Below the pieces are notes generated by a model that saw nothing but the letters and a program-made list of their open reading frames with translations, ran no database searches and was not told where the DNA came from. From the IMG/VR virus record IMGVR_UViG_3300032373_000002, positions 1 through 64,000 of that record: 64,000 nucleotides of DNA, one strand, 5' to 3'. Below, piece by piece: positions 1-64,000 of this stretch (its first letter is position 1; the number at the start of each line of letters is the position of its first letter). This DNA comes from a virus. The translations under genes and the position numbers were made by a program.

Positions 1-18
1 CACGGCGAGGGGTCCTCA

Positions 19-321
19 ATGCTGGAAGACCTTCAGACCGAGATGGGCAAGGTCTATTGGGGGATCCGAGGACCCGAAAAGAAGAGACTCCAGAAGCTCC
101 TCCAGGCCCACCCATTCTGCCCCCACTCCCTGGCTTGGGAACCTCACCAGCGTCTCCTGCCCCTGGAGTTGACTTTCCTCGCGGAGGCCAACTTCTACCA
201 GGGCATGGGGCCAGTGAGGTATCTCAAGTGGGGTGGGGCCACCTACAAGATCCACCTCGAAGAGGACACCCTCCGAGGGCAGGTCTGGGAGTGGGTGGGG
301 GAACACGAATGGGAACCGTAG
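19..321 (+). CDS. small protein, 'PxxLExxLL...GxxYxY' paralog family
   Basis: LPLELTFLAE...GATYKIHLEEDTLRGQV matches neighbours. Confidence 0.6.
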   Translation: MLEDLQTEMGKVYWGIRGPEKKRLQKLLQAHPFCPHSLAWEPHQRLLPLELTFLAEANFYQGMGPVRYLKWGGATYKIHLEEDTLRGQVWEWVGEHEWEP

Positions 322-605
322 GGTGGGAAGTCCTCCGGGACAACGAAATCACAGCCCTGGAGGCGTACCTGCTCGACCAAGGGCTGATGCGGAGCCTGGG
401 ATACCCTGGCCATCCCAGGCTCTTCCCCATGGATGGCCGGGACTACCGCATCGGCTTCCCCATCTTGGCAGGGATGCGCTACAACTACGTTTTGAGGGAG
501 GACGACCTTCAGGGTTGGGTGCGTCGTCGAGTAAAGGATACCGACCCCACCGCGATCGACTTCCACTCGGAGACCTACCGCCAATGGTGGAAAACGCTGT
601 CCTGA
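309..605 (+). CDS. small protein, same paralog family
   Basis: Internal ATG of ORF 57..605; ITALEAYLLD...GMRYNYVLREDDLQGWV. Confidence 0.65.
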   Translation: MGTVGWEVLRDNEITALEAYLLDQGLMRSLGYPGHPRLFPMDGRDYRIGFPILAGMRYNYVLREDDLQGWVRRRVKDTDPTAIDFHSETYRQWWKTLS

Positions 606-781
606 CTCCGTTGGAGGCCCACCTCCTACTTCAAGAATCTAACTCCTTGAAGACCTGCTATCAGCACTTGAACTCGCGGGTCTGGGTGGGGGTCCTCTTC
701 CTCCGAGGTAAGTCGGTAAGCTACATGCTCGACCAGGACTTCTGGACCGGCTTCGCTGACCCGTTCCCGAAGCGCCGGTAA
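584..781 (+). CDS. small protein, same paralog family
   Basis: Internal ATG of ORF 233..781; LTPLEAHLLL...GKSVSYMLDQDFWTGFA. Confidence 0.6.
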   Translation: MVENAVLTPLEAHLLLQESNSLKTCYQHLNSRVWVGVLFLRGKSVSYMLDQDFWTGFADPFPKRR

Positions 782-805
782 AGTAATCCCACGAGCCTCA
801 CCGAA

Positions 806-1105
806 GTGATGTTGCCGACTGGCTTGGAGTGCGCACTCCTCAACTTGGAGGGGACCGGCAACCCCCACCAGGACGTGTACAACCCCCTACACCGGACCTT
901 AGACATAGGCGGGGAAGACGCTTACTGGGTGGGGTGGATGAAGGTCAGCGGGCAGGGCTACTACTACATGATCCAGGTGCCCACTCTGCGGGGGTGGGCT
1001 GAGGCCACTAACGACCCCCCAGAGCTGGCGTTCGACCGGGTCTGTATGATGTGGCTGGAACCTGCTGCCATGAAAGATGCACCTTGGAGGGCGGTCGTTT
1101 CTTGA
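806..1105 (+). CDS. small protein, same paralog family
   Basis: PTGLECALLN...GQGYYYMIQVPTLRGWA. Confidence 0.65.
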   Translation: MMLPTGLECALLNLEGTGNPHQDVYNPLHRTLDIGGEDAYWVGWMKVSGQGYYYMIQVPTLRGWAEATNDPPELAFDRVCMMWLEPAAMKDAPWRAVVS

Positions 1106-1144
1106 CCCGCTGGACCCCCTGACGCGAAGACCCCCCAAGGGCGC

Positions 1145-1486
1145 GTGTTCCACTTGACCTGGAAAGCAATGATGGGAAGAATGACACCCACCCCGCTGGA
1201 GTGCTGGCTGCTCGAAGAGGAATGGGGTCCTTGGGCTCCATTCAACCTCGCAGGGATTGGAGGTTCCTATGCCGCAGGTTCAGCCTTTGTAGAGGGGCAA
1301 CACTGGTACTACCTGCTCGACCGGAAGACCTTCCAAGGAGAGGTAACTCCCATCCCAGAGGGGAAAGACCCCAGCGAGTACGCACGCGAGCGGGTGGGCG
1401 AACTCATGAGCCTCGGAAAGGACCTCTTGTGCTACATAAAAAGGATGCCGAAGAGGGTGGTCGAATACCGCTACCGAACCCTTTAG
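1145..1486 (+). CDS. small protein, same paralog family (true start probably 1169-1181)
   Basis: PTPLECWLLE...GQHWYYLLDRKTFQGEV. Confidence 0.65.
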   Translation: MFHLTWKAMMGRMTPTPLECWLLEEEWGPWAPFNLAGIGGSYAAGSAFVEGQHWYYLLDRKTFQGEVTPIPEGKDPSEYARERVGELMSLGKDLLCYIKRMPKRVVEYRYRTL

Positions 1487-1686
1487 AGTGCTGGCTGCGG
1501 GCAGAGTACCGCTTGGACTTCTTCTGGCCCGATCCTGTAACGAAGGTCAACCGGAGAATGTCGACGGGGGAGTCCCACGTCGGTGCCCTGACGAGACCGA
1601 GACACCCTGGGGGGATGCATGGGTCCGACGGCCTTAGAATGCTTTCTGCTGAGCGCTCGACGCTGGTACGACACGGGAATCCGTAG
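1465..1686 (+). pseudogene. degenerate copy of the paralog family
   Basis: PNPLECWLR motif present, but no ATG/GTG nearby and no C-terminal YxY motif. Confidence 0.35.
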
Positions 1687-1834
1687 CACTAAGTTGTCCG
1701 AGAACCAGTGCGGATTCGTCGTGGTTGGCGGCATAGAGTACTGGTATAGTATCCAGCTCTCCACCGGGACCGGAGACGTCGTGCCCTTCCCACAGAACCA
1801 CGGACCCGACTACTTCCTCTGCGGAGAAGAGTAG
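1619..1834 (+). CDS. small protein, same paralog family
   Basis: PTALECFLLS...GIEYWYSIQLSTGTGDV. Confidence 0.65.
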   Translation: MGPTALECFLLSARRWYDTGIRSTKLSENQCGFVVVGGIEYWYSIQLSTGTGDVVPFPQNHGPDYFLCGEE

Positions 1835-1872
1835 TTCGGCTATCCCACCCCCCTAATAGTGACCGGAGGTGG

Positions 1873-2190
1873 ATGTGGGTAGCCTTCATGGCGCTTAAAG
1901 GCGGACGCAAGATCGAAGTAGAGGGGCTGTCCTTCCGATGGACCCTCAAGCCCCACCGCAAAGAACCTGGCTGCGCGCACGTTGCTGTCCAGGAAGAGGC
2001 TGACCGACCTGGTCAGCCTCTTGTTGCATGGGTCATGGCCCCCAAAGGCAAGCGCCCCTGGTTCAGCCCAAAGGACGTCCGAAGGCTCATCGAGCTGGCG
2101 CTGGGACAGGGGTGGGACCCCTCTTCCCGAAAACGGTTCACGTGCCCTGCGGGGGTCGAGTTCCGGGGCTGCACCAGCTATTTCCGGTGA
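1873..2190 (+). CDS. hypothetical protein
   Basis: GGAGGT RBS before ATG; compact ORF. Confidence 0.6.
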   Translation: MWVAFMALKGGRKIEVEGLSFRWTLKPHRKEPGCAHVAVQEEADRPGQPLVAWVMAPKGKRPWFSPKDVRRLIELALGQGWDPSSRKRFTCPAGVEFRGCTSYFR

Positions 2191-2205
2191 TGGTAACCGA
2201 GGTCT

Positions 2206-2505
2206 ATGGCCGTTGCCCCATCAGCGCTGGAGCTTCGACTCCTCTCAGAAGCGCGGAAGGGTAGTCCCGGGACGGGCCACTCCAGGTTCTACTGCGGGGC
2301 GGCGACCATGGTCGCCGGGGCCGCTTTCTGGGAAGGGCAGCAGTACCTGTACGTCCTGGACCTCAGCGACCTGTCGGGATCCATAGAAGAACCCGACCAG
2401 ATCCTATGGGGGTACGGCTTGCTGAATCGCCTGAGCTGGGTGGCTGCCGCATGGCAGAACGACTACTACATGGACTGCCGGAGTCAGCCGTACCCCGCCC
2501 AATGA
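2206..2505 (+). CDS. small protein, same paralog family
   Basis: PSALELRLLS...GQQYLYVLDLSDLSGSI; GAGG RBS. Confidence 0.65.
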   Translation: MAVAPSALELRLLSEARKGSPGTGHSRFYCGAATMVAGAAFWEGQQYLYVLDLSDLSGSIEEPDQILWGYGLLNRLSWVAAAWQNDYYMDCRSQPYPAQ

Positions 2506-2544
2506 GTTGATTATCCTCCCGGACGATGAGGGAGGATCCAATCG

Positions 2545-3375
2545 ATGAAGCTCTTGAAGCATGGGTCGAAGGGCGACGACGTCCGCAAGCTCCAGCAGCT
2601 GCTGGTCTTGGAAGGCTACGACATCTCCATCGACGGCCACTTCGGAAAGAAGACCAAGAGGGCGGTCGAGCAGTACCAGGCTTCGCAGGGCCTGATGGTC
2701 GACGGGATCGTCGGCAAGGGCACCTGGGGAGCGCTCCTCAGTGAAGATGGCGAGTGGGTTCCGGTCCCTGCCGCCCTCAAGTACAGTGGGGAGGGGCTTC
2801 CTCCGATCTTAAAGCGGGCCAAGGCCCTCGGATACCAGACCTTCGAGGGCGAGCACCGGATGAACCTGGTGGGCATCCGCTCCCCCGAGCTGGAGGCCAA
2901 CTCCTTCGACGACTATCTGGTCTGCTGCTGGAAAGAAGACGGAGAGTGGCACCAGAAGGTCTGGCCTATCACGACGGACCCCGGCACCTACTGGATGCTC
3001 CACTTCAACGAGGACCGGGTTTCGGGCACCGCCGTCCTCGTGCCGGGGCAGTACTTCGCCCACAAGATCGACCTCCACTCCGGATCCTACAAGGCGATCT
3101 GCCAGCGTCTCGCCAAGGTCCGGGTCTACCGGGACGCCAACCGCGACAACCGCCTCCACACCGATGACTCCACCATCAGCGAGGGGTACTTCGGCATCAA
3201 CATTCACCGGTCATCCAAGAGCGGTGAGAGCACCAAGGTCGAGAAGTGGTCGGCGGGATGTCAAGTCCACGCCCGCCTCGCGTGCTTCGAGGAGATGATG
3301 GGGCTGGCCCACCGACAGGTCCGCGAGACCGGGGAAGAGATGTTCCCCTACACCCTCTTGAGGCAGTGGTTCTGA
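2545..3375 (+). CDS. endolysin: PG_binding_1 domain plus L,D-transpeptidase(YkuD)-like catalytic domain
   Basis: LKHGSKGDDVRKLQ..L...IDGHFGKKT..AV..YQ...GL.VDGIVG..TW is a PG-binding repeat; C-terminal GINIH...WSAGCQV; GGAGG RBS. Confidence 0.8.
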   Translation: MKLLKHGSKGDDVRKLQQLLVLEGYDISIDGHFGKKTKRAVEQYQASQGLMVDGIVGKGTWGALLSEDGEWVPVPAALKYSGEGLPPILKRAKALGYQTFEGEHRMNLVGIRSPELEANSFDDYLVCCWKEDGEWHQKVWPITTDPGTYWMLHFNEDRVSGTAVLVPGQYFAHKIDLHSGSYKAICQRLAKVRVYRDANRDNRLHTDDSTISEGYFGINIHRSSKSGESTKVEKWSAGCQVHARLACFEEMMGLAHRQVRETGEEMFPYTLLRQWF

Positions 3376-3527
3376 GGAACAGGGGTCGCGTTCCTTCAGA
3401 CTTCTAAAGGAGCCTGTATTCCTCGACTGCGACCTCACTGGAGCCCTGTTCCAGGACGGGTTTGAACCGACTCGCTGACCCCGCGACTACAGGGGTACAA
3501 TTCCGCCCATAAGGGCAGGAGATAATA

Positions 3528-4628
3528 ATGAAACTCAGTCAGCTCAAGAAGGTTCTTGAGCCGCTTCGGCGGTTCGGGAACGAAGAAGAAGTACTCGAGA
3601 TCGAGACCGAAGCGGGCACCATTAAGGCAGTGCTGAGAGCACTGCTCCCTTCGGAAGAGACTCACTGCAACCAGTTCGCACGGGACTTCCTGGAACAAGT
3701 CATGGAAGAGGAGGGGCTGGCCCCGACCGACAACATGCCGAAGGATGTCGGCCTACGCTACCTCGACGCCTTCCGTACCGAAGTAGTCTCCTACGCCCTG
3801 GTGGAAATCGGGAGCACTGACCTCCGACGGGTAGCCGAGATCGAAGACGACGAGGGGATGAACATCCCACGTCAGGTCGCGCTGCGAAACCTCATCGAAG
3901 AGGGCTGGTCGCGGAGCATGCTCACGATCGCCTTCAGCCGGTATGGGGACCTGGTCTCTCGGATCGCCCAGAAGGCCGAGAAGATCGCCAAGGACTCCTT
4001 GGAGGACCTGGACGTTCGAATCCAGGTCGCCGAGAAGCGCCTGGAGAACCTGAAGCGCGAGCGCGGGCGTCGCGCTCAGGGTGACCCCTCGATCACTGCG
4101 GAGCAGATCCGGAACCTCGTCTCGGCAGGGGAAGCATTCGAGAAGGAGATCGAAGAGGGCATCGAGGTCGCACAGGAGCTCCGCGAGCGGGCCGATGCCC
4201 TCGCCCATGACCGAGAAGTTCCGGAACCCGAGCCCGAGCCGGAACCCGAGCCCCCCAAGGCCCAGACCAAGGGGCCACCGAGCCCCATTCCGGATCGAGT
4301 CCCACCGCCGAGCCCCAAGCCCCCACCGCCAGGGGTGCAGGACGAGCTGGCAGCCTTGGAGCAGCTTCGGCTGGCTCAAGAGGCCGCAGCACGCCACCGT
4401 CAACAGTCCCTGACGCAGCAAGGAATGAAGGCGGCTACGACGCCCCAGACCTTGACGGGCCCGGATGGGGAAGCCCTCCCGGTTTTCGACCTGGGGGGCA
4501 GCGGTGACGTGACGGTGCTGTCTTCCCGGACGGGTGACAAGAGGCACCCTCAAGACACCCGGCAAGGCAAGCTCGACCCCACCCCTGGTGCTGGAACCCG
4601 CAACCCCAACTTCAAGCCCCGCAAGTAG
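3528..4628 (+). CDS. probable tail assembly chaperone
   Basis: Position two genes upstream of tape measure; acidic, coiled coil, Pro-rich tail; AGGAG RBS. Confidence 0.5.
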   Translation: MKLSQLKKVLEPLRRFGNEEEVLEIETEAGTIKAVLRALLPSEETHCNQFARDFLEQVMEEEGLAPTDNMPKDVGLRYLDAFRTEVVSYALVEIGSTDLRRVAEIEDDEGMNIPRQVALRNLIEEGWSRSMLTIAFSRYGDLVSRIAQKAEKIAKDSLEDLDVRIQVAEKRLENLKRERGRRAQGDPSITAEQIRNLVSAGEAFEKEIEEGIEVAQELRERADALAHDREVPEPEPEPEPEPPKAQTKGPPSPIPDRVPPPSPKPPPPGVQDELAALEQLRLAQEAAARHRQQSLTQQGMKAATTPQTLTGPDGEALPVFDLGGSGDVTVLSSRTGDKRHPQDTRQGKLDPTPGAGTRNPNFKPRK

Positions 4629-4629
4629 G

Positions 4630-5904
4630 GTGACCCAGAACCCGGAGGCTCCTCCCCCTGCCTCGGAGGAGCGCCAGAAATTCATCGACCAGATGAACGA
4701 GCGCATCTCCCAAGAGGAGAGCGACCGGCGGCGCTTCTTGTATCAAGACGTCGAGCGCATCCTGGAGGACGGCTACCTGATCCACCAGGTGAGGGTGGAT
4801 CAGACCCGTCTGCTGTTCCGGAGCTTGGACCGCCCCCAGAGCGCCAAGCTCCGGGCGAGGCTGTTGGGGTGCTCCGCCCAAGAAGCACTGCGGTGGGCGA
4901 TCGCCTCCAGCCTCTGGATGGTGGACGGGCTCGACCTCTGGGAAGACCACGGCTCTAACTCTGCCTACCATGTGATGCAGGAGTGGCTGGCGGATACCCC
5001 GGATGCCCTGATCGAGGTCTTGTACGGGGTGGTCCAGAGCTTTCACTTGCGGTTCGAGCGAGGAGTGGGCCTGGTCGAAGCCTACTGCTACGAGCCCTAT
5101 TCTCGGTCTCAGTGGCGAATGATGGGGCGACCTACCAAGGACATGGGGCAGGGCAACGTCCTCCAGAGGATCTGGGGAGCGTTCAACTACTCCGAAGATC
5201 TCTTCGAGTCGGAGGAGCGGGAGTGGGTCCACACCCGCTCGGTCATGGGCTCCATGAGCAACAAGGCAGCCAAGCACTTACGCGAACAACTGGAGAACTC
5301 CGAGCGAAAAGAAAAAGAGCGTCGGGATCGGGTCATCCAAGATGCAGTCAACCGCCTCATCCACGGAGAGGTCCCCGAGCAGGAGCCCATGGTGGTCACG
5401 GTTGGTGGTCGTGACATCGAGGTCCGCTCCATCATGGGTCCCCAGACCATCTCGGACCTCGAACAAGAGATGCAGAACCTCCGGGAAGGCAAGAAGGACT
5501 ACCACGACATGGTAGTCCAAGAGTACCAAGACCAGATCCGCCGAAACACCGAAAAGCGCAGCCAGGAACGGGAACAGGCCATCCTCGCAGCACGCGCCAA
5601 GGCGGATGCTGCCCTCGAACAGGGTCAAGCCCCCCTGGTTGGATACACGCCCGAACAGCTCAAGGAGCTGGGGGTCGAACGAGGTCGGAAGACTACCGAG
5701 ACCTTCCAACACGCCAGCGCCAAGGAGAACCACCTATACAGCCGTTACTTCGGTCGGGACCTTCGGCCCGGTCAGGTCAAGATTCGAGGTGGTGCCTATC
5801 CCACAGTGCATGACCTGGATGCCCCCTCTAAAGAGGCCTCGAAGAAGCCTTCCCTCCAAGAACAGATCGCCCAGCGCCAGCCGCAACTGAACACTCAGGA
5901 GTAG
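4630..5904 (+). CDS. probable tail assembly chaperone 2
   Basis: GTG start right after previous stop; immediately precedes tape measure. Confidence 0.45.
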   Translation: MTQNPEAPPPASEERQKFIDQMNERISQEESDRRRFLYQDVERILEDGYLIHQVRVDQTRLLFRSLDRPQSAKLRARLLGCSAQEALRWAIASSLWMVDGLDLWEDHGSNSAYHVMQEWLADTPDALIEVLYGVVQSFHLRFERGVGLVEAYCYEPYSRSQWRMMGRPTKDMGQGNVLQRIWGAFNYSEDLFESEEREWVHTRSVMGSMSNKAAKHLREQLENSERKEKERRDRVIQDAVNRLIHGEVPEQEPMVVTVGGRDIEVRSIMGPQTISDLEQEMQNLREGKKDYHDMVVQEYQDQIRRNTEKRSQEREQAILAARAKADAALEQGQAPLVGYTPEQLKELGVERGRKTTETFQHASAKENHLYSRYFGRDLRPGQVKIRGGAYPTVHDLDAPSKEASKKPSLQEQIAQRQPQLNTQE

Positions 5905-5929
5905 GCTGCCTATCTGAAGGCAAAGACTA

Positions 5930-8900
5930 ATGAGTGACCTCAACCTCAAAGCTGTTTTGGATCTCAGCATCGGCTCCATCACGCGCGGACGCTCGGCCGA
6001 GCGCGAGCTGGCGAAGCAATTCGGAGCGGCGGCTGCGGAAGGGGTCCAGAAGGGCTTGAAGGAGGGCACTCGGCGGGCGACTGGGGAGATGGAGCGCGTC
6101 TGGACCAAGCTCCTCGATGCAACCATGGTGGGTGCAGGCAAAGAGCTGCGCAAGACCTTTCAAGAAGGGGCGCGGCTCCAAGAGAAGACGCTCAAGGAGC
6201 TGGCATCCGTCGAGGGTCAGCTCCAGCGAAGTCGGGACGAGTCCGTCAAGAAGGGGCTGCGGGAACGCAAAATTCAGCTCCAGCGCGAGATCAAGCTCCA
6301 AAAGAAAGCCCAGAAGAACCTCCTCGAGAACGCGGAGCGTTCCGCGGAGCGTCGGTTGGAGGTCAACCGCGCCCACGAAGAACGGATGCACAACCTCCGT
6401 ATGGAGAGCGGGGAGAAGTTCGCCAGCCTGATCAACAGCTCCATCAACCTGGATCAGCTCGACCCCTCTTCCTTCGTGGAAAGCATCCTGAGCGGTCTCA
6501 GCTCCGCTGCCACGATGGGGGCCGGAGCATTGGCTGCTGGCGGGAAAGCAGGAGCTGCCGCCTCTCTGGGAACAGCTGCCGCATCGCTCACTGCAGTGGC
6601 AGCCCCCATCGCTGCCCTGGTTGGAGTGTTGACCGCCGCGATGGAAGGCTCTCGGGCCATGAACGCAGCCTTCATGGAGAGCTATTCGGCCGCTGATGTT
6701 CTTGCGGGCAGCTTCGATACGCTCTCTACAGGGGCGGGGGCACTTACCGTCGAGTACAACCAGCTTCAAGTACGGCTGGCGCTGCTGCGACGGGCCAGCA
6801 TCGATTTGGCCTATGACTACAGGATGAGCAAAGAAGAGGTCATCGGCTACACCAACGCGCTGGCCGATGCCGGGTTCACCTTCGGTGAGTTCCGCGATGT
6901 CGTCAAGGGCAGCACCAGTGACATCCAAGCCCTCAGTGATGTGACGCGGGTGGCCATCTTGTCCAGCCAGGGGCTGGGAATCTCGGCCAGTGAGACCTCC
7001 GAGTTCATCAACCGGATGTACCAAGACCTCGGGGCCGATCTGACAGGGATCCAAGGAGCCTTCGGGATGATCTTTAGCGAAGCCCGCAAGGCCGGGATGA
7101 GCACCAAGGACTTCTTCAGCACCATCAACCAGGCTGCCTCGGGCATGGCCCTCTACAACTTCCGCATCGGGGACACGGTCGGGCTGCTGTCAGACATGGT
7201 AGACATCCTCGGGGAGGACCTCGCCAAGGCCAACATCGGCCTGGAGGGTCAGTTCCGAGGTCAGACAATGACCTCCCGCATCAAGTCTACGATGCTCATG
7301 GGAACTGGACGTGCTCAGTCGATCGCCCGTGCAGACGCTCTTGCGCAGGGTCGCCAGATGGGGACCGTGGGTGGCATGGACCTGAGCAGCGAAGCGGGGC
7401 TGCGCCAGCTGGCCAACCTCACCGGACGCGCCTTCCGCGACACCCTGCGCGACGTAGAGGACCCCGCTCAACGACGTCAGCTCATCACGCTCCGAGAGCT
7501 GGCCCAGAGCATGAAGGGGGGGCTGGTCAATGTGGCCGAGAGCCTGGGCAGCTTGAGCAAGACAGGGGAACTGGCTGCTCAGCTCAGCCAGGGAGCAGCC
7601 CTCCTGGGGGGTCGGGGGATCGGCGAAGCCGGGGGGATGCAGCGGGCCATGATCGAGGAAGCCCTGGGGATTTCCGGAGAGCAGTTCGAGATCTTGAAGC
7701 GGCTTGACATCGGCCTCCGCAGCGAGTTCGAGCGGATGCAGGAGAGCGACAAGACCCTGACCATGAGCTTCGAAGAAGCCTTGGCCTCGGGGCTGCTGAG
7801 TCAGAGCGACATGCTCCAACAGACCGCCGAGCTTCAGTACTCCTTGATGGAGCGCACAGCGCAAGAGCAGCTCCGTGAGACCCGCTCCATGACCCAGACC
7901 ATGAGCAACGTGATTGCAGGGCTGCTGGAGAACATCTCCGTAGGCGTCAACCACCTCGTGACCCTGTTCGAGAACTCCTTCCTGTTCAAGGGGGACTCGA
8001 CCCTGGAAGGTCGACGCAGGAGCCTCAGCAACGAAGAGGCGGCACGCTCTGCCCTGGATGCGATCAGCGACGAGCTGCTGAACAAGCGCTCTGCCCTGAC
8101 AGCTGAAGAGGACCCGGCCAAGCGTGCCGCCCTGGCGGAGGAGATCAAGGCCCTCGAAGCCAGCGCCGAGGGTCATCGGGAACGGGTCAGCCGAGAACAG
8201 AAGGTCCGTTCAAGGATCTCGATGGGAGAGTCCCCCGGCGCTGCTCGCCAAGCCGTCGCCGAAGATATGTTCCGCCAACAGTTCGGACAGAGCGCCTCAG
8301 GATACGCTTCCGGCCTCAGCGCAGAGCAGCTGGGAGCCATGGGTATCAGCAAGTATCGAGTGCGGATGGGCGGCGGGGGGATGCCCATGGGTCGCGGCGA
8401 GGCGATGGGGATGCAGGATGTGATCCGCCGCCTCAATGCCGGAGAGATGACCCGCCAAGAGGCGGAGAACCTGGGCTTCGAAGTCGCCCTCAACCCCCTC
8501 CAGCGGCTCAGCGAAGAGCAGATCGAGGTGCTCACCAGTCAGGCGGAAGAGAACCGTAGGCAAGAGCAAAATATCGCAGACAACCAAGAGAAGAAGCAGG
8601 AAGCGACCACTGCTGCGGTGAATCAGCTCGTCGAGACCATGCGCCAAGAGCAGCTGGCCAAGATCACAGGCGCTACCGGACTGAGCGCGCGAAAGCTCCA
8701 GGGCCTGATGCAGCAAGGGTTCAGCGGGGAGCAGCAGATCATCAGTGCTGTCCGAGGAGCTGTCGGAGGGGAAGGGGGCATCACCGAGCGGGAGGCCAAG
8801 GAGTACCTGGGCCTGTTGAACTTGGAGTATGGTGCTCCCATGAACGACTTCATGTACCAAGGGGGCAGGGGCGGTCGAGCACGGGTCACCCCCATCTCCT

Positions 8901-9064
8901 CCCAGGATGACTTCTACGGGGCCAAGCCTGGAGGTCCCGTCCTCGGAGGCAAGGCTCCGGTGACCATCAACATCAACGGCGGGGACGAGGCCCGAGTCTA
9001 CAGGATCGTCAAGGATGTCCTCGACCAGACCGGCTACCGCAACCGCCGCACCTATGGGGGGTGA
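5930..9064 (+). CDS. tail tape measure protein
   Basis: 1044 aa, helical, Ala/Gly-rich with hydrophobic stretch; ends ...VTININGGDEARVY.IVK; position before baseplate genes. Confidence 0.8.
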   Translation: MSDLNLKAVLDLSIGSITRGRSAERELAKQFGAAAAEGVQKGLKEGTRRATGEMERVWTKLLDATMVGAGKELRKTFQEGARLQEKTLKELASVEGQLQRSRDESVKKGLRERKIQLQREIKLQKKAQKNLLENAERSAERRLEVNRAHEERMHNLRMESGEKFASLINSSINLDQLDPSSFVESILSGLSSAATMGAGALAAGGKAGAAASLGTAAASLTAVAAPIAALVGVLTAAMEGSRAMNAAFMESYSAADVLAGSFDTLSTGAGALTVEYNQLQVRLALLRRASIDLAYDYRMSKEEVIGYTNALADAGFTFGEFRDVVKGSTSDIQALSDVTRVAILSSQGLGISASETSEFINRMYQDLGADLTGIQGAFGMIFSEARKAGMSTKDFFSTINQAASGMALYNFRIGDTVGLLSDMVDILGEDLAKANIGLEGQFRGQTMTSRIKSTMLMGTGRAQSIARADALAQGRQMGTVGGMDLSSEAGLRQLANLTGRAFRDTLRDVEDPAQRRQLITLRELAQSMKGGLVNVAESLGSLSKTGELAAQLSQGAALLGGRGIGEAGGMQRAMIEEALGISGEQFEILKRLDIGLRSEFERMQESDKTLTMSFEEALASGLLSQSDMLQQTAELQYSLMERTAQEQLRETRSMTQTMSNVIAGLLENISVGVNHLVTLFENSFLFKGDSTLEGRRRSLSNEEAARSALDAISDELLNKRSALTAEEDPAKRAALAEEIKALEASAEGHRERVSREQKVRSRISMGESPGAARQAVAEDMFRQQFGQSASGYASGLSAEQLGAMGISKYRVRMGGGGMPMGRGEAMGMQDVIRRLNAGEMTRQEAENLGFEVALNPLQRLSEEQIEVLTSQAEENRRQEQNIADNQEKKQEATTAAVNQLVETMRQEQLAKITGATGLSARKLQGLMQQGFSGEQQIISAVRGAVGGEGGITEREAKEYLGLLNLEYGAPMNDFMYQGGRGGRARVTPISSQDDFYGAKPGGPVLGGKAPVTININGGDEARVYRIVKDVLDQTGYRNRRTYGG

Positions 9065-9067
9065 CAG

Positions 9068-9721
9068 ATGAGCCTGCCCGTTTCCGTCTTCAGTGAGACA
9101 TTCCCCGCCCGAGAGGAAGAGGGGTCTTCGGGGGCTGGCAAGCGCCCCTTCATCTTCGATGTCCTCGGCCCAGACCAAGAGACTTCCCTGCTGCCCGAAG
9201 GGGTGAGGCTGGTCTTGAAAGTGAACCCCAAGTCGGTCGGTATCAAGTACGCCAAGCAGATCGAGCGCATCCAAACGGAGGACGGCTTCGTGGAGCAACA
9301 CTGGGGGGACCAACCCACCAACATCTCCATGGAAGCCTCCACCGGAGGGTTCATGCGCCTCTATACAGGGCTGACCTCGACCACCAACGCCGACCGCTAT
9401 GGGGGCTCCCGCCGCGAGACCCTCGGCTATGATTCCTACCTGGACATGCTCGCCCTGTTCCATAACAACGCCAGCATCTACGACCTCAACGGCAAGGTGG
9501 TGATGTCGGGCATCCTCAAGCTCACGTTCGACCAGGGAGTGTACCTGGGGTGGTTCGAAGGGTTCAACCCCACGGAGAGTGCGGACAACCCTTTTCAGTT
9601 CACGATGAGCACGTCTTTCATCATTAAGCGTGAGGTCCAGCGCTGGCGCACTGCGATCCAGTACCCCACGGTGAGCGACACCATCCTCAATCAGCCCGAC
9701 CTGGGCCAGAGCCCTGTATGA
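9068..9721 (+). CDS. tail tube initiator / baseplate protein (paralog 1)
   Basis: LKVNPKSVGIKY.K..T.DGFVEQHWG...STGG; follows tape measure. Confidence 0.6.
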   Translation: MSLPVSVFSETFPAREEEGSSGAGKRPFIFDVLGPDQETSLLPEGVRLVLKVNPKSVGIKYAKQIERIQTEDGFVEQHWGDQPTNISMEASTGGFMRLYTGLTSTTNADRYGGSRRETLGYDSYLDMLALFHNNASIYDLNGKVVMSGILKLTFDQGVYLGWFEGFNPTESADNPFQFTMSTSFIIKREVQRWRTAIQYPTVSDTILNQPDLGQSPV

Positions 9722-10791
9722 CCATCCGCCCAGACCTCATCGCCAACCGCTACGACGGTCTTCCTGTGGGACCCTCCCTGTACTACAGCTTTGAGACTCA
9801 GCAGGGCATTCCGGTCGATGGGTCTCGCCCGGAGCTGCGGGAGAAGTCCCCTTTCACCATCACCCTCCTCCCCCCGGAGCTGGGCGCTGGGGCCGTATCC
9901 CAAGAGGGCTCCAACATCGACATCTACAGCCGGGCACGGGAGAGCCTCGTGGCTCAAGAGCGTGCTGCGAATGCTGTGAGGAACCTGTTCGGGGCCAGCT
10001 CCGTGTCTGGCTCCGAGGGGGCGAGTCTCCGGCTGGCAGGGCTCCAACAGATCGTGAGCGCGGGTCAAGAGATCCAGCGGGCGACCGCCAACACCGAGCG
10101 GGCAGTGCTCGTAGACCAATACACTGCAGCCGACATCCTGTACCAGGTGGAGCTGATGCTTCAGGTGCCGCCTCTCACCCTCCTGATCAACCCCAGCGAG
10201 CTGAGCATCTCCTACACCTCGATTCAGAAGTTCTCCGACGCCAGCCGGGAGGGGTTCATCTTCGATCGGTGGGGGGAGGCCCAGCCCTCTATGAGCATCA
10301 GCGGATCCACGGGAGGCTACATCGCGGGACTGAATCCCCTTCAGGCCAACCCGCTGTTGGCCGAGACCTCTACTCCGACGGGCCTCCAGTTCGCCAGCAG
10401 GCCCAACTCCGCCGCGTGGCAGAATTTCATGAGCCTGTACCACTTCTACAGGAACAACGGCTACATCTACGACACCGTTCGAGGCTCCCGCGCTAACCTC
10501 ATGGTGGGGGCGGTGGCCATCGACTACGACGGATGGCGCTGGGTGGGCCACTTCGAGGACTTCGATTTCACCGAGAGCGAAGATCAGCAGCATCGGATGG
10601 AGTACTCGATGACATTCACCATTGACCGCATCTACGACAACTCAGGTCAGTCCTTGAGCGTCGTCCCATACCAGGGCAGCTCCTCCCCCTCCACAGTAGC
10701 AGCAAGGCCCAGCTCCTTGGGCGGTGGCCTCGGAGGCAATGGGAGCCCGCCCCTCTTGGGGCAGGTGCCGTTGGACCTGATCCCTGGGTAA
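9718..10791 (+). CDS. tail tube initiator / baseplate protein (paralog 2)
   Basis: LLINPSELSISY...GFIFDRWG...STGG aligns with 9068 gene. Confidence 0.6.
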   Translation: MTIRPDLIANRYDGLPVGPSLYYSFETQQGIPVDGSRPELREKSPFTITLLPPELGAGAVSQEGSNIDIYSRARESLVAQERAANAVRNLFGASSVSGSEGASLRLAGLQQIVSAGQEIQRATANTERAVLVDQYTAADILYQVELMLQVPPLTLLINPSELSISYTSIQKFSDASREGFIFDRWGEAQPSMSISGSTGGYIAGLNPLQANPLLAETSTPTGLQFASRPNSAAWQNFMSLYHFYRNNGYIYDTVRGSRANLMVGAVAIDYDGWRWVGHFEDFDFTESEDQQHRMEYSMTFTIDRIYDNSGQSLSVVPYQGSSSPSTVAARPSSLGGGLGGNGSPPLLGQVPLDLIPG

Positions 10792-10800
10792 TGGGAGCCC

Positions 10801-11088
10801 ATGAAAACCCAAGCCCGACAGCTGGCAGAAGAAATTCCCCTCTACGGAATCTCCAACGAGGAGGAGCTGTACGCCGCCCACCAAGAGTGTACCTTCTGCT
10901 ATGTCCGCAACGACGGCTTCTACAAGGTCTACGGCTTCGATGACGGCAGCCTGCTGTGCTTCGACCAAGAAGACTGGAAGTGGAAGACCGTCCGCCGCCG
11001 CAAGAACAGGTGGGAGGACGAGACCGGCAAGTACCTGGCCACCCTGAAAGGAGCGGAGCCGGTCTACTGGACCCGGTACGACCCATGA
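10801..11088 (+). CDS. hypothetical protein
   Basis: ORF coupled (ATGA) to next gene. Confidence 0.6.
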   Translation: MKTQARQLAEEIPLYGISNEEELYAAHQECTFCYVRNDGFYKVYGFDDGSLLCFDQEDWKWKTVRRRKNRWEDETGKYLATLKGAEPVYWTRYDP

Positions 11089-11480
11089 ACTTCGCTCCGT
11101 TCCCGGGTGAAGACCTGGAGCTGAGGTGCCTCCTCGACGAGTGGGGTCGAGCCGCTGCACCCTCAGAGGTCTTCCCTTGGAATGCTACGAGCCGAGAGCT
11201 TCGAGAAGCTCTACTGCATAGGTTGGCGCGTCGACTCCGCCCACGAGAGGCAACCCTATTCGAAGGTACGGCGAAGTCTCGACAGCCCTTCTTGCCTTCT
11301 CGGACCTTCGAGCACAACCTGCGGTCCCTCCAGTACCAACCGACAGCCTGTCACCTTCCCGGAGCCTTCCCCGGAGTCCACTCGGACCCCAACATCGTCC
11401 GGGTCGGCTTCTACAGCGAAGTAACTTGCCTGTACCCCGGCAGGTTTCAAGAGAAGACCTGGGTCAAGGTCATTCGGTGA
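11085..11480 (+). CDS. hypothetical protein, 'PFxG..EL..L.EDW' family
   Basis: MNFAPFPGEDLELRCLLDEW; ATGA overlap. Confidence 0.55.
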   Translation: MNFAPFPGEDLELRCLLDEWGRAAAPSEVFPWNATSRELREALLHRLARRLRPREATLFEGTAKSRQPFLPSRTFEHNLRSLQYQPTACHLPGAFPGVHSDPNIVRVGFYSEVTCLYPGRFQEKTWVKVIR

Positions 11481-12226
11481 GGCCGTTCTACCCAGGACCT
11501 CGAGAAGAACTCGCCATGCTCGTCGAGGACTGGGCCAGCGTAGCGCAACCGGGAGACCTCTTCCGCGGGAACATCTTCCCCGAGCGCACCGCCGAAGAAC
11601 TCCTGCGAAGAGAGAGCACCAACCCCTTCTGGGAAGGCGTTCTGCACCACAAGCTGGTAGACCCGATCGACCCGGATCGGTCAGAACTGTCTTCCTCCGC
11701 CACCCACCTCTACGGAAGAGTGAACCTTGCGTCCCTGCTCGGGGATATCGAGGGGGGCGAACCTCGACGGGCGGATCGAGTGATGAAGATGGCCCTGGAC
11801 AGGGAAGTTCCCACCTTGACAGGCCGTGCCAAGTACAGGAAGATCCCGGGGGACGTACCGTTCCCGAAGTGCCTCCACCGGATGGCTGCTGCCGCCCAGC
11901 GGGACCGCGAAGCCCTCAAGGAATCGGAGGACGTGCTCTCCCTCGGTCCGAGGGAGAGCGTGCAGACCCGCCACTGGCTCATGAGTCGAATCCGGCGCAT
12001 GCGAGCGGAGTTCGTGGCGGGTCCCGACATCCTTTGGTTTGAGGGTGAGATAGGCACCTACCGATATGGGGTGTGTCGTAGGGTGCGGCGGGCCTCTCGA
12101 GAGCGGTTCGTCGAAGAGACCTTCCGGGAATGCCGGATCTTACTGCATCCCGGTGTCCCTCTCTATTGGTGCAACGCCAAAGACTTGACCGCAGCGCTCA
12201 GGGTGAGGCTTGGGTACTCGCCGTAA
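11477..12226 (+). CDS. hypothetical protein, 'PFxG..EL..L.EDW' family
   Basis: GTGA overlap; MRPFYPGPREELAMLVEDW. Confidence 0.6.
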   Translation: MRPFYPGPREELAMLVEDWASVAQPGDLFRGNIFPERTAEELLRRESTNPFWEGVLHHKLVDPIDPDRSELSSSATHLYGRVNLASLLGDIEGGEPRRADRVMKMALDREVPTLTGRAKYRKIPGDVPFPKCLHRMAAAAQRDREALKESEDVLSLGPRESVQTRHWLMSRIRRMRAEFVAGPDILWFEGEIGTYRYGVCRRVRRASRERFVEETFRECRILLHPGVPLYWCNAKDLTAALRVRLGYSP

Positions 12227-12234
12227 GTACCTCT

Positions 12235-12642
12235 ATGGAAACAATCACCGTAGAAGTCAACCTCACCGACGAAGACCTGCGCGCTGGCCACTACGCCATG
12301 ATGCGCCACTTTGGGGTCGAGGGCGACGAGAAGATGACCCCCGAGGACTACAAGGACTGGATCCTGAGCCGCATCATCGGGGCGGGCATGGCCCGCAAGC
12401 GGGACCGGATGAATTGGGCTAAGGGAGGCTGGGGCCGCCACCCCAACCTCCGCAAAGAAGACCAGCAGGTCGTTCGGGGTGGGACTCAGGTGACGCTGGA
12501 GTTGCCCGTTCGAGTCACCGACCCCCGCCAAGGCTCCTGGGAGTGCGAGCCTTCCCCCAACGGCACCTGCTGGTACGACGAGCGGAAGGATCCCTGCTGG
12601 GATTTCTGCGTGTTCTGTGGCGGACCTCACGAACGCAAGTAG
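12235..12642 (+). CDS. Cys/His Zn-binding protein (paralog of 14392)
   Basis: ITVEVNLTDEDL.AG...CWYDERKDP.WD.C.FCG.PH.RK. Confidence 0.75.
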   Translation: METITVEVNLTDEDLRAGHYAMMRHFGVEGDEKMTPEDYKDWILSRIIGAGMARKRDRMNWAKGGWGRHPNLRKEDQQVVRGGTQVTLELPVRVTDPRQGSWECEPSPNGTCWYDERKDPCWDFCVFCGGPHERK

Positions 12643-12678
12643 GCCCTTGGGGGGTAGGGTGCCTCTAAGGAGGGCACT

Positions 12679-12900
12679 ATGCTCATCACGAAAGGCGACG
12701 CAATCGGCACTCGCGCGAAGGTGTTCAAGGATGGGGTTCAGCTGGGATGCGTGACCCAGATCGACCTACACACGCTCCGGTTCCAACGGCTGACGCCTGA
12801 GAGCATCGACAGGCAGCTCCACGACCCCAACTTCAGGGAGGCGGATCAGGTCGTGTACGAGGATGTGGCCGACGAGGTTCGGATCTCCCCTCCCCGGTAA
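12679..12900 (+). CDS. hypothetical protein
   Basis: AAGGAGG RBS. Confidence 0.6.
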   Translation: MLITKGDAIGTRAKVFKDGVQLGCVTQIDLHTLRFQRLTPESIDRQLHDPNFREADQVVYEDVADEVRISPPR

Positions 12901-12908
12901 CGGGGGGC

Positions 12909-13580
12909 ATGACAGACTACCGACCCTTCTTGGGCTCTGAGCTGGAGCGAAACCTCATCCTGGAGGACTGGCTCCGCTCCGCAAAACCTGAAGAGCGGAC
13001 CAGGTTCAACCTGGTCCGCGTCGGTGGACTCGCCCATTACTTTCGCCGGAACCTTTGGAGACACGTGTTAAGGGTGGAGGAATCCCCCGAAGGCTTCGAA
13101 GACGGCTACACGTTCCAGTCCCTTAGTCAGGCAAGACCTCGGGACCTCCACAACGTCAGACTGGAGGTCTACGGCAAGTCCCTGGACCACTTCCTGCACC
13201 AAGAGAGCGGGTTCCGGGAGGACGCTACCTACAGGAAGATCGAAGACCGTGAGGAGGCGATCTTCATCTTGGTCCCGACGGAGACGTACTACACAGCCAA
13301 GCGGGAATGGTCGGTTGCTCGCCCCTCGTTCCGGGAGCGCGGATTTCCAATCCGCTGGGAGACCTGGAGGCACCCCTTCCCCAAGGGTAAGGAGGTCTTC
13401 TGGTTCTCGGAACCCCTCGGGAAGGTGGAATGGGCAGCGAGGCTGGCAGGTAAGAAGACGAAAGAGGGCCTGACCTCCTGGGCCTTCCAGGGCCTCCTGC
13501 GTCGACGCGGGGACTGGACAGCGGGGCACTGGTGCCACCTGCATGACCTGTTCACGGCACTCTCCAAAGGGGACGAATGA
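12909..13580 (+). CDS. hypothetical protein, 'PFxG..EL..L.EDW' family
   Basis: MTDYRPFLGSELERNLILEDW. Confidence 0.65.
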   Translation: MTDYRPFLGSELERNLILEDWLRSAKPEERTRFNLVRVGGLAHYFRRNLWRHVLRVEESPEGFEDGYTFQSLSQARPRDLHNVRLEVYGKSLDHFLHQESGFREDATYRKIEDREEAIFILVPTETYYTAKREWSVARPSFRERGFPIRWETWRHPFPKGKEVFWFSEPLGKVEWAARLAGKKTKEGLTSWAFQGLLRRRGDWTAGHWCHLHDLFTALSKGDE

Positions 13581-13656
13581 AGAAGCCTCACTACAACCGG
13601 CCGGTCTGGTCCGGGGTTCCCGAAGGGACTGCCCAGAAGATGGCAGGCCTGGACTG

Positions 13657-14364
13657 ATGGAGCCAAGAGCCTGGGTCAGCGCAGAGGAATTCGAGCTGTT
13701 CATCCAAGATGCGACCACTCACGGTTGGCGGCTCCCTAAGAAACTGTTCAACTTAGAGGAAATCCTCACCGCGAAAACCCTGTGGGGGGGAGGCCTCCCT
13801 ATAGCCGAAGACGCTCGTTCCAGCCTGTTCAACCTCACTGCAGGGGGAAGCTCCGCCGTGTCCCCCGAGATCGGCGTCAGCCTCTCCTACCCCAGCGAAC
13901 GAAGAAACTGTCGGGGGCTATACAACATCATCGGCTACTACCGAAAGTGCTTGCTCCAAACCCTGATGCACCACCTGGTCAGTCCTGCGGGCGGGGTCAT
14001 TAGAGCCCCCGAGACCCCACTGTGGTTCCAAGGAGTGTTTCTGGCGAACCACACCCAGAGCCGAAACCTCTTCTTGAATCCGGGGTTCCAGACCCTCTAC
14101 GGTCGCCTGGCGGATTGGGACTACCTGAACCGACTACCCGAATTTGTGTTGGGGAAGGATCTCCCCGAGGACCGCATCTACTGGGCACCGTACCCCAAGG
14201 TGGCAGAGGTACTGGTGTGGGACCAGAGCGAGGCGACTATCCGGAACTCCCGGCTCTCCCTCCACTTGGGCTTTGGGGTGCACATGAGTCCTGTGAGAAT
14301 GCGCCCGCTCTACGAATACCGAGCAGAAGAGGTCTTGGGGTGGCTTGAGGGCTTCGCTCGGTAG
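13657..14364 (+). CDS. hypothetical protein
   Basis: ATG overlapping the stop of a 26-aa coupling ORF (13577-13657). Confidence 0.55.
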   Translation: MEPRAWVSAEEFELFIQDATTHGWRLPKKLFNLEEILTAKTLWGGGLPIAEDARSSLFNLTAGGSSAVSPEIGVSLSYPSERRNCRGLYNIIGYYRKCLLQTLMHHLVSPAGGVIRAPETPLWFQGVFLANHTQSRNLFLNPGFQTLYGRLADWDYLNRLPEFVLGKDLPEDRIYWAPYPKVAEVLVWDQSEATIRNSRLSLHLGFGVHMSPVRMRPLYEYRAEEVLGWLEGFAR

Positions 14365-14391
14365 AGTCTTGCCCCAGGCGTAAACCTGGGC

Positions 14392-14763
14392 ATGTACAAA
14401 GTCACCATCGAAGTCACCCTGACGGACGAGGACCTCCTCGCCGGTCAGTACGAGCTGACACTCCGACCGGCCGACACCATCACCGAGAAGATGCCGCCGG
14501 ACGAGTACCGGGACTGGATGCTCGGCCGGGACATCGCAGCAGGATTGGCCCGTCGCCGAGACCGATACAACTGGTGTCGACTTCACATGTGGGACGTGCC
14601 CAAGAAGAACGGCAAGCGGATAGGTGACATTCCGGACCCCCGCAAGGGTCGAAGGCAGTGCAACAACCAGCAGAACCCGACCGACACCTGCTGGTACGAT
14701 GAGCGGAAGGACCCGCGATGGGATCACTGCCTGTTCTGCGGCCAACCCCACACCCGGAAGTAG
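14392..14763 (+). CDS. Cys/His Zn-binding protein (paralog of 12235)
   Basis: VTIEVTLTDEDL.AG...CWYDERKDPRWDHCLFCGQPHTRK. Confidence 0.75.
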   Translation: MYKVTIEVTLTDEDLLAGQYELTLRPADTITEKMPPDEYRDWMLGRDIAAGLARRRDRYNWCRLHMWDVPKKNGKRIGDIPDPRKGRRQCNNQQNPTDTCWYDERKDPRWDHCLFCGQPHTRK

Positions 14764-14945
14764 GCTCAACCGTAGGCGGCGCGTGCGGCGGTCTCGTTGT
14801 CGAAGAGGCAGCAGCCCCAGTAGGTGTTGCTCTTGGCATTGTAGTGTGGATGGCCCGTCAAAGCGCGCCGACAGTATCCCCCTTGATGCGATCTTACCGG
14901 GTCGGTCGGTAGGCTATGGGGTAGCCCTAACAGGGAGGCTGCTCC

Positions 14946-17900
14946 GTGGGTCTACAAGATCGCCCCTTCATCGGGACGTACCAGCTTAACAGGACGCTTG
15001 TCCGGCATACCCCCGACGCCATCGTCTACATCAACGGGGTCAGGGACTTCGTCGTCTGCAGCTCCTGCAACCGGCGGCTGGATGTCAACAAGTACATCAC
15101 GTCCATCTCGGTGGATCCCTCCGTCGAGCCTGTCAGCAACGCCAACATTAGCCTGAGCATCCCCCGCAGTGAGAAGGACGTGTTCATCCACGGCGGGCAG
15201 TGGGTCCTGGACCGAGGGCTGGAAGTGGTCATCTTCATGCGGGGCTACTTCCCGATGAAGAACTTCGGTGGGTTGGGTCAGGACCCTGCGGACATCCCCG
15301 AGAACTACGACGCCAACGCCGTACCCCTGTACCCCTACTACCAGGTCTTCCGGGGGGTGGTGACCTCCGCCAGCCATTCCTACTCCGGGGGCTTCTACTC
15401 CCTGACGTTGAGCTGCGCGAACCTCCTCCACTTCTGGCAGAACCTGAAGCTGAGTGTCAACGGCTCCGTGTTCGGCAAGCGACCCTCCCAGTCTATGGTC
15501 GAGCCCAGTCTGGTCGGGCACAAGTTCACCGGGGCCAACCCCTACTCCATTATCTACACGCTGGTCAAGGTGGGCTTCGGTGCTGCGTATGGGGTGGACT
15601 TCCTGTTCAGCCAGAGCTCGAACATCCGAGCCACCTCCGACGCGGGTGATAAATCCCTCTACAAGCACGCGGCGGAGTGGTGGGAGCAGCGCTGGACCGA
15701 ACACTCTGGCAACCTGCGGATGTACGGGATCGACGGCACCATCTTCAACGCCTTCGAACAAGCCTACCTGGGCCGCTGGTACGACACCCGAGAGCGGTCC
15801 GCGACCGAGACTGCCTTCTACAGCACGGCCAAGCAAGTCTACACCGCCTTGAGGGACGCCAACGACTTCAATCCCCAGCGGAGCTCGGACCTGCTCCGGA
15901 AGGCGCGGCAACTGGGGTACGACCCGTATGCGACGACCGCTGCCATCTACGACACCTCGGGCGGAAACGGGCGCAAGTTCGCCACCGAAGACATCCTCCG
16001 CATGCAGGCGTTCACCCTGGACCTCGGGAAGCTCGGGGCCATCAACCTCTTCGAGACCGAGTACATGAGCAAGCTCGAGATCGCGGAGGCAGTGAAAGCT
16101 CTCACCGGCTACGAGTTCTATCAAGATGTTGACGGGGACCTCGTATTCAAGCCCCCCATGTACAACCTCGACACCCGCTCCGACCCCGTCTATGTCATCA
16201 AGGGGCGAGACCTCATCGACTTCAGCGAGACTGTGAATGAGCCCGAGGCCACCATGGTCAAGGGGACCGGGTCTCACTTCCAGAACCTGAGCGGGCACGG
16301 CATCGAGGGCTGGCTGGGCGTCGGGGCCGTGTACATCGACTACAGGCTGGTGGCCCAGTACGGCTACCGCGAAGAGACCTTTGAGACCTCCTACATGTCC
16401 AGCCGTCAGGCCATCTTCGTCTCCGCGATGAACAGGCTGGACCTGGCCAACGAGGGAGTAAGGTCCGCTTCGATTCAGATCCCCATGCGCCCTGAGCTTC
16501 GCCCAGGCTACCCCGTCTACGTCGAGACCCAGGACTGCTTTTACTACGCCAAGTCCCTCAGCCACTCCTTCCAGCTCAATGGTCAGTGTACCACCACCAT
16601 CAACGGGGTCGCTCGCCGAGCGAAGTGGTTGCCGCCCATGGAAGCCGGGGGGTCGGGGCTGCCCAGCATCGAACAGGTTCGCCTGGATGCGCCTGGGGAG
16701 TATCCTCAGCGGCCTCTGTATGCCTTCCCGCAGTACCTCAGTGAGACCGAAGGAAGTTCCGGCCCTCCCCGAGCCATCGGCTTTCCCAACGTGGTCCTGG
16801 CGCTGGATGCCGACAAAATCAACTTCAGCACCCTGGACTCTTCGGGGGCGGTGCCTTCGGTAGAGGCGTACCTTCAGGTCGCTCTCAGCTCCGGGTTCTT
16901 GGAGCGCGGGGAAGAGGCCGACACCTTTATCTTGAGGGTCAGCAACGAGGGCCAAGAGAGCATCACCCTGGCTCAGGTCCAACAAGAGTGGGATCAGGTC
17001 AGCGATGCCCTCCGGGCGGGGGACTTGAGTCCTGTGCTCGACACCACCCTCGGGAGGATCTTGGAGGCAATCCAGCGGCGGAACGGTGGCGTCGACGTCT
17101 CGAACCTTCAGGACTTGGTGAACCGGCTGGTGCTCCAGACCTCCTTGAAGTCAGTGTTTAGCCCTGGGACCTCCATCGCGGGCCAATACCGATACTTCTC
17201 GTCCTCCCACCCCTCCGCCGAGCATCAAGCCCCCGCTAACCTCTCCATCAACCAAGAGACCCAGGCAGTTCAGACCACAACACCCCCTGCCCCGGATGAA
17301 GGGTTCGCAGGTCCGGTCCGGATCCTTCGGGATGTCGGGGAGGGTAAGGGCGTCGGGGTTCGCCTGGGGATCCCCACCCGAGGGATTCAGGTCGCCTCCT
17401 TGAGCCAGAAAACCGGCACCAACGACCCCACTGTGGAGACCCAGACCGTCCGGACGGGAGACGTCCGCTTCGTCACCTTCGGTCCTCAGTTCACCCGGAA
17501 GCGCTTCCGGGTCAGCTACATCGACAACGGGCGCAGCCAGTACTGGAACTTCGACCTCAACGAGAAAGAAACCCGAGCAGCCTTCGCCACACTCCTCCGC
17601 AGCCGCTCCGATTCCGATGCCTCGAAGAGCATGAGCGACCGATTCGGCGAGGAGTACGACCGACTGGTAAGCAGCATCGATACCTTCGCGGCTAACTCTG
17701 GAGTCTCGGGGCTGAGCAAGGTGGCCTCCAAGCGGAACAGGGCCAGCTCAGTTTCGGTGGCGTTGGACTCCAACTCCCCGCTCCCAGACGGGAGCGCCGC
17801 CAACACCGCCTCGGCTACCTTCACTGACAAACCAGACCCCGCCGCCATAGAAACTGTCAGCGAGTACCTCGCCAGCGCCTTGTGGTCCTACACCCGTCAG

Positions 17901-18755
17901 GTCATCAAATCCACCCAACGGCAGCTGGGACGGGGCGGGGACTACACGACCCTGATGGAATTCCGCGCCCAATTTATCCAAGGCTACACAGATGGCGCGG
18001 CGCGAGTTCCCGACGCAGACCCCTCCAAGACCTACTTCTTCAGCGACGAGTACAACGAGACTGCCTCCTGGAGTCCGGTCTTCCCAGTCAGCGATGCTGC
18101 TGGCTATGAGGTATTCGGTTCCTTGCCCTACGGTCGTGGGGTGGACATCGAGAAGTACGCGGAGCTGATCCAGTCTAAGAACACCGGGGCAGCCACCGAC
18201 TCTGGGACTGAGGCTGCCGACAACTCCACCACTTTGGTGGGCACCAGCGGAGGGAGCAACGCCTCTTCCTTGGCCGCTATCGAGCAGTTCTTCGCGGGCT
18301 ACCTCATCACGGAAGATGCCCAAGAGGTGTTCAACTCGGACCTCCTGAGCGACGCCCAGCGTCAGGCAATCTTGGCGACCTTCAACACCACCGAAGAGAA
18401 CATCCAAGATGCCGTCGAGCAGCTGACCCATCAGGATGCCTCCCAGAACGCCAAGATCCGCAACACCCCCGTGACCTCGTTCTTCCGGGGCCAGTCGGTG
18501 AGCGGGGACGTGGCTGCAATCAATCTGGCCCGCATCGGCCTGGAGAACGACTTCTGCTTCTGTAGGGGAAGCGAGGCAGCGTTCTTGTTTCAGGCGCTCC
18601 AAGAAGAGTACATCGACCAGTTCCCCGAAGATCCAGTCCAGGGCTACTTGGAGGAACTGTCGACGCAGCAAGCCAGTTCTTGGCAGGCCGCCAGGGAAGC
18701 CTATGCTGGTCCCCTCGGCACAACCTCTCCGCCCGATAGCGGGAGCGACACATAA
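14946..18755 (+). CDS. baseplate hub protein (gp27/GpD-like) with long C-terminal extension
   Basis: VFRGVV...YEFYQDVDGDLVFKPPMYN...YG.R..ASIQIPMRPELRPGYPVY...Y...LSHSF....CTTTI are hub motifs. Confidence 0.75.
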   Translation: MGLQDRPFIGTYQLNRTLVRHTPDAIVYINGVRDFVVCSSCNRRLDVNKYITSISVDPSVEPVSNANISLSIPRSEKDVFIHGGQWVLDRGLEVVIFMRGYFPMKNFGGLGQDPADIPENYDANAVPLYPYYQVFRGVVTSASHSYSGGFYSLTLSCANLLHFWQNLKLSVNGSVFGKRPSQSMVEPSLVGHKFTGANPYSIIYTLVKVGFGAAYGVDFLFSQSSNIRATSDAGDKSLYKHAAEWWEQRWTEHSGNLRMYGIDGTIFNAFEQAYLGRWYDTRERSATETAFYSTAKQVYTALRDANDFNPQRSSDLLRKARQLGYDPYATTAAIYDTSGGNGRKFATEDILRMQAFTLDLGKLGAINLFETEYMSKLEIAEAVKALTGYEFYQDVDGDLVFKPPMYNLDTRSDPVYVIKGRDLIDFSETVNEPEATMVKGTGSHFQNLSGHGIEGWLGVGAVYIDYRLVAQYGYREETFETSYMSSRQAIFVSAMNRLDLANEGVRSASIQIPMRPELRPGYPVYVETQDCFYYAKSLSHSFQLNGQCTTTINGVARRAKWLPPMEAGGSGLPSIEQVRLDAPGEYPQRPLYAFPQYLSETEGSSGPPRAIGFPNVVLALDADKINFSTLDSSGAVPSVEAYLQVALSSGFLERGEEADTFILRVSNEGQESITLAQVQQEWDQVSDALRAGDLSPVLDTTLGRILEAIQRRNGGVDVSNLQDLVNRLVLQTSLKSVFSPGTSIAGQYRYFSSSHPSAEHQAPANLSINQETQAVQTTTPPAPDEGFAGPVRILRDVGEGKGVGVRLGIPTRGIQVASLSQKTGTNDPTVETQTVRTGDVRFVTFGPQFTRKRFRVSYIDNGRSQYWNFDLNEKETRAAFATLLRSRSDSDASKSMSDRFGEEYDRLVSSIDTFAANSGVSGLSKVASKRNRASSVSVALDSNSPLPDGSAANTASATFTDKPDPAAIETVSEYLASALWSYTRQVIKSTQRQLGRGGDYTTLMEFRAQFIQGYTDGAARVPDADPSKTYFFSDEYNETASWSPVFPVSDAAGYEVFGSLPYGRGVDIEKYAELIQSKNTGAATDSGTEAADNSTTLVGTSGGSNASSLAAIEQFFAGYLITEDAQEVFNSDLLSDAQRQAILATFNTTEENIQDAVEQLTHQDASQNAKIRNTPVTSFFRGQSVSGDVAAINLARIGLENDFCFCRGSEAAFLFQALQEEYIDQFPEDPVQGYLEELSTQQASSWQAAREAYAGPLGTTSPPDSGSDT

Positions 18756-21151
18756 TGAAGCCCAATGCTGGCATGATGCGCCAAGACCTCCGGGGCCGGA
18801 AGCTCCGCAAAGAACGGGCGGGAGGCGGTGGGGAAGATGCCCAGCTTCGGATCGCCAAGGTCACCTCCGTAGATCCGCTGCGCAGGACTTGTTCCTTGTA
18901 CACCCTGACGGGCAACGGCGACACCTACGACGATGTTCCGATCACCGCCCCATCGGCGGGAGCACGCCACTTCTTGGGGGGCATCCCCGAGGTCAACGAC
19001 CTCTGCATCGTGGGCTATTCTCCTGCGGAAAGCGGATACTCCCGGACCCCTTACATCGAGCGGTGGCTCATCCCCGGGGTCGACGTAGGATACGACTGGA
19101 TCACGACTTCTCCGACCCGCCCAGGAGAAGTCGAGATGACCCCGGCACTGCGAGAAGCCTTGCAGGGGTCTTTCGGTAGGAGGCGGCACAAGCTCCGTCA
19201 GATGAACCCTGGCAACATCATGGGCTCGTCCTCTCAGGGGAGCGACCTGCTCTTGAGCGAGAGCGTCTACATGAGCAACCGGCGAGGCAACGAGCTCTGG
19301 TTGCGGGACCAAGACCAAGCCCTCGTGACCCGGACCCTTCAGCAGTTCCATGCCGGGGCAGGTGTCCGCGCCTACTCCGGCATGGTCCAGCGAGACGCTA
19401 CGCTTCTCCCGACGCAGCTGTTTACCGACTCCATCGACTGGGAGGGGGACCAACAAGTCGACCAGGAAGGCAAGGCGCTGACCTCAGGGGACCTGGACGA
19501 TGACGTCCCCGGACGGTTGCAGGTCTCTTCAGTGTTCGGGGACCCCTCCTTGAGGATGGGGCGCGTCAGTCCTCAAGACACCTTGCGGCGGGGTCTGTTC
19601 ATCGACGCTCAAGGATTGATTTATGACGACCGAGTCCGACCCACTGCAACCTACGGAGGCAAGCCCCTCCACCGGGTGAGCATCGACGGTCAGAACGGGG
19701 TGCCCGAGTATGGGGAAGAGGTCCTCACCGAGTGGCGCTGGGAGCTCTCCCACACTGCGGACGGAACTCTCCCAGTCACTGAGCAGACGGACGGTATCGA
19801 CATCGACCGTCTGCTACCGTCTGCCCCTCAGACCCAAGTAGACGGGGCCGGAGACCCCAACCCGCTGAACCGCTCCCCCCGAGAACGGTTCGTGGAAATG
19901 GTCATGGGAACGGTGGTGGGCAACGACCCCATCAACGAGCGGGACTCTTATGGTGTCCCGCTCGTTCCACGCTTGTACGACGATAACGGGAACTCGGCAC
20001 CCGCAATCGTCGCTGCGGGTGCGCTGACGCCGATCACTGACCACCTCGCATGGATGGTCCGGGTCCGGAACCCGACCGACCCCAAGGCCCCCGAAGCCTT
20101 CATGGGCATCACCAAGGGGGGCGCGTTCCGCAGCTACTTCCCTGGCGCTGGCAGCAAAGGGCATGAGGAGTTCTATCAGACGGGGCGGGTCAGCACCTTC
20201 GGCCAAGACAAGGATGGAGTCTCCCAGCGGATGGAAGGCTCCGGGACCATGGTACTCAAGAACACCGGACGTGGTCGCCCCTCCGACAACCTTGGTGTCG
20301 AAGTCTCCTCCGAAGGCGGGTCAGTGCTCATCTACGCGGGAGCAGCTTCTACCGAAGGGGCAGCCTCTTTGGGGGCCGATGACCTAAAGACCCCAGCCCA
20401 AGAGAGCTGGGGTCTCACCCTGAGGAGCGCTAAGGGCACCCTCCTCGAAGCGCGCGAAGACCTGAAGCTGGCCGGCCAGCGGGTCCGGATTGAAGACGCC
20501 GACCTCGTCCAGATCACCAGCAACTCCGTCTTCGCAGTCAACGCCAACGAAACTGCCAGCATCAACACCAAGAGCTACAGCTTGACCACCTCGGGAAAGG
20601 CCGAATACACCTTCGGCGGACCCAAGAACAGCTTGCCAACCAACGGGCCTGCACGCTCTACGTTCTTCACGGTCTCGCCCTTGACGGGAGGGCTCGGTGG
20701 GGTCGAGGACTCCTATGAGATGGTCTTCGGCGGGCGCAGTGAGGTCTTCCGGTTGGGTCGCCACGACACCGACGTGAACGTAGGGTCCTACAACATCCGG
20801 ACGATGGGCGCGAGCCTTCCCTCCGTAGGCACCGGGTCGGGCATCCACCTTGCCACCGGGCTGCCTGGAGTAGACAACACTCTCGACATCGACCTCACTG
20901 GCGTGAGCCTCACTGCCAAGGTGGGCACTGCAACACTCACTGCGGTGGCAGGGGCGGCTGCGGTCAGCGGGAGCATCGGAGTCAGTCTGAGTTCTGCTGC
21001 GGTCATCAGCATGACCGCGCTCGCTGTTCAAGTAACAGTCCCCACTGCACTCGTCGGAGGAGTGCTGACGGATGGTTGCTTGGACCCGCTCACCGGCAGA
21101 CCGTTCTTGTTGAGCGGAACGATCGGGGTTCCCAACTTCCGCGTAGGATAA
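18755..21151 (+). CDS. baseplate central spike (gp5/GpV-like)
   Basis: N-terminal OB-fold signature (IAKVTSVD...GIPEVNDLCIVGY); C-terminal beta-helix-like repeats; follows hub. Confidence 0.7.
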   Translation: MKPNAGMMRQDLRGRKLRKERAGGGGEDAQLRIAKVTSVDPLRRTCSLYTLTGNGDTYDDVPITAPSAGARHFLGGIPEVNDLCIVGYSPAESGYSRTPYIERWLIPGVDVGYDWITTSPTRPGEVEMTPALREALQGSFGRRRHKLRQMNPGNIMGSSSQGSDLLLSESVYMSNRRGNELWLRDQDQALVTRTLQQFHAGAGVRAYSGMVQRDATLLPTQLFTDSIDWEGDQQVDQEGKALTSGDLDDDVPGRLQVSSVFGDPSLRMGRVSPQDTLRRGLFIDAQGLIYDDRVRPTATYGGKPLHRVSIDGQNGVPEYGEEVLTEWRWELSHTADGTLPVTEQTDGIDIDRLLPSAPQTQVDGAGDPNPLNRSPRERFVEMVMGTVVGNDPINERDSYGVPLVPRLYDDNGNSAPAIVAAGALTPITDHLAWMVRVRNPTDPKAPEAFMGITKGGAFRSYFPGAGSKGHEEFYQTGRVSTFGQDKDGVSQRMEGSGTMVLKNTGRGRPSDNLGVEVSSEGGSVLIYAGAASTEGAASLGADDLKTPAQESWGLTLRSAKGTLLEAREDLKLAGQRVRIEDADLVQITSNSVFAVNANETASINTKSYSLTTSGKAEYTFGGPKNSLPTNGPARSTFFTVSPLTGGLGGVEDSYEMVFGGRSEVFRLGRHDTDVNVGSYNIRTMGASLPSVGTGSGIHLATGLPGVDNTLDIDLTGVSLTAKVGTATLTAVAGAAAVSGSIGVSLSSAAVISMTALAVQVTVPTALVGGVLTDGCLDPLTGRPFLLSGTIGVPNFRVG

Positions 21152-21157
21152 AAACCC

Positions 21158-21727
21158 ATGCCACTCACCGCTGCTGCCATCAGCGCCGCCATCTTCGGGG
21201 CCGACCCTTCTCTGAACGGACCCAGCTGGCCTGCGCTGGTAAGCGCGGTGAGCGTATCTTTGGTGGCTTGGGCCCCTTCAGTTCAACTACGAGGTCTCGT
21301 CACCGGAACGGCTTCTCCCGGAGGGGCAGTGACGGGCAAGTTCCGCGTGTTGGTTGCGCCGATCGCGACCCTCTCCTCGTTCGGTGCCGTGGGGTTGCTC
21401 GGGCCGACCGCTCCGAGGATCGCAGCAGCCATCGGCATCGGAACGGCCAATGCCCTCAACTCCTCCGCAGAGTATCGGGGGGCTTCAACAGGGGCAGTCG
21501 GCACGGACACGTCGAAAGTGATCCAGGCCCCCAGCGGGATCTTGACAGGACTGGTGGCCTCAAACCTAAGCGGGCTGGGCTTGAGCGGCCCGGAAGCCAG
21601 TCTTCTCGCGGGTGGCATCGGCAGCGGTATCGCCCTTATGGTATTAGCAGGAGCAGGAACCGGAGTCGCTACCGGCGCGGGCAGCGCACTGGCAGGGGCA
21701 GGGACCTCCCTCAGTCGTCTGAGATAA
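21158..21727 (+). CDS. small Gly/Ala-rich baseplate (spike-tip-associated) protein
   Basis: Position after spike; G/A/S/T-rich composition. Confidence 0.5.
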   Translation: MPLTAAAISAAIFGADPSLNGPSWPALVSAVSVSLVAWAPSVQLRGLVTGTASPGGAVTGKFRVLVAPIATLSSFGAVGLLGPTAPRIAAAIGIGTANALNSSAEYRGASTGAVGTDTSKVIQAPSGILTGLVASNLSGLGLSGPEASLLAGGIGSGIALMVLAGAGTGVATGAGSALAGAGTSLSRLR

Positions 21728-21730
21728 ATC

Positions 21731-24700
21731 ATGAGCTTCAACTTCGACGGATACATCCTGCGACCGGCCAGGTTCGCAGGATCCAACGCCCCTTCCTCTT
21801 CGGAGGCCACGAGCGGGGTCAGCCGCGCCCACATCACTCCGGCAGAGATGACGGGGTTGGGCTACGACGACGCCCCGGCGAGGGCCGTGGAACCTTATGC
21901 GGACCAGTACCGTGCCAGCTTCCTCTTGAGCCCAGAGCAATCCGAAGAAGAGTATCTCATCTTTGCGGCTACCTCTGGTAGCTGGAGCGAACTGGACTCC
22001 TCCTTGTTTTTGAGGCAGGGGGACGTGACCCTCACCAGCTCCGCAGCAGGGGGCCTCAGCGTCACGGGGGGGTACGAAGATGGGACCTCTGCCCTGTACG
22101 TGCGGGATGGCGGGGGGCGTCGGGTCTCTACCCTGACCACACTCACCCTTCGACGGGGGGACACCGCTGCGGAAGTGGTCGCGGGGTACACCTTCGCCCC
22201 TTTGACGGGCAAGGCGGTGTTGGATGCGGGCACGCTGACAGCACTGGGGGGCGGGTTCAGCACCGAGCGGGGAGACACAATCCTCAGCCTCACCTATCAG
22301 GTCACGCCCCCCACTTTCTGGTGGACCAAGAACGACACGGACGCAGAACGGTTCGGGTGGGACGCGCGGGCGGAGCGGTGGGCACCCTTGCCTGGATCCA
22401 CCCCGGCAAGCCTGGGGGCAGCGGGCGCGGAAGGCTCCTACAAGCTCAATCCGCCCCCTTCCCGGTACGCGGTCGGAGAAGGGCTGCCGGGGGACTCCAG
22501 CGCCCCGGACGGCTATGCGATAGTTCGTGCGGGGACCCGGCCGGATGCGACCTCGACCCCCTTGGAAGTGTTGGTGGTCTCCAACGAAGATGCCTCTGGG
22601 GACTACCCTGCGGCAGGCGCTGCATACGATGCCGTAGTCGGAGAGACTTCCGGAACCCTGTTGCTGAACCCGGCATGGCTGACCAGCAACGCGGGCCTCA
22701 CGCTGTGGTATTCTCGTGAGAGCTATCCCCCGCGCAGTCCGGAGCAGAACGGGGAACTGGGGTCCTTGGGCGGGCTGGCGGTAGACTCCAGCATCGACCA
22801 CCCAGTGCTGGCTCCAGTCCCACTGCCCTGGGAGCGGCCCTTGGTGCGGCTGGGGTTCCGACGATGGCTCGATGCCAGCGGCGTAGACACCGATGCGGAC
22901 TTGCCCCTCCCCAGCACCATCAGCGAGGGGGAGTTCTACTGGAGCCGGACCACGGGCAAGTGCGCGTTCAGTGCGGAAGACATCCGCAAAGCGACTCCAG
23001 GTGAGGTAGGATACCAGCTTCCCTACTTAGGGGCGAAGATCTTCTCAGATGGGGTCGTCCTCAGCAGCCAGCCGCTCCAGACCAAGAGCGCGGCTCCTCT
23101 GGTCGATGAGAACGGGGACGAGCTGGACGGGGTGGGGGCGGGAATCCCCAACTCGGGGCCAGTCTACCTACTTCGAGCGCTTCCGCTGCCTGCCCCCGGA
23201 ACCGGCGGAGTGGAGTGGGTGCCGGACGGCTCCGGAGACCTTCCGGACCCTGTATCCACCAATCCCGAGACACGGGTGAACGGCTCGGGATTGGTCCGTT
23301 CAACAGAAGGGGTCGGGGACTCCTTCTTCTTCTGCGGGGATCGGGCTTTTGCGTTCGCCGAAGTGTTCGAGTACGAGGAAGACCTCAAGAGGTTCGAGTT
23401 CCGGGTGCCTCAAGACGAGGTTCAAGTCGCCCGTAACATCGCTGCCTCTCAGCCCGCAGGGGCAACGGATGCCTCAAGGGTCAAGCTGAAGCGCCGCAGG
23501 ATCGACGGCGAGCCCCTTTACTTCGTGCAACCGACGGTGACACCAGCACGGTGGACCGACGCTGCTCGAATCTACTCCCGCAAGGCTGGGCTGTACTCGT
23601 TGGACGGGTCCGAGGTGGTCCGGTTCAGCATCGATGGCACCACCTATGAATGGCTGGCATCGACCCTGGCTCCCCCGGCCAACCCTGCTGGCTACACGGC
23701 GGAAGAGGTCGCCGCCAGCTTCAACGCGCTCATCGGTTCGAGCCGGGCAGGGTCGGCGCGGGGCTACCTGTTCTTCGAAGCTGCCGACCCCTCCGCAGGC
23801 TCTGTCGAGGTGAGCTGGAACACCGAGCCCAGCGATCTCAGCGGCCACAGCGCACTTGGATTGCTTCCAGGATGGCGCATCGACTCCTCTGACCCCGCCT
23901 TCCGGTGGTTGGTAGACTCGGGGGTGTCTTATGGGATGTTCCGGTCCCCTCAGAACCTGGACAAGAGCACCGACGTCCCTGACGTGGTGGCCGAAGCGCT
24001 TCAAGAAGAGACCCAGGCGAGCTGCGACCTCGCCCCGGTGCCGTTCTTCACCATCTATCCGCCCCCGCTGGAGGACGTGCCTGGTTGGGAAGACGACGTA
24101 CACTTCCAGGTCGTGGCAGGACTCAACGCCATCAACCTCCGGAACCGAGGAGTGGATGCCGGGACGGGCCTGAGCCTCCGCTACGAGTTTGAGGACAACC
24201 GGATCCGTTGGGGTGCTGTAGGCACCTTGAGCAACAGCCCCATCCTTCAGGTCACCGCCACACTGAGCCTGGGCAACACCTCTGTCTTCGGTGAGACTGT
24301 AGACTCCGCAGCGATGGCCAGCGAGGGCACCGGCTACGGACTGTATGTTCGGGACCCAGGTGCCACCGCCTTTACAGAGCTGATCCCAGGCACGGAGTAC
24401 CTCCTGCCCGGAGACGGTGCGGCCGGATACGCCCAGCTCATCACCCTCCAAGGCCAGACCCTCACATCGGGCGGTGGGGGCACCTACTCGGCAGGGGGCT
24501 CCTTCAGTAACCCCAACCTGAGCCCCGACCCGACCACGGATGCAATCCTTCAGGCGAACCTGCTCGCAACAGTAGATCCGGGCGACTGGCTCTACCTTGA
24601 GGAAGGGGATGAAGCTGGGCTGTACCAGATCACCAGCAAGGCACTGGTGGGGGGAGACGCCACCTTCGACGTGGAACCCGCTTTCGGAGGGGCCGGTTCG

Positions 24701-27700
24701 GGCGTCTCTTGGGAGATCTTCGTCGGCCGCGAAGCATCGGTATACGACCCCAGCATCATCGCCGACGTTCAACAAGTCCCCTTCGGGCGGCTGCCTCCAG
24801 GAGAGGAGGACTGGGAGATCTGGACCCTGGAGCTGACCGGCACAGCGGGGGGTTCCCTGGTATTCTCTTCTCCGGAAGAGCTGGCGGACGGTCGGGCGCT
24901 TCAGGTCCGTTTCGGCCAAAGCTATGTTCCGGCCAACATTACCCCACCCCAACTTATTACGGAAGGTAATGAGGTTGGGGTCGTTGCCGCTGCAGGGCTC
25001 ACCCTCGACGTCTCGGATGACCACTTCCAGAACTCCGCCAGCGGGGCAGCCTACTTCCGGCTGCGGGTCGGAGAGGTCCTCTTCCAAGAGGGCGTAGACC
25101 TCAGCCTGGTGACCAGCTTCAGCCCCACGACCCCTGCCGGCACCATCGAAGTCGGGGAATTCGGATCGGGCATCTCTGGTCAGATCCAGGTCGCCAACGA
25201 CCTGGTATCGGTGTTCTCCGGTGCGACCCTCCTGTACGACCAGACCCTCTTCGCAGGCAGCGTGCTCAGCGCAGGAGATGTTGAGATCGACCCTGCCACG
25301 GGGGGCGTTCAGATCTCAGACGCAGATGCCACCGCCCATGCCGGGGAGCCAGTGTACCTGAGCCAGCGGGCACGGATCCCCGAAGACCTTCAGGTCTCCC
25401 CCCTCAACGGCAGTCTGTTCTTTGCCTCACCTCTCCGAGAAGGGGTGTTGGTCGAGACCCGCTACAAGACCGCTGACGCGAGCGGCTTGCCGGTGGGGAG
25501 TGAGATTGTAGAGTTCTTGCCTGTCTTGGTCCGGCTGGAGGAGGCCACCCGTATCGATGCCTTCACCTACTCCTTCAACGCTGCGGGCAAGACGCTCGGC
25601 GGCCAGCGCGGAGACGAGTACGTCTGGATCGATCCGGAGCTTCAGAACTTCGCCGGAGTGAACCAAGCCACGGTCAACGACGACTCCACCATCACCTTCA
25701 ATGCTCCGGTGGATGCATCCAGCACCGTCCTGATCAACTATCTGGTGCTGGAATCCTTCGGCGGGGAGCGAGCCTATCAGGTCTCAACGCCTCCTGTAGC
25801 GCGCCTGCCCATCCTCTTGGAAGCAGCTCAGACCGACTTGATGCTGGACAGCGACCGAACCGCCGAAGCCGAAGTAGGCAAGGTGCTGTTCCTCGGTCAG
25901 ACCCCCCTGTACTTGAAGGCGGTCACCTACGACGCCTCCGCTGACGCGACGACCCTCGAAGTGTGGCCTCCTCCGCTGACGGAGCTGGGCTCCCGCGCCC
26001 CAGGCCAAGACTCCGTGTCGGTCCTGACGGACCAGCCGGTGGCCATCACCATCGACCCCTCGGACCCCATAGCTGGAGGGGGCGCGGCGGGATTCTTCTT
26101 GGAAGTGTCCTCGGCGACCAACCCCAACAAGGAGAGCACCCCAGGAGCCAGCAGGATTACATTCGAAGGGAACACCACCACCTTTATGAAGGTGGGCCAC
26201 CTGTTGGAAGTTGAGGGCTATCCCTACCTGGTGACAGGCAACAGCCTGAGCGACGACGGCGCGTATACCCTGGTAGACTTGGGCAACCCCGTCTACCGAG
26301 AGCACCCCGCCGGTAGTGCTTGCCGGATCACGGCCCGACCCATCTACGGCATCACCCCTACAACCTTTGTGGGGTCGGGACCGTTCTTGGAAGGCTCCTA
26401 CCGACTCTTCCTTCAAGAAGAGGGTCAACCGGGAGCCCTTCTGGTCGCAGGGGTGGACTACGAAGCAAACCCCGGAACAGGTCAAGTCACCCTGCTCCAA
26501 GACTCCTTGGCTCCGGGAGCCAAACTCATCGCCGCGTTCACTGCTACTGATGTCCTGACCCCGACCGTCAGTGGCAACGCCGTGGTGACCCCCTTCTACT
26601 CGTCCCAGTACCTGTACGGGGTGACGCCCGACGAGAGCAACGGACTTCAAGGCAGCACGCTCCTCTTGAGGTACAGCTACCGCTCACCGGACTCCTTCTA
26701 CATCCAAGTACAACCGCTCCAAGAGTTCTTGCCTTTGGTGGCTCAGAAGGCGTTGGCGGCCAGCGCGCCCCCTTCAGGGGGAGGCACGACGGCCCTGGTC
26801 CCGGGTTGCACGGCCAACAGCGATCAGGGCGGGCTGGGCACTCGGGGGGAGGCCAGCGCAGCAGGGGACCTCGACGCAGGCGCGTCCCGCTACCTGGAGT
26901 TCTACCAGCGGGTGATTGAGTCCTTCGAGGAGGTGTTGGAACTGCGGGACGGGCGCAGGATCGGGGACCAAGACGGCAAGTTCCGCTACAGGATGCCACG
27001 CGGGCGCGCTTATGCTCCTCCCGGTTGGGAAGATGACATCACATCGGAGATCAATCCTCGGCTGATCTGGCGAGAGATCATCGATGAGTGGGCCGACGCC
27101 ACGGCCTTGGGCGACGGATACTTCCTGAAGACGGACCCCCTCAGCTCCCCCACGGCTACTGAGGAGGCTGACCCGACCGACCGACCAGGGGAAACGGAGG
27201 GACGGTCGCCGAACCCGAGCGAGCTGGCCCTCTTCATCGAGCTCCAACGAGCTCGCGTCAGCAATGACATCGAAGATGAAGTCCTGATCGGGCTGGATGC
27301 CCCCACAGGGCTGCGGGCACTCTTGCCAAAGCTCAACCTGAAGGGAAGGTTCGCCCCGCTCTGGGAACCTTCCACTCTGAGTCGACTGTTCCCCGAACGG
27401 ACCCGGCACTTCAGTCGGCTGGGGCCGGGCTTGCTGGCTGTTCGAGAGAGCAACGGCAGCTATTCCGACCCGGGCTTCTTCACTCCAGGGCGACGGGTCT
27501 CCTTGCCCGGCCCCCAGCCCGGAGAAGAGACCACCCAGATCGCAAGGACTCGTGGGGAGGTCATCGGCTCGGTGAGCAACCCAGCGCTGGGTCGGATCGA
27601 GAATGTGGTCGAGATCGATGCCGCCGCTCGACGGGCTCGTGCCAGGGTCTGGCGCTTCTATCCCGAGGGCAGCGCTGGACTGGATGCGGTTCTGGGCACG

Positions 27701-30700
27701 ACCACGGTGGGCACCGCCACCTTCGTGCTCAGCCAAGTCCCGCTGAGCCAGTTCCCCTTGAGCAGCGGGTGGCCCGACATCACCCAGCTCCTGAGCCAAG
27801 GGGGTGACACCGAAGACATCTCCAGCGGCAGCAATGAGCTGTTCGTGCCGGCATGGGAACCCGGAGATCAGATCGGCCTGGGGCTGCCTCCGACAGAAGG
27901 GGTGGCTGGGCGCAGCTACTTGATCAGCGACCCGGACGGCAACGGCGTCTTCGTGGGCTCAGTACAGGTGGGATGCGTCGTCACTCTGGTAGATGTGACG
28001 GGAGGCTCCTTGCGGGGCTCCGATCTCATCTTGAGCGGCAGCGGGGTCGACCTGAGCGAAGGGGCCGAGGGGTACACCCTGTTGGCAGTCGCTCCCACCC
28101 CCGACCTCAGCACCGTGCCAGAAGAAGGGGACTCGCCGACCCTGACCCAGACCACCGAGCTGGCGGGGGCCGATGGGGGCTATCGGATTCAGTTTGACCT
28201 GGGAGTGTTGGCGAACTCGGGGCTGCTCCGGGACCGGACGATGGCGGGGCGGGAGGACTTCTTCCCCCTGCCATCAAGGGACATCTTCGGCCAGACCCCC
28301 CCAACCCCGCTGAGCACGGTCGAAGGCACCGTAGAATTCCGCAACACCGACCGATCTCCGGCTCAACTCCCTGCCCTGCGGGGCCAAGCCAGGGACGACT
28401 CCGGGGATGAGCGCACCCCCTACCTTCAGGAGCGGACAGGGGAACTGACCCTCTTAGCTCAGATCTCGGAAGACTTCGAGCTGTTCCTGAGCCAAGACAC
28501 GGGCGGCACTCCCTACACTCCACCGCGCGCCGACCCTGACGAGACCCAAGAGTGGGGCGCAGTGTACCCTGACGAGCTGCGGTCCCGTACAGGGGAGTTT
28601 TTCGCTGCGAGGACCCTCACCCCCAGTCGAGACCCTGCCCGACTGTATGCGAGCGAGGACCTCCGCCCAGTTGAAACGGCTGGCAGCTACACTGCGGATT
28701 CCGGGGTCGGCGACAGCCGTCCGTTCGACCTGTTGTTCTTGGAAGTGGGCCAACCCCTGGTTCCGGGGAGCCTCCCCGCAGGGTGGACCGGCATCTTCCG
28801 GGTCGCTGAGGTCCAGGGCTACACGGCCACCGGGGAAAGCCTCAGCTGGGTCGAGCGACCCCGCTTCGTCGCGGAAGCCCCGCGAGGCGAGCTTCACAAG
28901 TACACAGTGCGAAATGCCTACGGCTACACCAGCGGGAGTTTCCCGGCGACCACGGGCGTGCAGGTAGGGGTCTCCGGCCCAGGTCCGGTGTTCCCCAGCA
29001 CCTACGCTTTCGGTAGCTCGGGTGCTGTGTTGGACTCGGGAGGCTCGCTCGCTGGGGGCATTCTGGCCCTCACCGGGTCAGGGACCAACGGCAACGCCAT
29101 CGTGATCCGGTTCTTCGACCCAGACCCGCTGGCGGCAGGAGATGCCTTTCTGGGGGCCATCGTCATCGTCGATCAGGCATCTGGAGGCACCCTGTACGTG
29201 TACCAGGCTTCGACTGGTACCGCCTTCACCCCAAGCCTGACCGGAACTGGAGTGACCTACACGGCAACCGCATCGCTCCAGATGTTGACGGCAACGGTAG
29301 ACCCGGTGAGCCTCATCGGTCTCACCTCTGGCAACTACTACGACTACACCATTGCCGTGGATGCCTACTGGGACAGCGACGTCGCGACCTACACGGGGGG
29401 AGCCTTGGCGCTGGGAAGTGGTCCGGGCTCCGTGACCTGCGGAGTGGACCGAGACCGGCTCACTTTCCGCGAGCGCGTCTCCTTTGCTTCGGCGCTGCCC
29501 CGGAACAGCTACCCCGCCAACGGCAACACAACTTATGACCTGGGGGCCTCCCTGGCGGTGTGGGAAGTGACTGCCAGTGCTGTCAGCGACTGTTCCGTGA
29601 ACGCCCCCACGGAAGTCAACGGCGGGGACCCGTTCACGTTCCTGGAGAGGGCTGGTCCCAGCCCCGACGGCAGCGTCAGCGCAGGGACAGCCTACGTCGG
29701 CACCTTCTTGCCCGGAGCAACGGGCTCCGAAGACGGAGAGCTGCGTGTCCTTAGCTGGGAAGAGAACAATAACACTCCGCTGGGGTCCGCGTTTAGTGGG
29801 GTGCGCCTGAGCATCGCGGCTTCCAGCAACCTGGAAGCAGGCGCACCGATCTTAGAAGGGAGCGGCTTCTTCCAAGACAGCACTGCGGCCGTGCTCACGG
29901 TAGACGGCACCCGCAACTGGGTCGGGACTGTCACCGCTTCCTCCGGCGGGTTGGCGAACCCTGAGCCAGGTGATGTAGTGGTCATCGATCAGGCCACGGG
30001 CGGGACCTCGGCGGTCAAGTCGGGGACTTATCTGTTGCGACACGCCGTGCCCTCGAACCTCACTTCCTCGGGGGGCACGGACCTGCAAGCAGAAGCGTTG
30101 CGGTCCGATGCAGGGACCAGGACCGGGTTGGATCTTCGCTGGCCGGAAGTGCGGTCCCTGGTCGGCGGCAGCCTGATCCTCCGGGGAGTGGTCTCCGCCC
30201 CCTACTCTAATTCCGGCTGCAGCTATCCAGACCCGGCCACGACCGGCAGCAACGAGTGGGTCTACTTGGTCCTGAGGGGCCGATACTCCACCTACAGTGG
30301 TGGCTCCTACGCTGTAGACGCCGACGCGGTTTATCGGGCGGAGTACTCCGCACTGTCCTGGGACCCAGCCGCAGGAGAGGCCACCTTCACCCTGACCGGC
30401 ACCTACGAAGACGCACTCGGTAACAGCCTCACTGCCGACCAATTCGCATCGGCGGCAGCAGTTGGGACTCGCGCCAGCGGAATGGTGTATCTGCCTCTCA
30501 CCTACGGTGATCTGGCAGCGAACAACCTCGTAGGCCACCGCCAGGACGACCTCGGCACTGCTCTGACCGCCGGACTGCGCCGGGCCATCTTCGGCAACCG
30601 ATACTCCCCGAACCATGGCAGCACCTCTGCAACTGCCCAAACCTGGGACAAGGTCAGTGCCCTCGGCGACGTCGAGCGCCTGCTCACCTCCTCGGTGGCC

Positions 30701-32716
30701 GCTGCAGCGGGGAGCCTCGGAGTGCGGGTTCCGGAGCCCTCCGACTCTACAGAGTTCTATGCAGACCGGCGCGAAACCCTCTATGGTCGCAGCTACACCC
30801 CTGCATCAACCAGCCAAGATGCCGTCGAGGGGGTCTTCGAGCACCTCGACATTCACTCCTTGACGGATGCTGACTGGAACACCATTCACTTCGACACTGC
30901 CTCGGGCATCGCGGCTTCCAGCCACCGACTGCGGTGCATCTTGCCGGGCGACCGCATCATGTTCGGGGATGACTTGAACCCTGGGGTCAGCAACCCTGGC
31001 ATGTACTTCACCTCGGGGTTGTTCTTGGAAGCCAGCGTTATTCGCCCCGTGCCAAACCTGGGCGAGACCGAGCCACAGTGGGTAGCGAATTCCTATGCCC
31101 TGACCGGCCAGATCAGCAGGGTAGGTTCCCGCGACTTCCGCAGCTACACGGCCTCCGCTGCCTTCCAGGAAGAGGTGCTGTTCACTGTGCGCAGGATCCG
31201 TCGCCTCCACGAGATCCAAGCCAACCTGGCATCCTTGCTGGGAGAGTTGGCCCCTCTGTATGAGATCCGCCGAGGGGACTACAGCTCCTACAGCGCTTCG
31301 ACACGGGTGTTCACGGCGGGAACAGCTACCTACGGAACTGCCACCAACGTCGGCGACTTCGACGCAGCTCCTGTCCAAATCCAAGCTGGGGATGAGCTTC
31401 GCGTGTTCGACGGGGATGGGAGCCTGCTCGCCACCGCAGAAGTTCAGCGGGTGCTCACCGCCACAACCTTGAAGCTCCGGCGTCCCGGCTTGCTGGGAAC
31501 GCTCACAGGTGCCGCCAGCTTCGAGGTGTACTTGAGGTCCCCGCTCGTTCCCGGAGAGCAGAGCGCACAGGAGCTGTTGGAGGCAGCAACGGATACGCTG
31601 GTGTTCGAGCGCACGGTGGACTACAACGGAGGCGATGTCGACGGGGGTCGGGTCCCCGGACTCTTCAATGAGATGCAAGACGCCCTCATCGCAGACTGGA
31701 ACGCGATCGGAGTGCAGGCCGGGGACATCGTAGTCGTTGACCCCGCAGGACCCCTCTACGCCGCAAGCGAGTCTGGAGTACGCCCCGTTGGAGACCAGAG
31801 CCAGTCCAGTCGGATCAACTACCTGCCCGGAGAAGCGAACCCGCTGGATGACAACCGGGGATTCTACAGGGTCACCTCCTTGAATGCCGCGGACCTCTTC
31901 GTAGACGGGACCAACCGCTTCGCTGGGGGGCTGCCCGACGGGTCTCAGGATGTAATTCGGGGGGCGGTCGGTGCTGAGTTTGGCCTCCTTCCGACTGTTC
32001 GAGCCTCCAACCTCACAAGCACCGACCCCGCCTACCCATTCGGGGGATCGGAGGGCCAGAACTCACTGCGGCCTACAGCACCTCCCGTTGCCAGCTCCTA
32101 CGCTGCCCGCACCGGGTTCGATGCTTTGAAGAGCATCGAACCGTTTGCCTACAAGATCATCCGCCCCACCTCACTCTTGAGTGAGGATGCGATCGACCTC
32201 ATCCTCTTCCAGCGGGAGCGGTTGCTGAGCTGGGTCGAGAGCCTGCGATCGGCCTACGCAGTGAGTCGCGGGGGCGACTACTACATCTTCCAGCGGGATG
32301 ACCACCTCACGGACGTCGGCTCCCCGACGGACCCTGCTATCGGACTGGGAGTGTTGAGTAACCTGCTCATCACCAACCTGGAAGGGTTGGTTGCCTCGAC
32401 CCCCTACGAGAACACCTCAGATGCCCTGAGTCTGCTGGGGAGGAGGTTCTGGCTCCAGGACCCAAAACTGGATGATCCGGGCTACAGTTCCTTCAATGAC
32501 AACGCCCTGGACCAGCGGCCCTTGCTGGAAGACTTCATCGCAGAAGTCCTTGACGAAGAGGACCGGCTGAGAGAGCTGCGCTTCTCTTGGATCCGCTTCC
32601 GCACCGATCAGGTCAGCGGCAGCCTCCAAGAGAAGAAGCGGGCGATCCAGCAACTGGAAGAACTCCTTGACCGAGCCCGCGAATACATGCTCCAGCAAAA
32701 GGCCCTGGACTCCTGA
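21731..32716 (+). CDS. giant (3661 aa) virion structural protein, baseplate wedge/fibre
   Basis: Uninterrupted 11-kb ORF, beta-rich G/T/S/D composition, within baseplate module. Confidence 0.75.
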   Translation: MSFNFDGYILRPARFAGSNAPSSSEATSGVSRAHITPAEMTGLGYDDAPARAVEPYADQYRASFLLSPEQSEEEYLIFAATSGSWSELDSSLFLRQGDVTLTSSAAGGLSVTGGYEDGTSALYVRDGGGRRVSTLTTLTLRRGDTAAEVVAGYTFAPLTGKAVLDAGTLTALGGGFSTERGDTILSLTYQVTPPTFWWTKNDTDAERFGWDARAERWAPLPGSTPASLGAAGAEGSYKLNPPPSRYAVGEGLPGDSSAPDGYAIVRAGTRPDATSTPLEVLVVSNEDASGDYPAAGAAYDAVVGETSGTLLLNPAWLTSNAGLTLWYSRESYPPRSPEQNGELGSLGGLAVDSSIDHPVLAPVPLPWERPLVRLGFRRWLDASGVDTDADLPLPSTISEGEFYWSRTTGKCAFSAEDIRKATPGEVGYQLPYLGAKIFSDGVVLSSQPLQTKSAAPLVDENGDELDGVGAGIPNSGPVYLLRALPLPAPGTGGVEWVPDGSGDLPDPVSTNPETRVNGSGLVRSTEGVGDSFFFCGDRAFAFAEVFEYEEDLKRFEFRVPQDEVQVARNIAASQPAGATDASRVKLKRRRIDGEPLYFVQPTVTPARWTDAARIYSRKAGLYSLDGSEVVRFSIDGTTYEWLASTLAPPANPAGYTAEEVAASFNALIGSSRAGSARGYLFFEAADPSAGSVEVSWNTEPSDLSGHSALGLLPGWRIDSSDPAFRWLVDSGVSYGMFRSPQNLDKSTDVPDVVAEALQEETQASCDLAPVPFFTIYPPPLEDVPGWEDDVHFQVVAGLNAINLRNRGVDAGTGLSLRYEFEDNRIRWGAVGTLSNSPILQVTATLSLGNTSVFGETVDSAAMASEGTGYGLYVRDPGATAFTELIPGTEYLLPGDGAAGYAQLITLQGQTLTSGGGGTYSAGGSFSNPNLSPDPTTDAILQANLLATVDPGDWLYLEEGDEAGLYQITSKALVGGDATFDVEPAFGGAGSGVSWEIFVGREASVYDPSIIADVQQVPFGRLPPGEEDWEIWTLELTGTAGGSLVFSSPEELADGRALQVRFGQSYVPANITPPQLITEGNEVGVVAAAGLTLDVSDDHFQNSASGAAYFRLRVGEVLFQEGVDLSLVTSFSPTTPAGTIEVGEFGSGISGQIQVANDLVSVFSGATLLYDQTLFAGSVLSAGDVEIDPATGGVQISDADATAHAGEPVYLSQRARIPEDLQVSPLNGSLFFASPLREGVLVETRYKTADASGLPVGSEIVEFLPVLVRLEEATRIDAFTYSFNAAGKTLGGQRGDEYVWIDPELQNFAGVNQATVNDDSTITFNAPVDASSTVLINYLVLESFGGERAYQVSTPPVARLPILLEAAQTDLMLDSDRTAEAEVGKVLFLGQTPLYLKAVTYDASADATTLEVWPPPLTELGSRAPGQDSVSVLTDQPVAITIDPSDPIAGGGAAGFFLEVSSATNPNKESTPGASRITFEGNTTTFMKVGHLLEVEGYPYLVTGNSLSDDGAYTLVDLGNPVYREHPAGSACRITARPIYGITPTTFVGSGPFLEGSYRLFLQEEGQPGALLVAGVDYEANPGTGQVTLLQDSLAPGAKLIAAFTATDVLTPTVSGNAVVTPFYSSQYLYGVTPDESNGLQGSTLLLRYSYRSPDSFYIQVQPLQEFLPLVAQKALAASAPPSGGGTTALVPGCTANSDQGGLGTRGEASAAGDLDAGASRYLEFYQRVIESFEEVLELRDGRRIGDQDGKFRYRMPRGRAYAPPGWEDDITSEINPRLIWREIIDEWADATALGDGYFLKTDPLSSPTATEEADPTDRPGETEGRSPNPSELALFIELQRARVSNDIEDEVLIGLDAPTGLRALLPKLNLKGRFAPLWEPSTLSRLFPERTRHFSRLGPGLLAVRESNGSYSDPGFFTPGRRVSLPGPQPGEETTQIARTRGEVIGSVSNPALGRIENVVEIDAAARRARARVWRFYPEGSAGLDAVLGTTTVGTATFVLSQVPLSQFPLSSGWPDITQLLSQGGDTEDISSGSNELFVPAWEPGDQIGLGLPPTEGVAGRSYLISDPDGNGVFVGSVQVGCVVTLVDVTGGSLRGSDLILSGSGVDLSEGAEGYTLLAVAPTPDLSTVPEEGDSPTLTQTTELAGADGGYRIQFDLGVLANSGLLRDRTMAGREDFFPLPSRDIFGQTPPTPLSTVEGTVEFRNTDRSPAQLPALRGQARDDSGDERTPYLQERTGELTLLAQISEDFELFLSQDTGGTPYTPPRADPDETQEWGAVYPDELRSRTGEFFAARTLTPSRDPARLYASEDLRPVETAGSYTADSGVGDSRPFDLLFLEVGQPLVPGSLPAGWTGIFRVAEVQGYTATGESLSWVERPRFVAEAPRGELHKYTVRNAYGYTSGSFPATTGVQVGVSGPGPVFPSTYAFGSSGAVLDSGGSLAGGILALTGSGTNGNAIVIRFFDPDPLAAGDAFLGAIVIVDQASGGTLYVYQASTGTAFTPSLTGTGVTYTATASLQMLTATVDPVSLIGLTSGNYYDYTIAVDAYWDSDVATYTGGALALGSGPGSVTCGVDRDRLTFRERVSFASALPRNSYPANGNTTYDLGASLAVWEVTASAVSDCSVNAPTEVNGGDPFTFLERAGPSPDGSVSAGTAYVGTFLPGATGSEDGELRVLSWEENNNTPLGSAFSGVRLSIAASSNLEAGAPILEGSGFFQDSTAAVLTVDGTRNWVGTVTASSGGLANPEPGDVVVIDQATGGTSAVKSGTYLLRHAVPSNLTSSGGTDLQAEALRSDAGTRTGLDLRWPEVRSLVGGSLILRGVVSAPYSNSGCSYPDPATTGSNEWVYLVLRGRYSTYSGGSYAVDADAVYRAEYSALSWDPAAGEATFTLTGTYEDALGNSLTADQFASAAAVGTRASGMVYLPLTYGDLAANNLVGHRQDDLGTALTAGLRRAIFGNRYSPNHGSTSATAQTWDKVSALGDVERLLTSSVAAAAGSLGVRVPEPSDSTEFYADRRETLYGRSYTPASTSQDAVEGVFEHLDIHSLTDADWNTIHFDTASGIAASSHRLRCILPGDRIMFGDDLNPGVSNPGMYFTSGLFLEASVIRPVPNLGETEPQWVANSYALTGQISRVGSRDFRSYTASAAFQEEVLFTVRRIRRLHEIQANLASLLGELAPLYEIRRGDYSSYSASTRVFTAGTATYGTATNVGDFDAAPVQIQAGDELRVFDGDGSLLATAEVQRVLTATTLKLRRPGLLGTLTGAASFEVYLRSPLVPGEQSAQELLEAATDTLVFERTVDYNGGDVDGGRVPGLFNEMQDALIADWNAIGVQAGDIVVVDPAGPLYAASESGVRPVGDQSQSSRINYLPGEANPLDDNRGFYRVTSLNAADLFVDGTNRFAGGLPDGSQDVIRGAVGAEFGLLPTVRASNLTSTDPAYPFGGSEGQNSLRPTAPPVASSYAARTGFDALKSIEPFAYKIIRPTSLLSEDAIDLILFQRERLLSWVESLRSAYAVSRGGDYYIFQRDDHLTDVGSPTDPAIGLGVLSNLLITNLEGLVASTPYENTSDALSLLGRRFWLQDPKLDDPGYSSFNDNALDQRPLLEDFIAEVLDEEDRLRELRFSWIRFRTDQVSGSLQEKKRAIQQLEELLDRAREYMLQQKALDS

Positions 32717-32747
32717 ACGGTAGAGTCCCTTTCTAAGAGGTGGTCCC

Positions 32748-32975
32748 ATGGATGATCAGAGCCAAAAGCTCCGAGAAGAGCTTCGCAAGAGGGGGATCGT
32801 TCCGGACGAATGGGCACCGGGCAAGGCCGGAGGCAAGAACCCCCTGACGGAGAAGCAGCGGAGGCTCCTCCTGAGCCTACAGAGCCTCGTGCGTCAGCAA
32901 ATCGAAGCAGACCTGACCCGGCTGAGCAGCCTCCACGGAGAGCTGCTCCGAAAGAAGAGGGGCGGCAGTGGCTGA
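32748..32975 (+). CDS. small coiled-coil protein
   Basis: GAGGTGG RBS; overlaps next gene. Confidence 0.65.
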   Translation: MDDQSQKLREELRKRGIVPDEWAPGKAGGKNPLTEKQRRLLLSLQSLVRQQIEADLTRLSSLHGELLRKKRGGSG

Positions 32976-35517
32976 GTGGCAACCTCTCACCCCCGGAGTC
33001 ACTCCGGTCCTCGACCGGCTGGACCCGGTCATTACTGGGATCGACACGGTCCTGAGCTTCCTGCTGGCACTGCTACAGGTGGCTCAATCGATCCTCCAGG
33101 TGCTCCAAGCCTTCTTGATCGGGCTCATCGACCCGTTGAGGGCTACCGTAGAAGCCCTGATCGCTCAAGCGCGAGCCATCATCGCCGACCTCCGGGCGCT
33201 GGGCGTGTACCTCACGGGGGACTGGCAGATCCTCCGAGCGGAGGACAAGTTCAGCTCAGTCCTGGGCGGCTATTCCGCCTACGAGCGGAGGATGCTGGCG
33301 CGGTTGCTCGACACCGCCGACCCAAACAGGCCCAACTTCAGCGGCTCCACCACTGTGCTGGGGGCCTTCCTCTACACATCCTCCGGGGACATCACGGAGC
33401 TGAGAGCCGCCGTCAATGCGCTGCTAAAGTTCTTCGGGCGGGGGGACCTGATCTCCAAGGGGAGCTCTTACGGCACCCCCGCCCAACCGACCCTGTTCTA
33501 CGGCACGGAAGGGGCCAACGTAGGTAGCTTTCGCCGATTGGCTCAGGCCACCGAAGATGCCATCCCGGATGCTGTCACGGTGAAGTGGAAGATGCCTGCG
33601 CCAGTCGGGGGCATCTCGACGGCGTTCAGCCCTGCTCCGAAGGGCTTCCTGATCCATGTCACCACCGAACCCGACGGCCTGGGGGTGCTGGCGCTAACCA
33701 GCAAGGCCCAACTCAGCGGAGAAGTCGACGGGCTTCCTCGCGTAGCAGCTGCTGCGGTAGATCCAGGGACCAACGGGCCGCTTCGACTGTACGGGGGGGT
33801 CTCCGACATCGGAGTCGCTGCGGATTCGCGAGACTTCAGCAGCATCGAACAAACGACGGATCAGCAAGCCCCCTTGATGGTCCTCCAGAAGGATGCCAAC
33901 ACCCCCCTGATCCTGCCCAGCACCCTAAAACCAGACGACGGTGGGAGCACCCCCCTCTTCGGAACCACGTTCTGGGTCCCAGCAGGCTTCCTGACGCGGA
34001 TCGGCAGCGGGACCGAATACTCGGTGACCTTCCCGAGGAATGTGCTGCCCAAGAAGGTCTCCTTTAGTGCTCGGTTGGACGGGTTCGCTCAGGTAGAGGC
34101 CAGTGAAGAGGCCACAGAGTTCTTCTTCCGGGTCCGTGCCGTCGACGGGGACCTGGCAGAGGCGTTGGACTCTTTGGGGGGCGGGTTCAATGCTCCCGTC
34201 GACCTATACTCCACCGACTACCGCATCTTCCGATTCAGCCGAGGCAGGATCCTTCAGGCAGTCAATGGAGTACTGCTGCCCGAGAATCCGGGGCTGGACG
34301 GGAACGGCAGCATCCAACCCAGCCCGTTCACTCCGGCCAGCTCTCCTGCGGTGGCTCAGTTCCCCTCGGCAGTGCAGGCAGAGTACATCCAAGCCGTCCA
34401 GGCAGCCTTCGCCGTCGCCGTCCTCACGCGAGCGGACCTGACCGAGAGCAACCTGACAACAGCGGGCATTGTGGGGACCGTCGGAGAGTTCCGCTACAAC
34501 CAGTATGCTTTCGATCAAGGCACAGGCCTCGAAGGCGTCGGGCGAGACCTCCTTGCGAAGTACGGCATCTCCAGCACGTTCTATGTAGGCTATCGACCCA
34601 GCGCCTTCCGCCGAAGGCTGCGCTGGGTGTTGAACAGGATCGCCAGCGACCTCCAAGAGCGCGGGATGCCTCCAGAGTCCCTGGCATCAGCCACAGTCGC
34701 TGCTGCCCGACCGCTCTTGAGCTTTCGGTGGAGTGAGATCAACAGTGACTACCCCCCGCTGACCATCCTTCAGAGCCTGGGAGTCGGCTCCAACCCTCTT
34801 GAATTCGAAGGGGTGGGGGCCAACCCCTTCTGCAGGGAAAAGCCGCTGGAGCAGTTGGAGATCCTGTACGAAACCTCCGGAGGTCCTGTGCGGAGTCCGT
34901 CCTTCAACATCACCGCAGGAGCCACCGACGCCTTCTGGGTCGAGGGAGAAGGTTCCGCAGACTCCTCTCCGATCCTGTTCAACGACTCGACCGACCGGGT
35001 CGAGTACATCCGAAACGCGCTGGGGGGCTACAACTCCGGGGGAGTGCTTGATGCGGCTGCCCAGGTCCTTCAGATTGCAGGGGCCAGTTCTGCCCGACCA
35101 TCGGGGGACACCCAATGGCTGAGCATACGGGTCATCCCTCAAGGGCTCCAACCAGCCGATGAGCTGCTGGAGCGGATCGACCAGTTCCTCCAAGGAGTAC
35201 TGGACGGGCTGGACTCCACCACGGACAGGATCGTGGCCTACATCAACGCGATCCAGGCCCGCATCTTTCAGCTACAGGCCCTGCTGAACCAGATCCAGGC
35301 TCTTCTGCGAGCGCTGGACTTCTTCCAGGTGCCTCAAGTGCAAGGGCTGGTGGTGACCGCATCAGGCACGGACGCTCTGGCGGCAGAGCTGATCACCGCT
35401 ACCGAGAAGCCTTCCGACAACGCGGAAGACTACGGGGCCGGAATCGCCCTGGTGGCCGGAGGCATCCCCACCCCCCTACTTGACTTATTAGCAGCCCTGC
35501 TGGGAAGCTCGGAGTAA
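32968..35517 (+). CDS. virion structural protein (amphipathic helical termini, beta-rich core)
   Basis: 849-aa ORF in tail module. Confidence 0.65.
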   Translation: MAEWQPLTPGVTPVLDRLDPVITGIDTVLSFLLALLQVAQSILQVLQAFLIGLIDPLRATVEALIAQARAIIADLRALGVYLTGDWQILRAEDKFSSVLGGYSAYERRMLARLLDTADPNRPNFSGSTTVLGAFLYTSSGDITELRAAVNALLKFFGRGDLISKGSSYGTPAQPTLFYGTEGANVGSFRRLAQATEDAIPDAVTVKWKMPAPVGGISTAFSPAPKGFLIHVTTEPDGLGVLALTSKAQLSGEVDGLPRVAAAAVDPGTNGPLRLYGGVSDIGVAADSRDFSSIEQTTDQQAPLMVLQKDANTPLILPSTLKPDDGGSTPLFGTTFWVPAGFLTRIGSGTEYSVTFPRNVLPKKVSFSARLDGFAQVEASEEATEFFFRVRAVDGDLAEALDSLGGGFNAPVDLYSTDYRIFRFSRGRILQAVNGVLLPENPGLDGNGSIQPSPFTPASSPAVAQFPSAVQAEYIQAVQAAFAVAVLTRADLTESNLTTAGIVGTVGEFRYNQYAFDQGTGLEGVGRDLLAKYGISSTFYVGYRPSAFRRRLRWVLNRIASDLQERGMPPESLASATVAAARPLLSFRWSEINSDYPPLTILQSLGVGSNPLEFEGVGANPFCREKPLEQLEILYETSGGPVRSPSFNITAGATDAFWVEGEGSADSSPILFNDSTDRVEYIRNALGGYNSGGVLDAAAQVLQIAGASSARPSGDTQWLSIRVIPQGLQPADELLERIDQFLQGVLDGLDSTTDRIVAYINAIQARIFQLQALLNQIQALLRALDFFQVPQVQGLVVTASGTDALAAELITATEKPSDNAEDYGAGIALVAGGIPTPLLDLLAALLGSSE

Positions 35518-35519
35518 CT

Positions 35520-36371
35520 GTGCCCTCGTTTGCCTGGAGCAGTCGTTTTCGGGAGGGCCAGTGGAGAGCCTTCCGCTCTTTTATGCTTCAGGAGCGTCGA
35601 GACGCTTCCGACCGCTTTATGGTGATCCAAGCGGAAAGGAACCGGGTCGGAACGGTCCGCATCCTGTGGGCGACCGACGCTGGCGGGAATCCCACGGAAC
35701 AGCGAGTGGGCATCAGCTGTACTCCTGCGGGGAGCTCTTTGTGCAAGCTCCTCCGAGCGTACTGCGCGTTGGGAGGCAACCCGTTCGACATCTCCGCGTT
35801 CACCCGGCCGGACTCTGGGGTCGAGGCCACCGGGGTGCGGCAGACCCAACCCAGTGAGGGCATCCTCCACCCCCAAGACATTCGCTATGCCTACGACGCA
35901 GGGGTCAGCGACGGGGATGGGAGTCTCGCCAAGTACAGGTCCTCCCGCCTGGGGGGCAAGCGCTACACCGAGAAAGAGCGGGAAGTGGCGGCCATCGCTT
36001 GGCGGGGTCGGAAGTGGATCAATCAAGAGATCTGGTTCAAGCGCACCCGCCTCGAAGAGCTGATCATCAAGCTGGTAGACCTCCGCGAACAGCTCGACCA
36101 AGAAGTAGAGGACCTGCTCTGGGCCACCTACGGTGACATGATGGGTAGCCCCGGCTATGAGGCGGACCGCTTCACCGACTCTTTGAGTGCGGGGAACATC
36201 GCCTACTTCTTCGACTCCACGTTCAGAATCCCGGACCCGACCGAGCCCGGGCGCGTACCGTATGACCCGACAGCAGCAGCCGGGGAGCCGGGGGCACCCA
36301 ACGAAGACGTGCTGGGCGGCTACCCTTCTTTGATGAGCGACCTCCCCGAAGAAGACAACACTGCCTTGTGA
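35520..36371 (+). CDS. probable structural protein
   Basis: 283-aa ORF contiguous with tail module. Confidence 0.6.
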   Translation: MPSFAWSSRFREGQWRAFRSFMLQERRDASDRFMVIQAERNRVGTVRILWATDAGGNPTEQRVGISCTPAGSSLCKLLRAYCALGGNPFDISAFTRPDSGVEATGVRQTQPSEGILHPQDIRYAYDAGVSDGDGSLAKYRSSRLGGKRYTEKEREVAAIAWRGRKWINQEIWFKRTRLEELIIKLVDLREQLDQEVEDLLWATYGDMMGSPGYEADRFTDSLSAGNIAYFFDSTFRIPDPTEPGRVPYDPTAAAGEPGAPNEDVLGGYPSLMSDLPEEDNTAL

Positions 36372-36379
36372 GGAATCCG

Positions 36380-36628
36380 ATGAACAAGCTGGCCGAAATC
36401 CTGAAGCAAGAAGGTCTGAGCCTCCCCAACCTCCCTCCCGGCTACCGTTGGTGGGAGGACGGAGGCGTCATCGTTCTCTTGGGCCACGGCGACTACGAGG
36501 TCGGCTACCTGGAAGACCGGGGCGGGAAGTGGTTCGCATCCAACCCGGAAGACGGGATGTTCATCAACCGTGGGAGGTCCACAGCCTACGAGGCAGCCAA
36601 GGACCTCTTGAGGTGGAAGGACTCCTGA
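36380..36628 (+). CDS. small protein with MNKLxxILxxEGL N-terminus
   Basis: GAGGA RBS; N-terminus shared with 57476 gene. Confidence 0.6.
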   Translation: MNKLAEILKQEGLSLPNLPPGYRWWEDGGVIVLLGHGDYEVGYLEDRGGKWFASNPEDGMFINRGRSTAYEAAKDLLRWKDS

Positions 36629-36634
36629 CGCTGC

Positions 36635-37885
36635 TCAGGGGGTGAAGCTCACGATGCTGGAGACGGTCATGTTTACCATCGTCGTGTCGTGGGCTCCGCC
36701 AGTGGAGTTATCTGTCAGGGTCGGGTAGGTGTCACCGTCTCCCATTCGCAACCAGACCTGCATGTCCCCGGCGAAGCCGGTGGAAGAGAGGTCGACAGGG
36801 ACTCCCCCGTTGTAAAGGGTCACGGCGTTCGCGGCCGAAAGCTCCGTGTCGTAGTAGGACCACTCGTCGATATAACCGTCGAAGTAGTCCGCGAAACCCT
36901 GACCGCCTGCCGCTCGACAGATGCGTTGGGTCGAAGTCCCGCCCTGTGAGTCGTCCAGGTCATTGTCGATGACGAGCATCGACTGGAGGACACCATCAAA
37001 ATAGACCTTGAAGCTCGAAGTGGTCTCCAGGCCATCGTTGGTCACCAAGACATGGTACCAGGTGCTGGCTGAGAGGCTGTTGCTGGTCTCAACCGTGAGG
37101 TTGTCGCCGGAGTCTGCCACCTGAACGCGGACCTTTCCGTCGCTCAGGAGGAAGATTCCCTGATAGCGGTTCCCGTTGGTCCCGTCAGCCCAGAGGTCCG
37201 AGTCCGCTACTGCGTTGAGGTAGAGCCAGAAGGAGATGGACCAGGTCTGGTTAGAGGCCCGCTGGTTCGCAGCAGTGGTCCCCACATTCAGGTACTCGCG
37301 GAACGTAGATCCCCGGAAGCGGATCGACTTGGTGTTCACAAAGCCAGGACCCGACGCCAGGACCGTCAGGCTCAAGGTCTCGGTAGTGGTCCCGAAGCCG
37401 TTCACGGCTGAGATCGAAATGCTCGCAACACCCGTTACAGCGGTGGATCCGAAGATGAGCCCCTGCTCATGGTTGATGGAGAGACCGACAGGGAGCCCCG
37501 AAGCATCGAAGTAGAACGGGTTCTCCGTTGCAGTGATCTGGTAGTTGAAGGGCTCTCCCTCGACCACGCTCTCCGTCAAGGAGGAGGTGATTGTAGGCTT
37601 CACTCCGCCCGGACCCCCTCCAGCGAAGGCAGAGAACTGGGAATTGAGATAGTCCACCGTTTCTTGGACGTTCGCTCCTCCGGGGGATCCGTCTTCCGTT
37701 AGGATCTCCGTGTAGGGGATATCTGAGAACTCCTTCTTATCCGTAGGACCGTGTAGGTCAAACACGTCGATGAGCCCTGCATCCGTCTCCACCGCGTGCA
37801 GAGAATTGGTGAACCTGGGATCGACCGTGGTGATGTCGAAGACGACGGAGTTGGCCTCGTTGTCTCTGTAGACGCGAATTGCCAT
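36635..37885 (-). CDS. virion surface protein: Ig-like (He_PIG) plus LamG/concanavalin-like domain
   Basis: PTITS...FNYQITA....FDASGLPVGLSIN...G.I.G (He_PIG); WSISFW...WYHVLVT.DG....KVYFDG...FDGYIDEW..Y...LS (LamG); GAGGT RBS. Confidence 0.8.
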   Translation of the reverse strand: MAIRVYRDNEANSVVFDITTVDPRFTNSLHAVETDAGLIDVFDLHGPTDKKEFSDIPYTEILTEDGSPGGANVQETVDYLNSQFSAFAGGGPGGVKPTITSSLTESVVEGEPFNYQITATENPFYFDASGLPVGLSINHEQGLIFGSTAVTGVASISISAVNGFGTTTETLSLTVLASGPGFVNTKSIRFRGSTFREYLNVGTTAANQRASNQTWSISFWLYLNAVADSDLWADGTNGNRYQGIFLLSDGKVRVQVADSGDNLTVETSNSLSASTWYHVLVTNDGLETTSSFKVYFDGVLQSMLVIDNDLDDSQGGTSTQRICRAAGGQGFADYFDGYIDEWSYYDTELSAANAVTLYNGGVPVDLSSTGFAGDMQVWLRMGDGDTYPTLTDNSTGGAHDTTMVNMTVSSIVSFTP

Positions 37886-37893
37886 GACCTACC

Positions 37894-38640
37894 TCACAGG
37901 TTCTTGATGTAGAAGCCGTTGACCTGGGCAGAGCACCCTGAGCTGGCCTTGACTTCGAGGACCGCTCCCGTGTCTCGGACAACCTCCGAGCCCAAGTAGA
38001 AGGTGGTGTTGATGTAGCGTTCGTAATCCGCCCCCGCACCATCACCGAGAGGCGCGAGACCTTGAGCCAGGCTGAAGATCCCCGGCCACCGGATCCGGAA
38101 CTCCAACCGGGTGTTGTTGACGGTGGGGTTAAAGATGATGTCTGCCCGGAGAAGAAAAGAGTCCCCCAAGGACATCTCATCCAACAGGACAGTGTTTGTG
38201 GCAGGGTCCCAGAGACGAGTAGCGTTCGAGGGGAGGAAGTCCGTGTTGGTGAAGTCCCCCAGAGTGTCGTTCGTTATCTGGACCCAATCCCCTGCGGTGA
38301 GTGTGATGGGGGTGGTGGCTGTTGCAGAGTCGTTGTAGTCTGCCCACCCGAAGCGGGACCGGAACCCCTCATAGGCTGCATCACCCAACCCGAAGGTCGC
38401 GGACAGCCTTCCAGCAGAGATGAACCCCCGGATCACACCGGTCTCGAAGCTGAGGGCCACGTCCGAGGTGTAGAGGAGGGTCACAGACCCGGTCGTTGGC
38501 ACATAGACAGCACCCGGTCGAGCATAGCCGGCATCCCGACCGCCTCGATACCGACCACCACTCCCGACGTTGATGTCCGTCACCAAGAGGGAAGAAGTTG
38601 GGGAACCCAACTGAGTCAGGGTTAGGAACACCCCTTCCAC
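37894..38640 (-). CDS. probable virion decoration/structural protein
   Basis: Beta-rich ORF co-oriented with LamG gene; GGAGGT RBS. Confidence 0.6.
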   Translation of the reverse strand: MEGVFLTLTQLGSPTSSLLVTDINVGSGGRYRGGRDAGYARPGAVYVPTTGSVTLLYTSDVALSFETGVIRGFISAGRLSATFGLGDAAYEGFRSRFGWADYNDSATATTPITLTAGDWVQITNDTLGDFTNTDFLPSNATRLWDPATNTVLLDEMSLGDSFLLRADIIFNPTVNNTRLEFRIRWPGIFSLAQGLAPLGDGAGADYERYINTTFYLGSEVVRDTGAVLEVKASSGCSAQVNGFYIKNL

Positions 38641-38682
38641 AAGTCACCTCCGAGCCACATAAGCTCCAAGGCGATAGGATGG

Positions 38683-39654
38683 TTAGGGCAGGCGACTCAG
38701 CTTCTCATCAAGGGTGGCACCCCCTACCAAGCCGTCTCTCATCCACTGAGGGATGTTCGACCAGCCCCAGTAGGCCCCGAGCACTGCTCCAGCCACTGCC
38801 CCGTTGGTGTCCACGTCCCCGCCCGCCATGAGGACTTCGTTTAGCACCTCAGAGAAGCCTCGGTGGGCGTTCCTCAGCGCATAGAAGCCTGCCCCCATGC
38901 ACTTCCACGTGTAGCCGATGGGCACCCGCTTCCGCTTGGGGTCGTCCATGCCCTCATCCAGCTTGAGGTCTTCCAGACTCATGCGAGCGTACCGGACGAG
39001 CTCTTCAGCGGCTTCTGGGGCAGCTGCGGTAGCCTGAGCGATCGCGTGATGGAATGCCGACTCCCGGGAGGAGCCGAGGAGGTCCCCCGCCGTGATGAGC
39101 CGCCGGACCGCCTCCGCGATCGCTACGGAGGAAGCCACACATCGAGGATCCCAATGGGTCACCTTGCAGGCTGTCGCGGCCGCACGGGCGGTCCACGCCT
39201 GATCCTGGGGTCGGAGCACTGCCACTCCCGCCGTCCGCATGACGCCGCCGTTGGGGGCAATCTTCCGACCGCTGCGCTCCCAGACCTCCTTGCTCACCGC
39301 GAAGGGCTCCACCAGGAAGTAGGTGCTTTTGAGCACGTTCCAGGTGTGGTTGCCCATGCCCCTCCCGTCTTCCTGAGCCCACTTCAAGAAGTGGTGGGCG
39401 CAGCCTATGGGGTCTACGTCCCCATGTTCCAGGTAGGAGTCCATGATCGAGAGCGCCTGGGCAGTGTCGTCGGACCATTCGCCAGCCCCCCACTGTGAGG
39501 CCCCTCGGTTGGCATCTCGGTAGGAGGTGATGCCCTCCTCCCCATACATCATGAGCAGCAGCGTCCGGTCCTTGAACTCCGCCGGGACCCCGAGGGCGTC
39601 ACCGATGGCCTGCCCCCAAAGTGCGCCCCGCCGCTTGTCCTGATCGATGGGCAT
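38683..39654 (-). CDS. ADP-ribosylglycohydrolase (DraG/ARH family)
   Basis: GALWGQAIGDALG.P.EF...WSDDT...NGGVMR...THWDP...GGDVDTNGAVAGAVLGA. Confidence 0.92.
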   Translation of the reverse strand: MPIDQDKRRGALWGQAIGDALGVPAEFKDRTLLLMMYGEEGITSYRDANRGASQWGAGEWSDDTAQALSIMDSYLEHGDVDPIGCAHHFLKWAQEDGRGMGNHTWNVLKSTYFLVEPFAVSKEVWERSGRKIAPNGGVMRTAGVAVLRPQDQAWTARAAATACKVTHWDPRCVASSVAIAEAVRRLITAGDLLGSSRESAFHHAIAQATAAAPEAAEELVRYARMSLEDLKLDEGMDDPKRKRVPIGYTWKCMGAGFYALRNAHRGFSEVLNEVLMAGGDVDTNGAVAGAVLGAYWGWSNIPQWMRDGLVGGATLDEKLSRLP

Positions 39655-39761
39655 TCCTCACCTCCTGGGAGCACCCTACCCGCATGCTCGAGATAGGGTC
39701 CTAAAGACCCTATCTAAAGAGGCTGGCAGCAGCGTAATAGCTTGCAAAAGGAGCAGACTAC

Positions 39762-40052
39762 ATGAAGACCTCCATCGAGGGACGGTTCAAGTTTGAGCCG
39801 GAGGAAATCAAGACGTACTCGGAGAGCATCCCCACAACCAGCGACACTTTCCGCTGGGCGGTCCGGCTCAACGGCGGACCCTTGACCGGAGAAGAGCTGA
39901 ACACCTTCGCGGAACACTTGGTGGCCGTGCGGGAGTCCCTCGTGGGGCTGGAGGGCATCACGAACTACCGAGCCTGGGGTGCCGCCTCCGACCTGCTCAA
40001 CCAGATCAAGAAGGGGCAGGCCACGCTCCGCGAAGCAAAGAGGGGGCTGTAG
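39762..40052 (+). CDS. hypothetical protein
   Basis: AAGGAG RBS. Confidence 0.65.
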   Translation: MKTSIEGRFKFEPEEIKTYSESIPTTSDTFRWAVRLNGGPLTGEELNTFAEHLVAVRESLVGLEGITNYRAWGAASDLLNQIKKGQATLREAKRGL

Positions 40053-40055
40053 GCC

Positions 40056-40469
40056 ATGGACATCAAATGGCATGCATCCTTCTGCTTCGAAGGGGGGGAA
40101 GTCGAAGCAGTCAAGGACGGCCTCAACTCTACACTGACCCTGGGCAACCTCGGCATCGATGGCCCCAAGTGGGTCCGAAAGCTGGAAGCCTGTGTTCCGA
40201 GGGGGGAGAACGGCGGGAGCAACTTCCTCCGGTACGGGGAGATGGAGGAGCTGCTGGAGGACCTGGGGAAGATCCAGACTGCCCTGAGCGAAGAGGTCTC
40301 CAGAATTCAGGACGTCATGGATTGCAAGTACAGTCTGGGGGGCCTGGCGACTGACCCTCAAGAAGCGATGCGGGTGGTCTTGCGTCGACGCTCTGAGCAG
40401 TGGAACTCGTGCCAGCGAGGAGTGGAGGTCTTCTCCAGGGCACTGAGAGAGGCATCCTCCAGACGTTAA
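40056..40469 (+). CDS. hypothetical protein
   Basis: Adjacent co-oriented ORF. Confidence 0.6.
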   Translation: MDIKWHASFCFEGGEVEAVKDGLNSTLTLGNLGIDGPKWVRKLEACVPRGENGGSNFLRYGEMEELLEDLGKIQTALSEEVSRIQDVMDCKYSLGGLATDPQEAMRVVLRRRSEQWNSCQRGVEVFSRALREASSRR

Positions 40470-40511
40470 AGCACTTATGGGCTCCAGAGGGTAACTCTGG
40501 AGGATCCTGAG

Positions 40512-40886
40512 ATGCGCCCCTCTGCACTCCGTGTTGCCGCTGCCCATCAGGACAAGCAGGCCAAGAAGTGGAAGAACCTGCCCAAGGGGTGGACCGACGA
40601 GTCCGTCCGGAAGTTCTGGGACAAGCTCACCGTCGCCGCCCCTGAGCACAAGGTCACTGAGTGCATCGACAAGATGACCGGGAAGTTCAGCAACCCCGGT
40701 GCCTTCTGCGGTGGGCTGGCGGACTGGATGATCCCCGGCTGGCGCCAAGAAGTCGCCAAGAAGAAGCGGGAAGAGAAGGCCAAGGACAAGAAGGCTGGCG
40801 GCTGCAACTGTGGATGCGGGAAGTGTGGCCCGAGCCCCGACAACTTCCTCAGCCTGGAGCGGTTCGCTGGGATGCTTTCGGGGTGA
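40512..40886 (+). CDS. small basic protein, possible internal head protein
   Basis: GGAGG RBS; Lys/Cys-rich. Confidence 0.6.
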   Translation: MRPSALRVAAAHQDKQAKKWKNLPKGWTDESVRKFWDKLTVAAPEHKVTECIDKMTGKFSNPGAFCGGLADWMIPGWRQEVAKKKREEKAKDKKAGGCNCGCGKCGPSPDNFLSLERFAGMLSG

Positions 40887-41344
40887 GAAAGCTCGACCTA
40901 AAGCTCCCACAACCGCCCTTCAGCCTCGAACTCTTGATCTTCTATCCCAGCGAAGATGGCTGGGGAGAGCTTGAGCCCTTGCGGGAGACGGAGTGGGCAA
41001 GGGGCGTCACCGAAGTCAGCGGGACTTCTCTCAGCCATGCCCTCCACGGCATGGCTGGTCCTCTCTTGAAGGAGCTGCCGCTGGACCCGCGCCTTCGACC
41101 CAAGAAGGTCTCTGCGGAACAGGGGGAGTGCGGGGAGGCAGAGCACTGCACAGCATTCAAGAAAGGGTTCTGCCGTCCCGGAGGGCGACTCAAGAAGGAG
41201 TGGGGGCCTCCCTCCTGCTACGAGCCCCCTTTGGACCCGGCAACACCACGCAAGGTGAAGCATCTGTTCCAGCAGATAGCCCTCGCCTGGGGCGAGGGCC
41301 GTCATGTGGTCTTGGTTCGAGGGGAAGAATTCAGTCTTCGCTGA
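40883..41344 (+). CDS. Cys-containing hypothetical protein
   Basis: GTGA overlap with previous gene. Confidence 0.55.
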   Translation: MRKLDLKLPQPPFSLELLIFYPSEDGWGELEPLRETEWARGVTEVSGTSLSHALHGMAGPLLKELPLDPRLRPKKVSAEQGECGEAEHCTAFKKGFCRPGGRLKKEWGPPSCYEPPLDPATPRKVKHLFQQIALAWGEGRHVVLVRGEEFSLR

Positions 41345-42548
41345 CCATCTCCACCAGCTCTTCCATCTCGGCGTTGGCCTGAAGGACTCCCTCCGCGCGC
41401 TCCACGATCTTTTCGGCCTGGAGCACCTTTGAGGACTTGAACCGGGCCTTCCAGGCCAGCCTCTTCTGGACCTCGTCCTCGAAGGGGCCGCACTTGCGCA
41501 TGCCGTACCGGGAATAGCAGACGATGCTCAGGCGCTCGAAGCCCGCATCCTTGCTCAGCGGGTCGCCCCACTCCTCACCATCGGGGGGGTCGTTGATGGG
41601 TCGCATCTCGGTGTTGCCGTGCCACTCGTGGACGTTCATCGCCAGGAAGTCGCCGGTGCGCACGTCCACTGCCACCCGGAACTTCGGGAAGCCGGTGTAG
41701 CCTCCCTCGTAGGGGTCGCCCTCGAGAACGCTCAGGTTGCCGTAGCCTCGGGGGTAATCCCCCGCATCTTTGTGGACGGCGGTGCGGTAGTTGCGGTTCA
41801 CGGTCACGGTGGTGAACACGGTGCTTCCCAGACCCCACCCATTCTCGCGGATGCCGCTCTCGCTCATCCACTGGTCCTGGCGACCCCAGTGGATCGGAGC
41901 CTGACGCCGGAAGCAGTTGCTGACGGCCTCCAGGAAGGGGAGGGCCGCTTCCATCTTCTCCATGTTGTTGCGGGAGTACCCGGTCTGACGGCAGAACGGG
42001 AAGCGAGCGCTGGCGTCGAAGTTGCCGGCGATGCCGCTGAGCACCTTGTTGGCAGCCGTCGTAGCGCTCAAGGTGCCGTCCGGGAGTCGGTAGCGGGCAC
42101 GAACACCGTTCCCGATGAGGACAATCTCACCGTCGCGGGCGATGCTGCGGAGCTTGGAGCGGTCCACCTTGCCGGCGGCGATGCCCCGGTTGTCGGTCAG
42201 GGTCGCCGCACCACGCAGGGCCTCGCGCGCCTCTTCCGTCAGGTCCTTGCTGACGACCTCTTTGCGGAAGCTCAGCAGCAGCCGCTCCTCATCCTCCAGG
42301 TCCTCCGAAAAGATACTGAGAGCATCCTCAGAGCGCGGCGCGTAGACGTCGCAGTCTTCCTTGACGATGATGGCGTAGTGGCCTTCGCCGACGAACTCGC
42401 CCTTGAAGGCGTCGGTCTGGTAGCTGGTGAGGACGCCCTTGCCCGTGAGTTCGAGCTTACGAACGCCGTCCTCCCGCCATTCCCAGGCCTCCAGACCGTC
42501 GAAGTCTTTGAGGGTGGCGTCTGGGTGCGGCCGGTTGGTTTGAGACAT
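41331..42548 (-). CDS. TET/JBP-family 2-oxoglutarate/Fe(II) dioxygenase
   Basis: FTTVTVNRNYRTAVHKDAGD (HxD)...GGYTGFP...DV..GDFL.MNVHEWHGNT (H)...RLSIVCY.R; SGIAG.FD...P.CRQT.Y. Confidence 0.85.
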   Translation of the reverse strand: MSQTNRPHPDATLKDFDGLEAWEWREDGVRKLELTGKGVLTSYQTDAFKGEFVGEGHYAIIVKEDCDVYAPRSEDALSIFSEDLEDEERLLLSFRKEVVSKDLTEEAREALRGAATLTDNRGIAAGKVDRSKLRSIARDGEIVLIGNGVRARYRLPDGTLSATTAANKVLSGIAGNFDASARFPFCRQTGYSRNNMEKMEAALPFLEAVSNCFRRQAPIHWGRQDQWMSESGIRENGWGLGSTVFTTVTVNRNYRTAVHKDAGDYPRGYGNLSVLEGDPYEGGYTGFPKFRVAVDVRTGDFLAMNVHEWHGNTEMRPINDPPDGEEWGDPLSKDAGFERLSIVCYSRYGMRKCGPFEDEVQKRLAWKARFKSSKVLQAEKIVERAEGVLQANAEMEELVEMVSED

Positions 42549-42702
42549 GTTTCCGATTCCCCCTTGCACTTAAAAGTATCCGATCGAATAGCCATTGTCG
42601 AATTTTTGGACCTCTTATTACCTGCCCGAGAGGTGAGGGGAGGCCCTGACCTGGGTGGAGACTGGGGTAGGGTGAAGGCAGCCTTCTTAGCCTGAGAGTC
42701 TA

Positions 42703-43563
42703 ATGCCCAAACGTGACATGTGGGAAGAGTGCTATTCAGGGGCTTACACCGAAGCCTTTTCCCCTGAGACCTTCCGCGACAAGTTCTGCGCCGAATGCAA
42801 CCAAGTAGAGTGCATCAACGCCGGGTTCAGTCGCAAGTCCCGGTGGGCACGGCGGATGGACACTCAGGTTGACCGGCTCTTGGACAACCCCAAGTTCGCC
42901 GACCTGGAGGACCCCGTGTTCCGAGAGATCCGGAAGGTCGACTTCCCCTCCGCAGTGCGAGAAGCCTTGCGGATCCACGTGTCAGAGAAGCGCGGGGACT
43001 GGTCGGTCCCTTCGGAGGGCGAGGTCAGCAGCGCTGCTGCCAGCTTGGTGGGACTGGCCCCCCCGACAGCGTTCCAGCCCCCCAGTCCTCCCACCCCAGA
43101 GCCGCCAGCCCCGGAGACGGCCACGCACGCCCAAGACTCCGAAAAGCCGGAGGGCAAGTGGCGCATCAAGGGGTCCTCTGGCAACATCTACACGATCACC
43201 CGGTGGCCTGAAGACCGCTGGGAGTGTACCTGCCCCAGCCGGGAGGACCCCTGCAAGCACGCACGGCTGGTTCAAGGTAAGCTGAACCGGGTCAAGCCTG
43301 CGGGGGGGCCTACGGTGTTGGGGGGAACCGACATTGGGTCGACTCCTCCGCAGAGCCCGCCCCCCTTGCCCGTTGGGGTCGAAGCACCCCCGCCAATACA
43401 GCCCAAGGCGAAGAACACGCGCCTCCCCCGCGAAGGGTTAATGGTCGGAGGAGGCAGTGCCCCCCGCCCAGACCCCGCCCCTGATCCTTGGGCACCGCCT
43501 CCGAAGCCTGCGGGGAGAGTAATCCCAGTCGGCGGAAGGGTGACCTTCCGCAAAAAGAAGTAA
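42703..43563 (+). CDS. SWIM zinc-finger protein
   Basis: GSSGNIYTI...WECTCPS...PCKH; N-terminal CxxC..C. Confidence 0.7.
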   Translation: MPKRDMWEECYSGAYTEAFSPETFRDKFCAECNQVECINAGFSRKSRWARRMDTQVDRLLDNPKFADLEDPVFREIRKVDFPSAVREALRIHVSEKRGDWSVPSEGEVSSAAASLVGLAPPTAFQPPSPPTPEPPAPETATHAQDSEKPEGKWRIKGSSGNIYTITRWPEDRWECTCPSREDPCKHARLVQGKLNRVKPAGGPTVLGGTDIGSTPPQSPPPLPVGVEAPPPIQPKAKNTRLPREGLMVGGGSAPRPDPAPDPWAPPPKPAGRVIPVGGRVTFRKKK

Positions 43564-43574
43564 AGGAGCGGATC

Positions 43575-43883
43575 GTGCCCAGGCCAAACATAACAGCGAG
43601 GGTGCCTTGGTCGAGGTCCCAGGGCTGGTCAACCGAAGGCCCCGAGGGGCCTATCGAGTTTGAGCTACACGGGCATCGGTTTCGGGTTTCCCCCACGGAG
43701 TTCGTGGAAGAGGACTTGGGGAAGACCCGCATGAGAGTGGAGTGTCTCACCTGCGGTGAGACGGTACATGAAGCCACCATCGGCCCACGGTTCAAGATCC
43801 AGAAGCACCTCGACGCGAAGGTCGAGGGCCGGACGGCGGTGGGCTTCCGCAAAAAGAAGGTGAAGTATGCCACGTCCCGATGA
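43575..43883 (+). CDS. small Zn-ribbon protein
   Basis: AAGGAG RBS with GTG; VECLTCG...H. Confidence 0.55.
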   Translation: MPRPNITARVPWSRSQGWSTEGPEGPIEFELHGHRFRVSPTEFVEEDLGKTRMRVECLTCGETVHEATIGPRFKIQKHLDAKVEGRTAVGFRKKKVKYATSR

Positions 43884-44310
43884 CGTTGGAATCGGAGTCG
43901 GAATCCTGTTCATCCGGAACGACGAGATCCTGCTCCTGAAGCGCCAGGGGGCGCACTACGAAGGCTACTGGGCGATGCCGGGGGGCTGGATCGACCGGGA
44001 AGACAACGACGGGGCCACGACCTGCAAGAAGGAAGCCATGGAGGAGCTGGGACTGAACCTCCACACGGTGGTCCAGCGGGGCACCCTCTTCCGCCAGAAC
44101 GATGACCTCGGGATCCTCAACCCCACCCTGTACTACAGAGCGCTACGCTGGAGCGGCATCCCCGAGATCCGGGAGCCCGAGAAGTGCAGCGAGATCCGCT
44201 GGGTCCCCATCAGTGAGGTCCTGGCGGGGGGTATGTTGACCTTCCCCGACCTCCAAGAGGCCATCCTCAAGGAAATCCACGGGGGCTGGCACGAGCACCA
44301 GGAGGTCTGA
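43867..44310 (+). CDS. Nudix hydrolase (MutT-like)
   Basis: GYWAMPGG.ID.....KEAMEELGL Nudix box; EPEKC...W. Confidence 0.88.
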   Translation: MPRPDDVGIGVGILFIRNDEILLLKRQGAHYEGYWAMPGGWIDREDNDGATTCKKEAMEELGLNLHTVVQRGTLFRQNDDLGILNPTLYYRALRWSGIPEIREPEKCSEIRWVPISEVLAGGMLTFPDLQEAILKEIHGGWHEHQEV

Positions 44311-45302
44311 TGGACCCCAGCGACATTCTCAAGACCGCCGAGGACTTCACGCGGAACCACCCGGAAGCACGGGCGCTCTTGGAAGAGGTCAAGGCCGGAC
44401 GCCTGAGCGAGCACGAATTCGCCGTGAAGGTTGCAGGCCTGTTACTGGAGCATCAAGAGCTCCCCACGAAGTTCAACACTTCCCTCCCCCCAGAGTACCG
44501 CCAACTGCTGGGGGGCCGACCTCTCACCCGACAGGTCAAGCCGGGGATGTGGCAACTGGACCCGTTGTACGAGGCAGCGGTGTTGGAACGGGCCAGCCTT
44601 GACGGGGACGCGCCCGAGCTTCGGTCGGGTCCGCTGCCCGAGGCTGGCAAGCCCGCAGTACCGATCGAAACCGACCTCCTCTCCCCGTTGTACGTCGGGT
44701 GGATGCTGGAGCGCGCTTCCGAAGAAGTCGTCGAGGAGCTGGAGGGAGCAACGGAGGCTTGGGAGACCCTGACCGATCGGGTCCTGGGGGCCATCGAAGA
44801 CCAGTACGAGGAGGGGGCGGAAAAGGTGGTAGCGCTGGCGCTGGCCGCGCAGCACTTTCCGGCACGGCCGGTTGGGGTCCCTGGCTACGAGCCAGGACAG
44901 CTACCTACGATGCGGTCCGTCCAGGCCCCTACCTGGCAAGACATCGAGCGACTGAGCCTTCGAGAACGCCAACGCCTCAGCGCCAAGGCTATCCGCACCA
45001 CGCAAGGGAGGTCGAGCCTCGCAGGCCCGATCGAGAACGAGATCGCTTCTCACCTCCGGCGCAAAGGCTATGAGGTGGACCACGCGGACCTCAAGCGGGA
45101 AGGGGACTTCGTCCGCTGGACCACAGTGCTGATCGAAGAGCGGGTTCAGATCAACTACGACGGTCCCCGCAACGCGGCGGCAGTCCTTGCCGCCAAGCTA
45201 CGCAAAGAGGTCGACCCAGGGCCTGTCCGGGTGAAAGTGTTCCCGTACAACGGGATCGCGGAGCGGGAGTTCGGTTGGGTACTGCGATGGGAGGAAGGGT
45301 GA
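44310..45302 (+). CDS. hypothetical protein
   Basis: TGATG coupling; 330 aa. Confidence 0.7.
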   Translation: MDPSDILKTAEDFTRNHPEARALLEEVKAGRLSEHEFAVKVAGLLLEHQELPTKFNTSLPPEYRQLLGGRPLTRQVKPGMWQLDPLYEAAVLERASLDGDAPELRSGPLPEAGKPAVPIETDLLSPLYVGWMLERASEEVVEELEGATEAWETLTDRVLGAIEDQYEEGAEKVVALALAAQHFPARPVGVPGYEPGQLPTMRSVQAPTWQDIERLSLRERQRLSAKAIRTTQGRSSLAGPIENEIASHLRRKGYEVDHADLKREGDFVRWTTVLIEERVQINYDGPRNAAAVLAAKLRKEVDPGPVRVKVFPYNGIAEREFGWVLRWEEG

Positions 45303-45589
45303 GCCTACTCAACCAAGTCCGCGTTATGCTGGATTCCGGGGCCAAAGATTGCATCGGGCTCTGCACACGGAACACCTACGGAGAAGCCTGGGACCATCTG
45401 GCACTGACCCTACCTCCGGAAGCCGTCTTCCAGGGGGAGCGGGTTCAGTGGGGGCCGCGCTCTATCACTGTCAAGAAGCTCGAAGACGAGCCGCTGAAGG
45501 TCGCAGGGGCAGAGCTGTTCTTGCTGGTCGGAGTAGAGACCCTGGACCCAGCGGAGGCAGTGGGCTATGGCCGGTGGACCCGAGCATAG
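45299..45589 (+). CDS. hypothetical protein
   Basis: GTGA coupling. Confidence 0.55.
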   Translation: MSLLNQVRVMLDSGAKDCIGLCTRNTYGEAWDHLALTLPPEAVFQGERVQWGPRSITVKKLEDEPLKVAGAELFLLVGVETLDPAEAVGYGRWTRA

Positions 45590-45950
45590 GCTGTACCAAT
45601 TGGTGGTGGGCGGAGGCCAACCGTTCGCTCTGGACTCCGAGACCCTGCCAGCGTTTTGCCATGACGGCAAGACAACGGCGGGGTCTCTCATGTTGACCTC
45701 GCCCCAAGCAACCTACCTTGAGCAGACCCTTCGGGGTCTGGGTTGCAGGGTTGAAATTCGCTGCGAAGATGGAAAAGCTCCTGAAGGCAACTACCTTTAC
45801 AAGGAATGCGAGGAGTGCCCGTGGGCGTATCCTGAACACGAGGTAAGCCCATGCGGTTGGAGGGTCTGGGAACAGGCGGTGAGGGAATCGCTGCTGCGGA
45901 CCAGCCCAGCCCACCGCCAAGCACTCAAAACCTGTCCGGGAGAAGAATGA
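45567..45950 (+). CDS. Cys-rich hypothetical protein
   Basis: CEECPW...PCG; overlapping neighbours. Confidence 0.55.
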   Translation: MAGGPEHRLYQLVVGGGQPFALDSETLPAFCHDGKTTAGSLMLTSPQATYLEQTLRGLGCRVEIRCEDGKAPEGNYLYKECEECPWAYPEHEVSPCGWRVWEQAVRESLLRTSPAHRQALKTCPGEE

Positions 45951-46213
45951 CCTACAAAGCTGATGTGACTGTGAAGATCGCCACCAAGAAGGGCAATGCC
46001 AAGGTCCACCTGTGCTTGGGGGGAGCGGACTTTCCCTGGCGCGCAGAAGGCAACCGCGTGGTGATCGGACCCGGCAAGACAGGACCCCGCTGGAACACCC
46101 ATCGCTTCTGGGTGGCGGATGCAGTCCTGAAGGGCGGTCGCGTGACCCGACTCACCCCCGCCGAGTACCAGGAGGCCCTGGACAAGGCGGAGGAAAAGTT
46201 CCAATCTCAGTAG
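45947..46213 (+). CDS. hypothetical protein
   Basis: ATGA coupling; GGAG RBS. Confidence 0.6.
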   Translation: MTYKADVTVKIATKKGNAKVHLCLGGADFPWRAEGNRVVIGPGKTGPRWNTHRFWVADAVLKGGRVTRLTPAEYQEALDKAEEKFQSQ

Positions 46214-46245
46214 CGTTCCCCACTCTATCATGCTATGGGGATGGC

Positions 46246-46323
46246 ATGACTCGCTTCTTGAGCCTCCCCCCGAAAAACTTCTGGCGCCGATACTGGCGTT
46301 CGGAAGGGGGTACTGGGTTCTGA
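46246..46323 (+). CDS. attenuator leader peptide MTRFLSLPPKNFWRRYWRSEGGTGF
   Basis: GGGGA RBS; aromatic/Arg codon cluster; overlaps the antiterminator 5' strand. Confidence 0.65.
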   Translation: MTRFLSLPPKNFWRRYWRSEGGTGF

Positions 46324-46395
46324 GAGGCCGCTGCAACCGCAGCACACTCTGACCCAAGAAGCCCCTTCCCCACCCGGAAGGGGCTTCTTCTGTTT
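46266..46395 (+). promoter_or_regulatory. transcription attenuator (alternative 1:2, 2:3 and 3:4 hairpins)
   Basis: GGAAGGGG 46302-09 pairs with CCCCTTCC 46362-69 and TGGGTT with GACCCA; mutually exclusive with the terminator. Confidence 0.7.
46356..46395 (+). terminator. intrinsic terminator of the attenuator
   Basis: AAGAAGCCCCTTCC/GGAAGGGGCTTCTT perfect stem, 6-nt loop, TTCTTCTGTTT tail. Confidence 0.8.
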
Positions 46396-46409
46396 GGAGG
46401 CCCAGAGAA

Positions 46410-46419
46410 CTTTGAAAAC
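46410..46419 (+). promoter_or_regulatory. boxA-like antitermination element
   Basis: CTTTGAAAAC, repeated exactly at 51811. Confidence 0.5.
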
Positions 46420-46431
46420 ACCATACCAATC

Positions 46432-46514
46432 GGGGGAGATGCTCTCTGGGAAGAGCATCAGCCTGTAAAGCTGAAGCCCTCCGGGGCCTGGAGGTTCGAA
46501 TCCTCTCTCCCCCA
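46432..46514 (+). tRNA. tRNA-Tyr(GTA)
   Basis: GGGGGAG/CTCCCCC acceptor; TCAGC-CTGTAAA-GCTGA; long variable arm; T arm. Confidence 0.9.
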
Positions 46515-46519
46515 TTTCT

Positions 46520-46594
46520 GCGTCGTAGGGAAGGTTCCCCGGTCGGTCTCCAAAACCGATGTCTGTCAGCAGAGTTCGATACTCTCGCGGCGTG
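46520..46594 (+). tRNA. tRNA-Trp(CCA), atypical D arm
   Basis: TCGGT-CTCCAAA-ACCGA; GTTCGATA T loop; GU-rich acceptor. Confidence 0.75.
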
Positions 46595-46598
46595 CTTT

Positions 46599-46704
46599 GG
46601 GTGTAGACGTAGATCCTGCGGAGCCTGGGAGGTCGCAGGGGTAAGGAGTCGCTTAGGGGAGCCCAGTCCCCCACGAGGTTCGGGTTCGACCCCCGATACA
46701 CCCA
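46599..46704 (+). ncRNA. tRNA-like RNA A (enlarged D region, non-canonical anticodon hairpin)
   Basis: GGGTGTA/TACACCC-A acceptor; TCGGG-TTCGACC-CCCGA T arm. Confidence 0.7.
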
Positions 46705-46707
46705 CTC

Positions 46708-46818
46708 GGGACCGTCAGTCAATCGGTAGGCGCATCAGCGGAGCGCCCTACTCCAGACAAGGGGAGTAGGGAACGGGCAGGACGCAGGTGAATGGAGGTT
46801 CAAGTCCTCCCGGTCCCA
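46708..46818 (+). ncRNA. tRNA-like RNA B (anticodon arm replaced by long stem)
   Basis: GGGACCG/CGGTCCC-A; D loop with GGTA; GGAGG-TTCAAGT-CCTCC; CCCTACTCC/GGAGTAGGG distal stem. Confidence 0.75.
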
Positions 46819-46867
46819 CTCGGCAACCTATGAACCATAAAAGCTAAACGCACTGGCGGAGCTTCAT

Positions 46868-47338
46868 GTGTTCTACACCGCCTACAAGACCACCCACCTC
46901 GCCTCCGGGAAGACTTACATCGGGGTCCACAAGACCAAGAGGACCGACGACCGCTACTTGGGGTCCGGGACCTACTTGAAGAAAGCTATCCGGAAGCATG
47001 GAGCAAAAGCTTTCAAGAAAGATGTCCTCTACATCTTCGACTCTGAGCAGGAAATGCTCGAGAAAGAGAGGGAGTTGGTCGATGAAGCCTTCGTAGCCCG
47101 TCGTGACACCTACAACCTCTCGCTGGGAGGCTTGAAGGTTCCTGACAACACCCATGTCTGGAGAGCCCACGGCTCGGGACAGGGGTTTTCCCCCAACCCC
47201 GCAGGACCCGGAACCGTCCCGTGGAACAAGGGCAAGACTAAAAAGACTTGCTCTAAGGTAAGAGAGAACGCAAAGGCAATAGCTGAAGCGACTAAGAGGA
47301 GGAAGAGGAAAGGCGGTCGGTTCGCGAAAGAGGGCTGA
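46868..47338 (+). CDS. free-standing GIY-YIG homing endonuclease (Seg-like)
   Basis: YTAYKTTHL.SGKTYIGVHKT...D.YLGSG..LKKAI.KHG...F.K; PWNKGK (NUMOD-like) motif. Confidence 0.88.
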   Translation: MFYTAYKTTHLASGKTYIGVHKTKRTDDRYLGSGTYLKKAIRKHGAKAFKKDVLYIFDSEQEMLEKERELVDEAFVARRDTYNLSLGGLKVPDNTHVWRAHGSGQGFSPNPAGPGTVPWNKGKTKKTCSKVRENAKAIAEATKRRKRKGGRFAKEG

Positions 47339-47351
47339 CAACCTATAATAT

Positions 47352-47491
47352 GGCGAGGTGGGCAAAAGGAAAAGCCACTGGTTCAAGGCACCAGAGATTA
47401 GCATCTCTCAGCTGCGCAACTCGCTCTCCTAACCAGAGAGCCCTACGCATCAGCCTACAAGCATTTGCAGGTTCGAGTCCTGCCCTCGCCA
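47352..47491 (+). ncRNA. tRNA-like RNA C (72-nt variable-arm domain; loop TCAAGGC)
   Basis: GGCGAGG/CCTCGCC-A; GGC/GCC D stem; CTGGT/ACCAG; GCAGG-TTCGAGT-CCTGC. Confidence 0.8.
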
Positions 47492-47494
47492 CTC

Positions 47495-47587
47495 AAAACC
47501 TCTCCCCAGAAAAGGGCCGAACCTTCGCTCGGTGTCCGGCTGGAAGCGCCCGCGTGGAGCGTACAACTTCCTCTGGGGAGAGGTTTT
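47495..47587 (+). ncRNA. long-terminal-stem RNA 1
   Basis: 16-bp perfect stem AAAACCTCTCCCCAGA/TCTGGGGAGAGGTTTT enclosing a structured 61-nt core. Confidence 0.5.
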
Positions 47588-47591
47588 TTCT

Positions 47592-47665
47592 GCACTCTTA
47601 GCTCAATCGGATAGAGCACTGCGCTACGGACGCAGGGGTTGGGGGTTCAAGTCCCTCAGAGTGCG
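47592..47665 (+). tRNA. tRNA-Arg(ACG)
   Basis: Canonical cloverleaf; CTGCG-CTACGGA-CGCAG. Confidence 0.95.
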
Positions 47666-47671
47666 TATTTA

Positions 47672-47814
47672 GGGGAAGTCGCCGGATGGTCCGGCAATCG
47701 GTCAGTAAAACCGATGCATCACGCATCTCCAGAAGCGGTCCTCGCCTCCTCCGACCGAAGAGGCACCTCACCAGCTTCCTACAAGCTCAGTAGGTTCGAT
47801 TCCTACCTTCCCCT
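47672..47814 (+). ncRNA. tRNA-like RNA D (74-nt variable-arm domain; loop CAGTAAA)
   Basis: GGGGAAG/CTTCCCC; GCCGG/CCGGC D stem; ATCGGT/ACCGAT; GTAGG-TTCGATT-CCTAC. Confidence 0.8.
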
Positions 47815-47857
47815 CTCCAGTAAAAATGCTCCCTACAAAACCTCTTGAGGAGAGCAA

Positions 47858-48544
47858 ATGACGGAACAGAAGCCCAAGAGACACCTCCGAGAACTTCCGT
47901 GGGTAGCGGGAGACCCCAAGCGACTGGTCTTGACCCCCCTCGGAAGGTTCGTCGCTCAGCCCGTCGGGAACACCGGCTACGGCACCGGCCTCCACGTCTA
48001 CGCTCACTTGGATGGGGAGGAAGAGTCGGTATCTGGACTCTTCTCTTTCGGGGCGAAGATCACTCCTGACGGCAAGGTGGTCTGGTCCCAGCGGCAACCG
48101 AACTACCGCATGAAGCACGACCGGGCTGATGAACTCCTTCAGGCATGCCTGAAAATTGCCGAGGACTGGTTCGAGCGGGACCCGGGCCACTGTGCTTCCT
48201 ACTACGGGGGCCTCGCCCGCCGAGAGCTCTACGAGATGAGCCGAGAAATCCGGAGCGAGGAGCACATCATCGGTGTCCTTCAAGGACTGCTGGAAGACCC
48301 GGCAGCACCGAAGACCCGCAGAGAAAAGCAGCCGGACGGTGAGTGGGTGACGGTCCCACTCACCCCGGAGGAGAGAGAAGAACGACGGAAGACTTGGCGC
48401 CGGAACCTCCTCCGGGCAGAAAAGAAAATAGAGGCCCTGAAAGCTCAACGACCCCGACGCATTCAGTTGGAAGAGATCCGAGACCTGATCGACTTGTTCC
48501 TCGAAGGCGCGATCGACAGTCCCTTCCCATTCCCGGCTGAGTAG
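47858..48544 (+). CDS. hypothetical protein with coiled coil
   Basis: GAGGAG RBS. Confidence 0.7.
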   Translation: MTEQKPKRHLRELPWVAGDPKRLVLTPLGRFVAQPVGNTGYGTGLHVYAHLDGEEESVSGLFSFGAKITPDGKVVWSQRQPNYRMKHDRADELLQACLKIAEDWFERDPGHCASYYGGLARRELYEMSREIRSEEHIIGVLQGLLEDPAAPKTRREKQPDGEWVTVPLTPEEREERRKTWRRNLLRAEKKIEALKAQRPRRIQLEEIRDLIDLFLEGAIDSPFPFPAE

Positions 48545-48575
48545 GGGTAACCTACAGCAAGTCAAGGAGGACTGC

Positions 48576-48800
48576 ATGCCCAACACACTGCCCCCCGTCG
48601 GAACCCGTGTCCGCGCCAAGGTCGATATCCACGACGACGCCTCGAACCGTCGCATCCCTCAGCACGCCAAGGCGGGAGACACGGGAATCGTCGAGGGCTA
48701 CTTCGGCAATGATGAGGTCCCGACGATCAACTGGGGTGCCGGCACTGGCCGCGGGGTCTACGACAGCCCCTGGTACCAGCTGGAAGTCCTCAAGGACTGA
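48576..48800 (+). CDS. small SH3/KOW-like protein
   Basis: PVGTRVR...AGDTGIV...INW; AGGAGG RBS. Confidence 0.6.
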   Translation: MPNTLPPVGTRVRAKVDIHDDASNRRIPQHAKAGDTGIVEGYFGNDEVPTINWGAGTGRGVYDSPWYQLEVLKD

Positions 48801-48816
48801 ACAGGTAAGCGGGCTC

Positions 48817-49053
48817 ATGAGAATAGAGCCCCACCAAAGCTACACCTTCCAGGTCTTCGACGAGAACGACCGCGTCGCAGGCTACCTCAAAAACTCTGAG
48901 GGGGCCTGGGAGTGCTTCGACCCCCACGGGGTCGCCATCCCCACCAACCCTGTCCAAGGGCTGGTACGGGCAGCCGGGGTGGTTCTCCGCGACTACGCCC
49001 TACAGGCGCAGGTGCCCCCGCACTGGAGACGGAGTCGCGGGTATACGCTCTGA
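48817..49053 (+). CDS. hypothetical protein (probably leaderless)
   Basis: ATG 8 nt after GTAA motif. Confidence 0.55.
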   Translation: MRIEPHQSYTFQVFDENDRVAGYLKNSEGAWECFDPHGVAIPTNPVQGLVRAAGVVLRDYALQAQVPPHWRRSRGYTL

Positions 49054-49078
49054 TCGCCAAGGAAGGCAGGAGTCTTCA

Positions 49079-49315
49079 ATGAGCAACAAGCGCAACCATC
49101 GCAGGGGCCACGGACGCATCCAAGGCAACGGACCCCGCTACGAGAACCCGAACCCCTCCGACGGCTGCAACTCCACCCACGTTGCCAAGGGTCGCCGAGA
49201 CTGGAAACGCATCGGCAACCGCGCGCTCCGACGTACCGGAGGCAAGAGCGAAGGCGGGAGGTGGGGTGCCCCATTGACCGGCCCGACCGTAGACCAGGAC
49301 TGGGGCGAAGAGTAA
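49079..49315 (+). CDS. small basic protein
   Basis: AGGAG RBS. Confidence 0.55.
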   Translation: MSNKRNHRRGHGRIQGNGPRYENPNPSDGCNSTHVAKGRRDWKRIGNRALRRTGGKSEGGRWGAPLTGPTVDQDWGEE

Positions 49316-49345
49316 GCCTCTACGAACCCAGCAAGGGAGCGCACG

Positions 49346-49795
49346 ATGGCAGACGGGATGTTCAACAGCGGCGGAGGTTCCTCTTCGGGCGGTAGCGGGG
49401 GCTACAATGACTACAGCACCAACTACTACGGCAGCAGTAATCACGGGGGAGGCGGGGACCTCGGCGCTGGAGGGGTGATCGTGCTCGCGGCGGTTATCGT
49501 CCTCATGGTGGTCGCGGTGGCCTACAACAAACACGCCGAAGCCGAGGCGCTGGCTCAGGAACGGCAGCTGGACCGCACCACCTACAAGAACAACGCCGAA
49601 GCCAACTTCGAAGCCTGGACCGAGGCGATGGGCTTCCAAGTCAAGGAAGGGAGCCTGTTCATGGAGCCGGGTTCCTCTCGCCGGGAGAACTACCACTGCA
49701 AGGGGGGTCAGTTCTTCGACCTGACGACCAACCGGAACATCACCTACTGCTGTGCAGTGCAGAGCAACCCCCCCGCACGCTGCTTGGAGATCTGA
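49346..49795 (+). CDS. single-pass membrane protein
   Basis: Gly/Ser/Tyr-rich N-terminus; TM segment VIVLAAVIVLMVVAVAY; Cys-rich C-terminus. Confidence 0.65.
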   Translation: MADGMFNSGGGSSSGGSGGYNDYSTNYYGSSNHGGGGDLGAGGVIVLAAVIVLMVVAVAYNKHAEAEALAQERQLDRTTYKNNAEANFEAWTEAMGFQVKEGSLFMEPGSSRRENYHCKGGQFFDLTTNRNITYCCAVQSNPPARCLEI

Positions 49796-50105
49796 TGCCC
49801 TACGAAGGCCCGATGCACGTTCGAATTCAAGGGAGCGCGAGGGAGGTCGACCGGCTGAAGGAGAAGCCTCAGCAACAGCCGGTGGCGCGAGGGGAAGGCA
49901 TAGACATAGAGGTCATCCTGTGAGCCTGGGCCAACGCGAAGCAGAGCGGTGCCGCTGGCGCCGGGAGCTGATGAGCCTCCCAGGCGGGGTCCAAGAACTC
50001 CTGCGGGTGGCCACCGCCAACAAGTTCATGGAGCGGCGCATCGGACCCAGGAGCATCCTCTTGAGGGAGCCGTTGCGGTCCAAGATGGCGGAACGAGGCT
50101 GGTAA

Positions 50106-50178
50106 GGGTCCGTAGCTCCACGGGTAGAGCACCGTCCTCTTAAGTCGGGGGTTGAGGGTTCGAGTCCCTCCGAACCCC
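50106..50178 (+). tRNA. tRNA-Lys(CTT)
   Basis: GCTC/GAGC D stem; CTCTTAA loop; GAGGG-TTCGAGT-CCCTC. Confidence 0.85.
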
Positions 50179-50215
50179 CTCCTTGCCGCTGCCGTAACCC
50201 TGAGCGGAGGCAAGA

Positions 50216-50695
50216 ATGAACCGAGAAAAGAAGTTGCGGAAATTCGAGGAGGACTTGCTCCTCTGGGCGGCGAACCAACCCAGCGACGGGATAGAGATCC
50301 AATACCTTCGCCCCAACCGCCTCAACCCGGACTTCCCCGTCGAGGCTTCCGCCAAGTGGCTGGACCGACTGCCCGAAGGGCCCCTGAAGGCCCAGAAGGC
50401 GCTCAGAAAGACCCAAGAGGACTACCTGGCCCTGGGGCGTAAGGGGTGCTCCTCCGATAACCTGGACTGGGTTCGGCTGGTAGCCGAACTGCGGGGGATG
50501 CACTGGGACTGCCCAACCCTCGGTGTCTGGGTAGACTTCCAGCCGCCCTCCGACGAGGGCATGAAAGACAAGATCCTCCTGGTTTCCCTGGACTGGCGGT
50601 GGTGGGGCATCGATGACCGCTTCGGCCACCGTCGGCGGAAGGTGTTCACGTACAAGACCGTGGCCGAGTACTCCGGCCCGCTCCCCAAGGTGTAG
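50216..50695 (+). CDS. hypothetical protein
   Basis: GGAGG RBS. Confidence 0.65.
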   Translation: MNREKKLRKFEEDLLLWAANQPSDGIEIQYLRPNRLNPDFPVEASAKWLDRLPEGPLKAQKALRKTQEDYLALGRKGCSSDNLDWVRLVAELRGMHWDCPTLGVWVDFQPPSDEGMKDKILLVSLDWRWWGIDDRFGHRRRKVFTYKTVAEYSGPLPKV

Positions 50696-50696
50696 C

Positions 50697-51137
50697 ATGG
50701 AAGATTTCAAGCGGATGAGGGTAGCCGAACTGCGGGCTGAGCTGGACGAACACGGAGTCCAGTACAAGGCATCGACGCGCAAGCCGGAACTCCTCCGGCT
50801 CCTGGAGTTAGCCATCAAGGCCAAGAAGAGGGTGCACGCCCTCCGCATCCTGGATGAGATCGAGTACTGGTTCGTAAAGATGGCACCCCCGCCGCAGCCC
50901 GACATCATCGCGGAAGGGCTCCAGGACAAGACCGAGGGGTGGACATTCAACGTCCACACCAAGGAAGTCAAGCGGTACTGGACCACCCACTGGAATCACG
51001 GCAAGGTCGGGCGGGTGGAGGGTTGGTCGCAGGGCGGCGTGGACCTCTTCCGCAAGAAAGAAGACGCACATCGGCGGATGCGGTACGAGTACCTCCGGCG
51101 GATGATCAAGGGATTGGAGGGCCTGGACGCCCCGTAA
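50697..51137 (+). CDS. SAP/HeH (Rho-N-like) nucleic-acid-binding domain protein
   Basis: MRVAELRAELDEHGV......RKPELLRLL. Confidence 0.65.
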   Translation: MEDFKRMRVAELRAELDEHGVQYKASTRKPELLRLLELAIKAKKRVHALRILDEIEYWFVKMAPPPQPDIIAEGLQDKTEGWTFNVHTKEVKRYWTTHWNHGKVGRVEGWSQGGVDLFRKKEDAHRRMRYEYLRRMIKGLEGLDAP

Positions 51138-51227
51138 CGACATGCAACACCAACCATGGAGTCTCCCAGGCCGAGAGAAGAAGACCTGAGAGACTGGGCG
51201 GAGGGTAACACTTCTTGCACGCTAAAT

Positions 51228-51311
51228 GCGGTGGTGGCGGAATCGGTCTACGCAGCAGATTCAAAATCTGCCGACCTTCGGGTCTTGAGGGTTCGAATCC
51301 CTCTCACCGCA
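51228..51311 (+). tRNA. tRNA-Leu(CAA)
   Basis: Canonical class II; GCAGA-TTCAAAA-TCTGC. Confidence 0.95.
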
Positions 51312-51504
51312 CTCAACCCCTGGAGCCTACGATGCACCCAAGCCGAAGCCGATACTGCACGGCCAAGCACCCCCAGACCGGGGAGCGGTGCCGCCGGAAG
51401 TGGATGCACTGGGGTCAGCATCGGACCCACGCCGACGCCAAGGGCATCGTCCTGAAGTGGTTCGGCTCGACCAACAACTGAGACTTGGAGCTCCGGTAAC
51501 AACA

Positions 51505-51791
51505 CTTGCGCCAGGAAGCCCTAACGCCGGCAACCCATGGTGGGTTGTACGGGCATCTTGGAGGCAGAGTCCGGGGGTTCGAGTCCCCCCTACAACACCT
51601 TCCCTACTCTAAACACCACACTCTGTTGTGTTCGGAAGGTGCCGTAAGTAACCCAAGCCGCTGAAACTGACAGTAGAGCGTGTAAGGCTGAGGTGGGAGG
51701 TTGCTGGTGGAGGCTCTTGTGGCTGGATCTGGGTATCCTTGGGGAGTTTAACTGCCTCCTTGAAGAGAGGTTCGATTCCTCTCCTGGCCTT
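51505..51791 (+). ncRNA. structured non-coding region with two T-arms
   Basis: GGGGG-TTCGAGT-CCCCC and GAGAGG-TTCGATT-CCTCTC; several long helices; no credible ORF. Confidence 0.5.
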
Positions 51792-51810
51792 TTGAGAAGA
51801 GAACTCACCT

Positions 51811-51820
51811 CTTTGAAAAC
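51811..51820 (+). promoter_or_regulatory. boxA-like element
   Basis: CTCTTTGAAAAC upstream of second tRNA run. Confidence 0.5.
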
Positions 51821-51969
51821 CCAAGCTGATCGACTTCCCCCCGGAGGGTGGTTGCCTCAACAGCAACACCCTCTTGGTCAGGGGACAGCCGCTGAGGGAG
51901 TGCGGCTGCTAAGGGACCAGGGTTCCCCGGACAACAACCACACCGTCCAAAACCCGAACCCCTCTTCAT

Positions 51970-52067
51970 GTACCAGGTAGCTCAACGGGAGAGTATCGCG
52001 GGGCCTACGAACTCCGGAGGTTCAGCGCCTAATGCGAAGGTTGCAGGTTCGAGTCCTGCCTTGGTAC
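51970..52067 (+). ncRNA. tRNA-like RNA E (G-1:C73 His-type end, extended anticodon arm)
   Basis: G-TACCAGG/CTTGGTA-C; TAGCTCAACGGGAGAG D arm; TCGCG/TGCGA stem enclosing nested hairpins. Confidence 0.75.
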
Positions 52068-52075
52068 CTCAAATC

Positions 52076-52159
52076 CTGAGGGTGGAGAAAATGTCATACT
52101 CGGCGGGTTGGGCACTCGCTGGCCAAGCGGTCGTGTAGGTTCGAATCCTACCCCTCAGG
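52076..52159 (+). tRNA. class-II tRNA with GGG anticodon (identity uncertain)
   Basis: CTGAGGG/CCCTCAG-G; GCGGG-TTGGGCA-CTCGC; TGGCC/GGTCG variable arm; GTAGG/CCTAC. Confidence 0.75.
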
Positions 52160-52259
52160 TCGTCCCAGGCCTCCTAACGCCTCAGAGACCCTTGCAGTAG
52201 TCCGGCAAGGAGAGAGGCAGCAGGGGGTGCTGGCACCCTTCCGAGAGGTACATCTGAGT

Positions 52260-52336
52260 CGGGGAATAGCGCAGTCTGGTAGCGCAGCGGCTTTGGGAGC
52301 CGAAGGTCGTAGGTTCGAATCCTGCTTCCCCGACCA
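52260..52336 (+). tRNA. tRNA-Pro(TGG), CCA encoded
   Basis: Canonical; C1:G72; CTTTGGGAG around the anticodon. Confidence 0.95.
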
Positions 52337-52391
52337 CCAACACGACCTTCCGCCGCGCTCTGGAGCGCTTGGCGAGCAGGTAACAACGGAT

Positions 52392-52630
52392 AGGCAAGCC
52401 TGATTGCCTGGTTCGGGCGGAGCAGTTCTCCTGGGGGACTGCAACACCGCTAACAAAACGAACCGAAGCAGACGGGGATGCGCATCCCCGCTGACGCTGG
52501 ATGCATAAGCCTTGGGGAAGGCTGAAACCTCTGGGTCGGGGACGCCCGATTCGGAGGAGAACCCGGCGACACCTTGCCGGCCTGGATCCGAGGCGAGTGG
52601 TGTGACCCAGTCGGGGAGAGTCCCGGCACC
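52392..52630 (+). ncRNA. large multi-hairpin RNA
   Basis: At least 7 perfect or near-perfect hairpins back to back; starts 8 nt after a GTAA motif. Confidence 0.55.
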
Positions 52631-52632
52631 TT

Positions 52633-52705
52633 GATGACATAGCTCAGCAGGTAGAGCAGCAGATTGTTAATCTGCCGGTCCCAGGTTCGAGCCCTGGTGT
52701 CATCG
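52633..52705 (+). tRNA. tRNA-Asn(GTT)
   Basis: GCAGA-TTGTTAA-TCTGC; canonical D and T arms. Confidence 0.93.
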
Positions 52706-52737
52706 TCACCGAAAACTGAGGCAGGCCACCTCGGCTG

Positions 52738-52821
52738 CCGGACCCCCCACCCACGCCAGACGCGCGAGCGCGCCGGGGCCAACCTGGGCTCCTCGAACGG
52801 GAGTTGGAGTGGGGGGTCCGG
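52738..52821 (+). ncRNA. long-terminal-stem RNA 2
   Basis: CCGGACCCCCCAC/GTGGGGGGTCCGG 13-bp stem with structured core. Confidence 0.5.
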
Positions 52822-52839
52822 ATAGGTAACACCAAACAT

Positions 52840-52911
52840 CTCTCCGTAGTTCAACGGACAGAACTTCGGCCTCCTAAGCCGAAAATCCAGGTTCGAATCC
52901 TGGCGGGGAGA
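52840..52911 (+). tRNA. tRNA-Arg(CCT)
   Basis: TCGGC-CTCCTAA-GCCGA; canonical. Confidence 0.93.
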
Positions 52912-52969
52912 CTCAACTTGACAGAGACCGTTCAACTTGTCCGGCTTGGCATAGCCAAAGGAGGACGGG

Positions 52970-53191
52970 ATGAGTCAAGAAGAAAGAGAGCGTGAGTTCT
53001 TCCAGCGCCTGTTGGCGCTCACCAAGCAGTACGGAGTGACCGAAATCGGAAGCTGCGGTTGCTGCGGGGGTGTCCGGGTCAACTGGGAGGGCGTGCAGTA
53101 CGACAACGTCGAGGTCAACAAAAACGGCCTCTGCGCCAGTCGCTACGACATCCAAGCCAAGACCTACAACGGGTCGCAGAAGCTCACATAA
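52970..53191 (+). CDS. small protein with CGCC motif
   Basis: AGGAGG RBS. Confidence 0.6.
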   Translation: MSQEEREREFFQRLLALTKQYGVTEIGSCGCCGGVRVNWEGVQYDNVEVNKNGLCASRYDIQAKTYNGSQKLT

Positions 53192-53509
53192 GCTCTTCGC
53201 GAGGACCTCTGCGCGCAGCCCTGCCTCTTCAGAGGGGATCGGGGTGAAGTGGGGTGACCAGGGGGAGAGGCCCCTTTCATTAAGCCTCAGCAACCACTTG
53301 TCCTGAGCCGCCCGTGTAGAGGGAGCAGCCGAGTAGATGTCCGGGGAGAGCGAAAGCCGAACCGGCAGTCAAGAAGGGGTTCCGAGCGGGGTCAAGTCGC
53401 AGTAGCACCAGCGTCTCGAGTAAGCTGGTCGCGACCTTCGGAGGGACAGGCATCGGAGGAGCCACACCACCTTCGGGTGGGTGCTTGGGTTCGAATCCCA
53501 AGGGGGGCC
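53192..53509 (+). ncRNA. about 318-nt structured RNA with tRNA-like ends
   Basis: TTGGG-TTCGAAT-CCCAA T arm; GCTCTTC/GGGGGGC closing helix; UUCG/GNRA hairpins. Confidence 0.55.
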
Positions 53510-53558
53510 GTTCAGTAGTTATTGCCCCTATTTCCAGCCCTGGTTGGAGGTAGGGGCA

Positions 53559-53855
53559 ATGCTTTTCTTGAAAGGGTTCCTGATAGGATCCACGTCGGTC
53601 GGTGCGGGCACGTGGCGGATGCTGTCGGTTCATGAAGGCCGCCCGCTCAACACAGTCTTGGCGTCGAGCCTTATCTCCGTCACCTACATCTTCGGGGTCA
53701 ACTTCGTCGTCAAGGAGCAGTGGGCGGGCTACATCGGATTCAGCGTGGGGGCAGCCTTGGCGACCGGATTGTTGGCACACAAGAGGAAGAACCGGCCCAC
53801 GGTAATCCTCCTTGAGGAGAAATGCGATGCGCGACACCCTGAGAAGGAATCTTGA
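53559..53855 (+). CDS. small membrane protein (about 3 TM)
   Basis: Hydrophobic segments; purine-rich RBS. Confidence 0.6.
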   Translation: MLFLKGFLIGSTSVGAGTWRMLSVHEGRPLNTVLASSLISVTYIFGVNFVVKEQWAGYIGFSVGAALATGLLAHKRKNRPTVILLEEKCDARHPEKES

Positions 53856-54351
53856 CTCCCTCCAGCGCCTGGAGGAGGAAGAAGACCGGCTGAAAGCCCA
53901 GCTCCACAAGGTTCAGCAAGCCAAGGTTCAGCACTGCCAGGACATGAAGCGGGACGGGAACAACCCCTTCCGGTGCGGGGCGGGGACCTGCATCCTCTTG
54001 GTTCCCGGCGTGCCCGTTGGCCAGCACACCAACGGTGGGTGCAGGTGCCTGGGCAACCGGCTGGAACCCAAGACGCGAGTTCGCGTCCGTTCCGGAATCC
54101 TCTGGCTCCGCCAGCGGCTCAAGAACGTCTACGCAGGGGACGAATGGTGCGGTGGAGGCTACCACTGCGACGCGGGGATGGACGCTGCCAGCTTCTCTTC
54201 CGACCTGGACCTCATCTTGGGGGAACTGGGCATGACCAGCTACAGCTCCATCAAGGAGGTCACTGACCGCATTGCTGAGATGCGCCGGACGAGCGAGCAG
54301 CTCAAGGCCGAGAACGAAGACCTCCTGAGCGGGGTGGGCCTGGATGGTTGA
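53827..54351 (+). CDS. Cys-containing coiled-coil protein
   Basis: GAGGAG RBS; GQHTNGGCRC motif. Confidence 0.6.
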   Translation: MRDTLRRNLDSLQRLEEEEDRLKAQLHKVQQAKVQHCQDMKRDGNNPFRCGAGTCILLVPGVPVGQHTNGGCRCLGNRLEPKTRVRVRSGILWLRQRLKNVYAGDEWCGGGYHCDAGMDAASFSSDLDLILGELGMTSYSSIKEVTDRIAEMRRTSEQLKAENEDLLSGVGLDG

Positions 54352-54577
54352 GGTCTTCCTCACTTCGGTCCTCACCTCGTGCATCGTCGGACTGTGGTTG
54401 ATCAGCCGGAGCCAGCCGGGGCAAGGGGTTCCGCTCACGGGGGCGCGGGTCCTTGCCCAGTACACGTCCCTGGCGTACCTGATTGCCCTCTTGGTCGTAG
54501 ACTGGAGGTTCGGGGCTCTGGCCACCGTAATCATGACCGCAACCTTGCGCCCCCACGATGAGCAGGAGCCCTCATGA
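54344..54577 (+). CDS. small membrane protein
   Basis: Hydrophobic segments; overlap coupling. Confidence 0.5.
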   Translation: MVEVFLTSVLTSCIVGLWLISRSQPGQGVPLTGARVLAQYTSLAYLIALLVVDWRFGALATVIMTATLRPHDEQEPS

Positions 54578-54992
54578 ACGGACTGCTGGCCTCCCTCTGG
54601 ATTCCCGCCGCAGGCCTCGGAGTGTGCAGAACGGCACCTCTTGGCCGGTTCGGTCTTCTTTCATCCTCCACGGGGTGCTCTACATCGCAATCATGGAGTT
54701 CACCGTGAACAGGATGAAGACCGCAAGTCTGATGGGGGTGGTCTTCCGCATCCGCGACGAAACGGGTCCTGAGTTGGAGCCGTTCGTGCTGTGGGTCGCC
54801 AGCCAAGACCAAGGTCCCTACGAGGTGTTCTACAAGGCCCCGGAACCCAAGACCGACAAGAGCACGGAGGAGGTACGGCACTTCCCGGTCGAGAGCCTGT
54901 ACCTCCGCACTCCAGCGGCGACCTACGCCCTGGAGGTCGTGCTTGGGGTCGACCGTAAGGTGCACCACCTCAAGGTGAGAATGGAGCACTGA

Positions 54993-55511
54993 ATGGGACT
55001 GTTCCTCGGATTTGCCGTCCTGCTGGGCCTCTTGTGCCTGTCGACGTACCACTACTGGCACATCCAGGGCCACGGGCCGAACATGCTGGCATGGGGTTCT
55101 CTCGGAACCCTCGCCGGCACCTTCTTCCTGGTCGGCCTGGAGAGCGGGGTCTTGTACGCCACCCTGCTCCTGATCGAAGCGGCCGTCATCTTCTGGTTGC
55201 TGCACACCTTCCGCGTCTGGGAAAACCCGGAACCCCTCAACACCACCGTCAGCGAAGACGACACACCCGAGGCCGAACCCATGATGGTCGACAACCCGGA
55301 TGGGGCATACTTCTTGGTGCTGGATGGCGAGTACAGCCTCTCCAACGAAGAGTGCATCGACGCACTCCGAGCCTACAAAGCGAAGGGTTGGGTACTCGAC
55401 ACGCGAGGAGAGTACATGGTCTGGAGAGGGGACCAGCGTGTTGGCGACACGGAGGTCTTCTGGCGCGGAGGCAAGACCTACATCCCGATCATGTGGGGGG
55501 AAGAAGAGTGA
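54993..55511 (+). CDS. membrane protein (3 TM plus soluble domain)
   Basis: GGAG RBS; hydrophobic N-terminal half. Confidence 0.65.
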   Translation: MGLFLGFAVLLGLLCLSTYHYWHIQGHGPNMLAWGSLGTLAGTFFLVGLESGVLYATLLLIEAAVIFWLLHTFRVWENPEPLNTTVSEDDTPEAEPMMVDNPDGAYFLVLDGEYSLSNEECIDALRAYKAKGWVLDTRGEYMVWRGDQRVGDTEVFWRGGKTYIPIMWGEEE

Positions 55512-55984
55512 TGCTGAAGGGACACCAGAAGGGTGAGTTGCCCCTCCAGAAGGGGGACCGGATTCGCGTTCCTCGCGGCACCTTGATCCGCACCACCAAC
55601 CCAAGCAAGCCGCGCGAATACCGCTCCAAGGTCTCGCGGACCGTTCGAGTGGACCACACCCTCTCGGGCCAGAGCATCGTGGTGGCATTCAAGCATCCCA
55701 CACGCTACATCCGGGGGTCGATGCACTGGCGGGACTTCTACAACATCTGCCAGAACAGGGGCCTCGACTACCCCTACCAGCAAGAGCCCCCCATCGACGA
55801 GCTGCTGGCCATGTTCAAGGAAGCCGGCATCGAGCTGGAAGAGCGGGACGCGCTGGGCGGCAAGTACCAGAACGTCTGGCTCCATCTCAACAACCCGAGC
55901 GTTCGGTGGGCGGGCTCCGGCGGCTACTGGTGCGAAGCCGACATCAACGACGTGGGGAAGCACCCGCAACTGGATATCCGGTAA
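55511..55984 (+). CDS. hypothetical protein
   Basis: TGATG coupling; MLKGHQKGELPL... Confidence 0.65.
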   Translation: MLKGHQKGELPLQKGDRIRVPRGTLIRTTNPSKPREYRSKVSRTVRVDHTLSGQSIVVAFKHPTRYIRGSMHWRDFYNICQNRGLDYPYQQEPPIDELLAMFKEAGIELEERDALGGKYQNVWLHLNNPSVRWAGSGGYWCEADINDVGKHPQLDIR

Positions 55985-55992
55985 CAACCTGT

Positions 55993-56150
55993 GCTCTGAA
56001 GGTTGCGTCAAGACGGTTCGAGTCCGTCGTCCCCTGGGCGCTTTGGGGGCGGGAGTTCGATTCTCCCCACCACCCTCTTTCGAGTAGGTGGTGCCAGGAC
56101 GGCAAATAGGGTAGCACCCGCGCAGGGAGGTTCGATTCCTCCCCAGAGCA
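55993..56150 (+). ncRNA. triple-T-arm tRNA-like RNA
   Basis: Three canonical 5-bp T stems with TTCGA(G/T)T loops inside a GCTCTG/CAGAGC-A closing helix. Confidence 0.75.
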
Positions 56151-56171
56151 TTTAACCTCACCCGTAGCGCT

Positions 56172-56480
56172 ATGGCAGACTTCGACGTGAAGATCAACCC
56201 TCGCTGGAGCAACTACGCAGCGTGGGAACTGTCGGTTCCCGGCAATCAGTGGAACCAAGAGGTCCTCCTGCGCCTGGAGGACCTCAACCACCCAGCGTTC
56301 TTAGAATTCCTCACGCAACCGGGCTACCCTCGCATGAGCTTCTGCCTGCGGGAGGGGGTCCCGCAAGGGTTCGCCTTGTTGGCAGGAGAGGTGTTCTTGG
56401 CCTGCTCATACCAAGAGGTAAGCAAAGCCATGTCCAGGATCGTCGAAGCCCTGCCTGACCCGTCCACCCTGGAGTTCTGA
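56172..56480 (+). CDS. hypothetical protein
   Basis: Coupled to next gene. Confidence 0.6.
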   Translation: MADFDVKINPRWSNYAAWELSVPGNQWNQEVLLRLEDLNHPAFLEFLTQPGYPRMSFCLREGVPQGFALLAGEVFLACSYQEVSKAMSRIVEALPDPSTLEF

Positions 56481-56857
56481 TGCGTGCCCTGCTGATCGAC
56501 GACAACCCCTACAGCCTTGAGCGAGACATGCGAGAGCTGATGGGGTGGGAGGTCACGGTGGCCGAGGACGGACGAGAGGCGGTGGGCATAGGCCCCCGCC
56601 TGAAAGATTTCGACCTGATCTTGCTGGACCACCGAATGCCTTTCTTCTACGGCGACGAGGTCTTGGTCGAATGGCAGCGGGAAGGCATCGACGCCTGCCT
56701 GCTCCCGATCTTCCGCATCTCCTCCTTGAGGGAAGGCAAGTACCCGAGGCAGGTCCCTTGGGTCGGCAAGGCGTTGGGGTGCAGCAAGCTCCGACTCCTT
56801 CAGCAGTGGGCCGAGGGAGGGCTGGAAGACGAGGAGTTGCTGCGGAAACTGCGATGA
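56480..56857 (+). CDS. single-domain response regulator (CheY-like receiver)
   Basis: LLIDD...AEDG.EA...DLILLDHRMP..G...PIF.ISS...K. Confidence 0.8.
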   Translation: MRALLIDDNPYSLERDMRELMGWEVTVAEDGREAVGIGPRLKDFDLILLDHRMPFFYGDEVLVEWQREGIDACLLPIFRISSLREGKYPRQVPWVGKALGCSKLRLLQQWAEGGLEDEELLRKLR

Positions 56858-56870
56858 ACGGGGGAAGGAT

Positions 56871-57317
56871 GTGAGTGACTCTTTCGAAAGGCACCTCGCT
56901 TCTCCCGGCCAGGCGGCTCTGGCGCTGCACGACGCGGTTCGGGACGCCAACATCTTGGTCGACGAGGAACGGCACCATGCCCTAACTGCCCAGCTGTACG
57001 AACTGCTGACATCCTTGGACCCGGCGCTGCTGGAGCGCTTGGAGTACCTCCAACTGCTGGAGAGTCAAGAATCGTTCCTCCGGGACAAAGGGTTCCAGGC
57101 TGAGCTGGAGCGGCGACTCAGCCTGGAGAAGCCCGCGCGAGGATACAGCGACCGCTCTCGGCTCGAACGGCGGGACCAGGAGGTCATTGCACGGGGCTTC
57201 GCCCAGGCCCTCAAAGGCTTCCAAGAGGCGCAACAGAAGATGCAACAAATCATTGCCGAATATCGAGCCGAGTTCGCCCGAGCGGCCAACAAAGCGGCAA
57301 GCCTGCCCGGAGGGTAA
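56871..57317 (+). CDS. helical hypothetical protein
   Basis: Co-oriented ORF with RBS. Confidence 0.6.
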   Translation: MSDSFERHLASPGQAALALHDAVRDANILVDEERHHALTAQLYELLTSLDPALLERLEYLQLLESQESFLRDKGFQAELERRLSLEKPARGYSDRSRLERRDQEVIARGFAQALKGFQEAQQKMQQIIAEYRAEFARAANKAASLPGG

Positions 57318-57326
57318 GGGGGTATT

Positions 57327-57398
57327 GAGCGTGTCGTCAAGTGGTAAGACACCGGGTTTTGGTTCCGGCACTCGCAGGTTCGAATCCTGCCACGCTCG
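57327..57398 (+). tRNA. tRNA-Gln(TTG)
   Basis: CCGGG-TTTTGGT-TCCGG; canonical D and T arms. Confidence 0.92.
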
Positions 57399-57475
57399 TT
57401 CGAGCAGCGATCAGCAAGAGGAAGCGCCGATGTTCGGGTAGACCCCCTATGCGACGGACACCGTAAGGAGAACCC

Positions 57476-57799
57476 ATGAACAAGCTCAGCCACATCCTGA
57501 CAACCGAAGGTCTTCGGAAGAAGGCGCGTCCCGATGACGTGGAGTTCACCGTCACCCTTCGCGGACCTCCGGCCCTGGTCGAGCGGGTGAAGCTGCTGCT
57601 GCGCACCATCAACCTCCTGGGCAACGTGGGGGCCAGCCGGGACGTCCGCATCGGTATTGACGGCGACGGGGCTGACCGGCTTGATGTCCATGAACTGAGG
57701 AACATGGACATCACCCAGGAGGCTGACCCGCAGCTGGAAGAGGATGCACTCCGCATCACGGAAGGTGGAGGACTGGTCGGGGAACGCTGGAACCCCTGA
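57476..57799 (+). CDS. small protein with MNKLxxILxxEGL N-terminus
   Basis: AAGGAG RBS; N-terminus shared with 36380 gene. Confidence 0.65.
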   Translation: MNKLSHILTTEGLRKKARPDDVEFTVTLRGPPALVERVKLLLRTINLLGNVGASRDVRIGIDGDGADRLDVHELRNMDITQEADPQLEEDALRITEGGGLVGERWNP

Positions 57800-57818
57800 C
57801 CGGAAGGTAACCCCTCAT

Positions 57819-57894
57819 GCGAGTGTAGCTCAATTGGTAGAGCATCGGCCTTCCAAGCCGAGGGTTGTGGGTTCGACCCCCATCACTCGCTCCA
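57819..57894 (+). tRNA. tRNA-Gly(TCC), CCA encoded
   Basis: TCGGC-CTTCCAA-GCCGA; U73-CCA. Confidence 0.95.
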
Positions 57895-57901
57895 AATAGC
57901 A

Positions 57902-57991
57902 AGATCCCCCCAACCGCTAAAGTGGACCTGCCCTCCGTGATTGTGGCCGGAGGGCAGTGGACCTGCCCTCGCGGAGCGGTTGGGGGGATCT
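57902..57991 (+). ncRNA. long-terminal-stem RNA 3 with internal 15-nt direct repeat
   Basis: 17-bp perfect stem; AGTGGACCTGCCCTC at 57921 and 57956. Confidence 0.55.
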
Positions 57992-58010
57992 AAGTTCTTC
58001 CGGAGTGCCC

Positions 58011-58238
58011 ATGGACCTGACGCCCGCCAGCATCAGACTGAATGAAGAACGCTTCATTCAAAACATCATCCTGACGGCATGGCCGACCACCTACTGCGTC
58101 GGGCACGAAGAGGACACCCCGTGGCCCTTGGTTGCCTTCGACCACCTCGGGTTCGAGCTGGGCCGGTTCAGATCAAGCCGCTACAGCGCTCGCCGCCTGA
58201 CTGCCACACTGGAAAGACTCCGTAAACGGGGAAGGTAA
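58011..58238 (+). CDS. hypothetical protein
   Basis: GGAG RBS. Confidence 0.5.
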   Translation: MDLTPASIRLNEERFIQNIILTAWPTTYCVGHEEDTPWPLVAFDHLGFELGRFRSSRYSARRLTATLERLRKRGR

Positions 58239-58264
58239 ACGCACCGCGAACCCAAGGAGAATCG

Positions 58265-59341
58265 ATGCCCAAGATCGACCCGAAGTCCCATATTCAAGTC
58301 CGGAGGCCGGGCAATCAGAACGTCATAGGGCTCATAAGCCGCCACCCAGTCCTCCGGAAGAGCTATCTGGTCTTCTGGAACGACCAAAAGGTCGGCCACT
58401 TCACTGCCAAATCCGTCGAGGCGGAATCCACGGTGGCCGCAGCCTTCCGTCTGCCCGGCATCCTCCGGGCAGGAGGCTTCGTGGTTCTCAAGGGGGTCGA
58501 TGACCCGAAGCATGTGTACTGGATCGAAAAACTGGATGGGTATGCGTCCACGGTGCGGCGCGTCCTACCCGGCAGGGGGATTGGCTCCGAGACCTTCAGG
58601 TTCAAGAACAAGCTCTTGAGCCCCCTCCAGGGCCACGAGACCGACATCCACGTCTACAACCGTCAGACAGAGGACGAGAAAGAGGCCAGCAACCTCGCCC
58701 GCGAGGTTGAGAAGCTGCGGGACACTCTGATCTCCTCCGGACAACAAGACTTGCTCGAAGGGCTGGAGCCCAGTAACCTCGGGCAGGGCCAGGAAGGGTC
58801 CAACACTGAAGAGGAAGCCCCCATGAACAAAACCGCTTGGACCAACGCAGGAGATGATGACATGAGCAAGACCGCGCAGAGCGACAGCGGACCCCGCTTC
58901 GACAGCACCAAGGAGCTGATGCAGTACGGCGTCAAGCTGGGCCTGGGCAAGGCTGCCCAGGAGCAGGCCATCGAGCAGCTCAAGGAACGCTTCCCCACCC
59001 AGGCTGCCATGTTCGACAACCCCATGTTCCTCGCGGGCCTCAAGATGGCCGTGCCGCTCATGGGCCTCCAGCTCGCCGGACACATCAAGAGCGACCGTAT
59101 CTCCACCAAGGTCACCGACGCCAGCCAGGCGATGCTGCTGGTCAACACCATCGACGGCACTGCCGAGGTCACCGGCGCTGTTGCCTCCCAGATGATGGAG
59201 CTGGGAGCCTTCCTGCTCGGCCTCTACGGCATCGGCGGCGAGGAGGCAGCAGCCACCACCCACCAGCTGATGCAGGACTTCGGGGTCGACGCCGATGAGG
59301 TCCTGGGCAAGACGAGCACGAAGGGCAAGGTCCCCGCATGA
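58265..59341 (+). CDS. two-domain hypothetical protein
   Basis: AAGGAG RBS; possible internal start at 58823. Confidence 0.65.
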   Translation: MPKIDPKSHIQVRRPGNQNVIGLISRHPVLRKSYLVFWNDQKVGHFTAKSVEAESTVAAAFRLPGILRAGGFVVLKGVDDPKHVYWIEKLDGYASTVRRVLPGRGIGSETFRFKNKLLSPLQGHETDIHVYNRQTEDEKEASNLAREVEKLRDTLISSGQQDLLEGLEPSNLGQGQEGSNTEEEAPMNKTAWTNAGDDDMSKTAQSDSGPRFDSTKELMQYGVKLGLGKAAQEQAIEQLKERFPTQAAMFDNPMFLAGLKMAVPLMGLQLAGHIKSDRISTKVTDASQAMLLVNTIDGTAEVTGAVASQMMELGAFLLGLYGIGGEEAAATTHQLMQDFGVDADEVLGKTSTKGKVPA

Positions 59342-59640
59342 AGGGCTACCCAGACGGCTACCCGGCACCGGGCGACGTGGTCGCAGTGCCGGGTTCAGCG
59401 CCGATTCCCGTGACCCAGTCCATCCCGGAGTACGGGGTAGTGGTGCTCTGCGACGCGGACGACCCCGAGGAAGCCCTCCGAGAGAACCGCATGACCCACG
59501 CGATCATGCCTCACAACGACGGCCAGCACGTTCAGGTCTACGACCCCGAGGGGAACCTGAACCGGCCCGGCAAGCACATCCTCAGCCACATCGAGGGGAC
59601 CAAGCCCGGTAAGCGGATGTACAAGATCCACGAACCCTGA
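59338..59640 (+). CDS. hypothetical protein
   Basis: ATGA coupling. Confidence 0.6.
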   Translation: MKGYPDGYPAPGDVVAVPGSAPIPVTQSIPEYGVVVLCDADDPEEALRENRMTHAIMPHNDGQHVQVYDPEGNLNRPGKHILSHIEGTKPGKRMYKIHEP

Positions 59641-59652
59641 AAGGAGGGGCGG

Positions 59653-59970
59653 ATGCCTCCCGAACCGAGACCTGAATATCTGGCCTGGATCCGTTCCAGG
59701 CCAGGCTGGCATTCGACCGCCGAGATCTGGCAGGCCAACCAACGCGGCTGGGACAAAGAGGTCGCTGCCCAGTTCTGCCAGTGGTTGAGCCTGGGACCCC
59801 GGCGATTGGCGATGGCGATCCCCGCCCAGCTCTACATCAAGCTGGAGCGGGAGATCGAGTTCTTGGGGGACACCCTGCAGTTCCTGCTCCAGGGCGGCGA
59901 CCTGATGGTCTACTACAAGGACGGGAGACCGATGTGGCGGGCGTGCGATCCGACCAGGACAGAAGAGTAA
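59653..59970 (+). CDS. hypothetical protein
   Basis: AAGGAGG RBS. Confidence 0.6.
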   Translation: MPPEPRPEYLAWIRSRPGWHSTAEIWQANQRGWDKEVAAQFCQWLSLGPRRLAMAIPAQLYIKLEREIEFLGDTLQFLLQGGDLMVYYKDGRPMWRACDPTRTEE

Positions 59971-59998
59971 GAAGAGTAAACCGCAGCGAGGTCACCTC

Positions 59999-60482
59999 AT
60001 GAGCTACATCAGCGAACAGCAAGTCCTCGGCTACCTCGCATCCCTCAGCCTCGATGGGGTCGGGGAAGTGTTGAGGAACGCAGGCATCCTTCATCGCCTT
60101 CAGCAGCGTTGGGACGAAGAGCGTCCGATTCCTGGGGGGCCTGTCGTGGTCCCCGGCTATCCGTGGGAGCAGGACGTTGACCCGACCCCCCCAGCAGTAC
60201 GAGTGGGACGTGTACCTGCTGGGAGTGAGGCAGGTCTCCGGACCCCACAACACCCGCGACTACCAGAAGCTGACCGGCATCAAGGACATCCGCAAGATCA
60301 CCGGCCGGGGGCTGCGGGACTCCAAAATGCTGTGGGAAGCCCTCCCCAAGCCGGGCAAGGGGCAGACGCTGTTGCCGGCGAACTCATACGGTTGCCTCTT
60401 GCCCGAAGCCGTCACCAAAGATCACGCCCTGGAAATCAAGGATACCTTGGAGCGTTCAGGCATCATCGTCGAGGTCCGCTGA
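59999..60482 (+). CDS. rplL: ribosomal protein bL12 (L7/L12) homolog, split by a +1 frameshift at the C7 run 60186-60192
   Basis: N part ISEQQVLGYLASLSL..V.EVL resembles the L12 NTD; +1 frame YEWDVYL...KL.GIKDIRKITGRGLRDSK.LWE..P...EAVTKDHALEIKDTLERSGIIVEVR is the L12 CTD. Confidence 0.75.
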
Positions 60483-60517
60483 TGCCCGAAAATTATGTCC
60501 GCTGGAAGGCCCTGTAG

Positions 60518-60976
60518 GTGAGCAACATCATCAGCCCTCGCAATCCGTGGCTTCCCTCTGGGGTCCAGGCAACCAGGGCTGAGCTGGAGATCTTCTTCCT
60601 CCAAGTGTTGTTGAGCAAATACATCGGAGGGACCGCTTCGGTGAAGGCCATCCCGCTGCTGCTCCCGGAGACCATCCCGTGGTCGAGAGAGCACCCGTTC
60701 CAGCTTCTGATGGTCGTAGCAGACCAAGGGCTGATGCCCCAGTGGGTGAGGAACCTCAACAACTATGGGGTGGAAGAGGCGGGACTGGCGGTCGCTTTCA
60801 GCCGAGCCACGGCGCTCGACATCGTCCGCGCGGACAAGCAACAGATCCGCCAGTTTTTGGACAGCCTCCCCAAGTTCCAGCAAGTCTCCCCCTTCTGGGC
60901 GGCATTGTTCTGGGACCGCAGCTACGGGGAAGCCAGAATGGCCCAGCTTGAGAGACCCCGTAACAGGCTGGCATGA
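60518..60976 (+). CDS. hypothetical protein
   Basis: GTG start; ATGA coupling to next gene. Confidence 0.55.
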   Translation: MSNIISPRNPWLPSGVQATRAELEIFFLQVLLSKYIGGTASVKAIPLLLPETIPWSREHPFQLLMVVADQGLMPQWVRNLNNYGVEEAGLAVAFSRATALDIVRADKQQIRQFLDSLPKFQQVSPFWAALFWDRSYGEARMAQLERPRNRLA

Positions 60977-61755
60977 CCGAACCGAAGACCGGCTGGTGCA
61001 TCGAAGAGGACAAGCTCCGTTACCACCCCCGCCGGATGAACCCCGAAGGGCGGCGGGAGACCCTGCAGGGCCTGATCCAAGGGAGCCTGTACTCCTCGCA
61101 CCACGTTCCGGCAGACCTCCTCCCGATGGTATTCCTGCCGATCGCATTGGGGGGCTTGGCTCCGCCGGACGAGCTGGTCGAACAATTGTTGGGCCCCAAG
61201 CCTCCCGACGAGCCTGAGAGGCTCCCCGAAGCCCCAGTACTGGACAAGAGCCAGCTGCCCTCGGAGAACCCCCCCGAAGTGCCGGGAATCCTGGCCTACG
61301 ATGAGAAGATGGCCCTCGAATGGCGGTGGGCTGAGGTCTCTGATGAGGATTGGGCGGAACACAAGGCAGGGATCGACGAGGAGAACGCCCGACGCCAGGC
61401 TGCCTACACGCAAGAGGTCGCGGAGTATGAAGCGCGGCACCCCCTCTTAGAAAAAGCGAAGCGGGACCACCAAGCTGCCAGGGAGGCTTGGGAAGAAGAG
61501 GTTGCGCGGATCGAAGAGGGGAACGCGACCCTCAAGCAACGTCAGCAAGAATACCGAGACCAACAGGATTCTCTCAGCGAGGGGGCCTACGAGGAGATCG
61601 GAGTGTTCTTGGGGGACATGGGCCAGTCCTCCCCCGCAGGCATCAACGGCCATCCCATGTTCTTCAGCGTCCAGATCGTGCACAAAGAGGACTGGGAGCG
61701 GATATGGAAGGCTTGGAAAGCCGAGCACGAACGTCTCAAGAACCTCGACGTCTGA
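60973..61755 (+). CDS. hypothetical protein with inserted Pro-rich/coiled-coil segment
   Basis: MVFLPIALG...PAGINGHPMFFS. Confidence 0.7.
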   Translation: MTEPKTGWCIEEDKLRYHPRRMNPEGRRETLQGLIQGSLYSSHHVPADLLPMVFLPIALGGLAPPDELVEQLLGPKPPDEPERLPEAPVLDKSQLPSENPPEVPGILAYDEKMALEWRWAEVSDEDWAEHKAGIDEENARRQAAYTQEVAEYEARHPLLEKAKRDHQAAREAWEEEVARIEEGNATLKQRQQEYRDQQDSLSEGAYEEIGVFLGDMGQSSPAGINGHPMFFSVQIVHKEDWERIWKAWKAEHERLKNLDV

Positions 61756-61797
61756 GGGTTCAGAGGTAAAGTGGGCATCGACCAAGAAGGAGACCTA

Positions 61798-62598
61798 ATG
61801 GGTGCAGGAAGGTTCAGCCTCAGCGGCTCCAGCGTGAGCGGCATCAGCTCCAGCATCGTCTGGGAGAACAGGCGAATCTGCTTTGATGTGGGCAACCCGT
61901 TCGAGGCGCTGAAGTGCGGCACAGTGCTCATCACCCACGGCCACCTGGACCACGCCGGTGGCCTGCCTCAGCACTACAACATCCGGAAGATGCTGGGGCA
62001 GCGCACCACCTACGTCCTCCCCCGCCAGCTGTTGCAGGAGACCGTAGGGGTGCTGAAGGGCTGGGCTGGGATCCAAGAGGAGGAGTACACCAGCCCCATC
62101 TTCGTGCCGCTCGACATCGGGCAAGAGCACTGCCTGGGAGGCAAGCTCTGGGTCAAGCCCTTCTACACCGATCACCGCATCGACTCCCAAGGCTACCTGA
62201 TCGTGGAGCGGCGCAAATCCCTCAAAGCCGAGTACAGAGGGCTGCCGGGAATGGGCCTGGGCAAGCTACGGCGAGGAGGGGTGGAGATCGACCAAGTGAT
62301 CGACATCCCCATGATCGCGTACACCGGGGACACCCGCGCCACCATCTTCGAGCGCGGAGAGGAATGGCTCAACGCCGAGGTCGTCATCACCGAGTGTACC
62401 TTCCAGGGAGAGTCGATCAGCCCCAAACAGGCTGCTGCGCGGGGACACACCCACCTCAGCCAACTCGTCGAGCGAGAGGCGGCGTTTCGACACTGCGGTA
62501 AGTTGGTCTTGACCCACCGTTCGAAGCGGTACAGCCTGAAGGACATGAACGAGGCCCTTCAGGCCACCCCCCTGGCTGACAAGGCCGTGTTTTTTTGA
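61798..62598 (+). CDS. rnz: tRNase Z (short, TM-type; metallo-beta-lactamase fold)
   Basis: ITHGHLDHAGG; TDH.IDSQGY; short exosite RKSLKAEYRGLPG..LG.LR..G; AYTGDT; TECTF; GHTH; LTH.SKRY. Confidence 0.85.
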   Translation: MGAGRFSLSGSSVSGISSSIVWENRRICFDVGNPFEALKCGTVLITHGHLDHAGGLPQHYNIRKMLGQRTTYVLPRQLLQETVGVLKGWAGIQEEEYTSPIFVPLDIGQEHCLGGKLWVKPFYTDHRIDSQGYLIVERRKSLKAEYRGLPGMGLGKLRRGGVEIDQVIDIPMIAYTGDTRATIFERGEEWLNAEVVITECTFQGESISPKQAAARGHTHLSQLVEREAAFRHCGKLVLTHRSKRYSLKDMNEALQATPLADKAVFF

Positions 62599-62605
62599 GG
62601 CTGGT

Positions 62606-63208
62606 ATGATCGACAAGAAGTCCATGACCGTCGAGGGTTGCGAACCCCTGAGCTACTGCCCGGACCTGTTCGCGGACCAGGCAGACCGGCTGCTGGAGCT
62701 GGTTCGCCCCCAGCTCCTCAGCAGGACCGAAGTCCGGCAGGAGTGCTTCCTGAGCCCGACTCCCCGAGACTACACCTACGGTGTGGGGCGGGGGGCGAGG
62801 ACCTACTCCAGCACCCCGATGTGCCGCGAGCTTCAGGAGTTCTTAAGCTCCGTGAGCATGGCGGTCAGCGTGTTCTGCGGCTACGGCATCGGGGCGAAGC
62901 GGTTCAATGCCGTCTTCGTGAATCAGTACCTGAACAAACGTCAGCACCTGGGGTGGCACGCCGACGACTCTCCGGAACAGGACCCCCACATGCCCATCGC
63001 CGTGGTCAGCTTTGGGCAGGCCCGTGAGATCTGGTGGCGCCCCAACGGCCAGAAGGGGGAGGTCCCTCCCTCTCAGCGCCAGATGCTGGAGCACGGAAGC
63101 CTGTTCGTGATGTCGCCGGGGTTCCAGGACCTGTACCAGCACCGGATCCCAAAGGGGGACCGAGAGATGGGGGAACGTCTCAGCTTCACGTTCCGTTGTT
63201 TCCGCTGA
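62606..63208 (+). CDS. AlkB-family 2OG/Fe(II) dioxygenase
   Basis: FNAVFVNQY....LGWHADD...IAVVSFG..R...LEHGSLFVM..GFQ..YQHRIPK......RLSFTFR. Confidence 0.9.
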   Translation: MIDKKSMTVEGCEPLSYCPDLFADQADRLLELVRPQLLSRTEVRQECFLSPTPRDYTYGVGRGARTYSSTPMCRELQEFLSSVSMAVSVFCGYGIGAKRFNAVFVNQYLNKRQHLGWHADDSPEQDPHMPIAVVSFGQAREIWWRPNGQKGEVPPSQRQMLEHGSLFVMSPGFQDLYQHRIPKGDREMGERLSFTFRCFR

Positions 63209-63366
63209 GACGTTCCCGGACCAAATAAACGACCCAACCCGAAACACTACGGGTATGCTTCCGGCAGGGATAGGTCAATAGTCCGACCCCGCCGGACTTT
63301 CCGGTGAGGGGAAATAATAGAACTATCCCTGCTTCAAGGTGAGTCACTGACGACCAGGAGTACGCC

Positions 63367-64000
63367 GTGGAAATTCCTTCTTGGGCGAGTGAGGTTTGGG
63401 ATACCTATTCGGAAGAGTTGCTGGCGAGGATGCGCCAAGACCCTCGAATCAGCCTTGGCCGGCCAACGATCCGCAAGATCACCGGGCTCAACGGACACAA
63501 GGCAGCGCTTCTCGCAAAGATGATCAAACAGGGCCAGTTCGGCCCTGTTCTGCATTCGGAGACCTCTGAATCCTCAGACGGAGGCTCCAAGGTTGAAGCG
63601 GAGGAAGACGAGAACAAGCGGACGGTTCTCGTCAAAGGCACGGGGGAGGTCACCAACCTCAAGGAATTGATCTCCGTCAGCGGAACAGACGTGGCCAAGT
63701 GGCGCCCCGTCCGGCACAAGGTCAATACCTGGACCACAGCGATGGGCGGCGACGACGGTCCGATCACCGTCCGCAATTGGCAGGTCAAGGCAGACTTCGA
63801 GCCGCGCCGCGATTTTGGCGTCCGGATGCCGAAGTTTAGCGAGCCGCTGCAGCGAGTGCCTCGCGAGTCGGAAGCCGCTCCCCCCACGGAGCGGTGCTTG
63901 CTTATCGGAGACCCGCAGTTTGGCTTCCGGCGCACCCGGAAGGGCTACCTGGAGCCGCTCCATGACCGTCGAGTGCTTGACGTGGCCCTCCAGATCGCTG
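63367..64000 (+). CDS. metallophosphoesterase-domain protein (runs off window)
   Basis: AGGAG RBS with GTG; open to window end; CLLIGDPQFGF...PLHD. Confidence 0.6.
   Translation, partial: MEIPSWASEVWDTYSEELLARMRQDPRISLGRPTIRKITGLNGHKAALLAKMIKQGQFGPVLHSETSESSDGGSKVEAEEDENKRTVLVKGTGEVTNLKELISVSGTDVAKWRPVRHKVNTWTTAMGGDDGPITVRNWQVKADFEPRRDFGVRMPKFSEPLQRVPRESEAAPPTERCLLIGDPQFGFRRTRKGYLEPLHDRRVLDVALQIA

Follow-up and report, generated by a model that had tools for sequence, protein, structure and literature searches.

We wondered how a phage might control a large tRNA array of its own when the first tRNA gene lies 35 nt behind a strong transcription terminator. The control of phage tRNA genes is, to our knowledge, essentially unstudied. 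The locus lies in the first 64 kb (64,000 nucleotides, here called the window) of a 115,448-bp IMG/VR virus record with a CheckV completeness estimate of 22% and a GC content of 62%. Proteins identical to those of the window are also encoded on a 410,989-bp contig and the source is therefore a huge phage. ARAGORN called 16 tRNA genes between 46.4 and 68.5 kb of the record, all on the plus strand, which are scattered among protein genes and tRNA-like RNAs called by neither ARAGORN nor Rfam. A first-pass annotation made from the sequence alone had placed a ribosome-sensing attenuator at the head of these genes; each of the elements it described was recovered at its given position.

The leader region and its terminator

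The features of the region are listed below. Distances and folds discussed in the text refer to these elements, and "gate" denotes a short open reading frame (ORF) followed by a terminator ahead of tRNA genes.

45947-46213, plus strand: 88-aa gene, recognised by its ORF, a ribosome-binding site, a coding score of +0.39, homologues and synteny with a distant relative, G001 (L005)
46228-46249, plus strand: hairpin H1, 9 bp with a GGGG loop, -10.7 kcal/mol; the leader AUG lies in its 3' arm
46246-46323, plus strand: leader ORF, 25 codons plus TGA, equal in length to the ORF of gate 1 of G001
46258-46299, plus strand: candidate control codons 5-18 (Leu Ser Leu Pro Pro Lys Asn Phe Trp Arg Arg Tyr Trp Arg)
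46262-46289, plus strand: segment 1, which in minimum-free-energy folds pairs with segment 2 (through CCCCC at 46267-71 and through 46279-89) if it is not covered by a ribosome
46298-46310, plus strand: segment 2, codons 18-22, containing GGAAGGGG; its partner is either segment 1 or the 5' arm of T1
46302-46370, plus strand: predicted antiterminator, the pairing of segment 2 with segment 3 closing over H3, -38.4 kcal/mol
46314-46355, plus strand: hairpin H3, -18.4 kcal/mol, enclosed by the antiterminator
46356-46397, plus strand: intrinsic terminator T1, 14-bp stem, 6-nt loop and U-rich tail; its arms align with both G001 terminators
46408-46419, plus strand: boxA-like motif with the core CTTTGAAAAC; a CTTTG core aligns after all three terminators
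46432-46593, plus strand: tRNA-Tyr(GTA) and an atypical tRNA-Trp(CCA), the first two genes behind the gate
46432-53521, plus strand: gated unit 1, 7 kb, with tRNAs, tRNA-like RNAs, a GIY-YIG endonuclease gene and several protein genes
53522-53569, plus strand: terminator T2, strong, closing unit 1 just past a tRNA-like T arm

The 88-aa gene is the last of a block of protein genes that is syntenic with G001, and T1 is the first strong plus-strand terminator past this tightly packed operon. The T1 hairpin (46356-46389) forms a perfect 14-bp stem of -25.6 kcal/mol followed by CTGTTTGG, in agreement with the terminator and U-rich tail described in the first-pass annotation. A GC-rich hairpin directly before a U-rich tract is the hallmark of an intrinsic (Rho-independent) terminator, and T1 shares the A-rich 5' flank and T-rich 3' flank of the other intrinsic terminators of the record. 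A consensus scan missed it because its tail has fewer than five T in an 8-base window. The stop codon of the 88-aa gene lies 143 nt ahead of T1, whereas a reading of hairpin and ORF coordinates gave gaps of about 5-14 nt for three other terminators of the record.

Within this unusually long gap we recovered the annotated leader ORF, 25 codons followed by TGA. The leader frame had the best coding score of the three frames, with a value (+0.07) that is intermediate when compared with +0.37 for real genes. Its Shine-Dalgarno pairing is moderate (-5.5 kcal/mol) against a median of -7.3, the latter taken from the best-scoring candidate start per ORF in a crude set of ORFs of at least 110 aa. We found no sigma-70 promoter for the leader or in the 35 nt between T1 and tRNA-Tyr. 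The tRNAs therefore probably depend on read-through of T1, and a ribosome would have to load onto the leader de novo or to re-initiate 33 nt past the upstream stop codon. The first-pass annotation had called this an established trpL-type architecture, which overstates the case: translation of the leader is a prediction, the leader AUG is held in a hairpin of -10.7 kcal/mol and a promoter was not found.

Other ways of reading the spacer were less successful. An ORF of 40 codons (46230-46352) runs in another frame than the leader, ends 3 nt before T1 and is about equally rich in the same amino acids; we rejected it as a real small gene since it has a coding score of -0.25 and no ribosome-binding site, is absent from the protein collection and would impose the wrong regulatory logic. 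A programmed -1 frameshift carrying the 88-aa gene into the leader frame was discarded because reading of the sequence revealed no slippery site at a usable distance. The shared 12-mer TTCCCYACTCTA is not enriched and was dropped as a promoter motif, and repeats of the leader were not found elsewhere in the record. A known RNA family or a T-box was set aside as well: between 45800 and 47700, at E values up to 1, Rfam returned tRNA-type matches, a single chance match on the strand opposite tRNA-Arg and nothing that fits the T-box covariance model.

Alternative folds and codon content of the leader

The 218-nt spacer is strongly structured (z = -5.45 against shuffles), and the mutually exclusive pairings proposed for it could be reproduced. 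GGAAGGGG (46302-46309) finds its complement in CCCCTTCC (46362-46369) of the 5' arm of T1, which yields the alternative structure of -38.4 kcal/mol. The proposed 1:2 hairpin is also present, with CCCCC at 46267-71 pairing with GGGGG at 46306-10 around an inner stem (46279-89 with 46294-305). We then folded the nascent RNA with a ribosome masking positions -15 to +12 nt around each codon. With the ribosome on any of codons 1-15 the antiterminator was the minimum-free-energy fold, and with the ribosome on codons 16-26 it was not formed. In unmasked nascent RNA the 5' arm of T1 paired with the H1 region instead, and in full-length RNA the terminator was formed in every fold. The switch anticipated for a stalled ribosome thus appeared for codons 1-15 and failed for stalls at Tyr16, Trp17 and Arg18, because with this standard footprint a ribosome at the last three codons of the run masks segment 2 rather than freeing it.

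How much of this would arise by chance? An upstream copy of the T1 3' arm of 8 nt or longer was found in 3-4% of dinucleotide shuffles (P = 0.03-0.04). When pairing was scored by the number of arm bases, at least 8 of 12 were paired upstream in 35% of shuffles and at least 10, the native value being 10, in 9%. Structure alone is therefore weak evidence in GC-rich RNA.

The codon run TTC TGG CGC CGA TAC TGG CGT is present at 46279-46299 as annotated. The six codons for Tyr, Trp and Arg (CGU/C/A) within it form the only run of at least six such codons in all six frames of the 115-kb record; about half of this run is forced by the GGCGCC palindrome of a hairpin, H2. The annotation had named Tyr, Trp and Arg(ACG) as the first conventional tRNAs downstream. 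Tyr and then Trp do come first, whereas Arg(ACG) is not third and lies 1.2 kb downstream: the gene order is Tyr, Trp, two tRNA-like RNAs, a GIY-YIG homing endonuclease gene, an insert-bearing Leu(CAA) and Arg(ACG). The tRNA-Trp is atypical, with two acceptor mismatches, no hit to the Rfam tRNA family and 28 bits only against the tRNA-Sec model. The anticodons of the two tRNA-like RNAs (46599-46818) were not readable for the codon match.

What lies behind T1 is also not the pure tRNA operon that had been suggested. The extent of unit 1 was set independently, by letting it run on to the following strong terminator of the plus strand (T2, 53522-53569), which gives a mixed unit of 7 kb with tRNAs or tRNA-like genes for Tyr, Trp, Leu, Arg(ACG), Lys, Leu(CAA), an Arg-like gene, Pro(GGG), Pro(TGG), Asn and Arg(CCT). 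All seven amino acids carried by the tRNAs of the unit occur in the leader (7/7, P = 0.009). Counted as distinct anticodons, a statistic that was chosen during the analysis after the data had been seen, as were the block boundaries, 7 of 9 are used by the leader (P = 0.024). The leader codon AAA is out of reach of the phage Lys(CUU) tRNA, as is the leader codon CTC of the Leu(CAA) tRNA. By a looser statistic the leader is unimpressive, as stretches with at least 8/24 codons of this first block occur at 104 places in the record. By hand count, the leader also covers 7/10 anticodons of the first tRNA block of G001, nearly as good as the 7/9 for its own unit. The match in the window is the weakest of the three gates described here and is unspecific against block 1 of G001. 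Further gates were not found in the record of the window, either before T2 or before T3.

A layout kept in a distant relative

No close relative emerged when viral, metagenome and genome collections were scanned with proteins and with DNA patterns, and a blastn search of a phage collection gave no match. Proteins of close relatives, with 85% (P0002 cluster) and 78% (P0004 cluster) identity to the products of upstream genes, were found on JGI and Logan contigs of at most 16 kb. The sole match of the genome scan, at 38%, was in a Prevotella MAG without tRNAs near it; a pattern of the tRNA-Tyr T arm matched nothing but a low-GC phage that is unrelated (L003). Distant homologues of the 88-aa protein came from a full HMMER search, and the alignment of six of them led to one IMG/VR record, G001 (288 kb, 79% complete, 61.7% GC). 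This record is collinear with the window over the SWIM-finger, 330-aa, 127-aa and 88-aa genes, at 28-38% protein identity, and carries 41 tRNA genes downstream of the collinear block on the same strand. The other records with SWIM homologues (G002-G005) are without a tRNA array, and the single tRNA-Asn of G005 is without a gate.

At the head of its tRNA array, G001 has an ATG ORF of 25 codons (L005:5885-5962), followed by a terminator of -37 kcal/mol, CTTCTTTGAC and the tRNAs, with tRNA-Leu first. The spacer is 257 nt long (z = -4.99), and the last codons of the ORF include a stretch rich in G that is the complement of the terminator's 5' arm. The AUG of this gate is unpaired, and a 1:2 pairing is present in its full-length fold. 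Up to the next strong terminator, block 1 of G001 holds ten tRNAs (three Leu, four Ser, Tyr, Phe and Trp), and the core of the ORF consists almost wholly of these five amino acids. It contains codons for all ten block-1 tRNAs (10/10, P = 1.7e-4 when compared with open windows from that region and P = 2.8e-4 when compared with random sets of ten anticodons).

A second gate lies about 25 nt before tRNA-Arg(ACG), the eleventh tRNA of the array. It has an ORF of 29 codons (L006:11025-11114, minus strand) and a terminator of -30 kcal/mol, in a region with z = -6.67. Among the 25 later anticodons, 18 serve codons of this ORF (P = 1.2e-3), which also covers 13/13 of their amino acids (P = 3.5e-3), yet only 2-3 of the 10 block-1 anticodons. 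When a block of ten tRNAs was slid along the array, the coverage by leader 1 fell from 10/10 to 1/9 and that by leader 2 rose from 3/10 to 8-9. The two G001 leaders hence show reciprocal specificity, each tracking the tRNAs behind its own gate. Folds of gate 2 did not display a 1:2 pairing, and a clear Shine-Dalgarno sequence was not found for either G001 leader. The AUG of gate 2 sits at the base of a hairpin, and for this reason the buried AUG of the window may belong to the design and need not count against it. Five other gaps in G001 held no further gate.

Several features are common to the three gates. In each, a short ORF lies upstream of the tRNA-containing genes and ends before the terminator, with 24-32 nt between stop codon and terminator. 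The best complement to the 5' arm of the terminator falls at the end of the ORF, within its last 4-8 codons, at codons 19-22 of 26 in the window, 21-23 of 26 in gate 1 and 25-27 of 30 in gate 2. A ribosome that has reached the stop codon therefore hides this complement, and one halted further upstream exposes it. Mask tests of both G001 gates gave the same switch as in the window. Taken singly, the antiterminator pairings are weak (P = 0.03, 0.04 and 0.14). The sequence of segment 2 changes together with both terminator arms, reading GGAAGGGG, GGGAGGG and GGAGGCC in the three gates. The layout is thus conserved in one distant syntenic relative, at two gates, with covariation between segment 2 and the terminator arms.

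All three terminators are followed by a CTTTG core. boxA elements of rrn operons and of lambda are NusB-NusE antitermination signals with a recognised consensus, and the motif behind T1 resembles it; CTTTGAAAAC occurs in the record only at 46410 and 51811. Like boxA in rRNA leaders, the motif precedes long untranslated RNA genes, with the CTTTG(A) core placed after each terminator. It differs from them in being only a short motif at three sites and we regard it as putative. Being placed past the terminator, it cannot act as the switch.

Probable attenuation and its competitors

Taken together, these data make it probable that the locus is a ribosome-mediated (leader-peptide) transcription attenuator that gates a 7-kb tRNA unit of a huge GC-rich phage, as judged from sequence and modelled folds. 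The comparative evidence from G001 decides in favour of this reading, since the same layout appears there twice with ORF codons that track their own tRNA block, and it lends support to what the first-pass annotation had proposed. The case from the window is only moderate when taken by itself, and on those data we would have considered attenuation possible but rather doubtful.

One alternative retains T1 as a real attenuator and makes the ORF incidental. A constitutive, partial read-through like that at the rplL-rpoB junction might then take place, or read-through might depend on a phage or host antitermination factor or on a cis-acting RNA of the put or boxA/Nus type. Such a device would suit the intercistronic position, the failure to find a promoter, the two hairpins upstream of T1 and the boxA-like CTTTG after 3/3 terminators. 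A boxA past a terminator is of no help in passing that terminator, however, and no Rfam family was detected in the leader. The match of each ORF to the codons of its own tRNA block would be left unexplained, and we consider this alternative unlikely.

T1 might also be an ordinary operon-end terminator of the 42.7-46.2 kb block, preceded by a structured 3' untranslated region. The ORF, the pairing and the codon match would then be coincidental, and expression of the tRNAs would rely on leak-through or on a phage promoter that escaped recognition. This would agree with the position of T1, which no strong plus-strand terminator precedes behind the tightly packed operon, with the frequent upstream pairing of the arm in GC-rich shuffles, with the abundance of codon-enriched stretches and with the buried AUG. 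Yet it requires three independent coincidences in two genomes, namely anticodon coverages of 10/10 and 18/25 with reciprocal specificity, segment 2 at the end of the ORF in 3/3 gates and the unusual spacer of 143 nt. Nor does a promoter fit between T1 and tRNA-Tyr, and an ordinary operon end therefore appears improbable. It is most improbable that 46228-46397 just encodes a small RNA, about 170 nt long and ended by T1 or else derived from the 3' untranslated region upstream, which would add a further structured RNA to a locus where tRNA mimics abound: the four consecutive hairpins ending in a terminator (z = -5.45) and a neighbourhood rich in non-coding RNAs would fit, but we found no promoter, no Rfam match and no repeat elsewhere in the record, the codon-to-tRNA covariation of G001 is not predicted, and such an RNA would not exclude an attenuator, given that terminated attenuator RNAs such as rnTrpL can act in trans (PMC6614838).

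Three gates in two genomes are most simply explained by a multivalent attenuator of the thr/ilv type that acts on tRNA genes. Like the leaders of thr (Thr/Ile), ilvGMEDA (Ile/Leu/Val), trpL and hisL, the gates place a short ORF ahead of an intrinsic terminator, with mutually exclusive 1:2, 2:3 and 3:4 pairings in the folds predicted for the window. The logic would likewise be that a ribosome at the end of the ORF leads to termination and an earlier stall to read-through. As in thr and ilvGMEDA, several different control codons are combined in one leader. The design principles of such leader-peptide attenuators have been discussed (PMC1183508). In contrast to the attenuators of amino-acid operons, the genes regulated here would be phage tRNA genes rather than biosynthetic enzymes, and the leader resembles a "checklist" in which many different anticodons are each used a single time, in place of one codon repeated in a run. 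The phage gate further differs in being intercistronic, with no promoter found and its AUG in a hairpin, and in lacking sequence homology or an Rfam family. In bacteria, the pheM leader of the pheST operon, which encodes Phe-tRNA synthetase, controls its operon by leader-peptide attenuation and senses charged tRNA through the speed of the ribosome. It is similar in attenuating a gene of the translation apparatus and different in that its target is a synthetase instead of tRNAs, its input a single amino acid and its host genome bacterial. T-box riboswitches are likewise attenuators that report tRNA status and control translation-related genes; they differ in binding uncharged tRNA directly, without an ORF. 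Full-text literature searches returned no description of leader-peptide control of phage tRNA genes, in line with the statement of the first-pass annotation that no phage tRNA cluster is known to be regulated in this way.

We propose the following mechanism for the attenuator, in which we infer that the leader is translated, that ribosomes stall on it and that read-through responds. Transcripts from upstream would arrive at T1 (46356-46397), 35 nt before tRNA-Tyr. If a ribosome runs to the end of the 25-codon ORF it would cover segment 2 (46298-46310), T1 would form and transcription would stop. If no ribosome is present, segment 1 would hold segment 2, T1 would form and transcription would also stop. 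A ribosome that lingers on codons 5-15 would mask segment 1, allowing segment 2 to pair with the T1 5' arm and polymerase to enter the tRNA genes. Among the amino acids specified by codons 5-15 are the ones carried by the tRNAs of the unit itself (Leu, Pro, Lys, Asn, Trp and Arg), with Tyr borderline. Slow reading of the codons of a block might result from a codon-usage mismatch with the host or from tRNA cleavage by host defences. The newly made tRNAs would relieve the stall and close the gate, resulting in a self-limiting supply loop. The boxA-like motif might render the read-through transcripts processive, as in rRNA operons. Across the three gates, each short frame would have been rewritten to list the tRNAs behind it, with the geometry of the RNA switch kept.

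Phage tRNAs rescue infection when host defences destroy specific tRNAs. The tRNA-Tyr of T5 counters Retron-Eco7 (PMC11555353) and its tRNA-Lys counters PARIS (PMC11464382), which makes an anticodon-nuclease defence a plausible trigger of the gate by analogy. If the attenuator reading is true, the leader would read the availability of exactly those tRNAs that lie behind it, creating a demand-driven feedback loop. Classical attenuation would be extended from amino-acid biosynthesis to the tRNA pool, with tRNA availability as a new input and tRNAs as the output, and the counter-defence by phage tRNAs would be regulated. The sorting of the tRNA genes into blocks would also be explained. The gates provide a simple, testable sequence signature for the annotation of phage genomes, and the three gates, spread over two genomes, are a source of natural "codon-swap" variants for experimental work. 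The lineage in question is one of GC-rich (62%) huge phages with tRNA mimics, represented by two genomes that form a natural pair, in which the differences between leaders parallel those between tRNA blocks. Whether this lineage as a whole runs a self-regulating tRNA supply is, in our judgement, evenly balanced; each block of tRNA genes might stand behind its own "codon checklist" leader and terminator and be transcribed only while ribosomes are slow on the codons of that block, with a boxA-like element providing processivity.

Sorting of tRNAs in G001

Two putative gates, each consisting of a short leader ORF and an intrinsic terminator before a tRNA block, are present in G001, the 288-kb distant syntenic relative of the window phage. 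The tRNAs of block 1 (the first ten, on the G001 stretches L006 and L007) serve precisely five amino acids, namely Phe, Leu, Ser, Tyr and Trp, and all tRNAs for the remaining amino acids of the array lie downstream of gate 2. The array is thus sorted by amino acid between the gates. Each of the two G001 leaders holds one Cys codon, although tRNA-Cys was not found in G001.

Atypical tRNAs and tRNA-like RNAs

Window 46519-46593, 'tRNA-Trp(CCA)'
Window 46599-46704, tRNA-like RNA of about 106 nt
Window 46708-46818, tRNA-like RNA of about 111 nt

The acceptor stem of 'tRNA-Trp(CCA)' carries two mismatches and its T stem has 4 bp; the sole Rfam match was a sub-threshold one to tRNA-Sec (28 bits). 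This RNA may mimic a tRNA instead of serving in decoding. Both tRNA-like RNAs combine canonical acceptor stems and T arms with expanded middles, and neither was called by ARAGORN or Rfam. The longer one has an anticodon-type loop of 9 nt and a long extra arm.

A separate 310-kb low-GC phage contig, L003, is unrelated and was matched by chance. It encodes the following:

L003 4745-4870 (minus strand), tRNA-like gene with a large insertion
L003 1277-1681, phage-encoded tmRNA

Protein genes in and near the tRNA region

Window 45567-45950, 127-aa ORF
Window 46868-47338, GIY-YIG homing endonuclease gene (phrog_314, E = 1e-36)
Window 62606-63208 and L007 8691-9164 (minus strand), AlkB-like protein gene, motif RQHLGWHADD

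The homing endonuclease gene interrupts the series of window tRNA genes, and a homologue (46% identity) lies in the G001 tRNA array. Despite a near-zero coding score (-0.01), the 127-aa ORF has a syntenic G001 homologue at 28% identity; its start or reading frame might have to be revised. The AlkB-like proteins of the two phages, encoded in the tRNA region of both, share 52% identity and may be RNA/tRNA demethylation repair enzymes.

Elements at the proposed gate and inside the gated unit

Window 46230-46352, 40-codon ORF in another frame than the leader ORF
Window 46408-46419 and 51809-51820, boxA-like motif (core CTTTGAAAAC)
Window 47567-47589, small 5-bp hairpin with a T6 run
L005 (a further G001 stretch) about 6060-6075 and L006 about 10945-10955 (minus strand), CTTTG core 3' of the gate terminators

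The 40-codon ORF scores poorly for coding. It starts in the 5' arm of hairpin H1 (46228-46249), stops 3 nt upstream of the terminator stem and is likewise rich in the amino acids of the gated unit's tRNAs; if a ribosome sat on the ORF's stop codon, the terminator would be blocked. Within the gated unit, the small hairpin ends 1 nt upstream of tRNA-Arg(ACG) and is possibly either a weak terminator or a signal for processing. The 115-kb record carries just two copies of the boxA-like motif with the core CTTTGAAAAC; both lie inside the tRNA/ncRNA region, and AGAGAACT precedes each of them. The CTTTG core also follows both gate terminators in G001. The boxA-like motif may represent an rrn-type antitermination signal that serves long untranslated RNA arrays.

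Follow-up and report, generated by a model that had tools for sequence, protein, structure and literature searches.

A tRNA-shaped gene with a leucine-type body and a proline anticodon in a huge phage: a candidate non-decoding tRNA look-alike

Introduction

A huge, high-GC phage carries a tRNA-shaped gene in which three different amino acids are indicated by the body, the ends and the anticodon, and which has kept its fold while losing the marks of accurate decoding. It lies in the window, that is, the whole 64,000-nucleotide stretch analysed here (positions 1 to 64,000 of IMG/VR record IMGVR_UViG_3300032373_000002). It is a genuine tRNA-shaped gene, for which the fold, the losses and the selection on the stems are shown, and its body is of the leucine type, not the serine type. 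The common view of phage tRNA genes is that of simple spares for codon supply or anti-defence. As the bases for known charging enzymes or for accurate decoding are missing from this candidate, a look-alike is likelier than an amino-acid-swapping tRNA, and we tentatively regard the gene as possibly encoding a non-decoding tRNA look-alike.

Gene structure and genomic context

The candidate was called by ARAGORN as tRNA-Pro(GGG) at window positions 52075–52161 on the plus strand, a span of 87 nt that includes C-1 and two trailing bases. Its acceptor stem joins CTGAGGG (52076–52082) to CCCTCAG (52152–52158) in 7 bp, among them C1:G72 and U2:A71, and the discriminator G73 (52159) may form an eighth pair with C52075, which ARAGORN draws. 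U8, G9, the D arm and G26 follow at 52083–52102; the arm is of the Leu type, with a 3-bp stem (GAG/CTC) and the 11-nt loop AAAATGTCATA. Aligned to the tRNA-Leu consensus GGAAUuGGuAGAC, this loop retains A14, A15 and a single G, the second G being gone and no GG left. The anticodon arm (52103–52119) has the stem GCGGG/CTCGC, including one G-U pair, and the loop TTGGGCA (52108–52114), in which the anticodon GGG (52110–52112, G35 at 52111) is flanked by U33 on one side and by C37 (52113) and A38 on the other. The variable region (52120–52134) comprises 15 nt arranged as 1+4+4+4+2 (U GGCC AAGC GGUC GU), with a 4-bp stem and U48 as its last base, and a Leu-typical CGUG junction leads from it into the T stem. 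The T arm (52135–52151, GTAGG-TTCGAAT-CCTAC) is canonical with a 5-bp stem. After G73 comes TCG, without an encoded CCA and without the CTCAA trailer found on the neighbouring genes. The long variable arm, C1:G72, G73, the possible C52075 pair, the TT-GGG-CA loop and the GG-less D loop, all listed in a preliminary description of this DNA, were thus found in place, and its central observation of a class-II body combined with a proline anticodon, C37 and G73 is borne out by the sequence.

All 24–25 pairs of the candidate are standard, and no non-standard pair appears under a tRNA-Leu covariance model. Its cloverleaf is predicted at -31.5 kcal/mol as against -37.2 kcal/mol for a more stable alternative fold, unlike the situation in the tRNA-Leu(CAA) of the same window. 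A chance ARAGORN call was ruled out by the low rate in randomised copies of the 115-kb record (3 calls in 40 copies, or 0.075 per genome length).

The source record is a 115-kb fragment that represents about 22% of the genome. The candidate shares its strand with 11 other tRNA calls and follows the preceding tRNA-like gene at a distance of 7 nt. This upstream gene, RNA 'E', occupies 51971–52074 (+) together with its CTCAAAT trailer and scores 44.9 bits with RF00005; the trailer makes up the whole 5' leader of the candidate, and the RNA itself (51971–52068) is an example of the phage's other tRNA-shaped RNAs that are unable to decode. A canonical class-I tRNA-Pro(UGG) with C1:G72, A73, G37 and an encoded CCA sits 98 nt downstream of the candidate (52260–52336, +; 88.8 bits under the Pro model), and the T arms of the two genes differ by 1 nt. 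Further upstream, the canonical tRNA-Leu(CAA) (51228–51312, +; 79.8 bits under the Leu model) has the architecture and length of the candidate. Downstream on the plus strand, a strong terminator-like hairpin first appears at 53520–53561, and none was found on that strand that would separate the candidate from the neighbouring tRNA genes; the candidate is very probably co-transcribed with them. No phage-encoded ProRS, SerRS or TrmD was found in the 115-kb record, about 22% of the genome. The large proteins of the phage gave almost no matches in Pfam and PHROGs, which left it unassigned to any known phage group. An HeH protein (50613–51137) and an AlkB-like protein (62606–63208) are each also encoded on one 410,989-base contig.

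Body type and maintenance of the stems

Under a phage tRNA-Leu covariance model, the candidate scores 61.1 bits (E 1e-14) over 52076–52160. True class-II tRNA-Leu genes reach 75–88 bits with this model, tRNA-Ser 28–56 (maximum 56.1) and tRNA-Tyr 40–51 (maximum 50.6), which places the candidate under all true tRNA-Leu and over all Ser and Tyr. A model built on the candidate itself found only tRNA-Leu as its best matches in the loci as well as across 30 whole phage records, with 52–61 bits for Leu and 43.8 bits for the best Ser. Likeness to tRNA-Ser was judged through these two models, the Leu model and the candidate's own, rather than through a Ser-specific one. Under the tRNA-Pro model, the candidate obtains 29.7 bits and ranks tenth in the cluster, lower than every canonical tRNA there. 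The general tRNA family RF00005 (gathering threshold 29 bits) does not report it: a search of 12.5 kb with a limit of E<=10 does not list it, and it is missing from the 13 matches in the whole record. Its best Rfam match is tRNA-Sec (RF01852) at 19.4 bits and E 7.3, the gathering score being 47.

Of the 21 columns with a conservation of at least 90% across 29 phage tRNA-Leu, the candidate retains 16. The five missed columns are A35, A73 and C74, which are functional, and two that form one compensated T-stem pair. Compared with the same-architecture tRNA-Leu(CAA), 21 of 48 stem positions differ (44%) and nine pairs are changed on both sides. Under random mutation, all pairs were kept in 0 of 200,000 trials. 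As the stems are all intact at 44% divergence, the structure has been selected. This selection covers the stems; as no orthologue was found in the collections searched, present-day selection on the odd loops is at most putative.

Identity and decoding positions

Two D-loop guanines lock the tRNA elbow, a purine at position 37 stabilises decoding, and C1:G72, G35 and G36 are among the determinants of ProRS. Among 538 distinct phage tRNAs, C37 occurs in one and a GG-less D region in 14, while both together occur in none. Owing to C37, the m1G37 modification is impossible on the candidate.

The proline-like parts of the candidate are limited to the anticodon GGG (G35 and G36) and C1:G72, a first pair that 21 of 24 phage tRNA-Pro have, compared with only about 5% of the other phage tRNAs. 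Of the remaining tRNA-Pro features, A73, G37, the class-I body and G15-C48 are all missing, the last being replaced by A15-U48. The preliminary description had noted that G73, C37 and a class-II body are unlike tRNA-Pro, and the phage genes agree: A73 is found in 24/24 phage tRNA-Pro, and position 37 is mostly G, with a minority of A37. In bacterial tRNA-Pro, A73 is strictly conserved (PMC9976931).

From tRNA-Leu, the candidate has the class-II architecture, position for position as in the tRNA-Leu(CAA) of the window. It lacks A73, A35 and G18G19, and it falls outside the score range of the Leu model. A35 is invariant among 28 phage tRNA-Leu, where the candidate has G35; A73 is present in 38 of 41, and G73 in 0 of 41. 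LeuRS relies on A73 and G18G19 as main determinants, with G73 acting as an antideterminant (PMC9976931).

With tRNA-Ser, the candidate shares a long variable arm together with G73, the latter present in 28 of 34 phage tRNA-Ser. It has neither a Ser-like body nor G1-C72/G2-C71, two pairs whose conservation is absolute in most tRNA-Ser of bacteria (PMC9976931); G1:C72 occurs in 31 of the 34 phage genes. Moreover, its variable arm has a stem of only 4 bp and a Leu-type junction. The candidate is therefore without a complete identity set under rules drawn from a small number of models, E. coli among them, which may not be those of the host.

Proposed role and alternative explanations

The gene is a Leu-type class-II scaffold that has acquired the proline anticodon GGG and the proline-type C1:G72, and that has lost A73 (required by both LeuRS and ProRS), one D-loop guanine and the purine at position 37. 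As a look-alike, its RNA would be cut out of the operon's transcript in the same way as the neighbouring tRNAs, would fold to a tRNA-like L shape and would be charged poorly or not at all, in which case it would be no bulk decoder of CCC and CCU. It may then join the phage's other tRNA look-alike RNAs, and would serve as a decoy or ligand by showing a tRNA-binding protein an anticodon arm and an acceptor end that resemble those of tRNA-Pro(GGG). Possible binders include a host tRNA nuclease, a modification enzyme and a phage partner.

Some features of the gene sit uneasily with a look-alike. The anticodon arm has a perfect 7-nt loop, U33 and a 5-bp stem, for which a protein-binding mimic has no obvious need. 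Additionally, GGG complements the neighbouring tRNA-Pro(UGG), CCC is the top proline codon and real ProRS determinants are present. The CCTACAAGC arm, which marks the phage's other look-alike family, is absent.

A recently inactivated gene is a somewhat unlikely alternative. For instance, a copy of a tRNA-Leu(GAG) could have become toxic through A35G, been disarmed at positions 73, 37 and 19, and now be drifting. The change from the leucine anticodon GAG to GGG is a single transition, and at functional positions only the three columns named above depart from the consensus of tRNA-Leu. The missing CTCAA trailer and the alternative fold that is more stable than the cloverleaf point the same way, as does the outcome of the searches for relatives: no orthologue was found in the collections searched, which may lack the records closest to the genome of the window. 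Megablast and blastn against GenBank phages matched only the neighbouring tRNA-Pro(UGG). An exact scan of IMG/VR with the anticodon arm gave one chance match without a tRNA, and a pattern of UUGGGCA followed by 18–35 nt and a T loop gave 100 matches, mostly to an unrelated repeated element and several to D loops; only one of these had a stem-closed loop, and it was dissimilar to the candidate. Scanning metagenomes with the D loop and anticodon loop and free stems returned 34 matches, approximately the chance number and none tRNA-like, whereas the 3' half had 0 matches in IMG/VR and prokaryote genomes. On 30 whole huge-phage records, the candidate's own model reached 60.7 bits at best, and the top scorers checked by ARAGORN were tRNA-Leu. 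Relatives sought through the flanking proteins were likewise not found. However, a dying gene is difficult to reconcile with stems that show no defect. The replacement of G1:C72 by C1:G72 is a compensated double change toward the proline type, which decay does not predict, and about five functional loop changes with 0 disruptions in 48 paired positions would be expected by random mutation in approximately 4% of cases, a rough estimate.

It is unlikely that the candidate is a working tRNA-Pro(GGG) on a Leu-type scaffold, recognised by ProRS through G35, G36 and G72 and decoding CCC and CCU beside tRNA-Pro(UGG). The anticodon with U33 in a loop of canonical size, the C1:G72 pair that is so much commoner in phage tRNA-Pro than elsewhere, and the nearby tRNA-Pro(UGG) with its nearly identical T arm are what such a gene would offer. 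Its acceptor sequence CTGAGGG is also close to the CTGAGAG of a phage tRNA-Pro(CGG) (L101:684-760). The phage has a use for it, with CCC (39%, the top codon) and CCU (17%) together making up about 56% of its proline codons. Furthermore, Leu-type scaffolds with foreign ends and anticodon do exist in phages, such as L260:2769-2851, which has Asn ends and 62.1 bits under the Leu model. Those chimeras have a purine at 37, a D-loop GG and a cognate discriminator, whereas the candidate has none of the three. G73 and C37 in place of the A73 and usual G37 of tRNA-Pro, the A15-U48 Levitt pair and a Pro-model score beneath all canonical tRNAs of the cluster weigh further against it, and the comparable phages L201 and L260 possess canonical class-I tRNA-Pro(GGG).

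The preliminary description had instead proposed a missense tRNA, charged by SerRS (long arm and G73) or LeuRS (Leu body) and inserting serine or leucine at CCC/CCU, and/or a tRNA that may, for want of m1G37, be prone to +1 slippage on CCC-N. SerRS and LeuRS both ignore the anticodon, tRNA-Ser with proline anticodons mistranslates in yeast, and the candidate is free of C2-G71, an anti-SerRS element in E. coli tRNA-Leu (PMC9976931). Allo-tRNAs with a long arm and G73 or U73 insert serine at sense codons in E. coli (PMC5389517). The serine version does not hold up well against a body of Leu type in three model tests, the missing G1-C72/G2-C71 and the 4-bp variable stem, and charging with leucine is made doubtful by the loss of A73 and G18G19 and by the LeuRS antideterminant G73 (PMC9976931). 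The codons themselves also argue against it. CCC and CCU amount to about 3.8% of all phage codons, and in the AlkB-like protein they fall on positions where homologues have proline in 91%, 95% and 100% of cases, which rules out genome-wide recoding; the apparent match of one CCC to a conserved His column resulted from a one-residue alignment shift. As these codons are abundant and still mean proline, a mis-charged decoder would be costly, and the efficient missense reading proposed would damage the phage's own proteins. Altogether, a missense or frameshifting tRNA is highly doubtful.

Comparison with known systems

The candidate resembles phage and bacterial class-II tRNA-Leu in its 7/5 acceptor and T stems, U8, 3-bp D stem, 11-nt D loop, A14 and A15-U48, and in a variable region of 15 nt that has a 4-bp stem and a CGUG junction. 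It differs in G35, G73 and C1:G72, where tRNA-Leu has A35, A73 and G1:C72, and in C37 and the single D-loop G. Canonical tRNA-Pro(GGG) of the proL type (phage L201:3965-4041 and L260:2874-2950) shares GGG, C1:G72, G3:C70, a near-identical T arm and a position beside another tRNA-Pro. Unlike the candidate, it belongs to class I and has a variable loop of 5 nt, a D stem of 4 bp, a D-loop GG, A73 and usually G37 (a minority having A37).

Phage class-II chimeras, for example the Asn-type gene at L260:2769-2851, have a Leu-type D arm, a short variable hairpin and a non-leucine first pair, discriminator and anticodon, and this gene scores close to the candidate under the Leu model (62.1 and 61.1 bits). 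The chimeras differ from the candidate in retaining a purine at 37 and the D-loop GG, and in a discriminator that matches the anticodon. No published description of phage Leu-scaffold chimeras was found, and the group is known here from the loci examined. Bacterial tRNA-Sec is of the 8/5 type, with a 6-bp D stem, a 4-nt D loop and the anticodon UCA. Although 8/5 is possible for the candidate, tRNA-Sec was ruled out by the 3-bp D stem with its 11-nt loop, the GGG anticodon and the 19.4 bits with RF01852.

YrlA Y RNAs (Rfam RF02553) and the phage's look-alikes with a CCTACAAGC arm are tRNA-shaped, are expected not to decode and, like the candidate, lie in the same phage tRNA region. The candidate differs in being without a Ro-binding helix and a CCTACAAGC module and in retaining a normal anticodon arm. 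The only YrlA match nearby (18.8 bits, E 6.3) straddles two genes. Membership in the CCTACAAGC family was rejected, with no match within 2 mismatches inside 52075–52161; exact copies of CCTACAAGC in the window are at 47454 and 47778.

Allo-tRNAs are comparable in their long variable arm, G73 or U73 and an anticodon mismatched to the body. According to Mukai et al. 2017 (PMC5389517), they are defined by 8/4 or 9/3 architecture, some lie in phage tRNA clusters, and the roles proposed for them are missense suppression and/or regulation as non-coding RNAs; no proline anticodon was noted among them in the text sections consulted. The candidate is 7/5 (8/5 if C-1 pairs with G73) and has a Leu-type D arm, and its 5-bp T stem (GTAGG/CCTAC) led to the rejection of allo-tRNA membership. 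The tRNA-Ser(CAG) of Candida is likewise a natural class-II tRNA with an anticodon for another amino acid's codon, but it has complete serine identity and its codon is reassigned or ambiguous genome-wide (PMC2246281). In contrast, the candidate has no complete identity set and CCC and CCU still mean proline in the phage.

Implications

Annotation pipelines will call genes of this kind 'tRNA-Pro' from the anticodon alone, and codon-supply analyses of phage genomes would be distorted by such labels. If charging does take place, the candidate would be either the first proline tRNA of class II or a natural mistranslator of sense codons; in the missense or frameshifting case, it would be a natural virus-encoded tRNA acting in that manner on sense codons. 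If it is a look-alike, it would broaden the range of non-decoding tRNA mimics that huge phages carry, and would suggest a factor that recognises tRNA-Pro(GGG).

Gene neighbourhood

The window comes from an IMG/VR virus record of 115,448 bases (G+C 62%), of which it forms the first 64 kb. CheckV estimates its completeness at ~22%, so that the record covers only part of a very large phage. ARAGORN places 12 tRNA genes on the + strand at 46.4-57.9 kb, among them the candidate, called tRNA-Pro(GGG) at 52075-52161 (+). An aberrant tRNA-like gene (51971-52068) precedes it with a gap of 7 nt, and the CTCAAAT trailer of that gene constitutes the entire leader of the candidate. A canonical tRNA-Pro(UGG) with C1:G72, A73, G37 and an encoded CCA lies 98 nt downstream. 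The + strand between the candidate and its tRNA neighbours carries no terminator-like hairpin, the first strong one being at 53520-53561. After the discriminator, a CTCAA trailer is common to several neighbours; the candidate has TCG there.

In the gene at 51971-52068, to which RF00005 gives 44.9 bits, the acceptor, D and T arms are normal. The anticodon region carries an insertion with CCTACGAAC, similar to the CCTACAAGC module, a hairpin-arm word that marks other, putative tRNA look-alikes of this phage and is absent from the candidate; in ARAGORN's reading, the gene has a 4-base anticodon or a 3-nt intron. Two further calls in this phage are weak or ARAGORN-only. These are a tRNA-Trp(CCA) at window 46519-46593, missed by the Rfam tRNA model and scoring 28.4 bits with the tRNA-Sec model, and an 89-nt tRNA-Phe(GAA) with a long variable hairpin at G000 68399-68487, whose T arm is identical to that of the candidate.

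A search for relatives of the flanking proteins retrieved none, and two window proteins are present also on a 410,989-base contig. The small protein encoded at window 50613-51137, just upstream of tRNA-Leu(CAA), has a HeH/LEM DNA-binding motif (PF12949, E 3e-09); its sole database match is itself, on two contigs, of which one measures 410,989 bases. The tRNA region is closed by a pair of adjacent genes, encoding a tRNase-Z-like metallo-beta-lactamase-fold protein (61771-62598; PF12706, E 2e-06) and, directly after it, an AlkB-like 2OG-Fe(II) oxygenase (62606-63208; PF13532, E 7e-21) whose WHADD iron motif is intact. Homologues of the oxygenase at ~50% identity number in the hundreds, several titled alkylated-DNA repair dioxygenase; its position suggests that RNA or tRNA may be a substrate.

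Structure of the candidate

The candidate is a real, unusual tRNA-shaped gene, and every structural feature listed in the preliminary description is borne out by the ARAGORN drawing and the raw sequence. The acceptor stem CTGAGGG/CCCTCAG gives C1:G72, and the discriminator is the G at 52159, for which pairing with C52075 is possible. U8 and G9 are followed by a D arm with a 3-bp stem and an 11-nt loop, AAAATGTCATA, lacking GG. The anticodon arm has the stem GCGGG/CTCGC and the loop UUGGGCA (U33, GGG, C37), the variable region of 15 nt forms the hairpin GGCC-AAGC-GGUC, and the T arm is canonical. A chance ARAGORN call is excluded, as randomised copies of the record gave 3 calls in 40 and a tRNA-Leu covariance model matches the candidate at E 1e-14 with all pairs standard. 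The candidate is nevertheless distant from the tRNA consensus, since the Rfam general tRNA model left it unreported at every threshold tried and its top Rfam match is tRNA-Sec (19.4 bits, E 7.3). An alternative extended fold of the candidate (-37.2 kcal/mol) is predicted to be more stable than its cloverleaf (-31.5 kcal/mol), in contrast to tRNA-Leu(CAA), for which the cloverleaf is the predicted minimum-energy fold.

Body type and selection for fold

A covariance model built from the candidate only was run on 235 IMG/VR pattern-scan loci and 30 whole huge-phage records. It gave 119 bits to the candidate itself; the next best matches were all tRNA-Leu (47-61 bits), with the top tRNA-Ser at 43.8 bits and the top tRNA-Tyr at 42.6 bits. 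Isotype models were also trained on phage tRNAs (28 tRNA-Leu, 23 tRNA-Pro). Under the Leu model, the candidate scores 61.1 bits, compared with 79.8 for the window tRNA-Leu(CAA), 75-85 for class-II tRNA-Leu of independent loci, 81-88 for the training tRNA-Leu in the fetched phage locus L002, 28-56 for tRNA-Ser (n=12) and 40-51 for tRNA-Tyr. The Pro model gives tRNA-Pro(UGG) 88.8 bits and the candidate 29.7 bits, under all canonical tRNAs of the cluster. The candidate also equals the window tRNA-Leu(CAA) in length and layout, position by position. By these scores, the body is Leu-type rather than Ser-type or Pro-type, and the Ser reading proposed earlier is unsupported.

Compared with tRNA-Leu(CAA), the candidate differs at 21 of 48 stem positions. 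Both partners have changed in nine pairs and one partner in three, and all 24 pairs are standard. When an equal number of stem positions was mutated at random, all pairs were kept in 0 of 200,000 trials (mean 11.5 intact). The lineage has thus been under selection for its fold, and the gene is not an old pseudogene; a recent loss of function is compatible with this result. Searches of GenBank phages, IMG/VR, a metagenome collection and prokaryote genomes by sequence, loop patterns with free stems, the 3' half or a covariance model yielded no orthologue, in collections where near-identical records may be masked.

Identity elements

Among 21 columns conserved in at least 90% of 29 phage tRNA-Leu, the candidate retains 16. 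The departures are A35 to G, which makes the Leu anticodon GGG, A73 to G, the base following the discriminator, and a T-stem pair changed from G-C to A-T (two columns). In the Leu-model alignment, A14, A15, a single D-loop G, A20a and U48 are kept; the second D-loop G is replaced by U, and C occupies position 37. The ends look tRNA-Pro-like, the discriminator excepted. C1:G72 occurs in 21/24 phage tRNA-Pro, ~5% of other phage tRNAs and 2/41 tRNA-Leu, and G3, conserved in tRNA-Pro, is matched. One phage tRNA-Pro(CGG) has a nearly identical acceptor stem (CTGAGAG/CTCTCAG), and the candidate's T arm matches that of the neighbouring tRNA-Pro(UGG) at all but one base. G73, on the other hand, is found in none of 24 tRNA-Pro or 41 tRNA-Leu and in 28/34 tRNA-Ser. 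Out of 538 distinct phage tRNAs, one has C37, 14 have a D region without GG, and none combines the two.

Escherichia coli LeuRS depends on A73 and the tertiary elements A15-U48, G18G19 and A20a, does not use the anticodon or long arm, and is repelled by G73 as an antideterminant (PMC9976931). Bacterial tRNA-Ser identity rests on the variable arm with G73 and acceptor pairs, G1-C72 and G2-C71 being absolutely conserved in most bacteria, and that of tRNA-Pro on G72, G35, G36, A73 (strictly conserved), G15-C48 and G37 (PMC9976931). Set against these rules, the candidate has part of each of the Leu, Ser and Pro sets and none completely. The rules, which derive from model organisms, make efficient charging less likely. 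The 115-kb record (~22% of the genome) contains neither a ProRS/SerRS-type class-II core domain nor TrmD.

Comparison with known and unusual tRNAs

Allo-tRNAs are the closest described class (PMC5389517). Like the candidate, they have a long arm, G73 or U73 and an anticodon mismatched to the body, and they may act as missense suppressors or regulatory RNAs. Their defining 8/4 or 9/3 stems are absent from the candidate. The nearest structures are ordinary tRNA-Leu and phage Leu-scaffold tRNAs bearing the ends and anticodon of another amino acid, for instance L260:2769-2851 with Asn features, to which the Leu model gives 62.1 bits. Unlike all of these, the candidate has neither purine 37 nor the D-loop GG, and its discriminator fits neither its own body nor its own anticodon.

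Other odd tRNAs occur in the fetched loci. L002:1046-1128 (-), in the huge phage IMGVR_UViG_3300025150_000004, is a near-complete tRNA-Leu flanked by tRNA-Leu genes on both sides, with the anticodon loop CTTATAG, whose UAU reads the isoleucine codon AUA. With a canonical Leu D arm including GG, with A73 and A37, and with a Leu-model score of 74.7 bits, it is more promising than the present candidate as a Leu-for-Ile misreader, or as an Ile tRNA built on a Leu scaffold. L260:2769-2851 (-), in phage IMGVR_UViG_3300031088_000008, joins Asn ends (U1:A72, G73) and the anticodon GUU to a Leu-type D arm and a variable region with a short hairpin; near it lies an 86-nt tRNA-Lys(CUU) with an extra hairpin (L260:2559-2644, -). 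Across the fetched loci, 23 ARAGORN calls of at least 82 nt, some of them from overlapping or near-identical loci, have non-Leu/Ser/Tyr anticodons (Asn, Ile-UAU, Cys, Thr, Gln, Lys and others). About 50 IMG/VR contigs (e.g., L007:6095-6140 (-) and L010:10738-10783 (-)) share a near-identical tRNA-like element of ~100 nt, in which ARAGORN calls no tRNA; it contains TTGGGCA...tcttagac...GGTTCGAATCC and ends in ...taccgaccacacca. Additionally, a 71-nt ARAGORN tRNA-Stop(UUA) at L264:2984-3054, in the 361-kb phage IMGVR_UViG_3300028833_000001, is a possible UAA suppressor.

Possible roles

The three rare anomalies concern position 73, position 37 and the D-loop GG, all of importance for charging and decoding. 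A functional decoder, whatever its identity, would be very unlikely to combine them; in an RNA that has ceased to decode they are unremarkable. Our preferred reading, a tentative one, is that of a non-decoding, poorly charged tRNA look-alike, which would display an anticodon arm and end resembling tRNA-Pro(GGG) to some tRNA-binding protein; both partner and purpose are inferred. The phage holds several non-decoding tRNA-like RNAs, one immediately upstream. A recently inactivated gene is unlikely. Stems without defects and a compensated change to C1:G72 favour a maintained structured RNA over debris. A genuine tRNA-Pro on a Leu scaffold, to which the C1:G72, G3, CTGAGAG-like acceptor stem and T arm would conform, is rather improbable given G73 and the poor Pro-model score.

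The missense or frameshift tRNA put forward in the preliminary description is possible but disfavoured, as this phage reads CCC and CCU as proline. Among 101 long ORFs taken as a crude set (31,486 codons), CCC and CCU make up 39% and 17% of proline codons, 1,206 codons together. When the AlkB-like oxygenase was aligned with 119 homologues, CCC or CCT codons fell at residues where the family has proline at a frequency of 91%, 95% and 100%; an apparent non-proline exception was an alignment shift. A tRNA efficiently inserting Ser or Leu at these codons would harm the phage's own proteins.

Altered anticodon loops of phage tRNAs have been proposed as an escape from host anticodon nucleases (PMC10264068). 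U37, found in 13 of the 538 distinct phage tRNAs (e.g., L099:3825-3899, L101:838-915 and L183:973-1047), may be an instance of such changes; most cases are tRNA-Asp(GUC) (CUGUCUA five times and UUGUCUA twice, six loci in total), with tRNA-Glu(UUC) CUUUCUA in two loci. The idea of nuclease escape could apply to a decoy, as the candidate may be, as well as to a decoder.
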